NCBI GenBank assembly: GCA_963813155.1
Contig: CAWEYG010000002.1
Location: 512,001-576,000, forward strand
Direction: 5' to 3'
Origin: an uncultured Acidobacteriota bacterium
GTDB lineage: Bacteria; Acidobacteriota; Thermoanaerobaculia; UBA5066; DATFVB01
Length of the DNA stretch: 64,000 bases
Part shown: positions 1 through 64,000 of the stretch, in pieces
Layout of the letters: each line of letters begins with the position of its first letter
How positions within the stretch are numbered: the first letter of the stretch is position 1
Position numbers and translations under genes: made by a program
The notes under the pieces: model-generated
Told to the model about the DNA's origin: nothing
Database searches by the model: none
Seen by the model: the letters and a program-made list of their open reading frames with translations, nothing else

Positions 1-1016
1 ACGGCGCGCGCCACCTCGACCGATCTTCTGTTTTTCTGGGGCACGAAAGGACAGCAATTCGCGCTCGCCCGGGGGATCGACGTTGCGTTCCTCGCGGAGC
101 CGGATCACTTCGTGCTCCATCCCGACTACCCCCCGCTGCTTCCCTGCCTCTATGCGTGGGGCGCGATGGCGGCGGGACGATTTCCCTGGGGCGCGGGCCT
201 TCTCTCGGCGCCGATCTTTTTCGCCCTGATGGTGGCGGCGTTCTGGGGAACCGCCCGCCGAAGGATGGACGATTCCTCCGCCGCGCTCCGTTGCGCGTTC
301 TTCGCCGCGCTGCTCGGATTCGCCGCCCTCGCTTCCGACGTCGGCGGGAACGCGGAGCCGCCGCTGCTCTTCTTCGAGGCGCTCGCGCTCGGAATCCTCG
401 TCTTCGGCGAACGGTCGCCGAGGGCCGACTTCGCGGCCTCGATCGCGCTCGCCGGGTGCGCTCTCACGAAATTCGAGGGCGCGTTTTTCGCCGTCGCGGT
501 CGCCGGAGTATTCGGCGCACTCGGCCCCGGGCGCGGCAGGCTCCCGTCCCGAATCGCCGCGGCTCTCCGCCTGGTTTCGCTGCCCGCGCTCGCGCTCGCA
601 GGCTGGATCGCGTTCTGCGCACGGCACGGGATTCTCTACAACTACAAACCCGGAACAGCCGGCCCCATGACGTTCGTGAATTTTTCGAAAGTTGCCGCCG
701 GCCTCGTTCGGAACACGTCGTACGGGGTCGGGTACCTTCCGTGGATCGCGGTCCTCGTCGCGGGCATGGCCATCGGCGTCCGGCGGGAAGGACTCGCGCC
801 CGCTCTCGTCGCCGCGGCGATCGCGCTCGTCAACGTCGGCTACTACCTCCACGGGCGGCCGACCCGAGTTTGTGGATCGGCTGGTCGGCCCGCCGGATCT
901 TTCTGACCCCGCTCCTCTGCCTCGCGTTCGCCGTGCTCGCGCGCGAGGATTCTTTCGAGCCGGCTCGAGGCCGAATTCCGTCTGGTATCCTCGAAAGATC
1001 TGAACCGGAACCTTGA
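1..1016 (+). CDS. Polytopic membrane protein, putative GT-C fold glycosyltransferase (5' truncated by window edge; apparent frameshift near 855)
   Basis: Frame 1 is open from base 1 (DLLFFWGTKG...HPDYPPLLP...TKFEG) with many TM helices. The C-terminus continues in ORF 156..1016 (ADPSLWIGWSARRIFLTPLL). Motifs are shared with 5344-6698. Confidence 0.6.
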   Translation, partial: GARHLDRSSVFLGHERTAIRARPGDRRCVPRGAGSLRAPSRLPPAASLPLCVGRDGGGTISLGRGPSLGADLFRPDGGGVLGNRPPKDGRFLRRAPLRVLRRAARIRRPRFRRRRERGAAAALLRGARARNPRLRRTVAEGRLRGLDRARRVRSHEIRGRVFRRRGRRSIRRTRPRARQAPVPNRRGSPPGFAARARARRLDRVLRTARDSLQLQTRNSRPHDVREFFESCRRPRSEHVVRGRVPSVDRGPRRGHGHRRPAGRTRARSRRRGDRARQRRLLPPRAADPSLWIGWSARRIFLTPLLCLAFAVLAREDSFEPARGRIPSGILERSEPEP

Positions 1017-2605
1017 GCCGGTCGCCCGGAATCGACGCAACGGAGGTCCAGGCTGCGGTCATCCCGAGACTGGTCGAAATTCTCGAAAGCCGGCGCGGCC
1101 GCCGCGGTCATGGCGGTCGCCGCGACGATCACTCGCCTCCCGCAGATTCTCGGTCAGCGCTTTTACCCCGACGGCGACGAATGTGTCGTCGGGCTCATGG
1201 CGGAGCACATCCTCCAGGGAAAGCGATTTCCGATCTTCTTCTACGGCCAGAAGTACGGGCTCTCGTTGCTCGAAGTCGCGACCGCGGCTCTCTGCTTCAA
1301 ACTTTTCGGAATCTCGGCGATCGTTTTGAAGCTGGCGATGCTCCTGCTCTGGACGGCCGGTTGCAGCCTGCTCGCCGGCGCGGCGAATCGCATTCGCGGT
1401 CCGCGGGCGGCGGGGCTTGCGGGACTCCCTGCTGGTCTTTGCGCCGGCCTGGGCTCAGTTTTCGATGAAGGCATGGGGAGGTTACGTTTCGGCGTTCGTC
1501 TTTTCGAGTCTCGCGCTCTTCCTCGCGGCCGGCCTTCAGGAATCCAGCGACCGGGATTGGCCCTCGTTCTCACTGCTCGGCGCATCGGCGGCCATCGTCG
1601 CTTTTGCTCAACCGATCTGGCTTGCGGGCCTCATTCCCTTCCTCCTTGTCACTCTGAGACGAAGGACTCCGCGGCAAATCGCCTCGTTCGCGGCTGGCGG
1701 AATCGGGGTCTTCTTGATCGTTTGCGCAGCGGCCGCCCGGGAGCAACCGGCCGATTGGTCGCCTCCCGTCTTCCAGCGCCCAAAGCCTCTTCTCGCTCTC
1801 GCGCTTCTGCCGCACCGGCTCTGGGTGAACCTGTCGGGCGCGTACTACCTTCGGGAGCCTCTTCCCAGCGCCGCTTCGCTCAAGGCAATGGCGCTCGTCT
1901 GGGCGGCGGCCGTCGCTTTCGTGGTGGCGGTGTTCTGCATCCACGCTCTCGCAGGCGAGATCTTCACCATTCGTCAGGCGGCGGCCGCCGCGGTATGCGC
2001 GACGCTCGCCCTTTCACTCTTTATGAACAATGACATTTTCGGATTCCGATACCTCCTTCCTTTGACCGGATTTCTGGCCCTTTCGATGTCGATCGAGCTC
2101 GCGAGTTTTCCAGGCGGCTCCTTCGGGAGAGCGGCCGCGGCGCTCGGGATTGCCGTTCTGTTGGGTTCGGGCGCCATTGCGCTCTGGCGTTTCCAATACA
2201 TCACGAGTTCCGGGCCTGAAATCACGCCGGGCGTTTCGGAGGGCCGGGCGACGAAGGACCTGGTCGCGTACCTCGTCGCCAACGGCATTCACAACGTGTT
2301 CAGCATGCTACTCGCGCTGCAATGGACGCTGATGTTCGAAGGCAAAGGAGAAATTCAGGGCGCGATGGGGCGTCGTCGGTGATCGGTATCCGCCGGCCGG
2401 TCTCGCCGTCGACCGGGCTGTTCGCGATGGTAAGCCCGTTGCGATCGTCGGAACGAAAATCGCCGACCCGCCGATCGGGGAGCTCGTAAAGTGGGAGGGG
2501 TACCCCGAGGTGCGGATTGATTGGATCGACGGCTGGTACTGGGTGATCCCGAACGCTCCTCGCGGTCTGGTCGAGAAATTCTTCGTCCTTTCGCCCGCCG
2601 CATGA
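1013..2605 (+). CDS. ArnT/PMT-like GT-C membrane glycosyltransferase (frameshifts near the 5' end, 1420 and 2360)
   Basis: DGDECVVGLMAEHIL...PIFFYGQKYG N-terminal loop, then multiple TM segments across ORFs 1110..2033 and 1417..2382. The last piece ends at TGA 2603-2605, overlapping the next ATG. Confidence 0.6.
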
Positions 2606-4958
2606 CGAGCGCGCTTCTTCTCGTCCTTTTCGCCGCGTCGATCGCGGCCATCCGGCGGCGGCGGCGTGGGTCCGACGGCCCCTGTCGAAGTCGGCTCTCG
2701 CCGCGTCGTTCGGCCTTCCCCTGCTGTTTCTCCTGCCGGGCTTCTTCACCGCGACGACGCCGCTGCCCGCCGATCACACGCTCTCTCTCTGGCCGTGGCA
2801 CGTACTGGCCGAAGCGCCGACGTACAACGCGAACCTCAACGACCTCTCGACCGAAATGGCGCCGTGGGCGAAGGCGGTCCGGATGGCGTACAAGGAGGGA
2901 TCCCTGCCGCTGCGCGACCGGTGGAACGGATGCGGCACTCCGCTCGCCGCCAACGTCCAATCGGCCGCGTTTTCCCCGTTCACGTTTCTCGGGCTCGTCC
3001 TTCCGCTCGCCCGGGCGGCGACTCTCACGGGCGCGCTGAAGCTCGCGCTCTCGCTGGCCGGAATGTGGCTCTGGCTCCGGGAGCTCCGGCTGTCCAACGG
3101 CGCGGCGCTGTTCGGCGCCGTGTCCTTCTCTTTCTCGATGATCATGATCCCGTGGCTCTTCTTTCCCCACACGGCGGTCATCTGCTTCTGGCCGTGGGCT
3201 CTGTTCGCGGTCGAGCTCCTGCGCGACCGCAACGCCTCGGCGCGAGCGCTCCTGCTGCTCTTCCTCGTCTTCGCCGTCTGGCCTCTGTGCGGGCACATCG
3301 AGAGCGTCGCGCTCGGCTCGGCGTTCATCGGGCTGTGGCTCGCGAGCCGCGCGGCGCTCCGAAGCCTGCCCGACATTCCGAGGCTCGCCGCCCGGATCCT
3401 CGCGGCGGGGCTGCTGGCGCTCGGGCTCGATGCTTTCGCGCTGGTTCCGCAGGCGCTCGCGATCCGCGCCTCGAATCGGTTCGCTCTCGCCTCCCACCCG
3501 TTCTGGTCCGGAAAGTTCTCCTTCCTGCCGCGGGCAGATTTCTGGCAGGAGGGCTGCTGACTCCCGCTCTTCCCGAGGCTTTTCGGAGACGAAATCACCT
3601 CGCCGATGATCGCGGGCGGCGCGGGCTCGTTCCCGGAGATGGCGCTCGGGGCGTTCGGACTCGTCGGATGGGTCGTCGCGCTCTCGATTTTCCGTCCTGG
3701 AAGCCGACGGGATCGCGCTCAATGGGCACTTCTCGTTCCGATGACCATCGGACTCGGCGCCGCGATCGGCCTGTGGCCCTTCGCCGAGATCTCGGGCGCG
3801 ATCCCGCTTCTTCGCCTCATGTTTCCGCTGCGCTTCTTTTCGCTCCTGTCGATCGGCGGCGCGGCCCTCGCCGCCTTCGAAGCGGACCGTCTCGCGCGGG
3901 ATCTCCGGTAGGGCGGAAGGTCGTGGCTCTTTCCAGCTCCGCTCGCGATCGGTCTGGCCGGCCTCGCGAGCGCAGCCTTCCCGAGCGTCGCAAACCTGCA
4001 CGGCGCGACCGGAGGATGGCCTTCCGAGCGGCACGCGTGGATCTTCTCGGTTGCCGTGCTTCTGTCGCCGCCGCGGCGTTCGCGCTTTTCGGTCTCCGCC
4101 GGGCGCGAGCGGAGCTTCTTCCCGCCGCCCTCGCCGTCCTCGCCGCGGCAGCGCTGTTCGGAGAGGGGTTGCGAATCTACCGGTTTCAACCGATCGCAGA
4201 TGCTCTTCCCGGAAACGCCGCTCGTTCGCTTTCTGAAGAGCCGGCCGGGGCCTTTTCGCGTCGCCGGCGAGGGAGCGACGATGTTCCGAACTCGAACGTG
4301 TTCGCGGGCGTCGAGGACGTTCGGACGCACGATCCCGTGGAACGCCGCGAGTACGTCGACTTCCTCGACGCGGCCTGCGGCTACGACCCGGCCGGGTATT
4401 TCAAGACGCTCCGGGACGTGAATGCGCCGGCGCTCGACTTCCTGAATGTGCGCTACCTCGTCAGCTCGCCCGGCCGGAGCTCGCCGGGCCCGAAGTGGAA
4501 GAGCGCTTATTCGGGCGCCGACGGAACGGTCTTCGAAAACTCCCAGGCGTTTCCCCGCGTTTTCCCGGCCGATCCTTCGGCGACGCTCGCGATCTCCCGT
4601 TATCGGGAGAGCACGAACCGCGTCGCGTTCCATAGCCGCGCGCCCGGGAACCGTTTCGTGCTCGCGGAAGCGAGCCTCGTGCAGGACGGGGGGTGGTCCG
4701 CGCGGGACGAGGCGGGAAGGAAACTCTCGGTGACGAGGGTTCGCGGGCCTTCGCCGGGTGCTCGCGGCTTCGGCCTCGCCGGCGGGCCGTTTCTCGGAGT
4801 CGCGATTCCGCCAGGCGACCACGATCTCTTTCTCGACTACTCGCCGCCGGGTTTTCGGGCGGGTGCGGATTTCCCTCTCGGCCCTCCTGTTCGCGGCGGG
4901 CGCGGCCGCGTTCACCCGACGAGGAAGAGCTTCGCTCCCGCGCGGAAGAAAACCGTGA
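2602..4958 (+). CDS. YfhO-family membrane protein (GT-C-like), multiply frameshifted
   Basis: Pieces: LPLRDRWNGCGTPLAANVQSAAFSP, CGHIES, EDVRTHDPV, ALDFLNVRYLV, ENSQAFPRVF, DGGWSA, IPPGDH...YSPPGF, all typical of YfhO. ATGA and GTGA overlaps at the two ends. Confidence 0.7.
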
Positions 4959-5347
4959 GCGCGGCTTTTCGGAGATTTCTTCTCGCGGCCGCGATCGCGG
5001 GAATCGCGCTCGTCGTCGGCTTCCGGACGGCGGAACAGCTCAAGAGCCCGGGGGCCCTGACCGCCCGCAGCGAAAGGCTCTGGTACGGGTGGGCATACCG
5101 GGACCCGGCGTTGCTCGCCCGGCTCGAGAGCTCGGAGAACCGCTTTCGGCCCGGCGAGGGATTCTGCCTCGAGTTCGATTCCCGGCGCATCGACCCGACG
5201 TGGCTGCAGGCGATGACGAACTACGCGTACTGGCGGGAGCTTCCCGCCGGAGCGTGCCCGAGCGCTCCGGTAGGAACCGCAGGCCCCGTCCGGATCGCCG
5301 TATCCGAATCGGGAGACGTGGCCGTCGTCCGCGGGGCTCCGCGGTGA
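4955..5347 (+). CDS. Hypothetical membrane-anchored protein (130 aa)
   Basis: GTG 4955 overlaps the upstream TGA. N-terminal TM helix (FLLAAAIAGIALVVGF). The stop overlaps the next GTG. Confidence 0.55.
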   Translation: MSAAFRRFLLAAAIAGIALVVGFRTAEQLKSPGALTARSERLWYGWAYRDPALLARLESSENRFRPGEGFCLEFDSRRIDPTWLQAMTNYAYWRELPAGACPSAPVGTAGPVRIAVSESGDVAVVRGAPR

Positions 5348-6698
5348 TCAGCTGGCTCTTTCGAAGCGCGGCCGGAGCGGCTCTCGTCTGTCTTCCGGGC
5401 TATCCCGCCCTTCGAATGGCCCCATGGGCGGCCTCGGCGAGCCGGGCGGGAAGGGGGCGCTCGCGTTCGCTCTGGGCCTGGCTCTGCGTTCCGGCCTGTT
5501 TCGCGGCTGCGCTGCTCGGAGCCCCGCTTCGCGGCCGGGTGATCGCCGCGATCTGTATTCTGCTCTCATTCGCGCTTCGCTTGGGGGCCGCTCGATCCAC
5601 CGGCCGTGCCGCCCGCGCTGCGCTTCCCCTTTCCCGGACCGCGCTCGTGACCCGCGTTCTCCTCGCGGCATCGGCCGTCCTTTTTCTCGCGAAAGTGGCG
5701 CTCGTTCCCGTCTGGAGCTGGGACTTCTACGCCGTGCACGGAACGAAAGCGAGACGAATCCTCGCCGGCCACAGCCTCGATCTCGGGGGGTTGAAGCCCG
5801 CCGCGCTCGGAATGTCGCATCCGGACTATCCCGTCGGCGGGCCTCTCGCGTGGCGAGTGATCGCTCTCGGGGCGGTGCCCGACGAACGCTCGGCCAGGAT
5901 CGCTCACGCCCTGTTCGCCCTCACTCTTCTCGCGCTCGTCCGCGCGGGAATCCTCGCGGGGGGACGTTCGGAAACGCTCGCGAACACGGGAGCGGCGTTC
6001 GTCGCGATTTCTCCTCTCTGCTGGGACACCGAATCGCTCGGGCTGATGGAGGTTCCTTTCGCGCTCTTCCTCGCCGCGAGTTTTCTCCTTCTTCTCGTGG
6101 CCGGCACGGCGACTCGTCGCGCGGAGGATGGATCTGGGGCGCGATCACCGGGTTCCTTCCGTGGATCAAGCTCCGCGAAGGCCTGTCTCTCGTGCTGCTT
6201 CTCGCAGCCGCCGAGCTGCTGTCCCGAAAACGGAGAACGGATCCGTCTCTCGCCGGCTTGCCCCGGTGGGATTCGCGCTCGTCTGGACCGCGGCGACCGT
6301 TTTCGTCTCGAGCTTTCTTCTTCCGCCGGGTGAGAGATTTCTCGCCGGCGACTGGCTTTCACGCGGTCTGGCTCGCGCCGCGCACCCCGCCGCGATCGTT
6401 GCTCTCCTCGCAAAGGAGCTGCTCGCGCCGGAATGGTTCGGATTCTGGATCGTTTTCTACGGCGGGTTGGGTCTTTTCCATCGTCCGCCAGCGGCGGACG
6501 GCCGCGATTCTGACCTCCGTGATCGCCGCGCAGCTCGCCGTGTACGCATCCGTCTATTTCTTCACGTATCTCGACCCCGCCGACCACATCCGCTCGTCGT
6601 TTTTTCGGATTTCCGCGGCGCTCCTGCCGGCGGCGCTGATCGCGCTCGCGGCGGCGGAAGCGGCCCCGCCTCAGAACACCTTGAGGATGTCGTTGTAG
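5344..6698 (+). CDS. Putative GT-C fold membrane glycosyltransferase, paralog of 1-1016 (frameshifted)
   Basis: WSWDFYAVHGTKA...MSHPDYP...IKLREG...HIRSSFFRI motifs and many TM helices, spread over several frames. Confidence 0.55.
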
Positions 6699-7984
6699 AT
6701 CACGACCCCCATCAGGAGCACGAGCAGGACGAACCCGAACTGGAGGATCCGCTCCTTGACGCGCAGCGAGAAGTCGCGCCGGATCGCGCCCTCCACGAGC
6801 AGGACGGCGAGCTGCCCGCCGTCGAGCATCGGCACGGGAAGAAGGTTCAGGATGCCGAGCTGGAGGGAGAGCATCCCCATCAGCGAGACGAGCGGAATGA
6901 ATCCCTCGCGCGCCGCTTCTCCGGCGAACTGGCCGATCGCGATGGGCCCGGACATCTGCTTGACCGACGCGCGCCCCGCAAAGAGCTTCACGATGACGCC
7001 GAGCGTCGCCTGCGTGTCGGTGCGGAGAGCTCCGCCACCCCTGGCGAACGGCTTCGACGGGCGGAAACTTCTCGAGCACTTCCGGAACATCGACGTCGAG
7101 CGAGACGCCGATCTTCCATCCGTCGGTCTCCTTGCGCGGCGAAACCGTCAGCGGGAGCGTCTGACCCTTGCGGGTGACGACGAACGTCTCCGGCCGGCGA
7201 ATGGCGGCCAACGGCTTCGAGAACCTCGGGGACGCTCTCGACCGTCTCTCCGGAGACGGAAAGAATCACGTCGCCGCTCTGGAATGCCCGCCGCCTCGGC
7301 CGGGCTGCGCGAAAGGACGCGGCCGACCCGCGGGCGCAGCGCGGGGCCGATCCCCGTGTACCCGATGTCGAACTTCGAGACGCCGCGGGGGACGAGCGGG
7401 ATCGTGAGCGAGCTTCCCGCCCGGTCGATGGCGACCGAGAGCTTCTGCCGGGGGCTGATCGCGAATGCGAACTCGGCGTCCTGCCAGTTTTCCACCGGCT
7501 TGCCGTCGATCGCGACGATGCGGTCGCCTTTTCGAAAACCCGCCGCCTGGCCCGCGGAGTTCGGCGCGATCGACTGGACGACGGCCGGCTGCAGCCGATA
7601 CGCCGGGACCTTTCGTCCGACCATGAAGACGCCGGCCCCGAGCGCGATCGCGAGGACGAAGTTCATCGCGGGCCCGGCGAGCAGAATCGCGGCGCGCTTC
7701 CAGCGCGGCCCCGCGACCGCCGCGGACGCCTCGGCCGCTCCGACGGCCGTCGACTCGTCCGGGCCGAGCCCGAGGACGCGCACGTAGCCCCCGAGAGGGA
7801 GCGCCGAGACGCGGTAGTCGGTTCCCCGCCACTTCACGCCGAACAGCCTCTTGCCGAAGCCGAACGAGAACACCTCGACCGGAAACTTCGCGAGTTTCGC
7901 GGTCGCGAAATGGCCGAACTCGTGGATGAAGACGACGATCGAAAGCACGACCGCCATGGCCAGCACGTCCTCGAGAAAACTCAC
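6671..7984 (-). CDS. rseP: RIP metalloprotease RseP (frameshifted at about 7030-7290)
   Basis: HEFGHF zinc motif, LGGYV, AGPAMN, PDZ domain, NLLPVPMLDGG; lies downstream of dxr. Confidence 0.92.
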
Positions 7985-9149
7985 GCGCGAACTCCTGAAA
8001 GCCGGGTCGCGAGCTCCCGGGCCGTCTCGCGAGCCTGGCGGTCGATTTCTTCCGCCTCCGCGACGCTGTCAGGCGCTCCGCGGCGTCCGAAAGCGGTCCG
8101 GGTGTCGGCGACAATCCGAACAATCGACGGGAAGCGAATCTTCCCGGAAGAAACGCCTCGACGGCGATCTCGTTGGCGGCGTTCAGAACGGCCGGGGCCG
8201 CGCCCCCTTCGGCCAGCGCGTCGCGCGCGAGGCCGATCGCCGGATAGCGCTCCGGCTCGACCTCGGAGAACTCGAAGCGGGCGCCGGCGAGCGAGAGCTC
8301 GCCGAAGGGATTGGAGAGCCGCTCCGGATACGCGAGCGCGTAGAGAATGGGAAAACGCATGTCGTTGCGCGCCATCTGCGCGACGACGGAGCCGTCGCAA
8401 TACTCCACCATCGAATGGACGAGCGACTGCGGGTGGAGGAGAACCTCGATCGCGGAGGGATCGACGCCGAAGAGAAAATGCGCTTCGAGGATCTCCAGGC
8501 CCTTGTTCATCATCGTCGCGGAATCGATCGTGATCTTCGGGCCCATCTTCCACGTCGGGTGGCGCAGCGCGTCTTCGATCGCGATCTCGTCGAAAGTGTC
8601 CAGCGGCCGCGTTCGGAACGGGCCTCCGGAACCGGTGAGGATCAGCCGGCGCACTTCCGAGGACCGGCCGGCCCGAAGGGCCTGGTGGATCGCGCTGTGC
8701 TCCGAGTCGATCGGGACGATCTCCGCGCCGCTCTCGCGGGCGGTGCGCGCCATCAGCTCTCCCGCGACGACCATCGTCTCCTTGTTCGCCAGCGCGAGCC
8801 GTTTTCCCGCGCGAAGGGCCGCATGCGCGGAGGCGAGCCCGACCGCCCCGACGAGCCCGGCGACCACGGTGTCGGCCTCCGGAAGCGTCGCGCACGCGAC
8901 GAGGCCCTCCCGCCCGAACACGATCTCGCCGCGGTACGACGGGGCCTGCTTTCGCAGCAGGGGAACGTCTTCTTCGAGCTCGACCGACGCGAGCAGCGGC
9001 TGAAATTTCTCGATTTGCTCGGAAAACAAGCCGATCCGGCGCCCGGCCGCCATCGCGGCGATTCGGAATTGTCCGGGCAGCGCCGAGACGACGTCGAGGG
9101 TCGAAACGCCGATCGATCCGGTCGAGCCGAGCAGGGAAAGCGTTCTCAC
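7981..9149 (-). CDS. dxr: 1-deoxy-D-xylulose-5-phosphate reductoisomerase (frameshift near 8150)
   Basis: LLGSTGSIG, LANKE, PIDSEHSAI, HPTWKMGPKITIDSATMMNKGLE, NAANE. Confidence 0.96.
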
Positions 9150-9982
9150 GTCGCCATCTTCAGGAGAACGGCGCCGCAGAGAACGGGAACCGCGAAAAGC
9201 AGCGAGTCGACCCGGTCGTAGAAGCCGCCGTGTCCGGGCAGAAAAACGCCCGAATCCTTGACGCCCGCCGCGCGCTTGAACATCGACTCCACGAGGTCCC
9301 CCAGCTGGCCCGCCGACGAGGCGAGGCCGCCGACGATGGCCGCTTCGATCGGCCGGAACTCCCGGAGGAAGAGCGACGCGGCGATCGCCGCGACGAGCAG
9401 CGAGCCGGCGAAGCCCCCGATCGCGCCTTCGACGGTTTTTTTCGGCGACACCTCGGGAGCGAGCTTGTGCCGGCCGAGACTCTTTCCGACGTAGTAGGCG
9501 AAGGAGTCGCACGCCCAGATCGTCGCGAACAGGAAGAAGACGAGCCGCGCGCCGAACTTCGCCGTGGCGCCGGGAAGGTACGCGCGGTCGAGCCACATCA
9601 GGCCGCAAAAGGGCAAGACGACGAGGGCGATGCCGAGCAGCGCGGCGCCCGCTCCCGCGAGGGAGAGGGCAAGCGGAACGTCCGAAACGAGCTCCGCCGC
9701 GGCGAACAGCGCCGCGAGGAGGAAAATGCCGCCGGCCACGACGACTCCGGATGGCGAAGCCGCGGGAGCCGCGGCCGCGGCGAGAATTCCGGCCGCGAAC
9801 AGGAGCGCGAGCGTCTTGGGAACCGGCAGGCCCGCCCCCTCGGCGAGACGATAGAACTCCAGGAGGGTCGCGAGACCGAGCACTCCGGCCAGCGACCCGA
9901 ACGCCCACGGGGGCGCGAACCACAGCACCGCCGCCACGATCGGGATCGCGACACCGGCGGAAATCTCGCGCTGGAGCTTCAT
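9146..9982 (-). CDS. cdsA: Phosphatidate cytidylyltransferase
   Basis: DSFAYYVGK, SPKKTVEG, GDLVESMFKR, KDSG...PGHGGFYDRVDS. Confidence 0.95.
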   Translation of the reverse strand: MKLQREISAGVAIPIVAAVLWFAPPWAFGSLAGVLGLATLLEFYRLAEGAGLPVPKTLALLFAAGILAAAAAPAASPSGVVVAGGIFLLAALFAAAELVSDVPLALSLAGAGAALLGIALVVLPFCGLMWLDRAYLPGATAKFGARLVFFLFATIWACDSFAYYVGKSLGRHKLAPEVSPKKTVEGAIGGFAGSLLVAAIAASLFLREFRPIEAAIVGGLASSAGQLGDLVESMFKRAAGVKDSGVFLPGHGGFYDRVDSLLFAVPVLCGAVLLKMAT

Positions 9983-10776
9983 CCGCCGGCGGCCGCGCCG
10001 TGGCTCTCGAGCACGCCTCCGTATCGGCGCTCCCGCTTCTGGAACTCCAGGATCGCTTCGTAAAGGTCTTTCTTCCGAAAATCGGGCCAAAGGGTCGGCG
10101 TCACCCAGATCTCCGAATAGGCGATCTGCCACAGGAGGAAATTCGAGACCCGCATCTCGCCGGACGTGCGGATCAGGAGATCGGGGTCCGGAATTCCGGC
10201 GGTGCCGAGCCGCGAGCCGAGCATTTCCTCGTCGATCTGCTCGGGAGTGAGGCGGCCGGAAGCAACGTCCTGCGCGAGCGAGCGGCACGCGTCGACGATC
10301 TCGGTGCGGCCGCCGTAGTTCAGGGCGATGTTGAACGTCATTCCGCGACACGTCGACGTCGCGGCAAGCCCGCGCACGAGCTCCTTCTGAACCGACGGAT
10401 CGAGCTCGTTCATACGGCCCATGACGCGAAACCGGATGTCGTTGTCGATGAGGTTCTGCAGCTCCTTGCGCAGGTACTCCTTCAGCAGCGTCATGAGCGT
10501 CACGACTTCGAATCGGGGACGCTTCCAGTTTTCGACCGAGAACGCGTACAGGGTCAGCGCGTCGATTTCCAGCCGCGCGCACGTCTCCACGATCTCCCGA
10601 ACGGAGGCGATCCCGGCCCGGTGTCCCTCGACGCGGGGCTTCCCCTGGCGCTTGGCCCACCGGCCGTTGCCGTCCATGATGACCGCGACGTGGCGCGGAA
10701 GCCGCTTCGAGTCGATCGAAGCGAGCAGCTCTTCTTCGACGGATCCCGGAGAGGCCAGCAGCTGGCGATCTTTCAT
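9979..10776 (-). CDS. uppS: Undecaprenyl diphosphate synthase (isoprenyl transferase)
   Basis: HVAVIMDGNGRWA, YAFSVENWKRP, NYGGR, IRTSGEMRVSNFLLWQ. Confidence 0.96.
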   Translation of the reverse strand: MKDRQLLASPGSVEEELLASIDSKRLPRHVAVIMDGNGRWAKRQGKPRVEGHRAGIASVREIVETCARLEIDALTLYAFSVENWKRPRFEVVTLMTLLKEYLRKELQNLIDNDIRFRVMGRMNELDPSVQKELVRGLAATSTCRGMTFNIALNYGGRTEIVDACRSLAQDVASGRLTPEQIDEEMLGSRLGTAGIPDPDLLIRTSGEMRVSNFLLWQIAYSEIWVTPTLWPDFRKKDLYEAILEFQKRERRYGGVLESHGAAAGG

Positions 10777-11531
10777 TCGGCGCCTATGTTATCGAAAAAG
10801 GGATAGAAGACCCTTTCCAGGGTCAGCCCCCGGGGTTTCGCCTTCGGGGCGACGAGCGCCCGGGAGCGCCGGGCGAAGATCTCCTCCACGAACCCGGGGT
10901 CGAGCCGGCCCCGGCCCACATCGGCGAGGGTGCCGGCGATCGCCCGGGCCATTCCGCGCAGGAATCCGTCCGCTTCGATTTCGATCGTCAGCCGGGGCCC
11001 GTCTTCCCGCACGCGGCAGGCCGAGACCGTTCGAACCGTCGTTTCCGTCTCCGTGCCGGAGGTCGAGAACGGAAAGAAGTCGCGCGTCCCGACGACCGAC
11101 GCCGCCGCCCGGGCCATCCGCGACGCGTCGGCGCGGGGAGAAATCGGGGCCACGAAGAGCGCATCTCTCGGCGCGACGACGGCTTCCCTCGAAAAGCGGT
11201 AGACGTAGCGCTTTCCGGCGGCGCACGACCGGGCGTGAAATGCCGGCGGCGCTTCTTCCATCGAGAGGATTCGAACGTCCCAGGGCAGCTTGCGATTCGC
11301 CGCGCTTCGCACGGCCGGCGCGGGCATCGCGGCCGCGTCGAAGTGCACGACCTGTCCGTCCGCGTGGACGCCCGCGTCCGTGCGGCCCGACGCGTGAACG
11401 CGAAGGGGCTCTTCGAAAAATTCCGACAGGACCGATTCGATCGTCCCCTGAACCGTCCGCGGCGCGTTCTCCTGGATCTGCCATCCGTGAAAGAACGTTC
11501 CCACGTACGCGACCGTCGCGCGGTATCTCAC
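10773..11531 (-). CDS. truA: tRNA pseudouridine(38-40) synthase
   Basis: AYVGTFFHGWQIQ, SGRTDAGVHADGQ, FHAR, GFLRGMAR; GTG start overlaps the upstream stop. Confidence 0.95.
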   Translation of the reverse strand: MRYRATVAYVGTFFHGWQIQENAPRTVQGTIESVLSEFFEEPLRVHASGRTDAGVHADGQVVHFDAAAMPAPAVRSAANRKLPWDVRILSMEEAPPAFHARSCAAGKRYVYRFSREAVVAPRDALFVAPISPRADASRMARAAASVVGTRDFFPFSTSGTETETTVRTVSACRVREDGPRLTIEIEADGFLRGMARAIAGTLADVGRGRLDPGFVEEIFARRSRALVAPKAKPRGLTLERVFYPFFDNIGAE

Positions 11532-12844
11532 GGGCGCGCGACCCCCGCGGGCCGCTCCGCCCGCCAGACCTCGCGAAGCAGGAGGGCCGAGAAGGGAACG
11601 TACTCCAGCAGCAGGATGACGGGAGAAGAGAGAAACGCCGTCCGGTACAGAAGCCCGTACGCGAGCGGCACGGCGGCCGAGAGATAGAGGAAGGGCGCCG
11701 AGCGCGAGAGGGCCGCGAAAGGCAGCGCCCAGAGCAAATACCAGGGATGGAGAACGGGGGAAACGAGGAGGAGCAGGCCGATGCTCGCGCCCGTCGCGCG
11801 GACGGGGTCCGGGATCCGGATCGCGATCGTCACGAGGCCGGCCGCGAGAACCAGCGCGAGCGCCGAGCGCGCGAAGAACTCGGCATAAAAGTAAGGCCAC
11901 ACGCGCTCCATCCACGGCCGCTGCGGCCGCCGGGACTTCCACTCCGCGTAGCGCGCTTTCGCTCTCTCCGGGAGGCGAAGCTCGGAAACGACCCGGCGCA
12001 CCGCGGGATAGAGCACGGAATTGCCTTCCCACCGCGTCGCGAAGTTCGCCAGCCCGGTTGCGGGCGAGGGCCCGGAGCCCTTCCCCGCGCGCCAGAGCAG
12101 TCCCCCGGCCAGAAGAAACCCGGCGAAAAATGCGAGCTTCCCCCGGCGGAGCCACGGCAGGAGCGCCGCCCCCGAAACGTATTTGACGAGCACCGACAGC
12201 GCCGCCGCGAGCCCGGAGAGCGCCCGCGAGCCCCGCCTCAGAAGGAGCAGCGAGGCGAGAAGAAGGGCGATCCCGACGGAATCCACGTGTCCCATTCCGG
12301 CGCTCTCGATGACCGGGAGCGGGAACGCGGCATACAGGGCGGAAGCGAATTCTCCGCCGGGAAAGCCGCCCAGGAGCCAGACCACGGAAAGGTCGGCGGC
12401 GGCAAAGACCGTCTTCAAGAAAAGCTCCGGCGACCCGGAGACGGCACCCACCTTGAACAAGAATTCGGCGGCTGGCGGATAGATCGTGAGAGCGTCGGGA
12501 TAAGACATTGCCCGCCACCGGGAATCCCGGAGAGACGAAAGCCCCGGGTCCGCCGGCGGGAGCTCGTAGGGAGAACGGCCCGCGGCCGCCACTCGTCCGT
12601 CCCAGACGTACCGAAGGAGGTCGTCCGAGAGGTCGGGAGAGCGAACGAGGAGAGTCGCGCGGAAGACGAGCCCGCACACGAGCGCGGCTTTCTTCGGCGC
12701 GCGGGAAGCGAAGAGAAGAGCCGCGGGAGCGGCGGTCAGAACGAGCGGAAGGTAGACGAGAAGGCGGGTGCGAAAATCGGGGGCGCCCGCGACGAAAGCG
12801 AAAATCGCCTCCAGTAGAATGGCCGGGAGAAGAAAATGCTTCAT
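11528..12844 (-). CDS. GT87/DUF2029-like membrane glycosyltransferase
   Basis: LSDDLLRYVWDGRV...SPY, TIYPP, GHVDS, SPVLHPWY; multiple TM helices. Confidence 0.75.
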   Translation of the reverse strand: MKHFLLPAILLEAIFAFVAGAPDFRTRLLVYLPLVLTAAPAALLFASRAPKKAALVCGLVFRATLLVRSPDLSDDLLRYVWDGRVAAAGRSPYELPPADPGLSSLRDSRWRAMSYPDALTIYPPAAEFLFKVGAVSGSPELFLKTVFAAADLSVVWLLGGFPGGEFASALYAAFPLPVIESAGMGHVDSVGIALLLASLLLLRRGSRALSGLAAALSVLVKYVSGAALLPWLRRGKLAFFAGFLLAGGLLWRAGKGSGPSPATGLANFATRWEGNSVLYPAVRRVVSELRLPERAKARYAEWKSRRPQRPWMERVWPYFYAEFFARSALALVLAAGLVTIAIRIPDPVRATGASIGLLLLVSPVLHPWYLLWALPFAALSRSAPFLYLSAAVPLAYGLLYRTAFLSSPVILLLEYVPFSALLLREVWRAERPAGVARP

Positions 12845-14332
12845 GTTTCCGACATCGCGATCTTAATCTGTTACTACAGCGTCCTCCTCGGCCTCGCGGT
12901 TTACGGATCGCACCGGATGTTGCTCGTTTTCCTTTACTACCGGACGCGTCACCGCATTCCGACGCCGGCCGGCAGGCTCTCGCCGCTGCCGAGAGTCACC
13001 GTTCAGCTTCCGATGTACAACGAACGGTACGTCGCCGAGCGTTTGATCGACGCGGCCGCGCGCATCGACTACCCGCGAGAGCTCCTGGAGATCCAGGTGC
13101 TCGATGACTCGACCGACGACACGAGGGAGCTCGCGCGGGCGGCCGTCGAGCGACACCGGCGGCTCGGGGTCGACATTCGCTATCTTCCCCGCGACGATCG
13201 AGCCGGGTTCAAGGCCGGAGCCCTCCAGGAGGGGCTGCGGACCGCGACGGGCGAGTTTCTCCTCGTGCTGGACGCCGATTTCGTTCCCGACGCGGGCATC
13301 GTCCGCGATTCGATCGACTACTTCTCCGATCCGCGCGTCGGCATGGTCCAGTCGAGGTGGGACCACCTGAACCGCGATTTCTCGCTCCTGACGAAGATCC
13401 AGTCGATCTACCTCGACGGCCACTTCATCCTCGAACACACCGCGCGCCACCGAAGCGGCCGATTTTTCAATTTCAACGGAACGGCGGGAATCTGGCGCCG
13501 GCGGACGATCGAAGAATCGGGAGGCTGGAACGCCGACACGCTCACCGAAGACCTCGATCTCTCGTACCGCGCGCAGCTTTCGGACTGGAAATTCGTCTAT
13601 CTGAAAGACCTCGTCTCGCCCGCCGAAGTCCCGGTCGACATCAACGGCTTCAAGGCGCAGCAGCACCGCTGGGCGAAGGGCTCGATTCAGACGGGCCGGA
13701 AGCTCCTTCGGACGATCTTCCAGAGTCGGTTTCCCGTGAAGGTCAAGATCGAATCGTTTTTCCACCTGACGAACAACGTCTCCTACCCGCTCGTCGTCGC
13801 GCTCTCGCTGCTCGTTTTTCCCGCGATGGTGATCCGCCACCGCCTGGGATGGACGCGGCTCATCCTGTTCGACGCGCCCCTCTTCCTGATCTCGACGGTC
13901 TCGGTGATCGCCTTCTACGCCGTCTCCCAGAAAGAGATCGGCCCCCGCTGGCGGCGGCAACTGCGCTACATGCCGATGGTCATGGGGCTGGGAATCGGCC
14001 TCGCCGTCAACAACGCCCACGCGGTGCTGGAAGCGTTGATCGGAGCGAAGAGCGAATTCCGCCGGACGCCGAAATATTCGGTCGTCGAAGCCTCGGAGAA
14101 GTGGAAAGACAAGTCGTACCGGCCGGCCGGCGACATCTTCTTTCCGATCGAGGTCGCGTTCGCCGTCTACTTCGCGCTCGCGATCGGTCTCGCCGTTCAG
14201 CAGCGGATCTATCTCGCGCTGCCCTTTCTGACGATGTTTTTCTCGGGTTACTTCTACATCGTCCTGCTGTCGCTGATTCAACGCTTCGACGGGCTCGGAG
14301 CCGTGAAGGACCCCGCCGTCACAACAGGTTGA
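12836..14332 (+). CDS. GT2 cellulose-synthase-like glycosyltransferase
   Basis: VQLPMYNE, LDDSTD, KAGAL, DADF, TEDLD, QQHRW motifs; C-terminal TM helices. Confidence 0.9.
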   Translation: MLHVSDIAILICYYSVLLGLAVYGSHRMLLVFLYYRTRHRIPTPAGRLSPLPRVTVQLPMYNERYVAERLIDAAARIDYPRELLEIQVLDDSTDDTRELARAAVERHRRLGVDIRYLPRDDRAGFKAGALQEGLRTATGEFLLVLDADFVPDAGIVRDSIDYFSDPRVGMVQSRWDHLNRDFSLLTKIQSIYLDGHFILEHTARHRSGRFFNFNGTAGIWRRRTIEESGGWNADTLTEDLDLSYRAQLSDWKFVYLKDLVSPAEVPVDINGFKAQQHRWAKGSIQTGRKLLRTIFQSRFPVKVKIESFFHLTNNVSYPLVVALSLLVFPAMVIRHRLGWTRLILFDAPLFLISTVSVIAFYAVSQKEIGPRWRRQLRYMPMVMGLGIGLAVNNAHAVLEALIGAKSEFRRTPKYSVVEASEKWKDKSYRPAGDIFFPIEVAFAVYFALAIGLAVQQRIYLALPFLTMFFSGYFYIVLLSLIQRFDGLGAVKDPAVTTG

Positions 14333-15353
14333 ACAGCAGCCGCAGAAAAAAGCCGACAAGCGCGGCCATCGGGATCGTGAGAACCCACGCCCAGACGATC
14401 CGCCCCGCCACTCCCCATTTGACTGCCGAGAGTCTTCGGGAGGATCCGACGCCGATGAGAGCGCCCGTGATCGTGTGCGTCGTCGAAACGGGAATTCCGA
14501 GCGCGGAAGCTCCGAAGAGCGTGATCGCACCGGCCGTCTCCGCGCAGAAGCCGCCGACCGGATGGAGCTTCGTGATGCGCTGCCCCATCGTCCTCACGAT
14601 CCGCCATCCGCCCGACAACGTCCCGAGCGCGATCGCCGCATGAGCCGTGAGGATGACCCACACCGGGATTTCCTGCGTCGAGCTCAGGTACATGAAGTGA
14701 AAACGAGAGGTCGTGGAGGCGAAGAGAACTCGACTCGAGACGAGCAGGCCGACGATGATTCCCATCGTCTTCTGCGCGTCGTTGGTCCCGTGCGCGAGGG
14801 AGTAGGCGCCGGCGGAAACGAGCTGGAGCCTCCGGGCCCAGGTCGTCACGGGGCCGGGCGGCGAATAGCGAAGCAGGCTCGTCGCAAACTTCATGAAGAG
14901 CCATCCGAGCGCGAAGCCGAGCAGGGGCGAGATGAAAATGAAGGCGACGACCTTGATCCAGCCGGACCACAGGATCGCGCCGAGGCCGGCCCTCGCGACG
15001 GCCGCGCCCGCGTACCCGCCGACGATGGCGTGGGAAGAGGACGACGGCAGGCCGAAACGCCACGTCACGACGTTCCACGCGATCGCTCCGAGGAGACCCG
15101 CGAGGATCACGAACGGGTCAACCACGCGGATGTCGATCAGGCCGCCGCCGACGGTCTTCGCGACGGCCGTTCCGAAAGTGAACGCGGCGACGAAATTGAA
15201 GAACGCCGCCCACGCGACCGCCTGCATCGGCGAGAGGACTCTCGTCGACACGACGGTCGCGATCGAGTTCGCGGCGTCGTGCCAGCCGTTGGAGAAATCG
15301 AACGCGAAGGCCGCCGCGATGATGAAGAAGATGAAGAGAACGCCGCCGGTCAT
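14319..15353 (-). CDS. pit: Inorganic phosphate transporter, PiT family
   Basis: NGWHDAANSIAT, GLPSSSSH, HGTNDAQKTMG, PVSTTH. Confidence 0.93.
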   Translation of the reverse strand: MTGGVLFIFFIIAAAFAFDFSNGWHDAANSIATVVSTRVLSPMQAVAWAAFFNFVAAFTFGTAVAKTVGGGLIDIRVVDPFVILAGLLGAIAWNVVTWRFGLPSSSSHAIVGGYAGAAVARAGLGAILWSGWIKVVAFIFISPLLGFALGWLFMKFATSLLRYSPPGPVTTWARRLQLVSAGAYSLAHGTNDAQKTMGIIVGLLVSSRVLFASTTSRFHFMYLSSTQEIPVWVILTAHAAIALGTLSGGWRIVRTMGQRITKLHPVGGFCAETAGAITLFGASALGIPVSTTHTITGALIGVGSSRRLSAVKWGVAGRIVWAWVLTIPMAALVGFFLRLLFNLL

Positions 15354-15374
15354 CGCGAACGTCCCGCGGGTCCG

Positions 15375-15989
15375 TCAGGCATTCTTGATGACGATCGTCT
15401 CGAGCACATTCGCGACGTCCTCGCACCGGTCGGTCGCCGCTTCGAGCGTTTCCACGAGCTCCTTCTGCTTGATCAGGAGAATCGGGTCCCGGACCTCGTC
15501 GAAGATCTTCTCGAGCGAGTCGTGGAGAGCCTTGTCCCCCTCGTTTTCGAGCGCGTGGATGCGGATGCACGACTCGAGGATGTGGTCCTTCTCCAAAACG
15601 TGGGGCACGGTGGTCTCGAGGATCTCCGTCTGGCTGATCAGGATCCGGGAGAGCTCCGCGGCCCCCGGGACGGGGGAGTTGATCTTGTAGAGCGTGAGCC
15701 TCGCGGCGGCCGCGTCGATGTTGTCCAGAATGTCGTCGAGCGAGGACGCGAGCGCGTGGATGTCCTCGCGGTCGAGCGGAGTCACGAAGATCCTCGACGA
15801 TTCGGAGAAAATCACATGGGCGAGCTCGTCGCCCTGATGTTCGAGAGACTTGATCTTCTGGACCCGGGCCGGAAGGTCTTCGAGCGTCGAAAACGCCTCG
15901 TACAGCAGCTTTGCGGCCTCCCGGCAGACGCGAGCCTGCGAGCCGAAGAGATCGAAGAAGAGGCGATCGCGGCGCCGGAGGCCGATCAT
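15375..15989 (-). CDS. DUF47 phosphate transport regulator (PhoU-like)
   Basis: LEHQGD, FVTPLDREDI, LENEGD, ATDRCEDVA; directly upstream of pit. Confidence 0.9.
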   Translation of the reverse strand: MIGLRRRDRLFFDLFGSQARVCREAAKLLYEAFSTLEDLPARVQKIKSLEHQGDELAHVIFSESSRIFVTPLDREDIHALASSLDDILDNIDAAAARLTLYKINSPVPGAAELSRILISQTEILETTVPHVLEKDHILESCIRIHALENEGDKALHDSLEKIFDEVRDPILLIKQKELVETLEAATDRCEDVANVLETIVIKNA

Positions 15990-16086
15990 GCGGGCGGAGC
16001 GTACGCGAAAGCGCGCCGAACTTCAAACCGATTTTCCGGGATGCTTCACAGGTTTTCCGGCCGTTTCTTCGGTACGATGCCGCGGA

Positions 16087-17373
16087 ATGGCCGCCCCTCC
16101 TTCGCACGCCGATCCCCGAAAGCGCAGGTCATTCACAAGGCGATTCCTGGCGGCCCTGGGACCCGGCCTCGTCACCGGCGCGGCGGACGACGATCCTTCC
16201 GGAGTCGCGACCTATTCGGTCGCCGGCGCGCAGCTCGGAACGAGTCTTCTCTGGACCGCCGTCCTGACCTGGCCGCTCATGGCCGCGGTTCAAATGATGT
16301 GCGCGCGAATCGGAATGGTCACCGGCGAGGGCCTCGCCAGCGCGCTGCGGCGGAAGTTCCCGAAGTCCCTGCTCGTCTTCGCCGCCTTCGCCCTTCTTCT
16401 CGCGAACACGATCAACATCGGAGCGGACCTCTCCGGGATGGCCGACGCGGCGCAGATGCTGAGCGGAATCAATTCCCACTTCGCGGTCATCCTGTTCGGC
16501 GTGGCCATCGCGATCGCGACGATTCGACTTCGGTACCATCAGATCGCCTCGACCCTCAAATGGCTGGCCCTCGTGCTGCTGGCCTACGTGGTCACGGCGT
16601 TTCTCGTTCACCCGAACTGGCTCGCGGTGCTCCACGACGCGCTCGTTCCATCGCTTCCCCGTGGCAAGAACGCCTGGGCGACGCTCGTCGCGATCCTGGG
16701 CACGACGATCAGCCCTTACCTGTTCTTCTGGCAGGCCTCTCAGGAAGTCGAGGAGGAAAAAGCGATGGGCCGCCGGATGCTCGTGAGCCGGATCGGCGCC
16801 TCTTCGCGGGAGATCGGCGACCGAAAGATGGACGTCGGCTTCGGGACGTTCGCCTCGAACACCGTCATGTTCTTCATCATCCTGACGACGGCGCTGACGC
16901 TCCATGCTCACGGCGTCACGAAAATCGAAACCTCCCGCCAGGCAGCCGATGCCCTTCGCCCCCTCGCCGGCAAGCTCGCCTCGACGATCTTCACGGTGGG
17001 AATCCTCGGCGTCGGAGCGCTCGCGATCCCGACGCTCGCCGGGTCCGCGGCCTACGCGTTCGCCGAGACGTTCCACTTTCGGCAGGGCCTGGATCAGAAG
17101 CTCAAGAGGGCACGGGCGTTCTACGGCGTGGTCCTGCTCTCCACGGCGGCCGGAATCGCGATGGACTTCGCCGACGTGAATCCCGTCAAGGCCCTTTTCT
17201 GGTCGGCGGTCGCCAACGGCCTGCTGGCCCCCTTTCTCCTGGTGGGCATTCTGATCGTCGCTTCGGACCGCAAGCTCATGCACGGGCAGCCGAGCTCGGT
17301 TCTCGGAAGGATCGCCGTCGGAGTCACGACGCTCCTCATGTTCGGCGCGGCGATCGGGATGTTCGTTTTCTAG
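16087..17373 (+). CDS. Nramp-family divalent metal transporter
   Basis: GPGLVTGAADDDPSG, GTTISPYLFFWQ; about 11 TM helices. Confidence 0.88.
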   Translation: MAAPPSHADPRKRRSFTRRFLAALGPGLVTGAADDDPSGVATYSVAGAQLGTSLLWTAVLTWPLMAAVQMMCARIGMVTGEGLASALRRKFPKSLLVFAAFALLLANTINIGADLSGMADAAQMLSGINSHFAVILFGVAIAIATIRLRYHQIASTLKWLALVLLAYVVTAFLVHPNWLAVLHDALVPSLPRGKNAWATLVAILGTTISPYLFFWQASQEVEEEKAMGRRMLVSRIGASSREIGDRKMDVGFGTFASNTVMFFIILTTALTLHAHGVTKIETSRQAADALRPLAGKLASTIFTVGILGVGALAIPTLAGSAAYAFAETFHFRQGLDQKLKRARAFYGVVLLSTAAGIAMDFADVNPVKALFWSAVANGLLAPFLLVGILIVASDRKLMHGQPSSVLGRIAVGVTTLLMFGAAIGMFVF

Positions 17374-17384
17374 CGTTGGACGCG

Positions 17385-18218
17385 TCAGGGCGTCCGGAAG
17401 TTTCCGTGCAGTCTTTCGAGCTCGAGCCGGAACTCGCCTTCGATCCGGTCGAGCTTCTCGTGCAGCTCCGCGATCTCCACCTCAGCCTTCACGTTGACCT
17501 GGTAGTCCGCCTCGCTGCGGATCCGGTCCCTTGCGTCCTGCCGGTTCTGGCTCATCATGATGACCGGGGCCTGGAGCGCCGCGAGCATCGAGAGCAGAAG
17601 ATTCAGCAGAATGAACGGAAACGGATCGAACGTGCGCCGCGTGGCCACGTTGAAGATGATCCAGACCGACATGAAGGACAGGAAAAGAAGGATGAACCGC
17701 CAGCTCCCGCCGAACGAAGCGACCCGGTCCGCGATGCGCTCGCCGAGCGTGAGCTGGATCGCGATCAACTCGTTCGGATTTTGAACCCGATTTTTCAGGA
17801 GCGCGTCGGCCCGGCGGATTCGCTTCGCGAGCGCGGAGAGCACGTCGAGAGCCGCGTCGGGCTGGTGCCGGAGGAATTCGAGAAACTCGTCCCGCTCCAG
17901 AACGAGCACCTCGACATCGGTCAGAGCGTCCGCCGTCGCCGACCGGTTTCCTCCGTCGAAGAGCCCGAGCTCGCCGAACAACTCTCCCGGCTCCAGGACG
18001 TCGACGACGAGCTTTTCTCCCATCTCGTCGACGACGGAAAGCTCGACGCGGCCGCTGCGCAGCACGTAGCACATCCCGCCATGATCCCGTTCGTGAAAGA
18101 TCCGGCCTCCGGCGTCGAAATGCACTTCGTCGGTGAGAGCGGCGACGGCCGAGCGCTCCTCGTCGTCCATCGTCTGGAACAGGGGGATGTCGCGGAGCAT
18201 CTCCGAACTGGTCGGCAT
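17385..18218 (-). CDS. cNMP-binding domain plus DUF1003 membrane protein
   Basis: GELFGELGL...RSATA (cNMP); FGGSW, FDPFPFILLNL, QAPVIMMSQNRQ (DUF1003). Confidence 0.88.
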   Translation of the reverse strand: MPTSSEMLRDIPLFQTMDDEERSAVAALTDEVHFDAGGRIFHERDHGGMCYVLRSGRVELSVVDEMGEKLVVDVLEPGELFGELGLFDGGNRSATADALTDVEVLVLERDEFLEFLRHQPDAALDVLSALAKRIRRADALLKNRVQNPNELIAIQLTLGERIADRVASFGGSWRFILLFLSFMSVWIIFNVATRRTFDPFPFILLNLLLSMLAALQAPVIMMSQNRQDARDRIRSEADYQVNVKAEVEIAELHEKLDRIEGEFRLELERLHGNFRTP

Positions 18219-18294
18219 GTCAGCCGATTCTAGCCGAGTCGACCCCGGCGGGAGGGTGGAATCGTTCAGCCTCCGCCGCAATAGAATCGCAGAA

Positions 18295-18936
18295 GTGGGC
18301 GCTCTGCAGGTCACCGAGATCTTCAAGTCCCTCCAGGGAGAATCGACCCGGGCCGGGTTTCCGTGCTCGTTCGTCCGGCTGACCGGGTGCTCACTCCGGT
18401 GCGTCTGGTGCGACACCGCCTACGCGTTCCACGGCGGCGCGCCCATGCAGGAAGACGACATCGTGCGGGAAGTCGAATCGCACGGCACCCGCCTCGTCGA
18501 ACTGACGGGAGGCGAGCCGCTCGAACAGGAGGGCGTCTACTCCCTCGCGGCCCGGTTCCTGGACGCGGGAAAAGAAGTGCTCGTCGAAACGGGGGGCCAC
18601 GTGCCGCTCGACCGCCTCGACCCCCGCACGATCGCGATCGTGGACGTCAAGGCGCCGGGGAGCGGTATGGCGTCGTTCAACCGCGAGGAGACGTTCGCCG
18701 GCCTCCGGCCGCACGACGAGCTCAAGTTCGTTCTCGCGGACCGGCTCGACTTCGACTGGGCGATCGCCTTTGTGTGCGAGAGAGACCTCGACGCCGAAAG
18801 GACCGTCACGTTCTCGCCGGTCTGGGATTCCCTCTCCCCGGCGGAACTCGCGGCCTGGATTCTCGAGAGCGGCCGGCGCGTGCGGCTCGGCCTTCAGCTC
18901 CACAAGCTCCTGTGGGGAGACGCTCCGGGAAGATGA
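18295..18936 (+). CDS. queE: 7-carboxy-7-deazaguanine synthase (radical SAM)
   Basis: EIFKSLQGE, CSLRCVWCDT, TGGEP, QLHK. Confidence 0.93.
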   Translation: MGALQVTEIFKSLQGESTRAGFPCSFVRLTGCSLRCVWCDTAYAFHGGAPMQEDDIVREVESHGTRLVELTGGEPLEQEGVYSLAARFLDAGKEVLVETGGHVPLDRLDPRTIAIVDVKAPGSGMASFNREETFAGLRPHDELKFVLADRLDFDWAIAFVCERDLDAERTVTFSPVWDSLSPAELAAWILESGRRVRLGLQLHKLLWGDAPGR

Positions 18937-19595
18937 AAGCCGTCGTTCTTCTTTCCGGGGGCGCCGATTCGGCGACGTGCCTCGCGCTCGCGCGGGCGAA
19001 GGGGCGCGAGGTGTTCGCGCTCTCGTTTCGGTACGGCCAGAGGCACCGCGTGGAGCTGCGCTTCGCGCGCCGTCTCGCGCGCCGCTACGAATGCGCGGCT
19101 CACCGCATCGTGAACGTGGACCTGCCGGCGGCCGGAACCTCCGCGCTCACGTCGCGGAAAATTCCGGTCCCGCGGCGCGCCGGGGCGCGCGGAACGATTC
19201 CCGTCACGTACGTCCCGGGACGCAACACGATTTTTCTCGCGCACGCGCTTTCCTGGGCCGAGGCGGTCGGCGCCTTCGAAATCTGGATCGGCGCGAACGT
19301 CCTCGACTACTCCGGCTATCCGGACTGTCGCCCCGAATTTCTCCGAGCATTCGAAAGGACGGCCAACCTCGCGACGAAGGCCGGCGCGGAAAAGAGCGGA
19401 CGATTCAAGGTCGTCGCGCCCCTCTTGAAGTTGACGAAGGTGGAGATCCTGCGACTGGGCACCTCCCTCGGCCTGGATTACGCCTGGACTTTTTCCTGCT
19501 ACGACCCTTCAGCCGAGGGATCACCGTGCGGGAATTGCGACTCTTGCCGGATTCGAAATCGCGCGCTTCGGCGCCTCCAAAAGCACTCAAGATAA
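18933..19595 (+). CDS. queC: 7-cyano-7-deazaguanine synthase
   Basis: SGGADS, YGQRH, TYVPGRN, DYSGYPDCR, SCY...CGNCDSC. Confidence 0.95.
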   Translation: MKAVVLLSGGADSATCLALARAKGREVFALSFRYGQRHRVELRFARRLARRYECAAHRIVNVDLPAAGTSALTSRKIPVPRRAGARGTIPVTYVPGRNTIFLAHALSWAEAVGAFEIWIGANVLDYSGYPDCRPEFLRAFERTANLATKAGAEKSGRFKVVAPLLKLTKVEILRLGTSLGLDYAWTFSCYDPSAEGSPCGNCDSCRIRNRALRRLQKHSR

Positions 19596-19672
19596 AAGCT
19601 GCTGGAGCTAAGTGTTTCGGATGAAGTATATTACAATCTTAGCAGTTGCCAGAAGATTTACCATCAAATGAT

Positions 19673-19701
19673 TTGACATTAAACCACTAAGATTATATCG
19701 T
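19673..19701 (+). promoter_or_regulatory. sigma70-type promoter of clpB
   Basis: TTGACA-N17-TATCGT inside an AT-rich island, 9 nt before the ATG. Confidence 0.75.
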
Positions 19702-19710
19702 TGCAGTGTT

Positions 19711-22383
19711 ATGAGAGCAGATCAACTGACCGTCAAAGCCCAGGAGGCGCTCGCGGAGGCGCAGCGCGGAGCCCGCGAATCCGGGCACGCGGAGACGACG
19801 CCGGACCACCTCCTGAAGGCGCTCATCGAGCAGGAAGAGGGGATCGTCGCCCCGATCCTCGCGAAAGTCGGAGTCGCGCGGGAAGCCGTTTCCCGCGAGC
19901 TCGAGGCGTCGCTCTCCCGGAGGTCGAAGGTCTCCGGATCGTCGGCCGAGCCGCAGATCGCGCCCGCTCTCGCGAAGGTCCTCGACCGGGCGCTGGAAAT
20001 CGCCCACAAGTTCCAGGACGAGTATGTCTCGACCGAGCACCTGCTTCTCGCAATTGCGGACGCGCGCGGAACGCAGGCCGAGAAAATCCTGTCGGCCGCC
20101 GGAGCCAAAGAGTCCGCCCTGCTCGCCGCGCTCAAGGAAGTCCGCGGCTCCGCGCGAGTGACCGATCCGAATCCCGAAGACAAATACCAGGCGCTCAAGA
20201 AATACGCTCGAGACCTGACCGAGGCGGCGCGCAAGGGCAAACTCGACCCGGTCATCGGCCGGGATGACGAGATTCGGCGCGTGATCCAGGTGCTTTCGCG
20301 GCGCACGAAAAACAACCCCGTCCTGATCGGCGAACCCGGCGTCGGAAAGACGGCGATCGTCGAGGGCCTCGCGCAGCGAATTCATTCCGGGGACGTGCCG
20401 GAGGGTCTCAAAAGAAAGTCCGTCGTCGCGATGGATCTCGGCTCCCTCATCGCGGGCGCGAAGTACCGCGGCGAATTCGAAGACCGGCTCAAGGCCGTTT
20501 TGAAGGAAGTCGAAGAGGCCGAGGGGCGCGTCATCCTGTTCATCGACGAGCTCCATACGCTCGTCGGCGCGGGCGCGTCCGAAGGATCGATGGACGCCTC
20601 GAACATGCTCAAGCCGGCCCTCGCCCGCGGCGAGCTTCGCGCGATCGGCGCGACGACCCTGAACGAATACCAGAAGTACATCGAGAAAGACGCGGCCCTC
20701 GAGCGGCGTTTCCAGCCCGTCTACGTGGAAGAGCCGACCCTCGAGGACACGATTGCGATCCTTCGCGGCCTCAAGGAGAAATACGAGGTTCACCACGGCG
20801 TGAGGATCACCGACGCGGCGATCGTCGCAGCCGCAACTCTCTCTTACCGCTACATCACGGACCGGTTCCTGCCGGACAAGGCGATCGACCTGGTCGACGA
20901 AGCGGCGTCCGGACTGCGGATCGAGATCGACTCCCTCCCGACCGAGATCGACGAGATCGAGCGGCGGATCGTGAGTCTCGAGATCGAAAAGCGAGCCCTG
21001 TCCCGCGAGGAAACGCCGGCCGCGAAGGAGCGGCTCTCGGCGATCGAGAGGATCCTGTCCGACGAAAAGGAAAAGTCCTCGCAACTCAAGCTCCAGTGGA
21101 ACAACGAGAAAGAAGCGATCGGAAAGCTCCGGTCGCTGAAGGAAGAGATCGAGGGGGTCAAGGCGCAGGCGCTGGAGGCGGAACGCGCCGGAGACCTGGA
21201 GAAGACCTCGATCCTGCGCTACGGAACGCTGCGGCAGCTCGAAGAGTCTCTCTCCGAAGCGAACGCGAAGCTCGCGTCGGTTCAGAAGACGGCGGCCCCG
21301 ATGCTCAAGGAAGAGGTCGACGAAGAGGACATCGCGAAAGTCGTCGCGAAGTGGACCGGCATTCCGGTGTCGCGCATGATGGAAGCCGAGAGCCAGAAGC
21401 TCCTGCGGATGGAGTCGCGGCTGCGCCTCCGCGTCGTCGGGCAGGAGGAGGCCGTGCAGGCGGTCTCGGACGCCGTGCGGCGGTCGCGCGCGGGCCTTTC
21501 CGACCCGAATCGGCCGGTCGGCTCCTTCATCTTCCTCGGGCCGACGGGCGTCGGGAAGACCGAGCTGTCGCGAGCCCTGGCGGAATTCCTCTTCGACGAC
21601 GAGAACGCGATGGTGCGGCTCGACATGTCGGAGTACATGGAGAAGCACAGCGTCTCGCGGATGATCGGCGCTCCCCCGGGGTACGTCGGCTACGAAGAGG
21701 GCGGCCAGCTCACGGAGGCCGTCCGGCGCCGGCCCTACAGCGTGATCCTTTTCGACGAGATCGAGAAGGCGCATCCCGAAGTCTTCAACGTGCTGCTGCA
21801 GCTGCTCGACGACGGTCGCCTGACCGACGGCAAGGGACGCAAGGTCGACTTCCGCAACGCCGTCGTCATCCTGACGTCGAACATCGGGTCCGAATGGATC
21901 ATCGAGCTCGCGGAACGGGACGAGGAAGAGATGAAGGCGAAGGTCACCGAGGCGCTCGCGCGCCACTTCCGCCCGGAGTTCCTGAACCGCATCGACGACG
22001 TCGTCGTCTTTCACCGGCTTCAGGAAGCCCAGATTGAAAAGATCGTCGACATCCAGCTCGATCGGCTCGCCGCGACGCTCTCGGGCCGCGGCATCCGGCT
22101 CGCCTGGACGCCCGAGGTTCGCGAATGGCTCGCGAAACGGGGCTACGACCCGGCTTTCGGGGCCCGGCCCCTGAAGCGCACGATCCAGAAGACCGTGCAG
22201 GACGCCCTCGCGCGCCGAGTCCTGGAGGGCAGGCTCACGGGAAAGAAGGCCCTCGCGATCGGCGTCGACCCGGCCGCCGACGCCCTGACGTTCCGGGAGA
22301 TCGACGACCGCGAGTTCGAACAGCTCGCGAAAGCGCGGGAGAAGGAAACGCCCGCCGACCCGGCCTCCGCGGCGATTCACTGA
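19711..22383 (+). CDS. clpB: ATP-dependent disaggregase ClpB
   Basis: Two AAA+ modules ([16 protein letters not shown]) with a long coiled-coil middle domain; 890 aa. Confidence 0.97.
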
Positions 22384-22450
22384 AACTTCCCGGCCGACAT
22401 CCGGGCCGACCGGAAGGAATGCCGGAAAGCCGGCCCGCGTTGGAAAGCGC

Positions 22451-23782
22451 ATGACGAGTGTTTTCCGGAAGCCCCTCGAAATCCGGGCGGCGGCCTGCGG
22501 AGCCGTCTCCCTTCTTCTCGCCTCCTGGTCCGGCGCCGCGACTCCCCCGACCCGGCGCAACGAAGTCGTCGCCGTCGTCGAGAAAGTCTCTCCCGCGGTC
22601 GTCAACATTTCGGCCGAGCAGACGGTTCGCCGCCAGCCCACGATCTTCGACCAGTTCTTCGGCGAACCCGGCGGCTCGCCGCGGCGCTATAAGACGAAGT
22701 CGCTCGGGTCCGGCGTCGTCATCAACGGCAACGGAGTGATCCTCACCAACGACCACGTCGTGTCGGGCGCGTCGAAAATCATCGCCACGACGAAGAGCGG
22801 CCAGGAGTACGAGTGCGAAGTCGTCGGCTCGGACCGCGACAACGACGTCGCCGTGCTTCGCGTCAAGGGCTCCCGGGGCAACCTTCCGATGCTCCCGATG
22901 GGCAATTCCTCCGACATCCTGATCGGCGAAACGGTCATCGCGATCGGCAACCCGTTCGGCCTGTCCAACACGGTCACGGCCGGCGTCGTGTCCGCTCTCG
23001 GCCGAACCGTTCCGGAAGAAAACACCCAGCGCGTCTTCACGGATTTCATCCAGACCGACGCGTCGATCAACCCCGGAAACTCGGGCGGCCCGCTCGTCAA
23101 CGTCGACGGCCAGCTGATCGGCATCAACACGGCGATCGTCGGGGGCGCATCCGGAATCGGCTTCGCGATCCCGATCGACCGCGCGAAACGGATCGTCGAA
23201 GACATTCTCCACTTCGGCTCGGTGCGGCCGGCCTGGATCGGAGTGCGGGGCCGCACGGCGACGTCCCGGCTCGGGAGCGAGGGAAAGCCCCTTGGATTCC
23301 GCGTGACCTCCATCGAGGCCGGATCCCCCGCGGCGCGCGCCGGGATCGAGAAGAACGACGTGATCACCGAGGCCGGCGGGCGCGCCGTCGCTTCGAAGAA
23401 CGACTTCGACACGGCGCTCTCGAGCGTCGTCCCGGGACAACTCATCCCGCTGTCGATCAAGACCGGAAACTCCTCGAAAAAGATTTCGCTGCGCACGGCG
23501 GAACCTCCCCCGTCGCTCTGGTCGCAGGTCCTGCGGAAGGACGTCGGAATCGAGGTGGCGCCGGAGCGGGGAACTCTCCGAATCGCGCAGGTCGCGCGGG
23601 GATCGGCCGCCTCGCGCGCCGGCCTCGAGCCGGGCGACTCCCTCGTGGGCCTCAACGGCGAGCCGGTTCGGTCGGAGAAGGACGCGGCGGCGGTCCTGAA
23701 TCGCGACTTCAACCGCACGACGCTCCTGATGACCGTCGCCCGCGGCGGCTGGGAGTACACGCTCACGTTTCCGCTGGATTAG
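22451..23782 (+). CDS. HtrA/DegP-family serine protease with two PDZ domains
   Basis: TNDHVV, QTDASINPGNSGGP, N-terminal signal-like segment, two PDZ-like repeats. Confidence 0.92.
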   Translation: MTSVFRKPLEIRAAACGAVSLLLASWSGAATPPTRRNEVVAVVEKVSPAVVNISAEQTVRRQPTIFDQFFGEPGGSPRRYKTKSLGSGVVINGNGVILTNDHVVSGASKIIATTKSGQEYECEVVGSDRDNDVAVLRVKGSRGNLPMLPMGNSSDILIGETVIAIGNPFGLSNTVTAGVVSALGRTVPEENTQRVFTDFIQTDASINPGNSGGPLVNVDGQLIGINTAIVGGASGIGFAIPIDRAKRIVEDILHFGSVRPAWIGVRGRTATSRLGSEGKPLGFRVTSIEAGSPAARAGIEKNDVITEAGGRAVASKNDFDTALSSVVPGQLIPLSIKTGNSSKKISLRTAEPPPSLWSQVLRKDVGIEVAPERGTLRIAQVARGSAASRAGLEPGDSLVGLNGEPVRSEKDAAAVLNRDFNRTTLLMTVARGGWEYTLTFPLD

Positions 23783-24698
23783 TTCGCGGCCGCGCGCCTG
23801 CCCGGCTTCATTTCCGACACGACGATCCCGGCGATGACGAACCCGCCGCCGGCGAGACCCCGGGCTCCGAGCCGCTCCCCCAGGATGATCGCCGCGAAGA
23901 TGGCCGTCCAGAACGGCTCGAGCGCGTAGATCACGGCCGCGTGGGTCGCGGACATCTTCGTCTGCGCCCACGTCGTCACGATGAACGTGATCAGGGTCGC
24001 GAACACGATCATGTAGGAGATGGCGGCGACGAACGGCTGCGATCGAACACCATCGGCCTCGCCTCGTACCCGACGAGGGCGAGCGGGGGATGCCCGACCC
24101 GGAGCCAGAAGGACAGGATCCACAGCGTCGCCGCAGCTACCGTCAGTTGAAACGCGGTGAACCGCAGCGTCGGGTGCCGCGGCGCGCGCTCGGCGTTCTC
24201 CACGATATAGATCGCGAACATTACCGCGCAGACGAACACCATCAGGTCGCCCCGGTTGACGTGGCCACCGCCGGCCGGCCAGGAGAGCAGAAAAAAACCG
24301 GCCGTCGCCAGCAGAATGCCGAGGAGATTCGCGATTCCCGGCCCGCGGCGCGTGCGGAAGATCGCGAAAAACGGCGTCAACACGACCGAGAGCCCCGTGA
24401 TGAACGCCGTCTTCGAAGCGCTCGTCTCGGTCTGGCCGGCGATCTGAAACGCCATCCCGAACGTCAGGACGACTCCGAGAAAGACGCTGTCTCGAACGAT
24501 CGACGGCGTGCGGACCTGGCGGGCCGAAGCCAGGAGCAGCAGCACCGCTGCGACGCTGAACCGGAGGGCGAGGTAGGCGATCGGCGGCTCTCGCCCGATC
24601 ACTTTCGCGTTGACGATGAACGTCGACCCCCAGATGAGCGTGATCCCGACGAGCGCGATGTCTGCCTTCCACGAGGAGTTTTCCGACGCGGCGCTCAT
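23779..24698 (-). CDS. EamA/DMT family transporter (frameshift near 24040)
   Basis: IWGSTF, LALRF, SASKTAFITG, AAVIYALEP. Confidence 0.85.
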
Positions 24699-24728
24699 CG
24701 CGCGCGATCGTATAAGATCGCGGATCTC

Positions 24729-26147
24729 ATGTCCGTCCGCGTGCGTTTCGCGCCTTCTCCCACCGGCAGCCTCCACGTCGGCGGGGCGAGAACGGCTCTC
24801 GACAATTTTCTGTTCGCGCGGCACTCCGGCGGCGTCCACATCCTCCGAATCGAGGACACCGACGTCGAGCGATCCCGCGCCGAGCTGACGGACCAGATCC
24901 TGCGCTCGATGGAATGGCTCGGGCTGGAATGGGACGAAGGGCCGATCCACCAGTCGGATCGCATGGACCTCTACCGGGCGAAGGCCGACGAGCTGCTCGC
25001 CGCGGGGAAGGCGTACCGGTGCTTCTGTTCTCAGGAGGATCTGGACGCCGAGCGAAAGCGCGCCGAGGCGGAAAAACGCGCCTACCAGTATTCCAAGAAG
25101 TGCCGAAATCTCGATCCGGCGGACTCGGACCGCCGGGCCTCCGCCGGCGAAAGGTTCGTCCTGCGCCTGCGCGTTCCGCCCGACCCCATCGCCGTCGACG
25201 ACCTCATCCGCGGACGAATCGAGTTTCCCGCCGGCGCGACGGACGACTTCGTGCTCGTCCGGTCGGGGGGACATCCGCTCTACCACTTCACCGTCTGCGT
25301 CGACGACGTGGACATGCGCATCACGCACGTCATCCGCGGCGACGACCACCTCGCGAACACGCCCAAGCACGTCGCTCTGTTCGGGGCGCTCGGAGCGGAG
25401 CTTCCGAAGTTCGCCCACCTCGGCATGATCTACGGCACGGATCGAAAGAAGCTCTCGAAGCGGCACGGCGCGGCCTCTGTCGAGGAATGGCGGGACGCCG
25501 GCATCTTTCCGGAGACCCTCGTGAACTTCCTCGCGCTGCTCGGATGGTCGCCCGGCGACGACCGCGAGATCATGACGCTGCCGGAAATGATCCGGGACTT
25601 CTCGCTCGACCGCGTGGGATCGTCGCCCTCCGTGTTCGATCCGGACAAGCTCCTCTGGATGAACTCGAAGTACCTGGCGGCGATGTCTCCCGAAGAGATC
25701 CTCCGCCGCGCCGAAGCCGGCGGCGCGACGATCCGCAATCCCAGGATCGCCCTCGCCGCGATTCCCCTTCACCGCGAGCGGTCGCGGACGCTTCCGGAGC
25801 TTCTCTCGGCCCTCGCCGACTACGAAGAAGATCCGAGCAACTACGACCCGGCCGGCCTGAAGAAAAACGTGGGACCGGAGACTCCCGCGCTCCTGTCCGA
25901 TCTCGCCGGACGATTCGCCGCCCTCGGCTCGTTCGAAAAGGCCGGCCTCGAGGAGGCGCTCCGCCAGGTCGCGAACGAAAAGGGCGTCGCCGCGGGAAAG
26001 CTCATCCATCCCCTTCGCCTCGCGGCGACCGGAAAGACCGTCGGCGCGCCGCTCTTCGACGTTCTGGAGCTGCTCGGGAAGGAGACCGTCGAACGGAGGA
26101 TTCGAAACTTCGTCGCGGCGATCAGCGCGGGACCTCAGTCTCCTTAG
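24729..26147 (+). CDS. gltX: Glutamate--tRNA ligase
   Basis: RFAPSPTG, HVGG, LRIEDTD, KLSKR, and a full anticodon-binding domain (so not GluQ-RS). Confidence 0.96.
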   Translation: MSVRVRFAPSPTGSLHVGGARTALDNFLFARHSGGVHILRIEDTDVERSRAELTDQILRSMEWLGLEWDEGPIHQSDRMDLYRAKADELLAAGKAYRCFCSQEDLDAERKRAEAEKRAYQYSKKCRNLDPADSDRRASAGERFVLRLRVPPDPIAVDDLIRGRIEFPAGATDDFVLVRSGGHPLYHFTVCVDDVDMRITHVIRGDDHLANTPKHVALFGALGAELPKFAHLGMIYGTDRKKLSKRHGAASVEEWRDAGIFPETLVNFLALLGWSPGDDREIMTLPEMIRDFSLDRVGSSPSVFDPDKLLWMNSKYLAAMSPEEILRRAEAGGATIRNPRIALAAIPLHRERSRTLPELLSALADYEEDPSNYDPAGLKKNVGPETPALLSDLAGRFAALGSFEKAGLEEALRQVANEKGVAAGKLIHPLRLAATGKTVGAPLFDVLELLGKETVERRIRNFVAAISAGPQSP

Positions 26148-26163
26148 GCACCCCGCCTTCCCG

Positions 26164-27210
26164 ATGCGCGCCGTCCGACTGAATCGAACCGGAGAAGGCC
26201 TGCGGGACGAAAACGTTCCCGACGCCGCACCCGGCGAGGGCGAGATCGTGGTCCAGGTCCGGGCCGCCGGGATCTGCCACTCGGACGCGCACTATCGAAA
26301 GGACCCGGGCCGGACGAAGCTGCCCGTCACGCCGGGCCACGAAATCGCGGGCGTCGTCGCCGCCGTCGGAAAGGGCGTTGCCGATTTCTCCGCAGGCGAT
26401 CGGGTCGCGCTCCACTACCTTGTCTCTTGCGGGCTCGTCTCGTGCAGCCAATGTTCCGATCGCCTTCGCGGCGGCGAAAGGTTCTGCGCCGAGGCCTCGA
26501 TGTTCGGAAAGGATCGCGACGGAGGGTACGCCGAGCTCGTGGCCGCCCCGGCCGCCAACGCCGTGCGGATACCCGATTCCGTGCCGTTCGAGCAGGCCGC
26601 GGTGATGATGTGCTCCTCGGCCACGGCGCTCCACGCGCTCCGGCTCGCGGGTCTGCGCCCGGGCGAATCCGTTCTCGTCGTCGGTTTCGGAGGCCTCGGC
26701 TTCTCTGCGGTCGAGCTCGCGAAGGCGTTCGGGGCAGGCCGGATCTTTGCGGCCGACGTCGTCCCGGCCAAGCTCGAGGCTGCCCGGGCGCTCGGCGCGG
26801 AAACGGTCGACGCCTCGGACGGGACGATCGAGGACCGCGTCGCCGCCCTCACGAACGGACGCGGTGCCGACGTCGCGCTCGATTTCGCCGGCTCGCCCGC
26901 GGCGCGGACCTCGGCTCTCCGCTCGCTCGCCCCGGAAGGCCGGCTCGTGATCGTCGCGCTCGACGACCGGCCGTTCCCCTTCGACCCGTACCGCGACGTT
27001 CTCGGGAAGGAGAGACGGATCATCGGGTGCTCCGACCATCTCTTCAGCGACCTGACGGAACTGATGGATCTCGCGGCAGCGAAGCGCATCGACCTTTCGG
27101 GAGCCGTCACCCGAACCGTGCCGCTCGAAGCGGCGGAGATCAACGGGGTCCTGGACGAGCTCGATACCGGGACGTCGCACCTGCGCGCGGTGATCCTCCC
27201 GCGCGGCTGA
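26164..27210 (+). CDS. Zinc-dependent alcohol dehydrogenase (MDR family)
   Basis: GICHSD, PGHE, structural Zn cysteines, GFGGLG. Confidence 0.9.
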   Translation: MRAVRLNRTGEGLRDENVPDAAPGEGEIVVQVRAAGICHSDAHYRKDPGRTKLPVTPGHEIAGVVAAVGKGVADFSAGDRVALHYLVSCGLVSCSQCSDRLRGGERFCAEASMFGKDRDGGYAELVAAPAANAVRIPDSVPFEQAAVMMCSSATALHALRLAGLRPGESVLVVGFGGLGFSAVELAKAFGAGRIFAADVVPAKLEAARALGAETVDASDGTIEDRVAALTNGRGADVALDFAGSPAARTSALRSLAPEGRLVIVALDDRPFPFDPYRDVLGKERRIIGCSDHLFSDLTELMDLAAAKRIDLSGAVTRTVPLEAAEINGVLDELDTGTSHLRAVILPRG

Positions 27211-27225
27211 TTTCGGGGACGGCGG

Positions 27226-27579
27226 TCAGCGCTCCCGGGCCTTCGTCGGGGCGGGCCTGTACGATTCGCTCATCGCACGCAGCTTCCGGATCGTCTCGCG
27301 CAGGACGCCGACCGCTCCCGGGATCTCGCGTCCGTAGAGCTTCATCTCGGCCTCGCAGTCGGTCATGCCGTAGACGGCGGCATCGCTTTCCAGACGGTTC
27401 TTCTCGAACTCGAGTCGCTCGACGAGCTCGTCGATCTCCGACCGGAGGATGTAGGAGAGGTCCCGATCGCCCAGATAGCGCCCGCACTGGGGGCAGTGGA
27501 TCGTCTGATAGCCGTCGAGCGGCTCGTCGATCACGAACTGCCTCTCGCAGCGGGGGCATTCGAAGACCTCGGGCAACAT
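27226..27579 (-). CDS. Hypothetical zinc-ribbon protein (117 aa)
   Basis: CPRC-x17-CPQC followed by a helical region; GACAAT 9 nt upstream of the ATG. Confidence 0.65.
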   Translation of the reverse strand: MLPEVFECPRCERQFVIDEPLDGYQTIHCPQCGRYLGDRDLSYILRSEIDELVERLEFEKNRLESDAAVYGMTDCEAEMKLYGREIPGAVGVLRETIRKLRAMSESYRPAPTKARER

Positions 27580-27629
27580 GGCAGAAGAATTGTCCGCCTC
27601 GCCGCGGGAGAATGCAACGGGTGGAACGC

Positions 27630-27989
27630 TCACCCGCCGGATTTCTTCGGGCGGAATCCCTCGCTTGACAAAAGTGACAAAACGGTCTCCACGTGGTCGC
27701 CCTGGATCTCGATGACGCCGTTCTTGACGGTGCCTCCGGCGCCACAGCGCGCCTTCAATTTCTTCGCGAGAGCCGCGAGCGGGTCCTCGGATTCTTCGAG
27801 GCCCGTCACGACGGTCACCGTCTTGCCGGCGCGACCCGACGAGCTTCGCGAGACGCGGACACGCTGATCCTTTTTCGGAGCGGCGGAAGTCTTCGAGCAG
27901 GCGCACTGGTCGGCCGGCCACCCGCACTTCGCGCAGCGAGAAACGCCGCCGGAACCTCCGGGGCCCGAGGAATAAACGAGGGGCCTTAT
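27630..27989 (-). CDS. yciH: SUI1/YciH translation initiation factor homolog (probable ATA start)
   Basis: RPLVYSS, CAKC...CAC, GRAGKTVTVVTG, LKARCGAGGTVKNGVIEIQGDH. Confidence 0.88.
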   Translation of the reverse strand: MRPLVYSSGPGGSGGVSRCAKCGWPADQCACSKTSAAPKKDQRVRVSRSSSGRAGKTVTVVTGLEESEDPLAALAKKLKARCGAGGTVKNGVIEIQGDHVETVLSLLSSEGFRPKKSGG

Positions 27990-29359
27990 GCCCGGATTTC
28001 TCCCACTCTTCGAAAGTATTCCGCGAAAGCCATCATTCCGCCGCGGGCCTGCTGCCAGTCGAAGTTCTCGTTCGGAGCATGGTAGCCGTGCTCCGGCAGC
28101 GAGAGGCCGAGGAAGTAAACGGGCGCCTTCAGCACTTTTTCCATCGAAAGGACGGCCCCGATCGAACCACCCTCGCGGACGAAGACGGGCTCTTTGCCGA
28201 ACGCGAACTTCATCGACGCCCTGATCGCATCGGCGTGCGGCCCCGTCGTCTTCGCGAGATAGCCCGGCAGCTCGTGCTCGTGCCAGACTTCCACGTCGGG
28301 GTTCTTCTTCTTCACGAAAGCTTTCACGAGCTTGACGATCTTCTTCGGATTCTGATTCGGAACGAGCCGGCACGAAACGATCGCTGTCGCCGACGGAGGA
28401 ATGATCGTCTTGACGCCCGGTCCGACGTAGCCCCCGGCGATTCCGTGGACTTCGAAGGTCGGCATCATCCAGATCCGCTTCATGACCTCGAGAGGATCGT
28501 CGACGCGAAGCGATTTCAACAGATGGTCTTTCTTGAATTCGCGCGTCGTGAATCCGCACTTGCGCAGATCGTCGAGCTCTTTCTTCGTCGGCTTGACGAC
28601 GTCGTCGTAGAAGCCGGGAATCTTCACCCGCCCCGTTTTCGCGTCGAGGCACTCGGCGATGAGCGCGCAGATCTCGGCCTGCGGATTTCGCGCAGCGCCC
28701 CCGGTCGTCCCGGAGTGCTGATCGGTTTCGCCCGTCCGCAGCGTGAAGCGGAAACCCTGAAGGCCCCGCAGGCCCGCCGGGCAGGCCGGATGCTTTCGCG
28801 AAACCCAGACCGTGTCGGAGACAACGACCGACTGCGTGCGAAAATCGTCGCGGTGGGCCTTGATCGTCGCCTCGAAATGCGGCGAGCCGATTTCCTCCTC
28901 GAGCTCCCACAGGAAGTCGATGTTGACCCGCGCGCCGTTGTCGGCGGCGTACTTCGCCCCGAAGAGTGCGGAAATCGCGGGCCCCTTGTCGTCGGTCGTT
29001 CCTCGCCCGAGATAGCGATCGCCGTCGCGAACGAACCGGAACGGCTCGGTCTTCCAGTCCGGCCCCTCGGCGGGCTGAACGTCGAGATGGTTGTAGATCG
29101 TGGCGGTCGGAAATGCCGGGTCGAGCTCGAACCGTCCGTGGACGAGCGGGTGGCCCCCGGTCTCGTAGACCCGGGCGCGCGCGCCCATCGATTCGAGCAG
29201 CTGCGCGGCGTATCGCGCGCCGCGGGCCATGTCGTCCCGGTGCTCCGGCTCGACGGAGACCGTGGGGATATCCACGATGTCCCGCAGCACCGACTCGAAC
29301 CTGTCCCGCGACGCGTCGGCGTACTGCGAGACCGAATTCTTCGAGAATTGATCCGGCAT
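27986..29359 (-). CDS. M20/M25/M40 metallo-hydrolase (dipeptidase)
   Basis: YNHLDVQP, GRGTTDDKGP, EEEIGS, HAPNE. Confidence 0.9.
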   Translation of the reverse strand: MPDQFSKNSVSQYADASRDRFESVLRDIVDIPTVSVEPEHRDDMARGARYAAQLLESMGARARVYETGGHPLVHGRFELDPAFPTATIYNHLDVQPAEGPDWKTEPFRFVRDGDRYLGRGTTDDKGPAISALFGAKYAADNGARVNIDFLWELEEEIGSPHFEATIKAHRDDFRTQSVVVSDTVWVSRKHPACPAGLRGLQGFRFTLRTGETDQHSGTTGGAARNPQAEICALIAECLDAKTGRVKIPGFYDDVVKPTKKELDDLRKCGFTTREFKKDHLLKSLRVDDPLEVMKRIWMMPTFEVHGIAGGYVGPGVKTIIPPSATAIVSCRLVPNQNPKKIVKLVKAFVKKKNPDVEVWHEHELPGYLAKTTGPHADAIRASMKFAFGKEPVFVREGGSIGAVLSMEKVLKAPVYFLGLSLPEHGYHAPNENFDWQQARGGMMAFAEYFRRVGEIRA

Positions 29360-29372
29360 CCTCACTCCTTGT

Positions 29373-30113
29373 TCACTTCTTCTTTTGAGACTTCGACGCG
29401 TTCCGAACCCGGGCCGAACCCGGCCGGGCTTTCTTTGCGGAAACCTTCCGGGCCGGGGCCTTCCGTGCGCGGGGTTTTGGACGGGCCGACTTCTTTTTCC
29501 GGGAAGGCTTCGGCAAACTCTTCTTCGCTTTCGGGGGGGCTTTCGCAGGGCTCTTCTTCTTGCCTTTCGCGACGATCTTCTCCAGCTTTCGCGGCTCCGA
29601 GCGGGGCGCCTGGGCGGGAGCTTCGGGCGCGGTCGCCGCCTTGAGGGCCATACGCTTCTCGCGGGCCACGCTTCGCGACGCCGCGGCGGCCGCCTTGCGC
29701 TCTTCGGCCCGGTGCTGGCGCTCTTCCCGGGCGGCCTCTTCGGCTGCGGCTCGCTGCGCCTCCCATTTCGGCAGCCGCTCCGCGATGACGGCCGAAAGCT
29801 CGCGCTCGGAGTAGACCTGGATTTTCGGCACCCGCTCTTTCAGCAGATCCTTCCGATCGTCGAACACGTGCATCGCGAACAATTCGAGCTCGCGCGTGTC
29901 CTTCGCCTTGGAGAGGTAGTCCGCCGTCTCGAGAGCGTGGGACGGAGCCTTCGAAAAGTCGATGACGATCGCCGCCGGCTTCTCCCGCCGGGCCACTTCC
30001 GAGAATCGGGGCCAGCGGGGCTCCTCGACGATCAACTGGGCGCCCGACTTGGCGAGCCGCGAGGCCTTCGCGTCGCGAGTCTCGCTCGCGAAATGCAGAA
30101 ACAGCACCTTCAT
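29373..30113 (-). CDS. Hypothetical protein: receiver-like N-terminus, coiled coil and Lys/Ala/Pro-rich basic tail
   Basis: MKVLFL...KPAAIVIDFSKAP; tail KGKKKSPAKAPPKAKKS...; SD-like GAGGT upstream. Confidence 0.7.
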   Translation of the reverse strand: MKVLFLHFASETRDAKASRLAKSGAQLIVEEPRWPRFSEVARREKPAAIVIDFSKAPSHALETADYLSKAKDTRELELFAMHVFDDRKDLLKERVPKIQVYSERELSAVIAERLPKWEAQRAAAEEAAREERQHRAEERKAAAAASRSVAREKRMALKAATAPEAPAQAPRSEPRKLEKIVAKGKKKSPAKAPPKAKKSLPKPSRKKKSARPKPRARKAPARKVSAKKARPGSARVRNASKSQKKK

Positions 30114-30172
30114 CGCAGACCTCATTTCGGCTGAATTTATTCGCTTTCCGGTGTTTCCGGAAGCCCTTTTTA

Positions 30173-31744
30173 TCACGCCGCGGGAGAAGTCGGCGAATCT
30201 TCGCGGAAATGCGTGCCGCGGGAGACACGGTCGTCCGCCGCGCCGCGCGTGACTTCGAGGGCCGTGCGAACGCCGTTGCGCAGCCCGATCAGGGCGTCGG
30301 ACATCGTTCCCTGGCGGTAGAAATCCTCGATTTCGTCCCTCAGCTCCTGCAGGATGCGGCGAGCGCGGTCGAGGCGGCGGCCCGAGCGCACGAGGCCGAC
30401 ATAGTTCCACATCGTGTGCTTGATCACGAGCCAGTCCTGCGAAACGAGAGCGGCATCGACCGGTTCCGATTCGGGCTGCCAGGCCCAGGCCGAATACGAT
30501 TTCGCGGAAGCGTCCGAGCGGGCTTCCGCCGCCGCGAGCTTGCCCGCCCGCCACCCCCAGAGCAGACCTTCGAGAAGCGAGGTCGACGCGAGCCGGTTGG
30601 CCCCGTGGACTCCCGTGCAGGAGACCTCTCCGGCCGCGTACAGGCCCGAAAGCGTCGTGCGCCCATCCAGGTCGACGGCAACGCCGCCGCAGGAATAATG
30701 CGCGGCCGGAACGATCGGCACCGGCCCCCTCGTCACGTCGTAACCCGCCTCCTGGCAGCGCTGGGCGACCCCGGGAAACCGCTCGCGGATCCATTCCGGA
30801 GGCTTGTGGGAAATGTCGAGAAGAGCGTGCGACTGGTCCTCGTCGAGCATGCGTCGATGGATCGCGCGGGCAACGACGTCGCGCGGCGCCAGCTCCTCGC
30901 GCGCATCGAACTCCTTCAGGAACGGCCGGCCGGCCGCGTCCGTGATCTTCGCGCCCGCGCCGCGCAGCGCCTCCGAGAGGAGCAGCCGCCCCTTCGGATG
31001 GACCAGGGCCGTCGGATGGAACTGCACGAACTGAAGATTGAGCAGGCGGGCGCCCGCGCGCGCCGCCATCGCGATTCCGTCGCCGCGGGACCCGGCCGGA
31101 TTGGTCGTGTGCAGGAAGACCTGCCCGAGGCCGCCGGTGGCGAGGATCGTCGTGTGCGCGTAGACGGGCCGGACGGCTTCGGTCGAGCGGTCGAGCAGGT
31201 ACGCTCCGAAGACGCGCTGCCTCGCGTAGCGATCCAGCGGGTTGGAGGAATCGTGCGCCGGAGTCAGAAAATCCACCGCCGTGTGCGCGGTCTTCCATTC
31301 GACCGTCTTTTCCGACATCACGGCCCCGAGCAGGGCGCGCTCGACCGGAATCCCCGTTTCGTCCTTGACATGGAGGACGCGCGGCAGGGAGTGAGCGCCC
31401 TCCAGGGCCCATTGAAAAGTCCCGTCCTCGCGGTCGAACGGAACGCCGAGCTCTCCGATCAGCAGCTTTTCCACCAGGTCGGGCCCCTCGCGGGAGAGCA
31501 GCTCGACCGCGGAAGGATTGCACAGCCCGCCCCCGGCCTTTTCGATGTCCGCGGCGAGACTGCCGGGCGTGTCGCCGGCCGGACGGCCGACGATGCCTCC
31601 CTGCGCCCAGAAGGTGTTCGACGACTCCACCTGTTCGGATCTCGTGACCACGAGAACTCTCGCGCCCGCGCGCGCCGCCGAGAGCGCAGCGGAACAGCCC
31701 GCGATGCCGGTGCCGATCACGAGGACGTCGTAGATCTCGCTCAT
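30173..31744 (-). CDS. nadB: L-aspartate oxidase
   Basis: IGTGIAG, WAQGG, EGAHS, QFHPT, SEALRG, HGANRLASTSLLE; in the nad cluster. Confidence 0.94.
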   Translation of the reverse strand: MSEIYDVLVIGTGIAGCSAALSAARAGARVLVVTRSEQVESSNTFWAQGGIVGRPAGDTPGSLAADIEKAGGGLCNPSAVELLSREGPDLVEKLLIGELGVPFDREDGTFQWALEGAHSLPRVLHVKDETGIPVERALLGAVMSEKTVEWKTAHTAVDFLTPAHDSSNPLDRYARQRVFGAYLLDRSTEAVRPVYAHTTILATGGLGQVFLHTTNPAGSRGDGIAMAARAGARLLNLQFVQFHPTALVHPKGRLLLSEALRGAGAKITDAAGRPFLKEFDAREELAPRDVVARAIHRRMLDEDQSHALLDISHKPPEWIRERFPGVAQRCQEAGYDVTRGPVPIVPAAHYSCGGVAVDLDGRTTLSGLYAAGEVSCTGVHGANRLASTSLLEGLLWGWRAGKLAAAEARSDASAKSYSAWAWQPESEPVDAALVSQDWLVIKHTMWNYVGLVRSGRRLDRARRILQELRDEIEDFYRQGTMSDALIGLRNGVRTALEVTRGAADDRVSRGTHFREDSPTSPAA

Positions 31745-32593
31745 CCGATCGCGAGCTCCAGAGAAATGTCGCTGGCCCGCACGGAATGCGTCAGAGCGCC
31801 GATCGAAATGAAATCGACGCCCGCGTCGGCGTACGCGCGGACGTTCGCGAGCGAGACGTTCCCCGAAGCTTCGATCCGGACCCCGGGCGCGAGCCCCCGC
31901 GCGAGCGCGACGAGCCGCGACGCCTCGGCCGGCGTCCGGTTGTCCAGAAGCAGTTGATCGGCGCCCGACTCGAGGGCCTCGCGAAGCTGATCCTCGCTCT
32001 CCACCTCGACTTCGATCCGAAGCCCGAACGGCCCGCGAAGCCGGGCGGCGGCGACAGCAGCGGCGACCCCGCCGGCGATGGCGATGTGGTTGTCCTTGAC
32101 CAGGATTCCGTCGTCGAGCCCGAAGCGATGGTTCGTTCCCCCGCCGGCAACGACCGCCTGCTTGTCGAGGGAGCGAAGGCCCGGCGCCGTCTTGCGGGTG
32201 TCGAGAATCCGGGCGGCCGTTCCGCGCACGGCCTCGACGTAGCGCCTCGTCTCGGTCGCGATGCCCGACATTCTCTGGAGGAGATTGAGGGCAACCCGTT
32301 CCCCCGCGAGAAGGCCCCGGGCGCCGCCCGAGACTTCGGCGATTCGGGATCCCGGGGCGACCAGCTCCCCTTCGACCGCGAGGGAGGTCCAACCCGATCC
32401 GGGGTCAGCCAGGCCGAAGATTTCGCCGGCGATTTCGAGGCCGCTCGCGACGAGCTCGCTCTTGGCCAGAAGAACTCCTTTCGCCCGAATGCCTTCCGGC
32501 ACGACGGCCCGGGAAGTCGCGTCGCCGCGACCGATGTCCTCCCAGAAGGAACATCTCCAGGCGCGACCTCAGGGCGGGATCGATCCGGCTCAC
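31741..32593 (-). CDS. nadC: Quinolinate phosphoribosyltransferase (extra G near 32542)
   Basis: EDIGRGDATS after frame correction, ERVALN, DTRKT, NHRFGLDD, KDNH, EVEV, EASG. Confidence 0.94.
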
Positions 32594-32748
32594 GCCGGCA
32601 GGATATCTCGAACCGGCGGCGACGACGCCGCTCGAGACCCCCTTTTGCCGCTCGCGGCGCGCAGTCGTAGCAAAGTCCTCAAACCGCAGTGAGCGGAAAA
32701 GCGGGGCGAGTCCCGTGACAGGACCCTCGCCGGCCGAGCGGGCTCGAC

Positions 32749-33714
32749 CTACGACAGCTCGAGCATGCGGAGGAGAGACTTCTCCGCCGCGGCGCGGACG
32801 TCTTCCGGAATCGTGATCTCGGGCGTCTCGTCGCGCATCGCGAGGTAGATCTTTTCGACGGTGTTCTTCTTCATGAAGGGGCAGAGGTTGCACGCGCAGG
32901 TGTCCGTGGGAAGCGGGATGAACTTCTTCCCGGGAGCGGCCTTCTCCATCTGGTGCAGGATCCCCGGCTCCGTCGCGATCAGAAATTCGGGCGCCTCGTT
33001 CGTCGTGACGTAGTTCAGGATCGACTTCGTCGAACCGACGTGATCCGCGTGCTTCAGGATCGCCTCGGGACATTCGGGGTGCGCGGCAATTTTCGCCCGG
33101 GGGTGGGCAACTTTCAGCCGGACGAGCTCGCGCTCGGAAAACTGTTCGTGGACGATGCAGGTGCCGGGCCAGAGGACGAGCTCGCGGCCGACTTTCTTCT
33201 CCAGCCAGGCGCCGAGATGCCGGTCGGGGGCGAAGAGGATCTCCCGGTCGGACGGAAACGAACGCACGATCTTTTCGGCATTCGACGACGTGCAAATGAC
33301 GTCCGACAGCGCCTTCACGCGGGCCGAACAATTGATGTAAGTGATCGACGCCGCGCCCGGATGCGCATCGCGGAAGGCCCGGAACGCGTCGGGAGGGCAC
33401 GAGTCTTCGAGCGAGCACCCGGCTCCCATGTCGGGGATCAGGACCTTTCGCGACGGATTCAGGATCTTCGCCGTCTCCGCCATGAAGCGAACGCCGGCGA
33501 ACAGGATGATGTCGGCGTCGGTCTTCTGCGCCGTCTTCGACAGGTCGAGCGAATCGCCGACGAAATCGGCGAGGTCCTGAATCTCCGCCTCCTGGTAGTA
33601 GTGGGCGAGCAACACAACCCGCTTTTCGCGCTTGAGCCGGCGGATTTCCCGCTCCAAATCGATCCGCGGGTCGATCGAGGAAGGTCCTTCGGTTCGGGCC
33701 GCGATCGCGCTCAT
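32749..33714 (-). CDS. nadA: Quinolinate synthase
   Basis: [46 protein letters not shown]. Start taken at ATG 33714 (alternative 33726). Confidence 0.95.
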
Positions 33715-33764
33715 CTCATGGATCATAACGTCTTCGAAAGCCGGGGGATTTCGCGCGCACTGGC

Positions 33765-33780
33765 TGGCTCTGAAATTGCT
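33765..33780 (+). promoter_or_regulatory. Putative sigma54 promoter of the ferritin-like gene
   Basis: TGGCTCTGAAATTGCT (GG-N10-GC). Confidence 0.55.
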
Positions 33781-33816
33781 GTAGGCTAGAAAGCGTCATT
33801 TGAAAGGAGCATCAGC

Positions 33817-34395
33817 ATGCCGAAAACGGAAGGGGCGGGCGGAAAAAAGGCGTTCGTGAGCGACATCCAGGAGCTCCGCCGCCGAGCCCGACAGCACATG
33901 GACAAGGGCGCGGTCACCGAAGGCTACAAAGCCGACCGGCCCACGGTGATCAAGATCCTCAACGAGGCGCTCGCGACCGAGATCATCTGCATCCTCCGCT
34001 ACAAACGCCACTACTTCATGGCCGACGGAATCCACGCCCAGGCGGTCAAGGCGGAGTTCCTCCAGCACGCCAACGAGGAACAGGGGCACGCCGACCTGAT
34101 CGCCGAGCGCATCACGCAGCTCGACGGCGAGCCGAACTTCAGCCCGGAGGGCCTCTCCACCCGGAGCCATGCCGAATACGTGGAAGGCACCGACCTCCTC
34201 GACATGATTCGCGAAGACCTCGTCGCCGAGCGCATCGCCATCGATTCGTACTCCGAAATGATCCGATACATCGGGGACGACGACGTCACCACGCGGCGCA
34301 TGCTCGAGGGCATCCTCGCCATGGAAGAGGAGCACGCCGAAGACCTGAAGACGATGTTGAAGACGCTCGGCAAGGAAGAACGCTCGGCGGGATAA
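33817..34395 (+). CDS. Bacterioferritin / ferritin-like protein
   Basis: LNEALATE, EEQGHAD, EDLVAERIAI, EEEHAEDL ferroxidase ligands; SD AAGGAG. Confidence 0.88.
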   Translation: MPKTEGAGGKKAFVSDIQELRRRARQHMDKGAVTEGYKADRPTVIKILNEALATEIICILRYKRHYFMADGIHAQAVKAEFLQHANEEQGHADLIAERITQLDGEPNFSPEGLSTRSHAEYVEGTDLLDMIREDLVAERIAIDSYSEMIRYIGDDDVTTRRMLEGILAMEEEHAEDLKTMLKTLGKEERSAG

Positions 34396-34405
34396 AATCC
34401 CGCCA

Positions 34406-36010
34406 ATGTCCGACGCCTCCTGTCCCCGGAGCGGCGAAGAGAAATATCGCCTCCTGCTGCAGGTGTCGGAAGCGGCAAACGCGCAGCTCGAGCTGGCGGG
34501 AGTCCTCGGAGCCGTGGCTCGCGCCCTCAAGGCGTTCGTGCCGGTCGACGCGATCGGCGTCGCCACCACGGACGGAGAGCTCGTCCGCCTGCACGCGATC
34601 CACATCGAAGGAGTCGAGCGCCTGCCGGGGGAGCCGTTCGCGGAGGTCATGACGCGGGCCCTGCACCTCTCGGCCGACCAGGTCGCGCAAATCTCCGGCG
34701 GGCTGCCGTTCCACGGATCGGGAACGGAGTACGTCGGCCGGACGGGGAAGGCCTACGTCTGCCAGAACCTTCCCGAGGAGAAGTTGTTCGCGGAGGACGA
34801 CCGGCTTCTCTCCTATGGAATCCAGTCGTACGTCCGCACTCCCCTGTTCGTCCGGGAGCGTCTGATCGGCTCGATCGCGTTCTCGCGAACTCGCCAGAGG
34901 CGCTTCGAGCCCGACGAGGTCGATACTCTCGAAGGCGTCTCCCGGCCGATCGCGACCGCGGTGGCGAACTCGCTCGCCTTCGACGAGATCGGAAAGCTGA
35001 AGGACCGGTTCCAGCAGGAGAACCTCGTCCTGAAAGAGGAAATCGACCAGGAATCGATGTTCGAGGAGATCGTGGGAGCCTCGAAAGCCCTGCGAAAAGT
35101 CCTTTCGAAAGTGGAAAAAGTCGCGCCGACCGACTCGACCGTTCTGCTGACCGGGGAGACTGGGACCGGAAAAGAGCTCATCGCGCGCGCGATCCACCGG
35201 CGGTCCCGCCGGTCGGAAAGCGTCCTCCTGAAAGTGAACCTGGCGGCTCTTCCGCCTTCGCTCATCGCTTCGGAGCTCTTCGGCCACGAGAAGGGCGCTT
35301 TCACGGGAGCCCTCCAGCGGCGCCCGGGCCGCTTCGAGCTCGCCTCCGGCGGAACGATCTTCCTCGACGAGGTCGGGGAACTCCCCTCGGAGATCCAGGT
35401 CGCGTTGCTGCGGGTCCTTCAGGAGGGAGAATTCGAGCGCGTCGGCGGAACACGAACGCTTCGCACCGACGCGCGGGTGATCGCCGCGACGAACCGGGAC
35501 CTCGCGAGCGCGGTCGACGAGGGCGCCTTCCGCAGCGACCTCTATTACCGGCTGAACGTCTTTCCGATTGAGCTGCCCCCGCTGCGGGAACGGCGCGAAG
35601 ACATTCCGATCCTCGTCGAATACTTCACGGCGCGCCATTCCGCCCGGCTGGGGAAGAGGATCCGAAAAGTCGAGAAGAGGACGATGGACCGCCTCGTCGC
35701 TTACTCCTGGCCCGGGAACGTGCGCGAGCTCGAGAATCTCCTCGAGAGGGCGGCGATTCTCGCCGAGGGCGAAACGCTCGAGATCGAAGAAAGCGCCCTC
35801 GCGGGACCGTCCGCGTCCGCCCCGGGCGGCGCGCTTCCGGCGAGCCTCCTGGGACAGGAAAAGCGAATGATCGAAGCCGTTCTCGCGGAAACGCGCGGCC
35901 GAGTCTCGGGGCCTTCCGGCGCGGCGGCGCGGCTGCAAATCCCTTCGACCACGCTCGAATCGAAGATCCGAAAGTTGAAGATCGACAAGTACCGGTTTCG
36001 CTCCGTTTAG
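34406..36010 (+). CDS. FhlA-like sigma54 enhancer-binding protein (GAF-AAA-HTH)
   Basis: GETGTGKE, ELFGHEKGAFTGA, WPGNVRELEN; N-terminal GAF domain and C-terminal Fis HTH. Confidence 0.93.
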   Translation: MSDASCPRSGEEKYRLLLQVSEAANAQLELAGVLGAVARALKAFVPVDAIGVATTDGELVRLHAIHIEGVERLPGEPFAEVMTRALHLSADQVAQISGGLPFHGSGTEYVGRTGKAYVCQNLPEEKLFAEDDRLLSYGIQSYVRTPLFVRERLIGSIAFSRTRQRRFEPDEVDTLEGVSRPIATAVANSLAFDEIGKLKDRFQQENLVLKEEIDQESMFEEIVGASKALRKVLSKVEKVAPTDSTVLLTGETGTGKELIARAIHRRSRRSESVLLKVNLAALPPSLIASELFGHEKGAFTGALQRRPGRFELASGGTIFLDEVGELPSEIQVALLRVLQEGEFERVGGTRTLRTDARVIAATNRDLASAVDEGAFRSDLYYRLNVFPIELPPLRERREDIPILVEYFTARHSARLGKRIRKVEKRTMDRLVAYSWPGNVRELENLLERAAILAEGETLEIEESALAGPSASAPGGALPASLLGQEKRMIEAVLAETRGRVSGPSGAAARLQIPSTTLESKIRKLKIDKYRFRSV

Positions 36011-36091
36011 GCGAGTCTTCCGCGCGGTTCTCGCCATTCGAGCCTAGAATACGACTCACGTTATTCCAAAAAAATGAGACAGGAGAAATTC

Positions 36092-38224
36092 ATGAAAACC
36101 GTGGCGCCGTCCCTGGCGATTCTGGCTGCTGCTTTGTCGTTCTCCTCGCTGGCGTTTGCCGGATTCGCATCGACCGAAACGTTCCTGCCCGCCGTCGGAC
36201 GCGTGACGGGACAGGGCGGGGCGCAGTTCTACACGACGATCTGGGCAACGAACCTCACGGGTGTTACGGTCTCCTTCACTTTCGACTTCCTCAAGCAGGG
36301 ACAGGCCAACCCGAGCCCGGCGAGTTTCTCGGACACGCTCGCGCCGGGACAGACGAAAGTCTACGAGAACATCGTCGAGACGAAGCTCGGTCTCTCCGGC
36401 CAGCTCGGCGCCGCGCGGATCACCGCCTCCGGCGAGATCCTCGTCTCCGAGCGGATCTACAACCAGGCTCCGGGAGACGACGTCGGAAAATCCGAAGGGC
36501 TTTTCTTCGCCGGCGTGCCGAGATCTCTCTCGATCTCGCTTGGCCAGTCCGCATCGATCCAGGGGATCAACCAGGGAGGTTCGGAGAGCTTTCGCTACAA
36601 CTTCGCCCTCGTGGAAACCGGAGGCGGGAGCCCGACCGTCAACGTCCAGCTCTTCGACGGCAACGCGACGATGCTCGGGCAGAAGGCGTACAACCTGCAA
36701 CCCTACGAGCAGGTCCAGCCCAACGTCGCGGATCTCTTCTCAGGAATCGCGACGACGAACGCGCGGATCACCGCGACGGTGACCGGGGGCTCGGGATCGG
36801 CCCTGATCGCCGGCGCACAACTCGCCAACGAGTCGCAGGACTCCTCCGGCTTCGAGATGAGCTTTCGCGACAGCATCCTCGGCGGCGGCACCGGAGTCAC
36901 GAGCCTGAACAGCCTCACCGGCGCGCTCAACCTGACAGCCGGAACCGGAATCACGATCACGCCGTCCGGGAATACCATCATGGTCGCCGCCACCGCCGGA
37001 AGCGGCGGAATCCTCACGCTTCCGTACAGCCAGATGGTGGCCGATGCGGATCATCCCGGCTTTGCCATCACGAACACCGCCACCGCGCCGAGCGGGGGAG
37101 CCAACTCGGCCATCACCGGCATCGGAGGCGTTCCGTCAGGTTTCGCGGGCGGACAATTCTCGAATGGAACGACCGGTGTCACCGGCGATTCAAAGACAGG
37201 GACAGGCGTCGTGGGATCCTCTTTGGGCTCCGTCGGCGTCCTCGGCGCGAGCGGCGGTATAGCGGGCGTACTGGGCGTGGTTTTTACGGAGAGTCCAGGA
37301 ACCGTCGGCTATGGCGTTGCTGGACTTTCTTCCTCGTCAAAAAGCACCGGCGTTTTTGGCCAACAGGGGTTGACCGGTCCCGACGTCTCGAACGATATTG
37401 CCGGCGTCGAGGGCTCGTCGAGCGACCAGGCCGGCGTGATCGGTCGCAGTGCGACGAACAACGGAGTCCAGGGATTCAGCGACGCCGGCGGAATAGGAGG
37501 CGTGATTGGTAACAACGACTCTTCCTCCGGATGGGGTGCCGAGGGATACAACACAGCGACAAACGGGCACGGGTACCTCGGTGGTTACGAGTACGGCGTG
37601 CTCGGCGTCGCTCCGATGTTTATTGATCGCGCTGTGTATGCAGGCAGCTTTCAGGGCGATGTCACCGTCACCGGCCACTTGAGCGCCCATGGCGTCACGC
37701 TGGCCGTATCTCCAGATCCGATACGGCCGGAGATGGAGATTCGCTATGTCTCCCTCGAGGGAAGAGAGGCGGGCACCTACTTCCGTGGCACGGCGCGGAT
37801 CGTGAACGGCTTTGCAACGATCGAGGTCCCCGAGGATTTCCGAATGGTGACGACGGAAAAGGGGTTAACCGTGGTCGTTACGCCGGTCGGCGGACTCGCC
37901 GTGCTCGCCGCAATTCATCAGGGTCTCGACAAGATCGTCATTCAGGGTTCGGCCGACGTCGATTTCAATTACATGGTCAACGGCGTTCGAAAAGGATCGG
38001 AAGACTTCGCTCCCGTGGCCAGGAATGAGGACTTCGTTCCGCGCTCCGCCGAAGACAAAGAATTCGCACGCCATCTCGACGCAAACGCGATCGCGGCGCT
38101 CAAGGCCAACGGGATCCTGAACGCCGACGGCTCGATCAATCTCAAGACCGCGCACCGGCTCGGCTGGGACCGGAAACCGGGGTGGAGCGGCGCGAAACCG
38201 GAATCGAACGCGAAAATCCAATAA
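36092..38224 (+). CDS. Secreted tail-fibre/adhesin-like protein with GVxG repeats
   Basis: SD AGGAG, signal peptide, VTSLNSLTG shaft motif, about 12 GVxGxS repeats, C-terminal LEGREAGTYFRG domain. Confidence 0.7.
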   Translation: MKTVAPSLAILAAALSFSSLAFAGFASTETFLPAVGRVTGQGGAQFYTTIWATNLTGVTVSFTFDFLKQGQANPSPASFSDTLAPGQTKVYENIVETKLGLSGQLGAARITASGEILVSERIYNQAPGDDVGKSEGLFFAGVPRSLSISLGQSASIQGINQGGSESFRYNFALVETGGGSPTVNVQLFDGNATMLGQKAYNLQPYEQVQPNVADLFSGIATTNARITATVTGGSGSALIAGAQLANESQDSSGFEMSFRDSILGGGTGVTSLNSLTGALNLTAGTGITITPSGNTIMVAATAGSGGILTLPYSQMVADADHPGFAITNTATAPSGGANSAITGIGGVPSGFAGGQFSNGTTGVTGDSKTGTGVVGSSLGSVGVLGASGGIAGVLGVVFTESPGTVGYGVAGLSSSSKSTGVFGQQGLTGPDVSNDIAGVEGSSSDQAGVIGRSATNNGVQGFSDAGGIGGVIGNNDSSSGWGAEGYNTATNGHGYLGGYEYGVLGVAPMFIDRAVYAGSFQGDVTVTGHLSAHGVTLAVSPDPIRPEMEIRYVSLEGREAGTYFRGTARIVNGFATIEVPEDFRMVTTEKGLTVVVTPVGGLAVLAAIHQGLDKIVIQGSADVDFNYMVNGVRKGSEDFAPVARNEDFVPRSAEDKEFARHLDANAIAALKANGILNADGSINLKTAHRLGWDRKPGWSGAKPESNAKIQ

Positions 38225-38238
38225 AATCACTCCCTTCC

Positions 38239-38613
38239 ATGGCGGACCAGAAGAACGATCCTCCGAACGAGCGGCGCCGGGGAAGACGGATCAGCCCGGC
38301 GAAGCCGCTCTCGGCCCGGGTCCGCATGGTCACCGAGGCCTTCATCCGGAATCTCTCGACGGGAGGAGCGCTCATCGAGTCGGACCGGGCGCTCGCGCCG
38401 GGGTCCCGATGCGAGCTTCACCTCGAGCTCGGCGGCGTCGCGACGACCGCGATAGCGAGAGTCGTGAGGTGCCACATGCTCGCGGGAAAGGGCGCGCGCT
38501 ACCAGTCGGGGCTCTCGTTCGAGGAGATCGACGACAGGACGCGCTCCGCGATCGAGAAGATCGTGAAGGCGGCCGGCGACGGGGGACCGCTGCCCGGAAA
38601 GCTCAAGGTCTGA
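38239..38613 (+). CDS. PilZ domain protein
   Basis: ERRRGRR and NLSTGGA c-di-GMP motifs. Confidence 0.82.
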   Translation: MADQKNDPPNERRRGRRISPAKPLSARVRMVTEAFIRNLSTGGALIESDRALAPGSRCELHLELGGVATTAIARVVRCHMLAGKGARYQSGLSFEEIDDRTRSAIEKIVKAAGDGGPLPGKLKV

Positions 38614-38639
38614 CCGGCAGCCCTCCGGATCTTCCGAAC

Positions 38640-38742
38640 TTACGGATTTGCGTAAAAACACGCGAACCTTGGGAAAGACAGGCCGGGCGCTACCTGTGCC
38701 ATCAACGACTTAGGCCCTGGTAGCGCTGGCACGCGTCTTGAT
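38640..38742 (+). promoter_or_regulatory. UAS palindrome, IHF site and sigma54 promoter
   Basis: TTACG-N6-CGTAA (38640-55), ATCAAcgacTTA (38701-12), TGGCACGcgtcTTGAT (38727-42). Confidence 0.6.
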
Positions 38743-38762
38743 CTCCTCTTCGGCGTGAGCCC

Positions 38763-39041
38763 ATGCTGAAGATCGAGAAGACTTCCGAGACCGCGACGGC
38801 CGTCACGTTCTTTCTCTCCGGCCGGATCTCCGCGGACCATGTTCCCGAATTGAACCGGCTGCTTCGAGAGGCCCGCGACGCCGGCCAGACCGTGACCCTC
38901 GACCTCGAGGGCGTCGGCCTCGTGGATCGGAAGGCCGTGGAGTTCTTCACGAAGGGCGAGGGGGCGAAATCGAAACTCCTGCACTGCCCCGTGTACGTCA
39001 GCGAGTGGTTGCGCTGCGAAGGCCGGAAGATCGCGCAATGA
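38763..39041 (+). CDS. Small STAS-like protein
   Basis: LSGRI...TLDLEGVGLVDRKAV...CPVYVSEW. Confidence 0.7.
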   Translation: MLKIEKTSETATAVTFFLSGRISADHVPELNRLLREARDAGQTVTLDLEGVGLVDRKAVEFFTKGEGAKSKLLHCPVYVSEWLRCEGRKIAQ

Positions 39042-40384
39042 GTCGCACAGCAACCCGAAACGCGGCGGCCGCGGCGCTCGTCTACTTCGGCCTTTCTTCC
39101 GCGCTCACGGCCCAGACGCCGGGCGGGGCGCCCCTTCCCGGAAAACTCACGCTCGCCGACGCGGTCCAGCGAGCGCTGTCCGACGGCACCGCCGCGAAGC
39201 TCGCGTCGCTGCGCGTGGAGGAGTCCCGGGCGGCCGCACTCGAGGCGAAGTCGGCTCTGTTTCCGCGGCTCGACGCCGCTGTCCAGGACCAGAACGAGGT
39301 CCTCAATCTCAAGACGTTCGGACTGACGATTCCCGGTTTTCCCTCCGTGGTCGGACCGTTCAACGTCTTCGACGCGCATCTCGCCGCCGCCTACAACGTC
39401 GTTGACCTCGCCGCCCGGCGCCGATACCAGGCCGCTCGAAGCGGGATCGGCATCTCGGAGACCGAGCGACGCCGGGCCGACGACGACGTCGCGGCCGCTG
39501 TCGCGACGATCTATCTCGCGGTCCGGAAGGCGGAGGCTCAGGTCGACGAGACGCAGGCAAACGTGACGCTCTTCGATCGCCTTTCCGAGCTCGCGCAGCA
39601 CCAGCTCGACGCCGGTGTCGCGACGAAGCTCGACACCACCCGCGCCCGGGTGCAGCTCTCGCGGCGGAGGCAGGACCTTCTCGTCGCGCAGACGCAGCGC
39701 GACACGGCGAAGATCGTGCTGTTGAGAGCGATCGGGGCGGATCTCGGAGAGGCGTTCGCGCTCGAAGAGCCGACGACACCGGAGCGCGACGCGCCCTCTC
39801 TCGAAGAAGCGCTCGGCCAGGCCCGATCGGATCGGCCGGAGATCGCTACCGCCCGGGAGCGTCTCGAAGAGGCGCGGCTCGAATTTCTCGCTGTCCGATC
39901 CGAGAAGTATCCGCGGCTCGTCGCGCAGGCGCAGGGGGGATACAACGGCAATTACCTCGGCGACCTCTCCTGGAACCGCGTCGTCGGAGCGACGGTTTCC
40001 GTCCCCATTTTCACGGGGGGGCAGATCGGCGCGCGAGAAGCGGGAGCGAGAGCTCGCGCGCGGGAGCTCGAAGTTCAGGCGCTCGACGCCGAGCGACAGG
40101 TCGAAGAAGATGTTCGCCGCGCCCTGTTGGCCTACGAAAGCGCGGTCAGCCGCGTCACGCTCGCGGAGGAGACCTCGCGCCTCGCCGCCGACGAGCTCGA
40201 TCTGGCGCGGGACCGTTTCGCCAACGGGGTTTCCAACGACGTCGAAGTCGATAACGCCCAGACCGCCCTGACGTCCGCGAGCGATTCGCGCCTCGCCGCG
40301 CTGGCGGATCGCGCGCAGGCGTGGTTCGATCTGGAGCACGCGACCGGGAGGATCCGGGAGGCGATTCTGCAGGGAGGAAGATGA
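39038..40384 (+). CDS. TolC-family outer membrane efflux protein
   Basis: Signal peptide, LTLADAV, two OEP repeats, VPIFTGG, RFANG. Confidence 0.88.
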   Translation: MSRTATRNAAAAALVYFGLSSALTAQTPGGAPLPGKLTLADAVQRALSDGTAAKLASLRVEESRAAALEAKSALFPRLDAAVQDQNEVLNLKTFGLTIPGFPSVVGPFNVFDAHLAAAYNVVDLAARRRYQAARSGIGISETERRRADDDVAAAVATIYLAVRKAEAQVDETQANVTLFDRLSELAQHQLDAGVATKLDTTRARVQLSRRRQDLLVAQTQRDTAKIVLLRAIGADLGEAFALEEPTTPERDAPSLEEALGQARSDRPEIATARERLEEARLEFLAVRSEKYPRLVAQAQGGYNGNYLGDLSWNRVVGATVSVPIFTGGQIGAREAGARARARELEVQALDAERQVEEDVRRALLAYESAVSRVTLAEETSRLAADELDLARDRFANGVSNDVEVDNAQTALTSASDSRLAALADRAQAWFDLEHATGRIREAILQGGR

Positions 40385-41380
40385 TGGAAGCTCGAGCTCA
40401 AGAGGGCTCCAGGCCGGAAGCGCGACCCGCGCGTTCCCGGAAGAGGCGCGTGATCGCGTATCGGTCTCCTGGCGGCGGCGCTCGTCGTCGGCGCGATCTT
40501 CGCGGTCCGGACGGTCCGTTTCTACGGCCACCATGCCGTGACCGACGACGCTCAAATCGAGGCCCACATCGACCCCGTCATCCCCCGGATCCCGGGATAC
40601 GTCACCGAAGTCGGCGTTCGCGACAACGAAACGGTCAAAGCCGGGCAGGTCATCGTCCGCATCGACCCGCGCGACCTGCAGTCGAAGGTGGACACGGCGC
40701 AGGGAGCCGTCGAGAACGCCCGCGCGCAGGTCTCGGTCGCGCGCGCCAACGTCTCCGCCGCGCGGGCGGCCTCGAACAAGGCAGACGAGGATCTCGCGCG
40801 CTACCGCCCGCTGCGACAGAAGGAAGAAATTTCCCAGCAGCAGTTCGACGCGGCCCGCGCGGCCGCCGACGCCGCGAAATCGCAGCTCGAGGCGGCGGCG
40901 CAGCAGGTCCAGGCGGCCTCCGGACAGGTCGCCCAGAAACAGGCCGACCTCGACTGGGCGCGCCTCCAGCTTTCCTACGCGACGGTGGCCGCTCCCGCGT
41001 CCGGAGTCGTCTCGAAGAAAGACGTGGAGGTCGGCCAGCTCGTCGCCGCCGGCCAGCCGCTCATGGCGATCGTCGAAGGCTCGGAGGTGTGGGTCGTCGC
41101 GAACTTCAAGGAAACTCAGCTTCGAAAGATGCGCGTCGGCCAGACGGCGGAATTCACGGTGGACGCGTACCCGAAAAAGGTCTTCCGCGGCCGCGTCGAC
41201 TCGTTTTCTGCCGCGACGGGCGCGAAATTCTCCCTCCTGCCGCCCGACAACGCGACGGGAAACTTCACGAAGGTCGTCCAGCGAGTCCCCGTCAAGATCG
41301 TCCCGACCGAGGCTCCCGATGCCCGGTATCCCCTTCGCGCCGGAATGAGCGTCAACGCGACCGTCGACTTCGACAGATGA
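40381..41380 (+). CDS. HlyD/EmrA-family membrane fusion protein (frameshift near 40460)
   Basis: TDDAQI, ANFKETQL, ATGAKFSLLPPDNATGNFTKVVQRVPV. Confidence 0.92.
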
Positions 41381-41562
41381 CCGCGCCGAATCTCTTCGCG
41401 GAGGCAATCGTTTTCGGCCCGGCCAACGTATACACGTCGAAGATGAGCTCCAGCCGGAAGCCCGACCGCCTCGCGTTGCTCTTTGCGCTGCTCGCCGTCG
41501 GCTCCCTCGGCGCGGAAGTCTGGGCGCTCGTCCGAACGCTCGGGCTGCTGCTCGCCCGGTAG
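41377..41562 (+). CDS. Small single-TM protein (61 aa, or 39 aa from ATG 41443)
   Basis: ATGA overlap with the HlyD stop, hydrophobic C-terminal helix, fills the gap to the MFS gene. Confidence 0.4.
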   Translation: MTAPNLFAEAIVFGPANVYTSKMSSSRKPDRLALLFALLAVGSLGAEVWALVRTLGLLLAR

Positions 41563-41568
41563 GGCTCC

Positions 41569-43116
41569 ATGTCGGAAACGGGAGCCCGCAAATGGATCAT
41601 CACGATCACGGTGATCCTCGCCTCGGTGATCGAGCTCATCGACACCTCGATCGTGAACGTCGCGCTCCCGCAGATGATGGGAAATCTCGGCGCGACCCTG
41701 GACGAGGTCGCCTGGGTCGTCACGGCCTACGTCGTCGCGAACGTGATCGTCGTGCCGATGACCGGCTGGCTCTCCTCGCTCTTCGGCCGGCGAAACTATT
41801 TCGCGGGCTCGATCGTCCTGTTCACGATCGCCTCTTTCTTCTGCGGCCATGCGACCGGCATCTGGGAGCTCGTCGTGTTTCGTTTCATCCAGGGAGTCGG
41901 CGGAGGGGCGCTGCTCTCGACGTCGCAATCGATCCTCGTCGAGACCTTCCCGCCCGAGGAACTTGGCCTCGCCAACGGCCTGTTCGGCCTCGGGGTCGTC
42001 GTGGGCCCGACGATCGGCCCGACCCTCGGCGGCTGGATCACGGACAACTATTCGTGGCCGTGGATCTTCTACGTCAACATTCCGATCGGAATCGTCGCGG
42101 CGCTGCTGACCTTCGCGTTCATCCGGGACCCGAAGGAAAAGCGCCACGTCGGCGCCGTCGACTGGTGGGGGATCGCCCTGCTCGTCGCGGGAATCGGCTC
42201 GCTCCAGGTCGTCCTCGAGCGCGGCGAGCGCGAGGATTGGTTTTCCGCGGCTTACATCACGATCCTCGCGATCGTCGCGGTGGCCGGCATCGTCGGTTTC
42301 ATCTGGCGAGAGCTCGCGGCGGAGCATCCGATCGTCGACCTGAGGGTCCTCAAGGACCGTTCTCTCGCCGTCGGGACTCTCTTCACGTTCATTCTCGGCT
42401 TCGGCCTCTATTCGTCCGTTTTCATTTTCCCCGTTTTCGCGCAGAACCTGCTCGGGTTCACGGCGATGCAGACCGGGTTGATCCTGCTGCCCGGGGGCAT
42501 CGCGACGGCGATCATGATGCCGGTCGTCGGCAAGCTGATGCAGAGAGGATTCCCGCCGCAGATCATGAACGCGCTCGGGTTCGTCTCCTTCTTCGGATTC
42601 ACGTTCCTGTTGTCGCATTCGACCCTGGCGTCGGGCACGCACGACTTCTTCTGGCCCCTCATCCTGCGCGGCGTCGGGCTGGGCCTCCTCTTCGTTCCGC
42701 TGACCACGCTCGCTCTCTCGAATCTCCGCGGGAGGGACATTCCGCAGGGCGCGGGTTTCACGAACATGATGCGCCAGCTCGGCGGTTCCTTCGGCGTCGC
42801 TCTCGTCGCAACATTCATCCAGCACCGCTCCGCGACGCACCGCCAGAACCTGCTCGCGCACGTGTCCGTCTACGATTTCGCCCTGCGGCAGCGTCTCGAC
42901 TCGATTTCGAAAGGGTTCCTGGCGAAAGGCTCGAGCGCCTACCAGGCGCAGAAACAGGCGTACGCGGCCATCGAGGGAGCGGTCGCCCGGCAGACGTTCC
43001 TGTTGACCTACATGGACGCGTTTCGCGTCGTCGGGATCTTCTTCCTCCTCTGCATTCCGCTCCTGCTGCTCTTCAAACGGACCCGGCGGGGAGGGCCCGT
43101 CGCTCCGATGCACTGA
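41569..43116 (+). CDS. DHA2/EmrB-family MFS efflux permease
   Basis: DTSIVNVALP, WVVTAY, GPTIGPTLGG, WPWIFYVNIPIG; 14-TM type. Confidence 0.93.
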   Translation: MSETGARKWIITITVILASVIELIDTSIVNVALPQMMGNLGATLDEVAWVVTAYVVANVIVVPMTGWLSSLFGRRNYFAGSIVLFTIASFFCGHATGIWELVVFRFIQGVGGGALLSTSQSILVETFPPEELGLANGLFGLGVVVGPTIGPTLGGWITDNYSWPWIFYVNIPIGIVAALLTFAFIRDPKEKRHVGAVDWWGIALLVAGIGSLQVVLERGEREDWFSAAYITILAIVAVAGIVGFIWRELAAEHPIVDLRVLKDRSLAVGTLFTFILGFGLYSSVFIFPVFAQNLLGFTAMQTGLILLPGGIATAIMMPVVGKLMQRGFPPQIMNALGFVSFFGFTFLLSHSTLASGTHDFFWPLILRGVGLGLLFVPLTTLALSNLRGRDIPQGAGFTNMMRQLGGSFGVALVATFIQHRSATHRQNLLAHVSVYDFALRQRLDSISKGFLAKGSSAYQAQKQAYAAIEGAVARQTFLLTYMDAFRVVGIFFLLCIPLLLLFKRTRRGGPVAPMH

Positions 43117-43135
43117 AGATCCGACGAACGGGGGG

Positions 43136-43807
43136 CTATTTTCGCGCGGGGCGCCTCGCGGCGCGGAGGAGCACCGCGATCTCGTCGGGGCGGGGGTTGA
43201 CGAAATCCAGCCGGATGCGGCCGTCGGCAGTTTCGGAGATCGTCGCGGGAATCGAGCTCGCCGTCAGGTACCACTCGGCGGGGAGCACGACGGCGTTGCG
43301 CGGTCGGCCGAACGACCGGTCGAACACGAGCTCGTCGCCGTCCCGCCGGTAGCTCTTCGGGTCCGTGTAGGTTTCCGAGATCCGGAGCCGCACGGACTGC
43401 CCCTTGCGGACGGCCGGATAGCGGACCAGGACGATCTCCGAATCGGGACCGATCGGCTCGCCGATGTCGACGACCGCCTTCCGGATTTCCTCGCCCCGCA
43501 GCGTCTCGACCTTCAGCTCTTCTCCCGAGTCGAGAACTCGCGCGGAAGGCTTCGAAGCGCGGCTCCCCTTCCGAACGACGTTGACGTACTTGTCTTCGCC
43601 CGGTTTCGTCTCCGTGTAATCGTGGTAGAGGTCGAAGGAGTGCGAATCCGGGTCAAGAAGGAAATAGACGATCGTCCGGTCCTGGTGAGCGCGCTCGTCG
43701 AGCCGTTCGGCCTGAGGGTCCGGACGGCTCTCCGCCGCGAACGCCGCCCCGGCCGCGAAGATCGCCGCACCAAGGGTCACGGCCGCGAGGGTCGGCCGGG
43801 CCCTCAT
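43136..43807 (-). CDS. Secreted hypothetical protein (paralog of 43804-44424)
   Basis: Signal peptide; TYTDPKSY...FDRSFGRPRNAVVLP. Confidence 0.75.
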   Translation of the reverse strand: MRARPTLAAVTLGAAIFAAGAAFAAESRPDPQAERLDERAHQDRTIVYFLLDPDSHSFDLYHDYTETKPGEDKYVNVVRKGSRASKPSARVLDSGEELKVETLRGEEIRKAVVDIGEPIGPDSEIVLVRYPAVRKGQSVRLRISETYTDPKSYRRDGDELVFDRSFGRPRNAVVLPAEWYLTASSIPATISETADGRIRLDFVNPRPDEIAVLLRAARRPARK

Positions 43808-44424
43808 TGCGCGAGCTTCCTCGCCCGGAGGACGACCGACGCCGGGTCGAGAGCCAGGTTCATGAAAGAAATCTTCAGCCGACCGTCCGCCTCTCGGAGG
43901 ACCTGCGCCGCGACGTTGCATTCGATCACCTCGTAGCCGGGCGGAAGGACGATCGAATTTCGGCGAATTCCGAGCGACCGCGAAAACACGATCGTGTCGC
44001 CGGCGACGGTATAGCTCTTCGGGTCCTTGTACGTCTTGTCGATCAACAGGCGCACGCCGCCGTCTTTCGGGACGGGGCGCGGCAGCTTCACGCGGATGTA
44101 GGACACGTCGTTCTCCGCGTCGGAGAGCCCCCCGCGCCGAGCTTCCTCGCCGGACACCACGTCAAAGGAGAGCGGCAGTCCCGAGGCGACGTCCACGACC
44201 GACTCGCCGCTCGCCTCGCTTCCCTTTCGAATCGGGTTGAAGAAATAAGCGGCGCCCGGCGAAGTTGCGGTGACCTCGTACAGGATGTGGAACTGCGACG
44301 TGCCGGGGGCGAGCAACTCGTAGCGCGTGTACTCGTCGGACTCCGACGGAGCGGCAGCCGCGGCGACGAGGACGCGGACCGAAAGGAGCGCGAGTCCGAG
44401 GAAGGCGAAACGGAGCGTCTTCAC
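43804..44424 (-). CDS. Secreted hypothetical protein
   Basis: Signal peptide; TYKDPKSY...FSRSLGIRRNSIVLP. Confidence 0.75.
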   Translation of the reverse strand: MKTLRFAFLGLALLSVRVLVAAAAAPSESDEYTRYELLAPGTSQFHILYEVTATSPGAAYFFNPIRKGSEASGESVVDVASGLPLSFDVVSGEEARRGGLSDAENDVSYIRVKLPRPVPKDGGVRLLIDKTYKDPKSYTVAGDTIVFSRSLGIRRNSIVLPPGYEVIECNVAAQVLREADGRLKISFMNLALDPASVVLRARKLAQ

Positions 44425-44449
44425 TTCCGAAAGCGTAACACGGAGGCGC

Positions 44450-44478
44450 TTGGCATTCTCGACGCGCGCGGATAGAGT
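44450..44478 (+). promoter_or_regulatory. sigma70-type promoter of osmC
   Basis: TTGGCA-N17-TAGAGT, followed by SD GAGG. Confidence 0.55.
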
Positions 44479-44495
44479 GGGAACGAGGTGAGGAA

Positions 44496-44921
44496 ATGAA
44501 ACGAAAAGCTTCGGCTGTGTGGAACGGCGGGCTCAAAGACGGAAAAGGGGCGATCTCGACGGACAGCGGCGTCCTCTCGAAAACGCAGTATTCCTTCGGC
44601 ACCCGTTTCGAGAACGGAGCGGGGACGAACCCGGAGGAGCTCATCGCGGCCGCGCACGCGGGCTGTTTCTCGATGGCGCTCTCGGGCCAGCTCGGAGCCG
44701 CGGGGTTGACCGCGGAGGCGATCCACACGACCGCGACGGCGACGTTCGAAAAGCTCGAGGCGGGCTGGACGATCACGGAGATGCACCTCGACGTGACCGC
44801 GAAGGTCCCGGGCGCCGACCAGGCGAAATTCGACACGGCCGCGAACAACGCGAAGACCGGCTGCCCGATCTCGCGCGTCCTCAACGCGAAGATCACGATG
44901 GACGCGAAGCTCGAGGCGTAA
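44496..44921 (+). CDS. osmC: OsmC peroxiredoxin
   Basis: GTNPEELIAAAHAGCFSMAL, CPIS. Confidence 0.95.
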   Translation: MKRKASAVWNGGLKDGKGAISTDSGVLSKTQYSFGTRFENGAGTNPEELIAAAHAGCFSMALSGQLGAAGLTAEAIHTTATATFEKLEAGWTITEMHLDVTAKVPGADQAKFDTAANNAKTGCPISRVLNAKITMDAKLEA

Positions 44922-44975
44922 GAAGCTCACTCGCCGACCTGACAGGACCCGCGCGGCTCGCGTCGGCTCGAGTTT

Positions 44976-46778
44976 CTACTTCTGCGTCGCGATCACGGCC
45001 GAGAGCTCTTCGACCGAGCGCAGCATCCCGCCGCGCACGACCGATTTGAGCTTCCTCAGGTTCGCGATGTCTTTCGTCGGGTCTGCCGCAACGACGAGGA
45101 GGTCCGCGATCTTCCCCTTCTCGATCGTCCCGATCTCCTTCTCGCGCCGCATCGCGAGGCTTCCGCCGCGCGTCGAGGCGACGAGGACTTCCATCGGCGT
45201 CATTCCCGCCTTCTGCATCGCTTCCATTTCCGCATAGACGGAAACTCCGTGCAGCGTCAGGGGGTTGCCGGCGTCGGTGCCCATGGCGATTGGAATTCCC
45301 GCATTCTTCACCGCCAACAGGTTTCCCCCCATGAACGTCCCCATCCTCGCGACGCGATCGCGCATCCGGCCGATCCGTGCGGCGTCGACGCCCGACGAGA
45401 GCCCGGCCGTCTCGGCGACGCGGGCCCGGGTCGCCGGATCGACGCAACGGTTCGGATCGTCGATCTCCGGCTCGCGCTTCGCGTCGGCGGCCTCGTACAT
45501 CTTCAAGTAGCCGGAGACGACCGTCAGAGTGGGGCAATAGATCGTGCCGTTTTTCTTCGCGAGGTCGAGGAATTCCGCGTCGACCGGCGCGTCGTCGACG
45601 CTGTGAACGAGCATCTTCGCTCCGGAGCGCAGCGCCGCCTTCGCCTCCGCGAGGCCCGTCGCGTGGACGATCAGCGGCAGGTGGGCCTTCGCCGCTTCTT
45701 CCCCCGCCGCCCGAACGGCGGGCTCGGACGCCTCCACGGGAAGGTCCTTGTTGACGATGTACCAGACCTTGACGGCCTGCGCGCCGCGCGAGACGAGGTA
45801 CGAGACTTCCGATTTCGCAGACTCCGCGTCCTTCAGCAACATGAACTGCCGCTCGGCCGGGAGATTCAGCCAGTGGTCAAGCGTCGACAGCAGGGGGCCG
45901 GCGGCCGACACGTGCGGCGCGCGCGGATCGTCCTCCGCGAGCTTCGGCAGGCCCAGCGTCCAGGCGTACCCGCCGACGTCGAAGACTCCTGTCACGCCGG
46001 AACAAAGGTCGGTTCGAAAAAACCTCTCGGGATGGGAGCGCAGGTCCGCCTCCACCTCCTCGTACGGATGGCTCTTCCGCACGTCGAGCGCGTCCGGGCG
46101 CCCATCGGCCCAGCCGGTCTGCGAGAAATGCACGTGCGCGTCGATCACGCCCGGCGTGACCCACATCCCGCGGACGTCGTCCACGAGGATCCCCTCGGGG
46201 AGCGGGCACGCGCGCCGGCTGCCCGCGCAGTCGACCTTTCCCCCGCGAACAATGACAACGGCGTCGGGGACCGGCGCGGCTCCCGTTCCATCGACGAGCG
46301 TCGCGCCCACGAGCGCGCGGGGAGGCGGCGGCGTGCCGGCGGGAGCGTCGAACGCCGTCGTGACCGCGATCTTCCAGCCCTCGGGCGTCTGGCGGAAGAC
46401 CCTTTCCGAGATGCCCGCGTGCTCTTCCGCGCCGTAGCGGACGCGGTAGCGATAGGTACCGTAGACGACTCCCGGCGAGATCGGGACGAGCTGGAGGTCT
46501 TCCGCATCGAACGTGTCCGGCCACGCCTCGCCCGCGCTCTTCTCGATGGATTCGTATCCGAGAGAAGGACCTTCCCAGCCGGTCAGGGCGAGGCCCGGGG
46601 AGCGGAGATAGCAGGCGAGGTAGGCCGTCTTGTCGCGACTCCGGATCGCGCGAAGGTTCTTTTCGAACAGCTCGCGCGCGGCGCGGCGGTCCGCCGAGGG
46701 GTCCGGCGGAGACGCGAAGGCCGCCGAGGCGGCGAGCAGAGCCAGGGAAAGGAACGCGACGGCCTTCTTCATCTTCAT
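44976..46778 (-). CDS. Secreted amidohydrolase with an N-terminal SnoaL/NTF2-like domain
   Basis: PGVIDAHVH, VHA, LVHS, GTDAGN, GKIADL. Confidence 0.87.
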   Translation of the reverse strand: MKMKKAVAFLSLALLAASAAFASPPDPSADRRAARELFEKNLRAIRSRDKTAYLACYLRSPGLALTGWEGPSLGYESIEKSAGEAWPDTFDAEDLQLVPISPGVVYGTYRYRVRYGAEEHAGISERVFRQTPEGWKIAVTTAFDAPAGTPPPPRALVGATLVDGTGAAPVPDAVVIVRGGKVDCAGSRRACPLPEGILVDDVRGMWVTPGVIDAHVHFSQTGWADGRPDALDVRKSHPYEEVEADLRSHPERFFRTDLCSGVTGVFDVGGYAWTLGLPKLAEDDPRAPHVSAAGPLLSTLDHWLNLPAERQFMLLKDAESAKSEVSYLVSRGAQAVKVWYIVNKDLPVEASEPAVRAAGEEAAKAHLPLIVHATGLAEAKAALRSGAKMLVHSVDDAPVDAEFLDLAKKNGTIYCPTLTVVSGYLKMYEAADAKREPEIDDPNRCVDPATRARVAETAGLSSGVDAARIGRMRDRVARMGTFMGGNLLAVKNAGIPIAMGTDAGNPLTLHGVSVYAEMEAMQKAGMTPMEVLVASTRGGSLAMRREKEIGTIEKGKIADLLVVAADPTKDIANLRKLKSVVRGGMLRSVEELSAVIATQK

Positions 46779-46782
46779 CCTT

Positions 46783-47478
46783 TCAGCTGATGAGCTTCGC
46801 GATGCCGAAAGCCGCGGCCGCGGCGAGACCCCCGACGACGGCGGTCTGCCAGGCGCTTCGAAACGGCTTGCGAACGGTGAATCGTCCCTTCACGTATCCG
46901 AAGACGAGAAGAGCGGCGAGCGTGACCGCGATCGAGCCGATCAGAGCCTCCCGGGTCTCGCGAAAAAAGAAGTAGGGCGCGAGCGGAACGAGGCCGCCCG
47001 CGATGTACGAGAGCGCGATCGTCAGCGCGCTCGTCCGCGCCCGCTTCGGGTCCGGCTTCTCGAGGCCGAGCTCGAATCGCATCATGAAATCGATCCAGCG
47101 CCCGCGATCCGCCCGGATCGCGTGAGCGGCGCGCGAAGCTTCTTCTTTCGGCAGCCCGTAGGAGTGAAAGATCTCCGCGACCTCGCGGGTCTCCTCTTCC
47201 GGAATCTCGATCGTTTCCCGCCGCTCGCGCGCGTGTTCCGACGCATAGTGCTCCGCGTCGGTTCGCGCCGCGAGGTACCCGCCGAGTCCCATCGCGATCG
47301 AGCCCGCGGCGATCTCGGCCAGTCCCGCCGTGATCACGACGCGCGTCGATCCGACCGCGCCCGACAGGCCGGCCGCGAGAGCGAACGGCACCGTGAGCCC
47401 GTCGGACATTCCGATCACGACGTCCCGGATGGTCTCCGACGACGTGAAGTGTTTTTCCACGTGGGGAGTCTGAGGCAT
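46783..47478 (-). CDS. VIT1/CCC1 family iron/manganese transporter
   Basis: RDVVIGMSDGLTVPFALAAG, MGLGGYLA, MMRFELG. Confidence 0.92.
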   Translation of the reverse strand: MPQTPHVEKHFTSSETIRDVVIGMSDGLTVPFALAAGLSGAVGSTRVVITAGLAEIAAGSIAMGLGGYLAARTDAEHYASEHARERRETIEIPEEETREVAEIFHSYGLPKEEASRAAHAIRADRGRWIDFMMRFELGLEKPDPKRARTSALTIALSYIAGGLVPLAPYFFFRETREALIGSIAVTLAALLVFGYVKGRFTVRKPFRSAWQTAVVGGLAAAAAFGIAKLIS

Positions 47479-47596
47479 GAGTGCTCCTCGGCTTCGGGTG
47501 ACTCTATCGCAGGCCGGCGGCGGGGAGCGGCGCGGTCGGCTGAATTCCGGTTTTTCCGGTGCCCCGCCCCCCTATAATCGCCGAGGGGGGAAGCCC

Positions 47597-48787
47597 ATGA
47601 AAGCTCTCACGGCGTTTTTCGCCGCCGCGCTCGGCGCCGGCGCGCTGCTGGCCCAGACCGTCGACCAGAACAAGTTCAAGCCTCTCCACGACGCGGGAAA
47701 GGCGTTCGAGAAGGGCCTCGACGATCCGAGCGCCTCGGTCGAAGAGGTTCGCGATCTCCGGCAGAAGCTCGATCGCGAAGCCGCGGTTTCCGCGGGAGCC
47801 GCCGCGACGGCCGAGGAGAAAAGGGTCGTCGAGATCTATTCCGCCTCCGCTCGGGGCTACCAGGATGCCCGGGACCGCTTCGATCGGGACAAATCGCGCG
47901 CGAAGTATTTCGCCGATCTTCACCGAATCCAGTCGGAGCTGAAAGAGGCCGACGAGCTCTACAACGGCACGGCGAAGTTGGCGCCCCCTCCTCCTCCAAA
48001 AGCGGCTCCCCCGGCCGTCGTTTCCGAGCCGAGCGTGGCTCCCGCGCCGCCAGCTCCGGCAAGAGTCCCGCCGGCGCCTCCGGTCCAGGCCCCGCCCCCG
48101 CCCGCGCCCGTCATTCCGCCGGCTCCTCCGGTCAAAACACCGCCGCCTCCTGCCTCGGTCGTTCCGCCTACGCCCCCGGTCGTCGTCCCTCCGCCTCCTG
48201 CGCCCGTGGCGCCCCCGGCGCCCCCGGTCGTCGTCCCTCCGCCCCCTGCGCCCGTGGCGCCCCCGGCTCCTCCCATCGTCGTCCCTCCGCCTCCCGCGCC
48301 GGTCACACCGCCTTCGGCGGCCGAGTCGATGCCGGCCGCGGTGGCGGCGCCGCCCCCCGTCGCGGAAAAGACCGCTCCACCGACACCCGAGCCCCCCGCA
48401 ACGCCTCCGCCCGCTCCCGCGACTCCACCGGTTGCTCCGCCCCCCGCTCCTCCGCCGGCCGCGCTCCCCCGGGAGGCGCCCCCTGCGCCCTCGGCCGAAC
48501 CCGCGCCGCCCCGCGCGGACGTCGCCCTGAACAGTTTCCGGAAGGCCGCAAACCGCGTGAAGATCGACAAGGACTCGTCGGCGGTGTCCGGATGCTCCCG
48601 CGTCGCGGAGTTCACGGTCGCGGATTCGGGAAGCGGCGTCTACGAGATCGCCGGCCACAACTTCTATTACGGCAACACCCAGGAGTTGATCCGGCTGAAG
48701 ACCGCCGAAGCCGGGGGGGACCGGTTCGTCATGAAAGCAAAGTCGAAGACCGAGATCTCGGGCGAGGCGTACCGCTGCGGCAAGTAG
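47597..48787 (+). CDS. Secreted proline-rich protein with a C-terminal DUF4156-like domain
   Basis: TATAAT and SD upstream, signal peptide, about 175-aa Pro-rich linker, C...AGGD...GEAYRC. Confidence 0.75.
   Translation: MKALTAFFAAALGAGALLAQTVDQNKFKPLHDAGKAFEKGLDDPSASVEEVRDLRQKLDREAAVSAGAAATAEEKRVVEIYSASARGYQDARDRFDRDKSRAKYFADLHRIQSELKEADELYNGTAKLAPPPPPKAAPPAVVSEPSVAPAPPAPARVPPAPPVQAPPPPAPVIPPAPPVKTPPPPASVVPPTPPVVVPPPPAPVAPPAPPVVVPPPPAPVAPPAPPIVVPPPPAPVTPPSAAESMPAAVAAPPPVAEKTAPPTPEPPATPPPAPATPPVAPPPAPPPAALPREAPPAPSAEPAPPRADVALNSFRKAANRVKIDKDSSAVSGCSRVAEFTVADSGSGVYEIAGHNFYYGNTQELIRLKTAEAGGDRFVMKAKSKTEISGEAYRCGK
48031..48315 (+). repeat. Intragenic 48-bp tandem repeat (16-aa unit VVVPPPPAPVAPPAPP, about 6 degenerate copies)
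   Basis: Near-identical copies of gtcgtcgtccctccgcc(t/c)cctgcgcccgtggcgcccccggc at about 48178-48275, with degenerate flanking copies. Confidence 0.8.
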
Positions 48788-48804
48788 GCGGGACCGCGAT
48801 TTCT

Positions 48805-48830
48805 GGAAACTTTTTCCGGCGGCTCTCGTC
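48805..48830 (+). promoter_or_regulatory. Putative ECF-sigma promoter
   Basis: GGAAAC-N16-CGTC upstream of the DUF4097 gene. Confidence 0.45.
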
Positions 48831-48860
48831 TCTTGGAAGGAAGAGAGACGGGAGGGATCC

Positions 48861-49802
48861 ATGCGCCTCGAAACCACACTTCTCCTGGCCGCGCTTTCCG
48901 CGGGCCTCGCCGGCGGCCTTCGGGCCGATTCGCGAGTCGAAAAGACCCTGAAGCTCGCTCCGGGAGGGCGGTTCGTGCTCGACACCGACGATGGAGGCGT
49001 CGTCGTGACCGGCAAGGCCGGCGACACCGCGCACGTCGTGTTCACGTCTCCGAGAAGCGATCTCGAGGATCACCTCGCGATCCGATTCGAAGCCGGCGCG
49101 AGCTCGGTGAGCGTCACCGCGAAGAACCGGCGCCACGGCTGGCTGGAGCACTGGAACGGCCGCGTGCGCGTCGAGGTGGAGGTTCCGTTTCAGACCGCCG
49201 TCGAAATCCACACGGCAGGCGGATCGATCGACGTGAAAGGGCTTCGGGCCTCGGCACGGCTTCGGACCTCGGGCGGCGGGGTCGCGGCGGCGGACCTGGC
49301 TGGAGACCTCGACGCGGACACCTCCGGCGGATCGATCGATCTTCGCGACCTCCGCGGATCGAGCCGCGTGCGGACCTCCGGAGGTGGAATCGAAGCGGTC
49401 CACATCGACGGGCCGCTCGATGCCGGATCGAGCGGCGGGTCCGTCGAGATCCAGCAGATCAGCGGCGACCTCCGAGCCCATAGCTCCGGGGGGCCGATCC
49501 GGATCACCGAGGCGGGGGGCAGGATCGATGCGGACACGTCCGGCGGCGGCATTCATGCCTCCTTCGCCCGCGGAAACTCGAAGGGCGGACACCTGGAAAG
49601 CTCGGGCGGAGGCATCACGGTTTCGGTGGATCCCGCGGCGAGCCTGTCGATCGACGCGGAGGGAGACAGCGTGGACACGGATCTTCCGCTCCAGATTCGC
49701 GGGTCCGTCTCCCACGGGTCGCTGCACGGCCAACTCAACGGCGGTGGTTCGCCGCTGCGCCTCGAGACTTCCGGAGGATCCGTCAGAATCCGGGCGCTCT
49801 AG
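48861..49802 (+). CDS. DUF4097 beta-strand repeat protein
   Basis: Signal peptide; repeated TSGGSI/TSGGGI units. Confidence 0.87.
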   Translation: MRLETTLLLAALSAGLAGGLRADSRVEKTLKLAPGGRFVLDTDDGGVVVTGKAGDTAHVVFTSPRSDLEDHLAIRFEAGASSVSVTAKNRRHGWLEHWNGRVRVEVEVPFQTAVEIHTAGGSIDVKGLRASARLRTSGGGVAAADLAGDLDADTSGGSIDLRDLRGSSRVRTSGGGIEAVHIDGPLDAGSSGGSVEIQQISGDLRAHSSGGPIRITEAGGRIDADTSGGGIHASFARGNSKGGHLESSGGGITVSVDPAASLSIDAEGDSVDTDLPLQIRGSVSHGSLHGQLNGGGSPLRLETSGGSVRIRAL

Positions 49803-49854
49803 GGCCCCGGAGAATCCGGCCCGCGGCGGCACGAGATATGCACCTGGCAGGGGC

Positions 49855-50214
49855 ATGGGGCGAAGAACGCTGCTCCTCGCCGTGTTCGCGAGCGGACTTC
49901 TGACGGCGGCTTCCGGACAGGTCAAACCGCCCGATGCGCCGCCGTTCAAGCCGCCCCCGGACATCAACCATCCGAAATCGCCCGACGAGCCGCCGGGAGC
50001 TCCGGAGAAAACCACCGGAACGGTCCAGAGCTACGAGAAGGCCAAATCCCTCGTGCTGACGACTCCGGACGGTTCCCGGTCCTTCGACCTCGCGCACGCC
50101 GAGGTTTCGGGCGACACCGACTTCGAAGTCGGGGATCAGGTGACCGTCATCAAGATCGTTCGCTCGAACGGACAGGTCGTTCTCGCGATCGCAAAGGAAG
50201 CTCCGCGCGAATAG
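49855..50214 (+). CDS. Secreted hypothetical protein (OB-fold-like)
   Basis: Signal peptide, Pro-rich linker, TGTV...VGDQVTV; preceded by CGGCACGagatATGCA (49827-42). Confidence 0.6.
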   Translation: MGRRTLLLAVFASGLLTAASGQVKPPDAPPFKPPPDINHPKSPDEPPGAPEKTTGTVQSYEKAKSLVLTTPDGSRSFDLAHAEVSGDTDFEVGDQVTVIKIVRSNGQVVLAIAKEAPRE

Positions 50215-50250
50215 AACGAATTTCCGCTCGTCCGTTGTAATGTCGCGCTC

Positions 50251-50610
50251 GTGGAGAGCGTTTCCCCGGCCGAATTCGAAGAGCTCGTTTCCGAGGCGCT
50301 CGATTCGATTCCCTCCGAATTTCAACGGTACCTCGTAAACACGCTCGTCTCGGTGGAAGACAACCCGTCCGCGAGAACGCTTCAGGAGCTCGGTGTTCGC
50401 CCCGGATCGACGCTCTTCGGGCTCTACACGGGGGTTCCCCTGACGAAACGGGAATCCAATTTCGCCGCGCTGCCGGACGCGATCGTGCTCTTTCGCGGCC
50501 CGATCCTGCGGTTCTGTCGCACCCGGGACGAAGTCGTCGGCCAGATTCGCAAAACCGTCGTCCACGAGATCGGACACTTCTTCGGCCTGGCCGACGATCA
50601 ACTCCCTTAG
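50251..50610 (+). CDS. Zincin-like metallopeptidase family protein (DUF1025)
   Basis: LFGLYTGVPL, PDAIVLFRGPI, VHEIGHFFG. Confidence 0.88.
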   Translation: MESVSPAEFEELVSEALDSIPSEFQRYLVNTLVSVEDNPSARTLQELGVRPGSTLFGLYTGVPLTKRESNFAALPDAIVLFRGPILRFCRTRDEVVGQIRKTVVHEIGHFFGLADDQLP

Positions 50611-50616
50611 CCGCCG

Positions 50617-51381
50617 TCAGTTCGGAGGCAACGCCGGAATCCGCTCGCGGACGAGAGTCGCGAACTTCCGAAGCTCGGCCGGGTCGACGTCGGAAACGGA
50701 CCAGAACGTCATCCCTCCGCGCGTCCAGTGGAGAACGTGAAACCCGTTCTCGTTCCATTCCGTCTCGTCCGACCGACCCTCCGACGGCCAAAGGAAGACG
50801 TTGATCGCGTGCTTGCGCCGCCGGTACACGAGCGCGGCGACGGTGCGTCCTCCGGCATAGTCGAGCCGTCCCCCCTCGAGAGGAAACCCGGCGTCTGCGA
50901 GGTCGACAACCGGGGGCGAGTAGTCGAGCTTTCCGGAAAACCACGGCTTCACCGTGTGCTGGTCGGAAGAGACCACGTCCGTCATGTGCCCGGGCAGCGT
51001 CGCCCGAATCTGCGCGGCCACGACCTCCCGGGCGATGGAGGCTCCGCCGCGATCGGCGCGCGGCAAGAGCTTCGCGCCGGCGAGGGTGAGGAGAGAGCCC
51101 GCCACGAGCGAGGCCGCGAGAGGCAGGAAGGATCGAAATCGCGAGGCCGCCCTCCAGGGAAGGCGCGGCGAAAATCCGGCCGGGGCCTCGAACGCGAGCG
51201 AGCGTTCCCTCAGCGCCGAGCCGAGCGCCGCGGTCGCGCGCGCGCGGGTCCGGCACGACTCGCAGCCCGCGAGGTGATTTTCCAGGGGAATCGCCTCGAG
51301 AGCACCCAGCTCGCCGTCGTGGTGCAATCCGATGAGCCGGCGCGCCTCCGCGCAGCCGAGCTCCGCCGTACTTTCCGTCAT
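50617..51381 (-). CDS. Zinc-binding (ZAS) transmembrane anti-sigma factor
   Basis: DGEL...HLAGCESC, TM helix, SSDQHTVKPWFSGKLDYSP. Confidence 0.9.
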   Translation of the reverse strand: MTESTAELGCAEARRLIGLHHDGELGALEAIPLENHLAGCESCRTRARATAALGSALRERSLAFEAPAGFSPRLPWRAASRFRSFLPLAASLVAGSLLTLAGAKLLPRADRGGASIAREVVAAQIRATLPGHMTDVVSSDQHTVKPWFSGKLDYSPPVVDLADAGFPLEGGRLDYAGGRTVAALVYRRRKHAINVFLWPSEGRSDETEWNENGFHVLHWTRGGMTFWSVSDVDPAELRKFATLVRERIPALPPN

Positions 51382-51914
51382 ATTCCGTTTTCCTCTTCTC
51401 CCGCGAGGATTCGCAGCAGCCGCGACCGGGCGCGCGCGAGACGCGACATCACCGTGCCGATCGGCGCCCCGACGATCGAGGCGATTTCCTTGTACGACAA
51501 GCCCTCCTGCTCCCGAAGAATCATCACTTCCCGAAGGTGGGGCGGAAGGTCCTCGAGCGCCGAGCGCAGCCGTTGAAAATCGATCCGTATCGTCGCGAGG
51601 GCCTCGGGGTCCCGCGCGTCCTCCTCCGCCGTGTGCCGTTCCTCGTCGAACGGCGTCGCGCTGTCGGCGAACCGGTTGCGGTCTCTCCACGTCGCGCAGC
51701 AATTCCGCACGATCGCGAGCAGCCACGAGCGGCCATCGCCGCCCCGGTAGCCGCCGAAGAACTTCCACGCGCGCAGGATCGCCTCCTGGACGACGTCCTG
51801 AGCATCCACGTCGCTGCGGGTCAGCCAGCGCGCGAGGTTGTAGGCGGAAGAAAGATGCGGCAGAACGATCGTCTCGAACCGCGCCTGCACCAGACTCTCC
51901 GCTGAATCCTTCAT
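51378..51914 (-). CDS. ECF RNA polymerase sigma factor
   Basis: AYNLARWL, DVVQEA, WLLAIVRN, SYKEIA...GTVMSRLARAR. Confidence 0.94.
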   Translation of the reverse strand: MKDSAESLVQARFETIVLPHLSSAYNLARWLTRSDVDAQDVVQEAILRAWKFFGGYRGGDGRSWLLAIVRNCCATWRDRNRFADSATPFDEERHTAEEDARDPEALATIRIDFQRLRSALEDLPPHLREVMILREQEGLSYKEIASIVGAPIGTVMSRLARARSRLLRILAGEEENGI

Positions 51915-51989
51915 CTCTCCGAGCTCGGCGTCGATCTTATCTCCGCCGCTCGCCCGGACCGCGAACTGCAAGGTCTGCCTCCGCCTTCC

Positions 51990-52067
51990 AGACCGGCGCA
52001 GGTCCCTTTTTATTCCCTGCGGAGAAAGAGCGCCCGGCGATGGAATAACCACGCCGTCTCCCCCGTC
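51990..52067. promoter_or_regulatory. Divergent pair of ECF promoters
   Basis: GGAATAA-N16-GTCT on the minus strand (52016 to 51990) and GGAATAA-N15-GTCT on the plus strand (52042-52067). Confidence 0.6.
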
Positions 52068-52091
52068 TCCTCGTCCAGCAAGGAGGCAGGG

Positions 52092-53069
52092 ATGAAAGAA
52101 ACCGATCGCCGGTCATTTCTGAAAATCGCGGGAGCATCCATCGGCGTGGGCGCGCTTCTGAAGTTCGCCCCCGCTCTCGGAGCGAGCCCCGCGGGCGCCG
52201 AGCTCGCAAGAATGATCAAAGGCAAGACGGGCGAGGCGCCGCGCCCGTTTTCGTTCGTGCAATTGAGCGACACGCATGTCGGATTCAACGGGCCGCCGAA
52301 CCCGCTCGGAACGCGCGCGTTCGAAGAGGCGGTCAAAACGATCAACGCGCTGCCCGAGGCGCCGGACCTCATCCTCTTTACCGGAGACCTGACGCACGAT
52401 TCGGAAGACCGCGCCGAGCACGCCGCGCGCATGAACAAGTTTCGGGAGATCGCTCAACGCCTGAACGTCAAGAACGTGAAGCTCATCCCGGGAGAGCACG
52501 ATGCCGGCCTCGACGGCGGCGCGCTCTTCCGGGACGTCTTCGGAGAGACCCACTACTCCTTCGATCACAAGGGAGTGCACTTCGTCGCGCTCGACAACGT
52601 GTCGCGCGCGAAACCCGAGGTCGGCCCCGAACAACTCGCCTGGCTGAAGAAGGATATCGCCCGCTTCGACCCGGCGGCTCCGATCGTCCTCTTCACGCAC
52701 AGGCCGCTGTTCGACCTGAAGCCGGAGTGGGAGTGGTTCACGAGCGACGGCGACGACGTCATGAACGCGGTCGCGCCCTACCGCAACCTCACGGTCCTCT
52801 ACGGCCACATTCATCGCCGGCAGGTGACTCAGCTCGGCGGCGCGACGCACTACGGCGCGAATTCCCTGATCTTCGCGTTTCCCGATCCCGACGCCGGCGT
52901 CGAGAAGAAACCGCTTCCGTTCGACAAGTCTCGCCCGTTCGCGAACCTCGGCGTCCGGCGAGTCCGCGAGGGCGGGCCGGCCGTCGGCATCGAGGAAATC
53001 GAGCTGACGGCGCGGGAGTTCGCCGGCACCGCCGGAATCCAGCAATTCTCGAGAAAGGAGATCGTATGA
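52092..53069 (+). CDS. Tat-exported calcineurin-like metallophosphoesterase
   Basis: DRRSFLK Tat motif, SDTH, TGDLTHD, PGEHD, GHIH. Confidence 0.9.
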   Translation: MKETDRRSFLKIAGASIGVGALLKFAPALGASPAGAELARMIKGKTGEAPRPFSFVQLSDTHVGFNGPPNPLGTRAFEEAVKTINALPEAPDLILFTGDLTHDSEDRAEHAARMNKFREIAQRLNVKNVKLIPGEHDAGLDGGALFRDVFGETHYSFDHKGVHFVALDNVSRAKPEVGPEQLAWLKKDIARFDPAAPIVLFTHRPLFDLKPEWEWFTSDGDDVMNAVAPYRNLTVLYGHIHRRQVTQLGGATHYGANSLIFAFPDPDAGVEKKPLPFDKSRPFANLGVRRVREGGPAVGIEEIELTAREFAGTAGIQQFSRKEIV

Positions 53070-53422
53070 AGAAGGCAATTTTCCTCGGCGCCGCGATTGG
53101 CGCGTGCGTCCTTTCCCTCTCCGGCAGCCGCGCGTCGGCCGAAGGCGAGCCGAAAGTCATTCCCATCACCGCGAAGCGGTTCGAATTCCTGCCGCACGAG
53201 CTGAAGCTCAAGAAGGGAGAAACCGTCACGTTTCACCTCACGAGCGAAGACGTGCAACACGGGTTCTTCAACCGGAAGCTGAAGATCGACGCGGACATTC
53301 CCGCCGGCCAGTCGGCCGACGTCACGATCACGCCGCAACAGGAGGGAAAGTTCCTGATCATCTGCGATCACTTCTGCGGCGCCCAGCACGGAAACATGCA
53401 CATGTCGGTCGAAGTGGAGTGA
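53066..53422 (+). CDS. Cupredoxin (CoxII/CuA-like) protein
   Basis: Signal peptide, DVQHGF...CDHFCGAQHGNM. Confidence 0.87.
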   Translation: MKKAIFLGAAIGACVLSLSGSRASAEGEPKVIPITAKRFEFLPHELKLKKGETVTFHLTSEDVQHGFFNRKLKIDADIPAGQSADVTITPQQEGKFLIICDHFCGAQHGNMHMSVEVE

Positions 53423-54012
53423 GCCATGGGAATTCTCGAACCGGATCCGGCAGAGCCGCCGGGCGGCGAGAATCCGCAGGGGCGCCTGCCGTGAGGTTTC
53501 TCTCCGGCGTCCTCGCGAGCCTGCTCGGGATGGCTCTCACCGCGGCGGTGCTCGCCTTTTCGGGCGTGATCTCGGTCGCGGCCGACCAGTACGGATCCCT
53601 CGACGCCCGGGTCGACTCCGCGCTGAACAGCGCGTCTCGCGCGTCGATTCGCCGGCATGCTTCCCGCGGGAGAGATCCGTTCGGCGACGACCGGGCCGCC
53701 GCCGTCGAAGGGCTTTCGGAATTCCGGCAAAATTGCATCGCCTGTCATGGCGCGGGAAGAATCCCGCCCGGGGAATTCGCCGCGGGAATGAACCCGGGAG
53801 CTCCGTCGCTCGCCTCCAACGAGATCCAATCGATGAGCGATGGTGAGCTCTTCTGGGTGATCTCGCATGGAATCCGCGCCACGGGTATGCCCGCGTTTTC
53901 CACCACGAAGGACGAGAAAGAGATCTGGAGGATCGTTGCGTTCACCCGGCACCTGCCGAGATTGACCGCTGAAGAGGCGCAGCTTCTCCGCGCCGTGGAT
54001 GCCGATCGATAA
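53419..54012 (+). CDS. Membrane-anchored c-type cytochrome (alternative start GTG 53491)
   Basis: CIACH, SDGELFW, GIRATGMPAF. Confidence 0.85.
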   Translation: MSHGNSRTGSGRAAGRRESAGAPAVRFLSGVLASLLGMALTAAVLAFSGVISVAADQYGSLDARVDSALNSASRASIRRHASRGRDPFGDDRAAAVEGLSEFRQNCIACHGAGRIPPGEFAAGMNPGAPSLASNEIQSMSDGELFWVISHGIRATGMPAFSTTKDEKEIWRIVAFTRHLPRLTAEEAQLLRAVDADR

Positions 54013-54018
54013 AAGAAA

Positions 54019-54049
54019 CTGCCGGGGGGAAAGAAAATCCCCCCGGCAG
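54019..54049 (-). terminator. Intrinsic terminator between convergent genes
   Basis: 12-bp perfect stem ctgccgggggga/tccccccggcag, followed by TTTCTTTT on the minus strand. Confidence 0.8.
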
Positions 54050-54074
54050 AGTCACGAAAGAACGACGAGCCTCA

Positions 54075-54437
54075 CTACTCCCAGTACGGCGTGTAACCGT
54101 AGTAGGCGTAGATCTTCGTCGCGTAGCCGCGGTCCGCGATGTCGGGCCAGTGGGTTTTGTCGAACCCGGGCGCGTTCTTCAGAATGTTCTTGTCGGCGTT
54201 GACGACAAAGTCGCCATGGTCGGCGTCGAAATTCAGCGCCCTCGGCGGGATGGCGAACAGCTTGTTTCCGATGTGCAGGAACCCCCCGAACGAGAGCACC
54301 GCATACGCGATACGGCCCGTTTCGAGGTCCAGCACGAAATCCTCGATCTTTCCCAGCTTCTCGCCGGCCGTGTCCCTGACTTCGCGGCCGATTATCGCGG
54401 TGACGGATCGCGATTTCATTTCAACCAGAGTTTGCAT
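54075..54437 (-). CDS. PRC-barrel domain protein
   Basis: GEKLGKIED...GRIAYAVLSFGGFL...KLFAIP...NAPGFDK..WP; SD GGAGG. Confidence 0.9.
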   Translation of the reverse strand: MQTLVEMKSRSVTAIIGREVRDTAGEKLGKIEDFVLDLETGRIAYAVLSFGGFLHIGNKLFAIPPRALNFDADHGDFVVNADKNILKNAPGFDKTHWPDIADRGYATKIYAYYGYTPYWE

Positions 54438-54457
54438 TGGATAAACCTCCGATCGGT

Positions 54458-54637
54458 TCAGAACCGGGGCTCGCGCGGCGAGCCCTCGTCCGGTTTTCTC
54501 ATGGGATCTTCGTGCTTCTTTTCGCCGCGAAAATCCCGGTCGCGACTGCTTCCGGGCGACTCTTTCCCGCCCTGACCCGGCGATTCCTTCGCGCCGCGGT
54601 CCCGGGCCGGGTCTTCGTAACTCTTGTTGCGTGACAT
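54458..54637 (-). CDS. Small hydrophilic protein (59 aa; absent from the ORF track)
   Basis: SD AAGGAG, then MSRNKSYEDPARDRGAKESPGQGGKESPG...EPRF*; upstream CGGAACGgatcTTGCT (54722-54707). Confidence 0.55.
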   Translation of the reverse strand: MSRNKSYEDPARDRGAKESPGQGGKESPGSSRDRDFRGEKKHEDPMRKPDEGSPREPRF

Positions 54638-54790
54638 CTCGAACTCCTTTCGAGGCCTCCTGGCCTGTTGAAAAGACGGAGCCCCATTGCTCCCGGACGA
54701 GAACGCAGCAAGATCCGTTCCGGAAATCCAGGGCGAAAACCGGGAATATCCGCGCGTGCGCTAAGATCGGCGCGGACGGGAGGACGCCCG

Positions 54791-55342
54791 ATGTTCTGGA
54801 GACCAAGGCCTCGGCGCGCCTACCGCGCGAGTGTACGGCCGGTGCTTCTGTCGCTCTCGCGCCGTCCCCGGCCGGCCGCAGCGGACGAGGAGCGGATGAA
54901 CGATCTCGCGGAATTCACCCGCGCGAGCCTCGCCACGGAGAACCCGACGGCCTACGGAGCGCAGGTGGTCGACACGGCGACGGGGCGCATCGTCGCGCGG
55001 GCGCGAAACGGGGTCCTCGCGACGGGGGACCCCACGGCGCACGCCGAGGTGCTCGCGATTCGCGAAGCGTGCCGCGAGCTCGGCGTTCTCGATCTTTCGG
55101 CGTTCACACTCGACACGACCTGCGAGCCGTGCGCGATGTGCATGGGTGCGGCGCTCTGGGCGCGGGTCGGCCGCCTCGTGTACGGATTCACCCTCGGCGA
55201 TTCCGCCGGATACTTCCCGGAAACTTCCCTCTCCGCGAGGTCGATTGCGGCCCGCTCGCCCATCGCGTGCGCCGTCGTCGGCCCCGTGGCCCGCGGCGCC
55301 TGCCTCGCGGTTCTTCGGGACGCGATCGATCTCTCCCGTTAG
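54791..55342 (+). CDS. Nucleoside/guanine deaminase family protein (start uncertain; alternative 54896)
   Basis: DPTAHAE...EPCAMC. Confidence 0.85.
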   Translation: MFWRPRPRRAYRASVRPVLLSLSRRPRPAAADEERMNDLAEFTRASLATENPTAYGAQVVDTATGRIVARARNGVLATGDPTAHAEVLAIREACRELGVLDLSAFTLDTTCEPCAMCMGAALWARVGRLVYGFTLGDSAGYFPETSLSARSIAARSPIACAVVGPVARGACLAVLRDAIDLSR

Positions 55343-55458
55343 GCCGGCCGCGCTTCGATTACGAGAAAATACGATCGACTGACCGCGAGTCCGGCACCCC
55401 GCTTGCAGAAGGCGAGGGCGGGGAAACGCGATCGAGCGGACTCCCCGGGAGGTGAAAG

Positions 55459-56067
55459 GTGAAACGACTCGCGATCATTCCGTTATTCGTTTTCGGCGTC
55501 CTCGCAGCCCGCGCTGTGTCGGCCCAGGGCACAGGTCCGGTCCAATTCGGGCTGAGCGGCGGTGCGGACTTTCCCGTCTCCGACCAGAAAGACGTCTACA
55601 AGACCGGCTGGAATGGAACGGCGCTCCTCGCCTTCAATTTCGGCGCCTCGCCCGTGGGTCTTCGAATCGACGGCTCGTACCACGAGCTCACGACGAAGAG
55701 CGACCTCGAGGCGTTCTTCGTGGGCTCCGGCAAGACGCGCATCATCGACGGAACGGTCGACCTGGTGGCGGGACCCCGCGGCCTCGTCGTCGAGCCCTAT
55801 TTCATCGGAGGCGTCGGGGCGTACGACCTGCGTTTCCGAGGAGAGGACATCACGACCGGGAACTCGTTTTCCCAGAGCACGACTCGCTTCGGATGGAACG
55901 CCGGCGTCGGAGTCGCGTTCCCTCTCGCGCGCGACTCGTCCAGCCGGCTTTTCGTAGAAGCCCGCTACACGAGCGTTTCCGTCGACTCGGACCGGTTCTC
56001 CAACAGCCTCCACACGGGCGGAAACCGGTTCAAGTTCGTGCCCGTGAACCTCGGCATTCTGTTCTGA
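55459..56067 (+). CDS. Outer membrane beta-barrel protein
   Basis: Signal peptide, amphipathic strands, terminal Phe; preceded by CGGCACcccgcTTGCA (55392-407). Confidence 0.85.
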   Translation: MKRLAIIPLFVFGVLAARAVSAQGTGPVQFGLSGGADFPVSDQKDVYKTGWNGTALLAFNFGASPVGLRIDGSYHELTTKSDLEAFFVGSGKTRIIDGTVDLVAGPRGLVVEPYFIGGVGAYDLRFRGEDITTGNSFSQSTTRFGWNAGVGVAFPLARDSSSRLFVEARYTSVSVDSDRFSNSLHTGGNRFKFVPVNLGILF

Positions 56068-56071
56068 GAAT

Positions 56072-56827
56072 TCAGCCCCGCCGGGCTTCGACGATCACGA
56101 AACGGGGCACACTCGAACGAAGGGCCCGAAGCGCCGGGTCCGGCTCGTCGGCGCCGGGATCCGTTCGCGGTTCGAGGAGGCGGAGGACGACGAGGTCGCA
56201 CGTGCGCAAGGCCTCGAAATAGTCGGTCAGGCTCCGATGATAGTAGTTGTGGCCGCCTTCGAAGTCCGTCCTGCGAACGACCGCCGGATCGAGATAGCCG
56301 GTGACCTTGAGGAAAGGCCGCCCGGTCAGCTCGTCGCGCGCGATTTCAGACCCGGCGAAACCAGGGTGCAGGATCGAAAAGATGAACCGGCCGCGCCGTT
56401 TGAGGCATCGGCGCACGTCCCGAAACAAGGGGGCGATGTCCGGGATGTCCAGGACGAGCATATGCGCGAGGATCAGATCGAAGCTCCGCGTCGGGTACGG
56501 AAGGCCGAGCGAGAGGTCCCCCCGCCGGAACTCGACCCCGGGACAGGCTTCTCGCGCCAGCCGCAGCATCTCGGCTGCACCGTCGATCCCGCGCACCCGC
56601 GCGCCCGCGTCCTTGAGGGCGCGCGTCATCCAGCCCGGGCCGCAGCCCGTGTCCAGGACGCGGCGGCGGCGGACATTTCCGACGACCTTCCAGAAGACTT
56701 CCGCGGATTGCAGGAGCATCCGACCGTCGGGTGAATCTCCACGTTGGAGGTAACTCGCCGCGATTCGCTCCCAGTCGGCGAGATCGCGGCGCACCGCCTC
56801 ACTGATCTCCGGGCCTTCCGTGCCCAT
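56072..56827 (-). CDS. Class I SAM-dependent methyltransferase
   Basis: VLDTGCGPG, FDLILA, GRFIFSILHP. Confidence 0.88.
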   Translation of the reverse strand: MGTEGPEISEAVRRDLADWERIAASYLQRGDSPDGRMLLQSAEVFWKVVGNVRRRRVLDTGCGPGWMTRALKDAGARVRGIDGAAEMLRLAREACPGVEFRRGDLSLGLPYPTRSFDLILAHMLVLDIPDIAPLFRDVRRCLKRRGRFIFSILHPGFAGSEIARDELTGRPFLKVTGYLDPAVVRRTDFEGGHNYYHRSLTDYFEALRTCDLVVLRLLEPRTDPGADEPDPALRALRSSVPRFVIVEARRG

Positions 56828-56831
56828 GGCT

Positions 56832-58145
56832 TCAGCGGCGGGGGACGGGACGGTACTGTGGCGGCAGAGCGCCGTCTCCCCGAAGCTGGTTGAGATACCG
56901 GTCGCGCAGCAGCGTCTGGCGGCTCACCATCGGGATCTTCCGGCCGTCGATGAACACCTGCTCGGCGGCCGTCGTCACCTCCAGCGGGTCGCCGCTCCAC
57001 AAGACCACGTCGGCGTCCTTCCCCGGGGCGATCGAACCGGTTCGGCCGTCGAGTCCGTAGATCCGCGCAGGATTGAGCATGATCGCCTTGAGTCCGTCCT
57101 CGTAGGGCAGGCCGTTGGCGACCGCGTTGCCGGCGAGCTGCGTCAAATTGCGGGCGTTGTGGGAATCGCCCGTCTCGAACGCAATGACGACGCCCGCCCT
57201 TGCGAGCCGGGCCGCGTTCTCGAGCGTCGACCCGAGCGCCTCGAACGCCGACGGAAGGTCCTGGAGCGGATTCAACACGACGGGAACCCGCGCGCTCGCG
57301 AGCTCCGCGGCGACGAGGGAGGCCTCCGCGCCGCCCGACACGACGAGATGGAGCTTGAATTCCCGCGCAAGGCCGATCGCCGCGAGAATGTCGCTCGCGC
57401 GCTCGACCGAGACCACGAGAGGAATCTTTCCCAAGAGCACGTCGCCGAGCGCCTCGAGGTCCGCCCGATCGAGCAGGTACGGCCGCCGGCGCGCGGAGTC
57501 GTACGCGCTCCGATTTTCGCGAAAATCCCGCGCGTCCCGCAGCGCTTCGCGGAGATACAGCATCGAGGCCGCGCGCGATCCGCCGGACAGCTCGGCACCC
57601 GCTTCCCCGAACGCGACGAACATCGCGGCGGGGCTCTTGCGGACATAGCGATCCGTCGAGCCGAGGCTCACGATTGCGCCGAGCCCCGCGATGATCGTTC
57701 CTTTGTCCGTGACGGCGGGGGCGACCATGGCGGTCGTGACCCCGGCGATCCGGTTGACGGGAATCAGCATCGAACGCGGGTTGATCGCGGGCGTCACGTC
57801 GAATGACGCCGTGAACCGCCGTTCCTCCGTCGAGAAGTCTCTCGTTTGCTTGACCCCGGAAACTTCCTCGATGCCGAACCGGCTGACCGGGTCGAACAGC
57901 CCCGGAGTGACGATCTTCCCGGTCCCGTCGATGCGGGAGGCGCCGGCCGGCACGGCGACATTCGCGCCGACCGCTTCGATCTTTCCGTCGCGCAGAACGA
58001 CGGTCGCATGCTCGATTTTCCCGGCCGCGCCGAGCGTGTACACTGTCGCGTTCGTGATCGCATACGTTTCGCCCTCCGCCCCGACGGAAAAAGACCCGAC
58101 AAGGAGGGCCGCCGCGAAAGCGCCCAGAAGCATTCGTCGATTCAT
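56832..58145 (-). CDS. Amidohydrolase-family protein lacking the HxH metal ligands
   Basis: TPGLFDPVSRFG in place of PGLIDxHxH; GKDADVVLWSGDP. Confidence 0.85.
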   Translation of the reverse strand: MNRRMLLGAFAAALLVGSFSVGAEGETYAITNATVYTLGAAGKIEHATVVLRDGKIEAVGANVAVPAGASRIDGTGKIVTPGLFDPVSRFGIEEVSGVKQTRDFSTEERRFTASFDVTPAINPRSMLIPVNRIAGVTTAMVAPAVTDKGTIIAGLGAIVSLGSTDRYVRKSPAAMFVAFGEAGAELSGGSRAASMLYLREALRDARDFRENRSAYDSARRRPYLLDRADLEALGDVLLGKIPLVVSVERASDILAAIGLAREFKLHLVVSGGAEASLVAAELASARVPVVLNPLQDLPSAFEALGSTLENAARLARAGVVIAFETGDSHNARNLTQLAGNAVANGLPYEDGLKAIMLNPARIYGLDGRTGSIAPGKDADVVLWSGDPLEVTTAAEQVFIDGRKIPMVSRQTLLRDRYLNQLRGDGALPPQYRPVPRR

Positions 58146-59629
58146 CGTTCGCCTCCCATGCTCCCGAGCGAAAAATCGGAGCTCGGCTGCCGGCCCGGGT
58201 CGTCCCGGTCGTACGCGAGCGCGCCGTCGATGAAGACCTTCTCCGCCTTCGCGTAAACGCTGAACGGGTCTGCGCTCCAGATCACGACGTCCGCCATTTT
58301 CCCGGGGGCGAGCGAACCGGTGTCCTTGTCGATTCCCAGCGCACGCGCCGGATTGAGGGTCATCCACTCGACGGCCCGCGCCTTCGAGATCTCCAGGCCG
58401 GCGCGGCGCCCCGCTGCCCACGCCTTCGCGACCTCCTGGTTGAGCCGCTGGATCCCGTTGGGATCGTCCGAATGGATCATCGCGCAGGCGCCCCCCGCAT
58501 CGACCATCGAGATGTTCTCCGGAATGCCGTCCCAGGCTTCCATCTTGAAGCCCCACCAGTCCGCCCACATCGACGCGCAGGTTCCGTTCTCCTGCAGGAG
58601 GTCGGGAATCTTGTAGGCCTCGGTCGCGTGGTGGAACGAGGCGATGTGGTAGTGAAATTCCTTCGCGACGTCGAGCATCGTCGCCATCTCGTCGCAGCGG
58701 TAGCAGTGCATCTGGACCCGCATCCGGCCCGCGAGCACCGCGGCGAGCGACTCCAGCCTCAGATCGCGCTTCGGGGGAGCGCCCTTCTTTTCCTTCTCCC
58801 ACGCTTTCCATTTCGCGTCGTAGTCCTGCGCGTCGGCCCAGGCCTGGCGATAGCCGGCCACGTCGCCCATCTCCGTCGAAGGAAACTGCTTGCGAGACCC
58901 GTACACCCGCTTCGGATTTTCTCCGCAGGCCATTTTCAGGCCGTACGGGGCGCCGGGAAACTTCATCGCCTGAACGGTCCGGGCGGGAACGTTCTTGAGA
59001 ACGACGCTCACCCCGCCGATCAGGTTGCCGGAGCCGGGCAGGATCTCGAGCGTCGTGACGCCGCCGGCGCGCGCGGTATGGAACCCCGGGTCCTGCGGCC
59101 AGACGGAATTCTCCGCCCGCACCTGGGCCGTGTCCGGGCTCGTGAGCTCGTTTCCGTTGGACAACGCATCGACCTCCGGGGACGGATAGACGCCGAGGTG
59201 CGAATGGACGTCGATCAACCCGGGCGTGACGTATTTCCCCTTTCCGTTCACGACGACCGCGCCTTCCGGGGCGGAAATCTTCGGCCCGACGGCGACGATC
59301 CGGCCGCCGCTCAGGAGAACGTCGCCCTCCTCGATCTCGCCGCCTTCGCCGGTGTAGATCCGGGCGCCGGAGATGAGAGTCGGCTTCGAGGGGAGCGGCT
59401 TGTACGTCGAAGGGAACGGGTCCGGCGGGAATTCCACTGCGGTTTCTCCCGCCTTTTCGGGCGGCGGAGCCGGCGATGGAGCGTCCCGTTGCGCGTCCTT
59501 TCGCGGAGTGGCCGCGGCGCCCGGGGTGTCTTTGGCGCCGCCCCCGCCCGCCGACGCGCAGGCGCCGAGGAAGGCGGCAGCCGCGATTGCGAGCGACATC
59601 CCCAGAAGATTTCTCCAGTTCCGCGTCAT
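58142..59629 (-). CDS. Amidohydrolase lipoprotein
   Basis: Lipobox LGAC, PGLIDVHSH, KMACGENPK, HCYR, FHHA, HSDD. Confidence 0.9.
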   Translation of the reverse strand: MTRNWRNLLGMSLAIAAAAFLGACASAGGGGAKDTPGAAATPRKDAQRDAPSPAPPPEKAGETAVEFPPDPFPSTYKPLPSKPTLISGARIYTGEGGEIEEGDVLLSGGRIVAVGPKISAPEGAVVVNGKGKYVTPGLIDVHSHLGVYPSPEVDALSNGNELTSPDTAQVRAENSVWPQDPGFHTARAGGVTTLEILPGSGNLIGGVSVVLKNVPARTVQAMKFPGAPYGLKMACGENPKRVYGSRKQFPSTEMGDVAGYRQAWADAQDYDAKWKAWEKEKKGAPPKRDLRLESLAAVLAGRMRVQMHCYRCDEMATMLDVAKEFHYHIASFHHATEAYKIPDLLQENGTCASMWADWWGFKMEAWDGIPENISMVDAGGACAMIHSDDPNGIQRLNQEVAKAWAAGRRAGLEISKARAVEWMTLNPARALGIDKDTGSLAPGKMADVVIWSADPFSVYAKAEKVFIDGALAYDRDDPGRQPSSDFSLGSMGGER

Positions 59630-59649
59630 GTGACCTCCGAGCGCGATCG

Positions 59650-60540
59650 TCAAGGTTTGGGCGGAGTGTTCGTCCACTTCTCTCCCGCCGGCCGCCAGTT
59701 CCCGGCAATCCGCGAAAGGCGAACCGTTCCGTATTGCTTTTCGCCTCCCTGCAGGCCCGTCATATAGAGCACGGCCTCGTCGTCCCGGACGTAGCCGTCC
59801 TCGATGACGACCTTCTCCGGGGCCATGGCTGCCATGAGCTCCAGCCCCTTTTTCAGGTCCTCGTCCGACATGTCCGGCATCTCGCCGGGACGGCTCATTT
59901 TCCGGATCGTCGCGAGGTCCTTCCGCAGGATTGCCCGGTGGAGCGCCATCCAGGCCTTCCCCGGCTCGCCGCCGCCGGCCGGAAGCTTCTGTCCGGTCTT
60001 CGCGTCGGGCGCGGGCGGTTCGCGGAACGATTCGCGGAGAACGGCGTGAAAGCGAACGTCGCTCTTGTAGCGGTGCTCGAGGAACTCCTCTTCGTTCGCC
60101 GTCGAAACCGAGCCGGAGATCTCGCCGGCGCTCCGGGAACCGACGCGCACTTCCGAATGCGTCATTCCCGACATCTGAAGGCTTCCCCCGCCGAGCGCCG
60201 AATGGTGGACGACCTCGCGAATCGCGCTGCCGGACTCGTCCAGTTTCAAAAGCAGCGAATTGCCCTCTCCCTGCGCCGCGCTCTCGAGGTCTTTCAGCCC
60301 TTCCAATGCCCGGGCCGGCAGCGGGCCCTCCGTCAAAAGGATCGCCGTGTCGGTTTTTTTCTCGTCGAAATCGCCGGGCTGCGTCATCGCGTAGGCGTGG
60401 TGCAGCGAGACGGCCTTGCCGTCGATCGAAAAACTCCCGGCGGCCTCTCCCGGTGCGAGGGAGTCCGCAGGCGCCGCGGAGGCGAAAGCGGCGAGCGCGC
60501 CGAGGAGGAGCGAGATCGCAACGATCCGGGAGGCGCGCAT
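59650..60540 (-). CDS. Secreted hypothetical protein
   Basis: Signal peptide MRASRIVAISLLLGALAAFASA; 296 aa. Confidence 0.7.
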   Translation of the reverse strand: MRASRIVAISLLLGALAAFASAAPADSLAPGEAAGSFSIDGKAVSLHHAYAMTQPGDFDEKKTDTAILLTEGPLPARALEGLKDLESAAQGEGNSLLLKLDESGSAIREVVHHSALGGGSLQMSGMTHSEVRVGSRSAGEISGSVSTANEEEFLEHRYKSDVRFHAVLRESFREPPAPDAKTGQKLPAGGGEPGKAWMALHRAILRKDLATIRKMSRPGEMPDMSDEDLKKGLELMAAMAPEKVVIEDGYVRDDEAVLYMTGLQGGEKQYGTVRLSRIAGNWRPAGEKWTNTPPKP

Positions 60541-60557
60541 CTCGGAGAATCGTAGCA

Positions 60558-61434
60558 TCATGCCCGGCGCCCGGGCGATTCGGAGGCGATCCGGCTCCGG
60601 CCGGCCACGGCGAGCGCGACCCCGCCGAGGATCGCGAGCGACGCGAAGACCAGCCGCGCCGTGATCCCCTCGCCGAGCCACGCGACCGCGCCGGCCGCCG
60701 CGAGGACGGGCACCGCGAGCTGAACGCTCGCCGCGCGGGTCGCCGTGAGACCGGGCAACGCCGCATACCACGCGGCGTACCCGACGCCGGACGCGACGGC
60801 TCCCGAGAGCACGGCAAGGACGATCCCGCGAGGCTGCGCGCGCGACGATCCGACCCATCCGACCATGGCCAGGCTCGTCAGCACGGCGAGCGGTGCGGCC
60901 CGAAGGAAGTTCGCAGCCGTGTCGGCGAGGGGATTTCTCGAGCCGCGACCGCGCAGCGAATAGATCCCCCAGCTCACGCCCGCGACGGCCATGAGGCCCG
61001 AGCCCACGGCCGAGGGGGCCGCGGCGCCGGGCCGGACGAGATATCCCAGGCCGCCGAGCGCGAGAGCCAATCCCGCCCACTGGAGAACGTCCGGCCGCTC
61101 GCCCGAGGCAAGGGCCGAGCCGATCATCGTCGCCTGGACGCAGCCGAAGAGCACGAGCGCGCCGACGCCGGCAGGGATCGTCCGATACGCGAAGGAAAAC
61201 GGCGCGGCATAGAAAAAGAACGCGAGCGCGGACGGCCAGCTCCCGCTCGCGGCGAGGCTCCCGTCCTTTGCCGGCGAGCAGGGCGAGCGCGAGCAGCGCC
61301 GCCGCCCCCGACACGATCCGGATCGCCGTGTAGCTCGCGGCATCGATCGCGTTTCCCCCCAGGGCCAGCCGGCCGAGCAGCGAGTTCGCCGCGAACGCGG
61401 CGAGCGCGAAGACCGTGAAAAACGGCGTGCGCAT
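60558..61434 (-). CDS. EamA/DMT family transporter (frameshift near 61260)
   Basis: AFAANSLL, FSFAY, GALVLFG.VQ.TM, WGIYS, VQLAVPV. Confidence 0.85.
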
Positions 61435-61468
61435 GGTTTCGCCATTATCCGCGAATCGCGAGCGGGGA

Positions 61469-61484
61469 TGGCACAGGCCTTGCT
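61469..61484 (+). promoter_or_regulatory. sigma54 promoter
   Basis: TGGCACAGGCCTTGCT, near-perfect consensus. Confidence 0.7.
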
Positions 61485-61508
61485 CCCTCCGATTTCCGGA
61501 GGCATCTC

Positions 61509-61709
61509 ATGAAATGGACCGGCTTGTATCTGCTCGGCTACGTCGTCCTGATCGCCGGCCTTCTCGCCGCGCTCTGGAAGATGGGAATCCTGCAGCACAT
61601 CGGCGCGGCATGGACAGCGATCGGGCTCGTGATCCTGATCGGGCTCGGAATCATGATCGCCGTCTCCCATGGCGGCGTGAAGGAAAACATCCAGATCGAC
61701 CGAAAATAG
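61509..61709 (+). CDS. Small two-TM membrane protein
   Basis: SD GGAGG; two hydrophobic helices. Confidence 0.7.
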   Translation: MKWTGLYLLGYVVLIAGLLAALWKMGILQHIGAAWTAIGLVILIGLGIMIAVSHGGVKENIQIDRK

Positions 61710-61713
61710 GGCC

Positions 61714-61887
61714 TTACGACCTGGCGACGCCGGGCTCGTGAGGCTCGGGTTTCTCGCTGCCTCGCTTTTCACGACGGTCCGGCCCCTCGAATTCCTCGAC
61801 CTGCTCGACGAAGCGAGTCCTTTTCGGCGGGTCGTCATCGGGCGTCGATTTTCGGGGCGGTTTTCGTGGCTTTTTTGGCTGCTTCAT
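61714..61887 (-). CDS. Small charged hydrophilic protein (57 aa)
   Basis: SD AAGGAG before ATG; MKQPKKPRKPP...VARS*. Confidence 0.45.
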   Translation of the reverse strand: MKQPKKPRKPPRKSTPDDDPPKRTRFVEQVEEFEGPDRREKRGSEKPEPHEPGVARS

Positions 61888-61993
61888 CCAGATCTCCTTC
61901 CAAAGCGTCAAAGACTTACTTCCCGAGCGAGTCGACTGGAATCAATCCGTCCGACTCCATTGTTCTCTCATTCGTGATACAGTTCTCTCGAGC

Positions 61994-62722
61994 ATGAAAA
62001 GGCCTTTCGTTTCAGGAGTTTTCCTGTCGTCTCGCCCTTGTCGGGTTTTCGGGCTCGCCGGCGCCGCGTCCGCCGATCCCCAGGCGTCGCGGCCCTCGAA
62101 TTGGGCCGGAGCGGTCACCGGCACCCACGTGCCGAATCTCTACCGGGTCGAGCCCGACCTGCTGCGGAGCGCCCAGCCCGATTCGACCGGATTCGAGGAG
62201 CTGAGCGCGTCTCTGGGCGTCAAGACCGTTCTCGACCTTCGCGCCGGGCACGGCGACGCCGGGGAGGCGGGCAAGGCGGCTCTCAAGTTTCTGAACGTGC
62301 CGATGCGAGCCTGGTCGGCCCAGCGACGACCTCGTGGTTCAGGCGCTTCGAATCCTCGCGGACCGCTCGAACCGGCCGATCCTCGTGCATTGCCAGCATG
62401 GCGCCGACCGGACCGGCATGATCCTCGCGCTCTATCGCGTCGTCGTGCAGGGATGGACGAAAGAAGACGCCATCCGCGAGATGGACGAAGGCGGTTACCA
62501 CCACAGCTCCCTGTTCCGGAATCTCGACCGATACGTCTCGAACGCGAACGTCGCGGCGCTGCGGCGGGAGCTCGGGGTCTCGGCCCCCGGCGTCGTGCTC
62601 GCCGCGGCTGCCGCCTCGCCGTCCGTTCCGGCGCCGTCCGCGTCGAAGGGTCCCGCCATTCCGGACAAGCTCTCGCTCCGGCACCGAGCCTCATTCCCCT
62701 GGCCTCCGCCGCGGCCCGCTGA
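61994..62722 (+). CDS. Tyrosine/dual-specificity phosphatase (frameshift near 62320)
   Basis: NLYRV...RSAQP, VLDLR, HCQHGADRTG. Confidence 0.87.
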   Translation: MKRPFVSGVFLSSRPCRVFGLAGAASADPQASRPSNWAGAVTGTHVPNLYRVEPDLLRSAQPDSTGFEELSASLGVKTVLDLRAGHGDAGEAGKAALKFLNVPMRAWSAQRRPRGSGASNPRGPLEPADPRALPAWRRPDRHDPRALSRRRAGMDERRRHPRDGRRRLPPQLPVPESRPIRLERERRGAAAGARGLGPRRRARRGCRLAVRSGAVRVEGSRHSGQALAPAPSLIPLASAAAR

Positions 62723-63804
62723 GGCCGCGACCGCCGGAGCTCGATCGGGCGGCGTCCCGCGAGTTGAAACTTCGGAAAGACGAGATAGCTGATCGCCTCG
62801 CGTGAGTCTTTCGGGGCCGTCAGGTAGGCGGCGGCCCATTTCAACACGACGTAAAGCTTGTAATAGAACGGCAGCCGGCCGTGCGACTCCGGCAGTCGCC
62901 GGCTCAGCAGTTTCTCCGCGAGAGCGCCCTTCTCCTCGGGGCTCATCGACTTCTCGGCGGACGCGTTCTCGGCCACGCGTTCCGCGATCGCGGCCCGAAT
63001 TCTCTCCACTCGCCGGCGGCTCGCCGTAAACACAGGAGGATTCACGGCTTCGTCCCACCCGGAAGAGACGTAGGCACAGACGTCGACGTCGCGTCTCTTT
63101 CGGAGAAGACCTGTCGGCCCGTCGCGCTCGAAGACGGGATCCGGCCCCTCGAAGTCGTCTCTCGCGAGGCGGAACCCCGCCTGCGTTGCTTCGGCGTCGG
63201 CGGGACTCTCGACCGCCGTCGATTTCGCGCCCATGAGGCCGCGTTCGTCGGCCCGGGCGGCCCGCAGGGCGTCCTCGTCGGTTCGAAGCCGCGCGCCCTC
63301 CCGGCGGCTCGCGTTGTAATAGAAGAACCCGTTCGAGAAGAGGTGCGTCAGCTTGTCCGTTCCCATGCGGACGCCGCACAGCTCGAATGTCGGCGCGAGC
63401 GAGGTCTCGGCGAGTCGGTTGTATCGGCTTTCCCCGTAGATGCTCTCTTTTCCCTCGAGGACGATTCGCTCGAGTCGCGGCCAGCCGGCGCAGTCATTGC
63501 TCTCGACGCACGCGCCGACGACCGGCAACAGCCGGTCCAGGAACCGGCGCAAAACGATTTCCCGATAAGCCTTGAAAAACGCGAGCTCCGCTCCGGTGTC
63601 GCTCGCCGCCGCCGGACCGCCGGGAGACTTCCGCAGTTCCCCGTTCGCCCGCTCCACGGCGGACGCGAGAGTCGTGTTCACGGCCGCGTTCAGCTTCGGC
63701 GCCGAGTCCTCCAGCGGCACGTAACGAAACGTCACGTTGTCCGTTTCCGCCCCGAGAGCGGCCGACGCGAAGCCGAGAACGACGACGATGGCTGCAGCGC
63801 GAAT
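62691..63804 (-). CDS. Secreted hypothetical protein (probable ATT start; 3' end uncertain)
   Basis: Signal peptide IRAAAIVVVLGFASAALGA|ETDN, GTDKLTHLFSNGFFYY, SPAD. The frame stays open to 62140, so an indel near the true stop is assumed. Confidence 0.6.
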
Positions 63805-63807
63805 GTC

Positions 63808-63960
63808 TTACAGCCTCCCCATCAAGAGCAGCACGACCAGGATGATCAGGACGACTCCAACGATGCCGCTCGGGCCGTAACCCCAATTGCGACTGTGGGA
63901 CCAGCGGGGAAAGACGCCGAGAAGGACGAGAATCAGGATGATCAGGAGTACCAGGCCCAT
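63808..63960 (-). CDS. DUF3309 small membrane protein (50 aa)
   Basis: MGLVLLIILILVLLGVFPRWSHSRNWGYGPSG...MGRL; SD AAGGAGGT. Confidence 0.88.
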   Translation of the reverse strand: MGLVLLIILILVLLGVFPRWSHSRNWGYGPSGIVGVVLIILVVLLLMGRL

Positions 63961-64000
63961 GAGCACCTCCTTCAAAGATGGCTTCGCCTCGTTCCAAGAG

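Follow-up and report, generated by a model that had tools for sequence, protein, structure and literature searches.

Does the yciH gene of this uncultured Acidobacteriota bacterium start at an AUA codon, and does that codon regulate the gene? The gene lies on the minus strand of the window, which is the whole 64,000-nt stretch of contig CAWEYG010000002.1 analysed here. The preliminary description had read its start as ATA and had proposed that YciH represses its own translation through it. Direct reading and a script both place ATA immediately before the conserved N-terminus RPLVYSS (AGG CCC CTC GTT TAT TCC TCG), and this structural part of the description is borne out: ATA is the sole plausible start beside that N-terminus, and it stands on real DNA.

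The ATA overlaps the upstream dipeptidase gene's stop codon as ATAA (27989-27986). This is a 4-nt overlap of co-oriented genes, one of the two lengths (4 or 1 nt) by which a stop/start overlap is recognised, and the codon within it is AUA instead of a canonical AUG, GUG or UUG. The GGGAG motif was also found as described, 10 nt before ATA and separated from it by AAATCCGGGC. No in-frame ATG, GTG or TTG occurs from 128 codons upstream to codon 58, which agrees with the earlier claim that no such codon is near. The closest canonical in-frame start upstream is the GTG at 28373, 128 codons away and deep within the dipeptidase gene, and the use of the GTG at codon 58 (27818) would deprive the SUI1 domain of its first strand and its basic loop. 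Further near-cognate codons lie in frame nearby: an ATA ten codons upstream (28019) and a CTG 23 codons upstream (28058). An N-terminus of M-RP-LVYSS lies inside the natural range, in which locus L101 has MSRVYST and loci L046 and L085 start two codons before the motif. The suggestion that such a start suits a genome rich in leaderless mRNAs does not fit, as a leaderless mRNA poorly matches a start situated inside an upstream gene. The features are listed in the table.

Table. Features of the dipeptidase-yciH junction (positions in the window).
Feature	Position	Strand	Basis or remark
yciH (SUI1/eIF1-family) CDS, 119 codons + TGA, counted from ATA	27630..27989	-	TIGR01158, PF01253, alignment
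ATA, proposed near-cognate start	27987..27989	-	Identical in the two bridging contigs (two studies)
TAA stop of M20 dipeptidase, overlapping ATA	27986..27988	-	Unchanged in both bridging contigs
GGGAG, SD-like pentamer inside dipeptidase CDS	28000..28004	-	Direct reading
Last 8 dipeptidase sense codons, CGA AGA GTG GGA GAA ATC CGG GCA	27989..28012	-	Purine-rich; very rare synonymous codons
M20/M25/M40 dipeptidase gene, 459 codons, proposed supplier of terminating ribosomes	27986..29365	-	PF01546 + PF07687
First canonical in-frame start downstream, GTG codon 58	27816..27818	-	Use would truncate SUI1 domain
Alternative in-frame ATA, 10 codons up, without usable SD-like motif or stop overlap	28017..28019	-	Reading and script

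The yciH product scores 119 bits against TIGR01158, above the cut-off of 111.65 of this whole-protein test, and PF01253 matches its residues 41-112 (E 1.9e-20, 73.5 bits against 25.5). At 119 aa, it compares with a typical family length of about 100-125 aa. In an alignment of 19 sequences, the CxxC-x6-CxC knuckle and the SUI1 residues are invariant (C19, C22, G23, P25, C29, C31, G55, K56, T59, K79, G85, G86, E94, G97 and D98). The best NCBIfam model is NF005297, with an alignment that begins at model position 11; TIGR01159 (DRP1) matches weakly (E 1.4e-4), far below its cut-off. The dipeptidase ORF (29365..27986) ends GAA ATC CGG GCA TAA, and its 331 bits against NF006053 are under the cut-off of 441.

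The base at 27987, which the preliminary description had singled out as decisive between ATAA and ATGA, was checked in assembled contigs, as distinct from raw reads, and two bridging Logan contigs support ATAA. One of them (X1, record 1) has 483 nt with 5 differences; the other, from another study (X8, record 19), has 549 nt with 25 differences (4.6%). Both bridge 27986-27989 without change or gap and are identical over 27986-28012, while the codon after ATA varies, being AGG in the window and AGC in both contigs. Runs X2 and X7 do not span the junction. The exact junction pattern had no matches in metagenome contigs, and a protein-guided scan of metagenome contigs gave 80 loci, at most 71% identical, with no further junction-bearing strain among them. 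Assembly error is not the origin of the ATAA junction. More broadly, an artefact of assembly or sequencing, with ATGA or the spacer still present in the true DNA, is exceedingly improbable: the genome may be a metagenome bin, because it consists of 23 contigs with 90.8% completeness and 3.8% contamination, and the junction was seen in contigs only, not raw reads, but the same junction occurs without gaps in two independently assembled contigs of two studies, one of them 4.6% diverged.

A survey of ortholog starts, which the preliminary description had suggested as a search for conserved ATA, ATT or ATC, gave a different picture. All 29 same-order relatives in the count, which leaves out 10 more matching genomes, start yciH at ATG or GTG, and none at ATA. 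Among 189 assessable loci of many phyla, a canonical start is present in 184 and is missing in three lineages. The same dipeptidase gene precedes yciH in 7/7 family-level relatives, where it ends in EYFRRVGE[ILM]* and is followed by a spacer of 54-178 nt and then by ATG or GTG. Since these relatives keep the gene, the spacer and the canonical start, the comparison shows a lineage-specific deletion that took the spacer, the ribosome-binding site, the start codon and yciH's first codons. By the same comparison, ATA is a deletion scar and not a substitution of an older start. At the site of GGGAG the relatives have GTC GGC GAA or similar, without an SD, and their upstream codons read CGC CGC GTC GGC against CGA AGA GTG GGA in the window; the DNA just upstream of ATA thus looks remodelled. 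A count of yciH starts that overlap upstream stops was dropped, as the figure is inflated by every ATG that happens to precede an A and by the long frames that stay open by chance when DNA is GC-rich; L005, for example, was wrongly flagged, its dipeptidase gene ending 73 nt upstream.

This stretch was compared with expectation. Given RRVGEIR and the codon usage of this genome, the chance of an SD-like motif at a spacer of 4-11 is 0.38 for a 4-mer and 0.235 for a 5-mer, and this null calculation puts the motif within chance, so that GGGAG was downgraded as a newly created SD. A spacer of 10 is also rare at the coupled starts of this genome (2 GGAG sites, with a mode of 5-8). The codon-choice score of the last eight dipeptidase codons ranks at percentile 0.28 among 34,048 internal windows of eight codons and at percentile 3.1 among 2,128 gene ends, and the A of ATA is the third base of GCA, which is used for 3% of Ala codons here. 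In a crude screen, the genome has 118 ATGA and 103 GTGA junctions, and an SD 4-mer is present at 79 of these 221 against 30/221 in a control window; the genome employs SD-led coupled starts. ATAA/ATAG overlaps showed no enrichment genome-wide, and in each of the nine a canonical start follows 2-25 codons further on. In the same genome, infC has ATC as its start, which lies 6 nt behind AGGAGG and four codons past an in-frame TGA, and so a non-canonical start is tolerated there. The RNA fold of 27930-28050 was not notable (z = -0.35). No promoter-like site was found on either strand of 27400-29600, and none of the four terminator-like sites found is at the junction.

We propose, with about even confidence, that the AUA yields low-level YciH from ribosomes that end at the UAA and then restart on the overlapping AUA. 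In this mechanism yciH would be a real and still constrained gene whose own initiation region was taken by a deletion of the spacer after the dipeptidase gene, the ribosome-binding site, the ATG or GTG and about 4-5 N-terminal codons. The conserved RPLVYSS core would then have been left abutting the dipeptidase gene end, and both genes would now have to share one transcript. Ribosomes ending the dipeptidase at UAA would restart on the AUA of AUAA, perhaps aided by the purine-rich GAAGAGUGGGAGAAAU stretch, and would produce a small amount of YciH beginning fMet-RPLVYSS. We infer AUA use, termination-coupled initiation and low output from the sequence. AUA is a weak initiator. With the AUA starts of infC, ccpN and citZ of S. 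aureus, reporter output is reported to be about 10-30% of that with AUG (PMC13009471), and a stop-adjacent AUU is reported to support reinitiation in E. coli reporters (PMC3592434).

The main rival to the restart reading is that yciH was recently silenced: the deletion would have ended its translation, ATA would be a coincidence of the junction, and the gene would look intact because too little time has elapsed and stop codons are few at 66% G+C. We consider this rather unlikely. The yciH frame carries no frameshift, stop or indel, but it is open for 580 codons at 66% G+C, which composition alone explains, and its intactness therefore says little. The synonymous to non-synonymous counts are 10:4 on the gene's own branch (G000), 5:3 on the G001 branch and 19:8 on the G002/ancestral branch, and the pairwise dN/dS values are 0.24 and 0.16 for the G000 pairs and 0.19 for G001-G002. 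The 10:4 count spans time before and after the deletion and deviates from neutrality (binomial P = 0.0005), which argues against silencing; the branch counts indicate that purifying selection acts on the yciH branch and that the gene is without decay. The sole post-deletion comparison, which sets the window against the X8 strain (both have the junction), counts in favour of silencing, with 5 non-synonymous and 4 synonymous differences in yciH against 3 and 16 in the adjoining dipeptidase stretch (Fisher P = 0.068). That 5:4 difference fits neutrality (P = 0.18) and a dN/dS of 0.2 (P = 0.19) alike, and the five residues concerned (2, 26, 34, 35 and 69) also vary among canonical-start relatives. 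An SD-like motif within chance and at an odd spacing likewise favours silencing, and loss of the gene is plausible because knock-out or repression of yciH in E. coli is reported without growth inhibition (PMC7818426). Against it, the junction outlasted 4.6% nucleotide divergence with no indel in yciH, the sole base that permits a near-cognate start is present although it makes a 3% codon, and a parallel case described below indicates that such genes can remain selected.

If yciH is translated, AUA may still not be its start, or may be more than a scar. An upstream SD-like motif can stimulate frameshifting, as in dnaX, and GGGAG could in principle do so here; a -1 frameshift close to the dipeptidase gene end would give a dipeptidase-YciH fusion, and YciH might also be initiated at the upstream ATA (28019) or CTG (28058). 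No stop interrupts the yciH frame along the 3' end of the dipeptidase gene, and the NF005297 alignment leaves room for about 10 extra N-terminal residues. These routes are nevertheless very unlikely: the last 10 dipeptidase codons contain no X XXY YYZ slippery heptamer, 28019 is not preceded by a suitably placed SD-like motif, the X8 substitution at 28013 leaves the dipeptidase residue unaltered and turns S into P in the yciH frame, and, as weak evidence, no M20-SUI1 fusion occurs among the longer homologues (one match, 236 aa, SUI1 only). The proposal of the preliminary description, in which AUA is a selected regulatory device and discrimination by YciH or IF3 feeds back on YciH synthesis as in infC, is highly improbable. 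It requires an AUA start, which is itself the best reading, and it can draw on the ATC start of infC in the same genome, on the three lineages without a canonical yciH start and on the title of Lomakin et al. 2006, which ties YciH to IF3/eIF1 activities. The ATA, however, came from a deletion and not from a start-codon substitution, the title of Osterman et al. 2015 speaks against a fidelity role in vivo, and a literature search returned no paper tying yciH to a non-canonical start. Self-repression is unsupported, as orthologs use ATG or GTG in 29/29 relatives and a canonical start at 184/189 loci, the outcome that the preliminary description itself had named as counting against it, and nothing indicates a feedback of YciH on the ATA start.

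An independent parallel case was found in another phylum. In genomes G041 and G042, an rpsA-like gene runs into yciH as AAG TAA CTG TCA CCT GTC GTT TAT, and comparison with G043 shows a 45-nt deletion that took GGGAGGAAA and ATG with seven codons. Between G041 and G042, yciH has a dN of 0.045 and a dS of 0.345 (dN/dS 0.13), its codon differences, 25 synonymous and 10 non-synonymous, depart from neutrality (P = 2e-8), and by these values it was clearly kept under purifying selection after the deletion. The AUAA behind the dipeptidase gene, the UAA-CUG behind rpsA and possibly the L126/L127 lineage raise a wider idea, that yciH repeatedly loses its own ribosome-binding site and start yet stays constrained, and would then be made only by post-termination ribosomes that resume at near-cognate codons touching an upstream stop. 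This idea is unlikely to be right. If such losses were commoner than in ordinary genes, synthesis of YciH would be coupled to the flux of termination/reinitiation or to the stringency of initiation, and if true, this would offer a testable reinitiation link for YciH, an eIF1/DENR-like factor of unknown role.

Among known systems, infC is similar in that it encodes a translation factor and has its near-cognate AUH start close behind an upstream stop. It is described as having a conserved AUU/AUA/AUC start with IF3-dependent autoregulation, AUA being used in S. aureus (PMC13009471). Across bacteria, the infC start is conserved and comes with a strong SD, whereas the yciH ATA is found in one lineage only and in 0/29 relatives, is deletion-derived and has a chance-level SD at long spacing. 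In E. coli pyrF-yciH, the stop and start overlap as TGATG with GGAG 6 nt upstream, and, as here, the start of a distal yciH overlaps the stop of a metabolic gene with the SD inside the upstream CDS. The present junction differs from it and from ATGA/GTGA coupling in having AUA instead of AUG or GUG, so that the overlap is with UAA instead of UGA, and in that coupling is here a prediction. The ccpN and citZ genes of S. aureus also have genuine AUA starts, mapped by Ribo-Ret, with output in the range given above; these are described as stand-alone, with an extended SD, and genus-conserved, or for citZ conserved in a strain lineage (PMC13009471). The candidate yciH start, in contrast, has a weak SD and overlaps a stop. 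Finally, the Cys-rich zinc-type knuckle before the SUI1 domain and the weak TIGR01159 match recall DENR-MCT-1/eIF2D, which are described as eukaryotic reinitiation/recycling factors acting on post-termination small subunits (PMC5972666, PMC7114459). A role of bacterial YciH in reinitiation is, unlike theirs, speculative and motivated by this resemblance only.

For the biology of YciH the outcome is mainly negative, with no conserved regulatory signal in its start codon. The dipeptidase-yciH and rpsA-yciH junctions can be regarded as two natural experiments in which a deletion took the whole initiation region of a gene. Because yciH stayed selected in at least one of these two cases, they suggest that a conserved gene can be maintained by restarts at near-cognate codons that are coupled to termination. 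Both can serve the study of how bacterial reinitiation works, a mechanism that is unsettled, and of how its start-codon specificity is controlled, which is presented as an open question by Brown and Wade 2025. The two junctions also matter for annotation practice, since a gene caller would either leave this yciH with 62 residues or pass over it. Bacteria have few natural AUA starts, and these escape gene callers. Close homologues include 17 short gene calls of 74-96 aa and one of 106 aa, all starting at an internal V or M, and these might include more start-less yciH genes; GTC/GTG synonymous variation is seen at their start codons.

The gene for an M20/M25/M40 dipeptidase ends with ...GAA ATC CGG GCA TAA, and a SUI1-family frame of 119 codons opens one base ahead of this TAA, with first codons ATA AGG CCC CTC GTT TAT TCC TCG (I R P L V Y S S). 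The predicted YciH scores 119 bits against TIGR01158, above the curated cut-off of 111.65; the PF01253 match covers residues 41-112; and the CxxC-x6-CxC knuckle and SUI1 residues are present, and invariant across a 19-sequence alignment of relatives. In the yciH frame, the first ATG, GTG or TTG upstream is a GTG 128 codons away (28373), far inside the overlapping dipeptidase coding sequence, and the first one downstream is a GTG at codon 58 (27818); a start there would remove the basic loop and first strand from the SUI1 domain. Near the 5′ end the near-cognate codons are only ATA at 27989, ATA at 28019 and CTG at 28058. That the yciH frame is intact says little, since it stays open over 580 codons. 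The preliminary description of the locus, with ATA before RPLVYSS, the overlapping TAA, the upstream GGGAG and no near canonical start, is accurate.

Coordinates of the features at the yciH locus and of those compared with it
Feature	Location	Strand	Remark
M20/M25/M40 dipeptidase gene	29365..27986	minus	PF01546 + PF07687
GGGAG	28004-28000	minus	10 nt ahead of ATA
yciH	27989..27630	minus	putative ATA start
Zinc-ribbon-like gene	27229-27579	minus	117 codons, 50 nt downstream of yciH
infC start ATC	L031:2008-2010 (G000 contig C3, about 666547)	minus	6 nt after AGGAGG
TAA-CTG junction	L192:930-965 (G041) and L193 (G042)		no canonical yciH start

One search of public sequencing data found 20 matching runs across 14 studies, all soil-type metagenomes with one urban exception, in the form of contigs. 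The junction was compared in four runs from four studies (X1, X2, X7 and X8), as assemblies and not raw reads. It is spanned without a gap by X1 record 1 (483 nt, 27600-28054, 5 differences) and X8 record 19 (549 nt, 27727-28275, 25 differences), while the X2 and X7 contigs stop short of it. Positions 27985-28012 are identical to the window in both bridging contigs, which carry ATAA and GGGAG and have AGC as the second yciH codon, versus AGG in the window. Run X1 may be the source sample of the window; X8 comes from another study and is 4.6% diverged, and is thus independent. ATAA, rather than ATGA, at base 27987 is therefore supported at the contig level.

The search in relatives covered 41 genomes, the window's own (G000) and 40 of the same genus, family and order, and found a yciH match in 40. 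The survey of starts within the order used the 29 best of the 39 matching relatives; ATG or GTG lies 1-9 codons ahead of the [LVI][VY][YFW] motif in all 29. Among loci L002-L030 the motif-nearest start is mostly GTG, and ATG in few (L002, L004, L005 and L026). The wider survey added 80 profile-guided loci from species genomes of many phyla and 80 protein-guided loci from metagenome contigs. A canonical start was located 6-40 codons ahead of the CxxC anchor in 180 of 190 loci, and an ATG was visible in 4 loci without this anchor; L188 is cut by a contig end and not assessable. Overall, 184 of 189 assessable loci have a canonical start, and the five without one (the window's L001, L032, L086, L126 and L127) represent three lineages; the 190 loci include several near-duplicates and are not independent lineages. 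Across these loci, the putative ATA start is not conserved. The unpublished genome G002 (L003) is one of the 29 relatives and one of the seven synteny rows below, and enters the dN/dS rows and, as outgroup, the branch counts; G008, also unpublished, enters only the match tally of the 41 genomes.

The third lineage comprises the identical loci L126 and L127 (L126:1405-1510), with an in-frame TGA 32 codons ahead of CxxC. Their sole canonical start is an ATG one codon before the first Cys, and CTG and ATT are candidate starts. A seven-A run (GTA AAA AAA CTG) adjoins an out-of-frame ATG, and a hidden frameshift or an indel error is possible.

The dipeptidase gene lies upstream of yciH in 7/7 family-level relatives (five genomes and two metagenome contigs). 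There its product ends in ...EYFRRVGE[ILM] or ...GELGA, and 54-178 nt of spacer separate the gene from a canonical yciH start, as in the two genus-mates: ATG GCC GAG CCC GAT CGA CCG ACC GTT TAT and GTG ACC CAG CCC GAT CGC CCG CTC GTT TAC. None of this spacer is left in the window, where yciH has also lost its start and 4-5 initial codons, and the dipeptidase is two codons longer (R A) and closed by a new TAA. The ATA is accordingly a scar left by a lineage-specific deletion, not a start codon altered by substitution. The relatives' spacers are unrelated in sequence besides varying in length, which indicates fast turnover of this intergenic region. Within the 75-nt spacer of L003 lie two short, perfect hairpins, ATCCCCGCGAAAGCGGGGAT and ATTCCCGCTTGCGCGGGAAT.

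In this genome of 66% G+C, a crude composition-based screen counted 118 ATGA and 103 GTGA junctions, with an SD-like 4-mer at spacer 4-11 in 79 of 221, versus 30 of 221 in the control window; the genome employs SD-led coupling. GGAG spacers at these junctions have a mode of 5-8, and spacer 10 occurs in only two. The E. coli K-12 yciH start overlaps the stop of pyrF (TGATG) and has a GGAG 6 nt upstream. For the peptide RRVGEIR under the genome codon usage, the chance of an SD-like motif is 0.38 for a 4-mer and 0.235 for a 5-mer, so GGGAG by itself is no evidence. The codon choice ahead of ATA is more telling: codons near the dipeptidase end read CGA AGA GTG GGA, versus CGC CGC GTC GGC in relatives, and the synonymous choice in the last eight codons ranks at the 0.28th percentile among 34,048 internal windows and, among 2,128 gene ends, at the 3.1st. 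ATA is completed by the last base of a GCA codon, which accounts for just 3% of Ala codons. These observations, made post hoc, fit the picture of a remodelled initiation region rich in purines. ATAA/ATAG junctions are not habitual in the genome; each of the nine others is followed by a canonical start 2-25 codons further on. The G000 infC gene has the known conserved, classic non-canonical IF3 start, ATC, with an in-frame TGA four codons upstream; the approach is thus able to recognise a conserved non-canonical start.

A parallel case was found in G041 (L032) and G042 (L086), labelled Deltaproteobacteria MAGs, whose loci were also gathered as L192 and L193, with L194 from their relative G043. 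The upstream gene is 30S-protein-S1-like (NF005208, 340 bits, partial sequence) and ends ...AAG GAC GGG AAG TAA, with yciH in frame directly after, at zero spacer: CTG TCA/TCC CCT GTC GTT TAT (L S P V V Y S T). G043 presents TAG, a 27-nt spacer containing GGGAGGAAA, and ATG AAC GAT CGC CGT GAC GAC CGA CCT GTC GTA TAT; a 45-nt deletion between TCACC and CGACC explains the difference. Four further relatives have canonical starts, and the same query did not find yciH in the remaining 19 genomes searched. Between G041 and G042, dN is 0.045, dS 0.345 and dN/dS 0.13 for yciH; of 116 codons, 25 differ synonymously and 10 non-synonymously (P = 2e-8 against neutrality). Assuming one ancestral deletion, purifying selection has continued to act on a yciH deprived of SD and start. 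Such constraint would require its translation, whether ribosomes restart at or close to the stop or read through it, and raises the prior for expression of the window yciH.

The reading we consider likeliest, at about an even chance, is low-level AUA initiation coupled to termination, in a yciH whose native initiation region was deleted. A less probable but serious alternative is that yciH has recently been silenced, and the substitutions bear on both. Pairwise Nei-Gojobori dN/dS is 0.24 for G000-G001, 0.16 for G000-G002 and 0.19 for G001-G002 (G001 and G002 being relatives), within a family-wide range of 0.10-0.29. By codon-level parsimony, the synonymous to non-synonymous changes are 10:4 for the G000 branch, 5:3 for G001 and 19:8 for the remaining branch; a non-synonymous share of 4/14 is far below the 74% expected under neutrality (P = 0.0005), in a count that covers time before and after the deletion. 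The sole surely post-deletion comparison, window versus X8, gave 5 non-synonymous and 4 synonymous changes in 263 nt of yciH, versus 3 non-synonymous and 16 synonymous in the neighbouring part of the dipeptidase gene, where a few rows may come from other contigs (Fisher P = 0.068). This 5:4 split is equally compatible with neutrality (P = 0.18) and with dN/dS 0.2 (P = 0.19), and the replaced residues (2, 26, 34, 35 and 69) are at sites also variable in relatives with normal starts. Autoregulation of yciH through start-codon fidelity, proposed from the AUA in the preliminary description, is unsupported and fails the refuting condition which that description set, namely orthologs with ATG/GTG starts throughout, as in all 29 best-matching relatives.

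As to termination-coupled AUA initiation, S. aureus infC, ccpN and citZ are described with AUA starts whose reporter output is about 10%, and at most 30%, of that from AUG (PMC13009471), and E. coli reporters with a stop-adjacent AUU are described as supporting both reinitiation and de novo initiation (PMC3592434). A passage of one review calls the control of start-codon specificity in coupling unresolved (PMC12548453), and passages of another describe ribosomes restarting, close to a stop, at the first start codon that has an SD ahead of it, and a reinitiation role of the SUI1-domain factor DENR (PMC5972666). The literature search, mostly of papers outside subscription journals, found nothing on a non-canonical yciH start or an AUAA overlap.

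Going solely by the name of a homologue with 78% identity (P0009), the organism would probably belong to Thermoanaerobaculia (Acidobacteriota). Seventeen predicted homologues among P0037-P0063, P0085, P0108 and P0116 have 66-93% identity and just 74-96 aa, and another has 106 aa. Each of them opens with an internal V or M (VSRSS..., VRVSR..., VESCAC...); either internal GTGs are favoured by gene callers, or these are further yciH genes of the clade without a usable upstream start. The gene downstream of yciH encodes a product with two CxxC pairs (MLPEVFECPRCERQ...HCPQCGRY...), zinc-ribbon-like in appearance, with DUF7575 and DUF5817 matches that are sub-threshold only.
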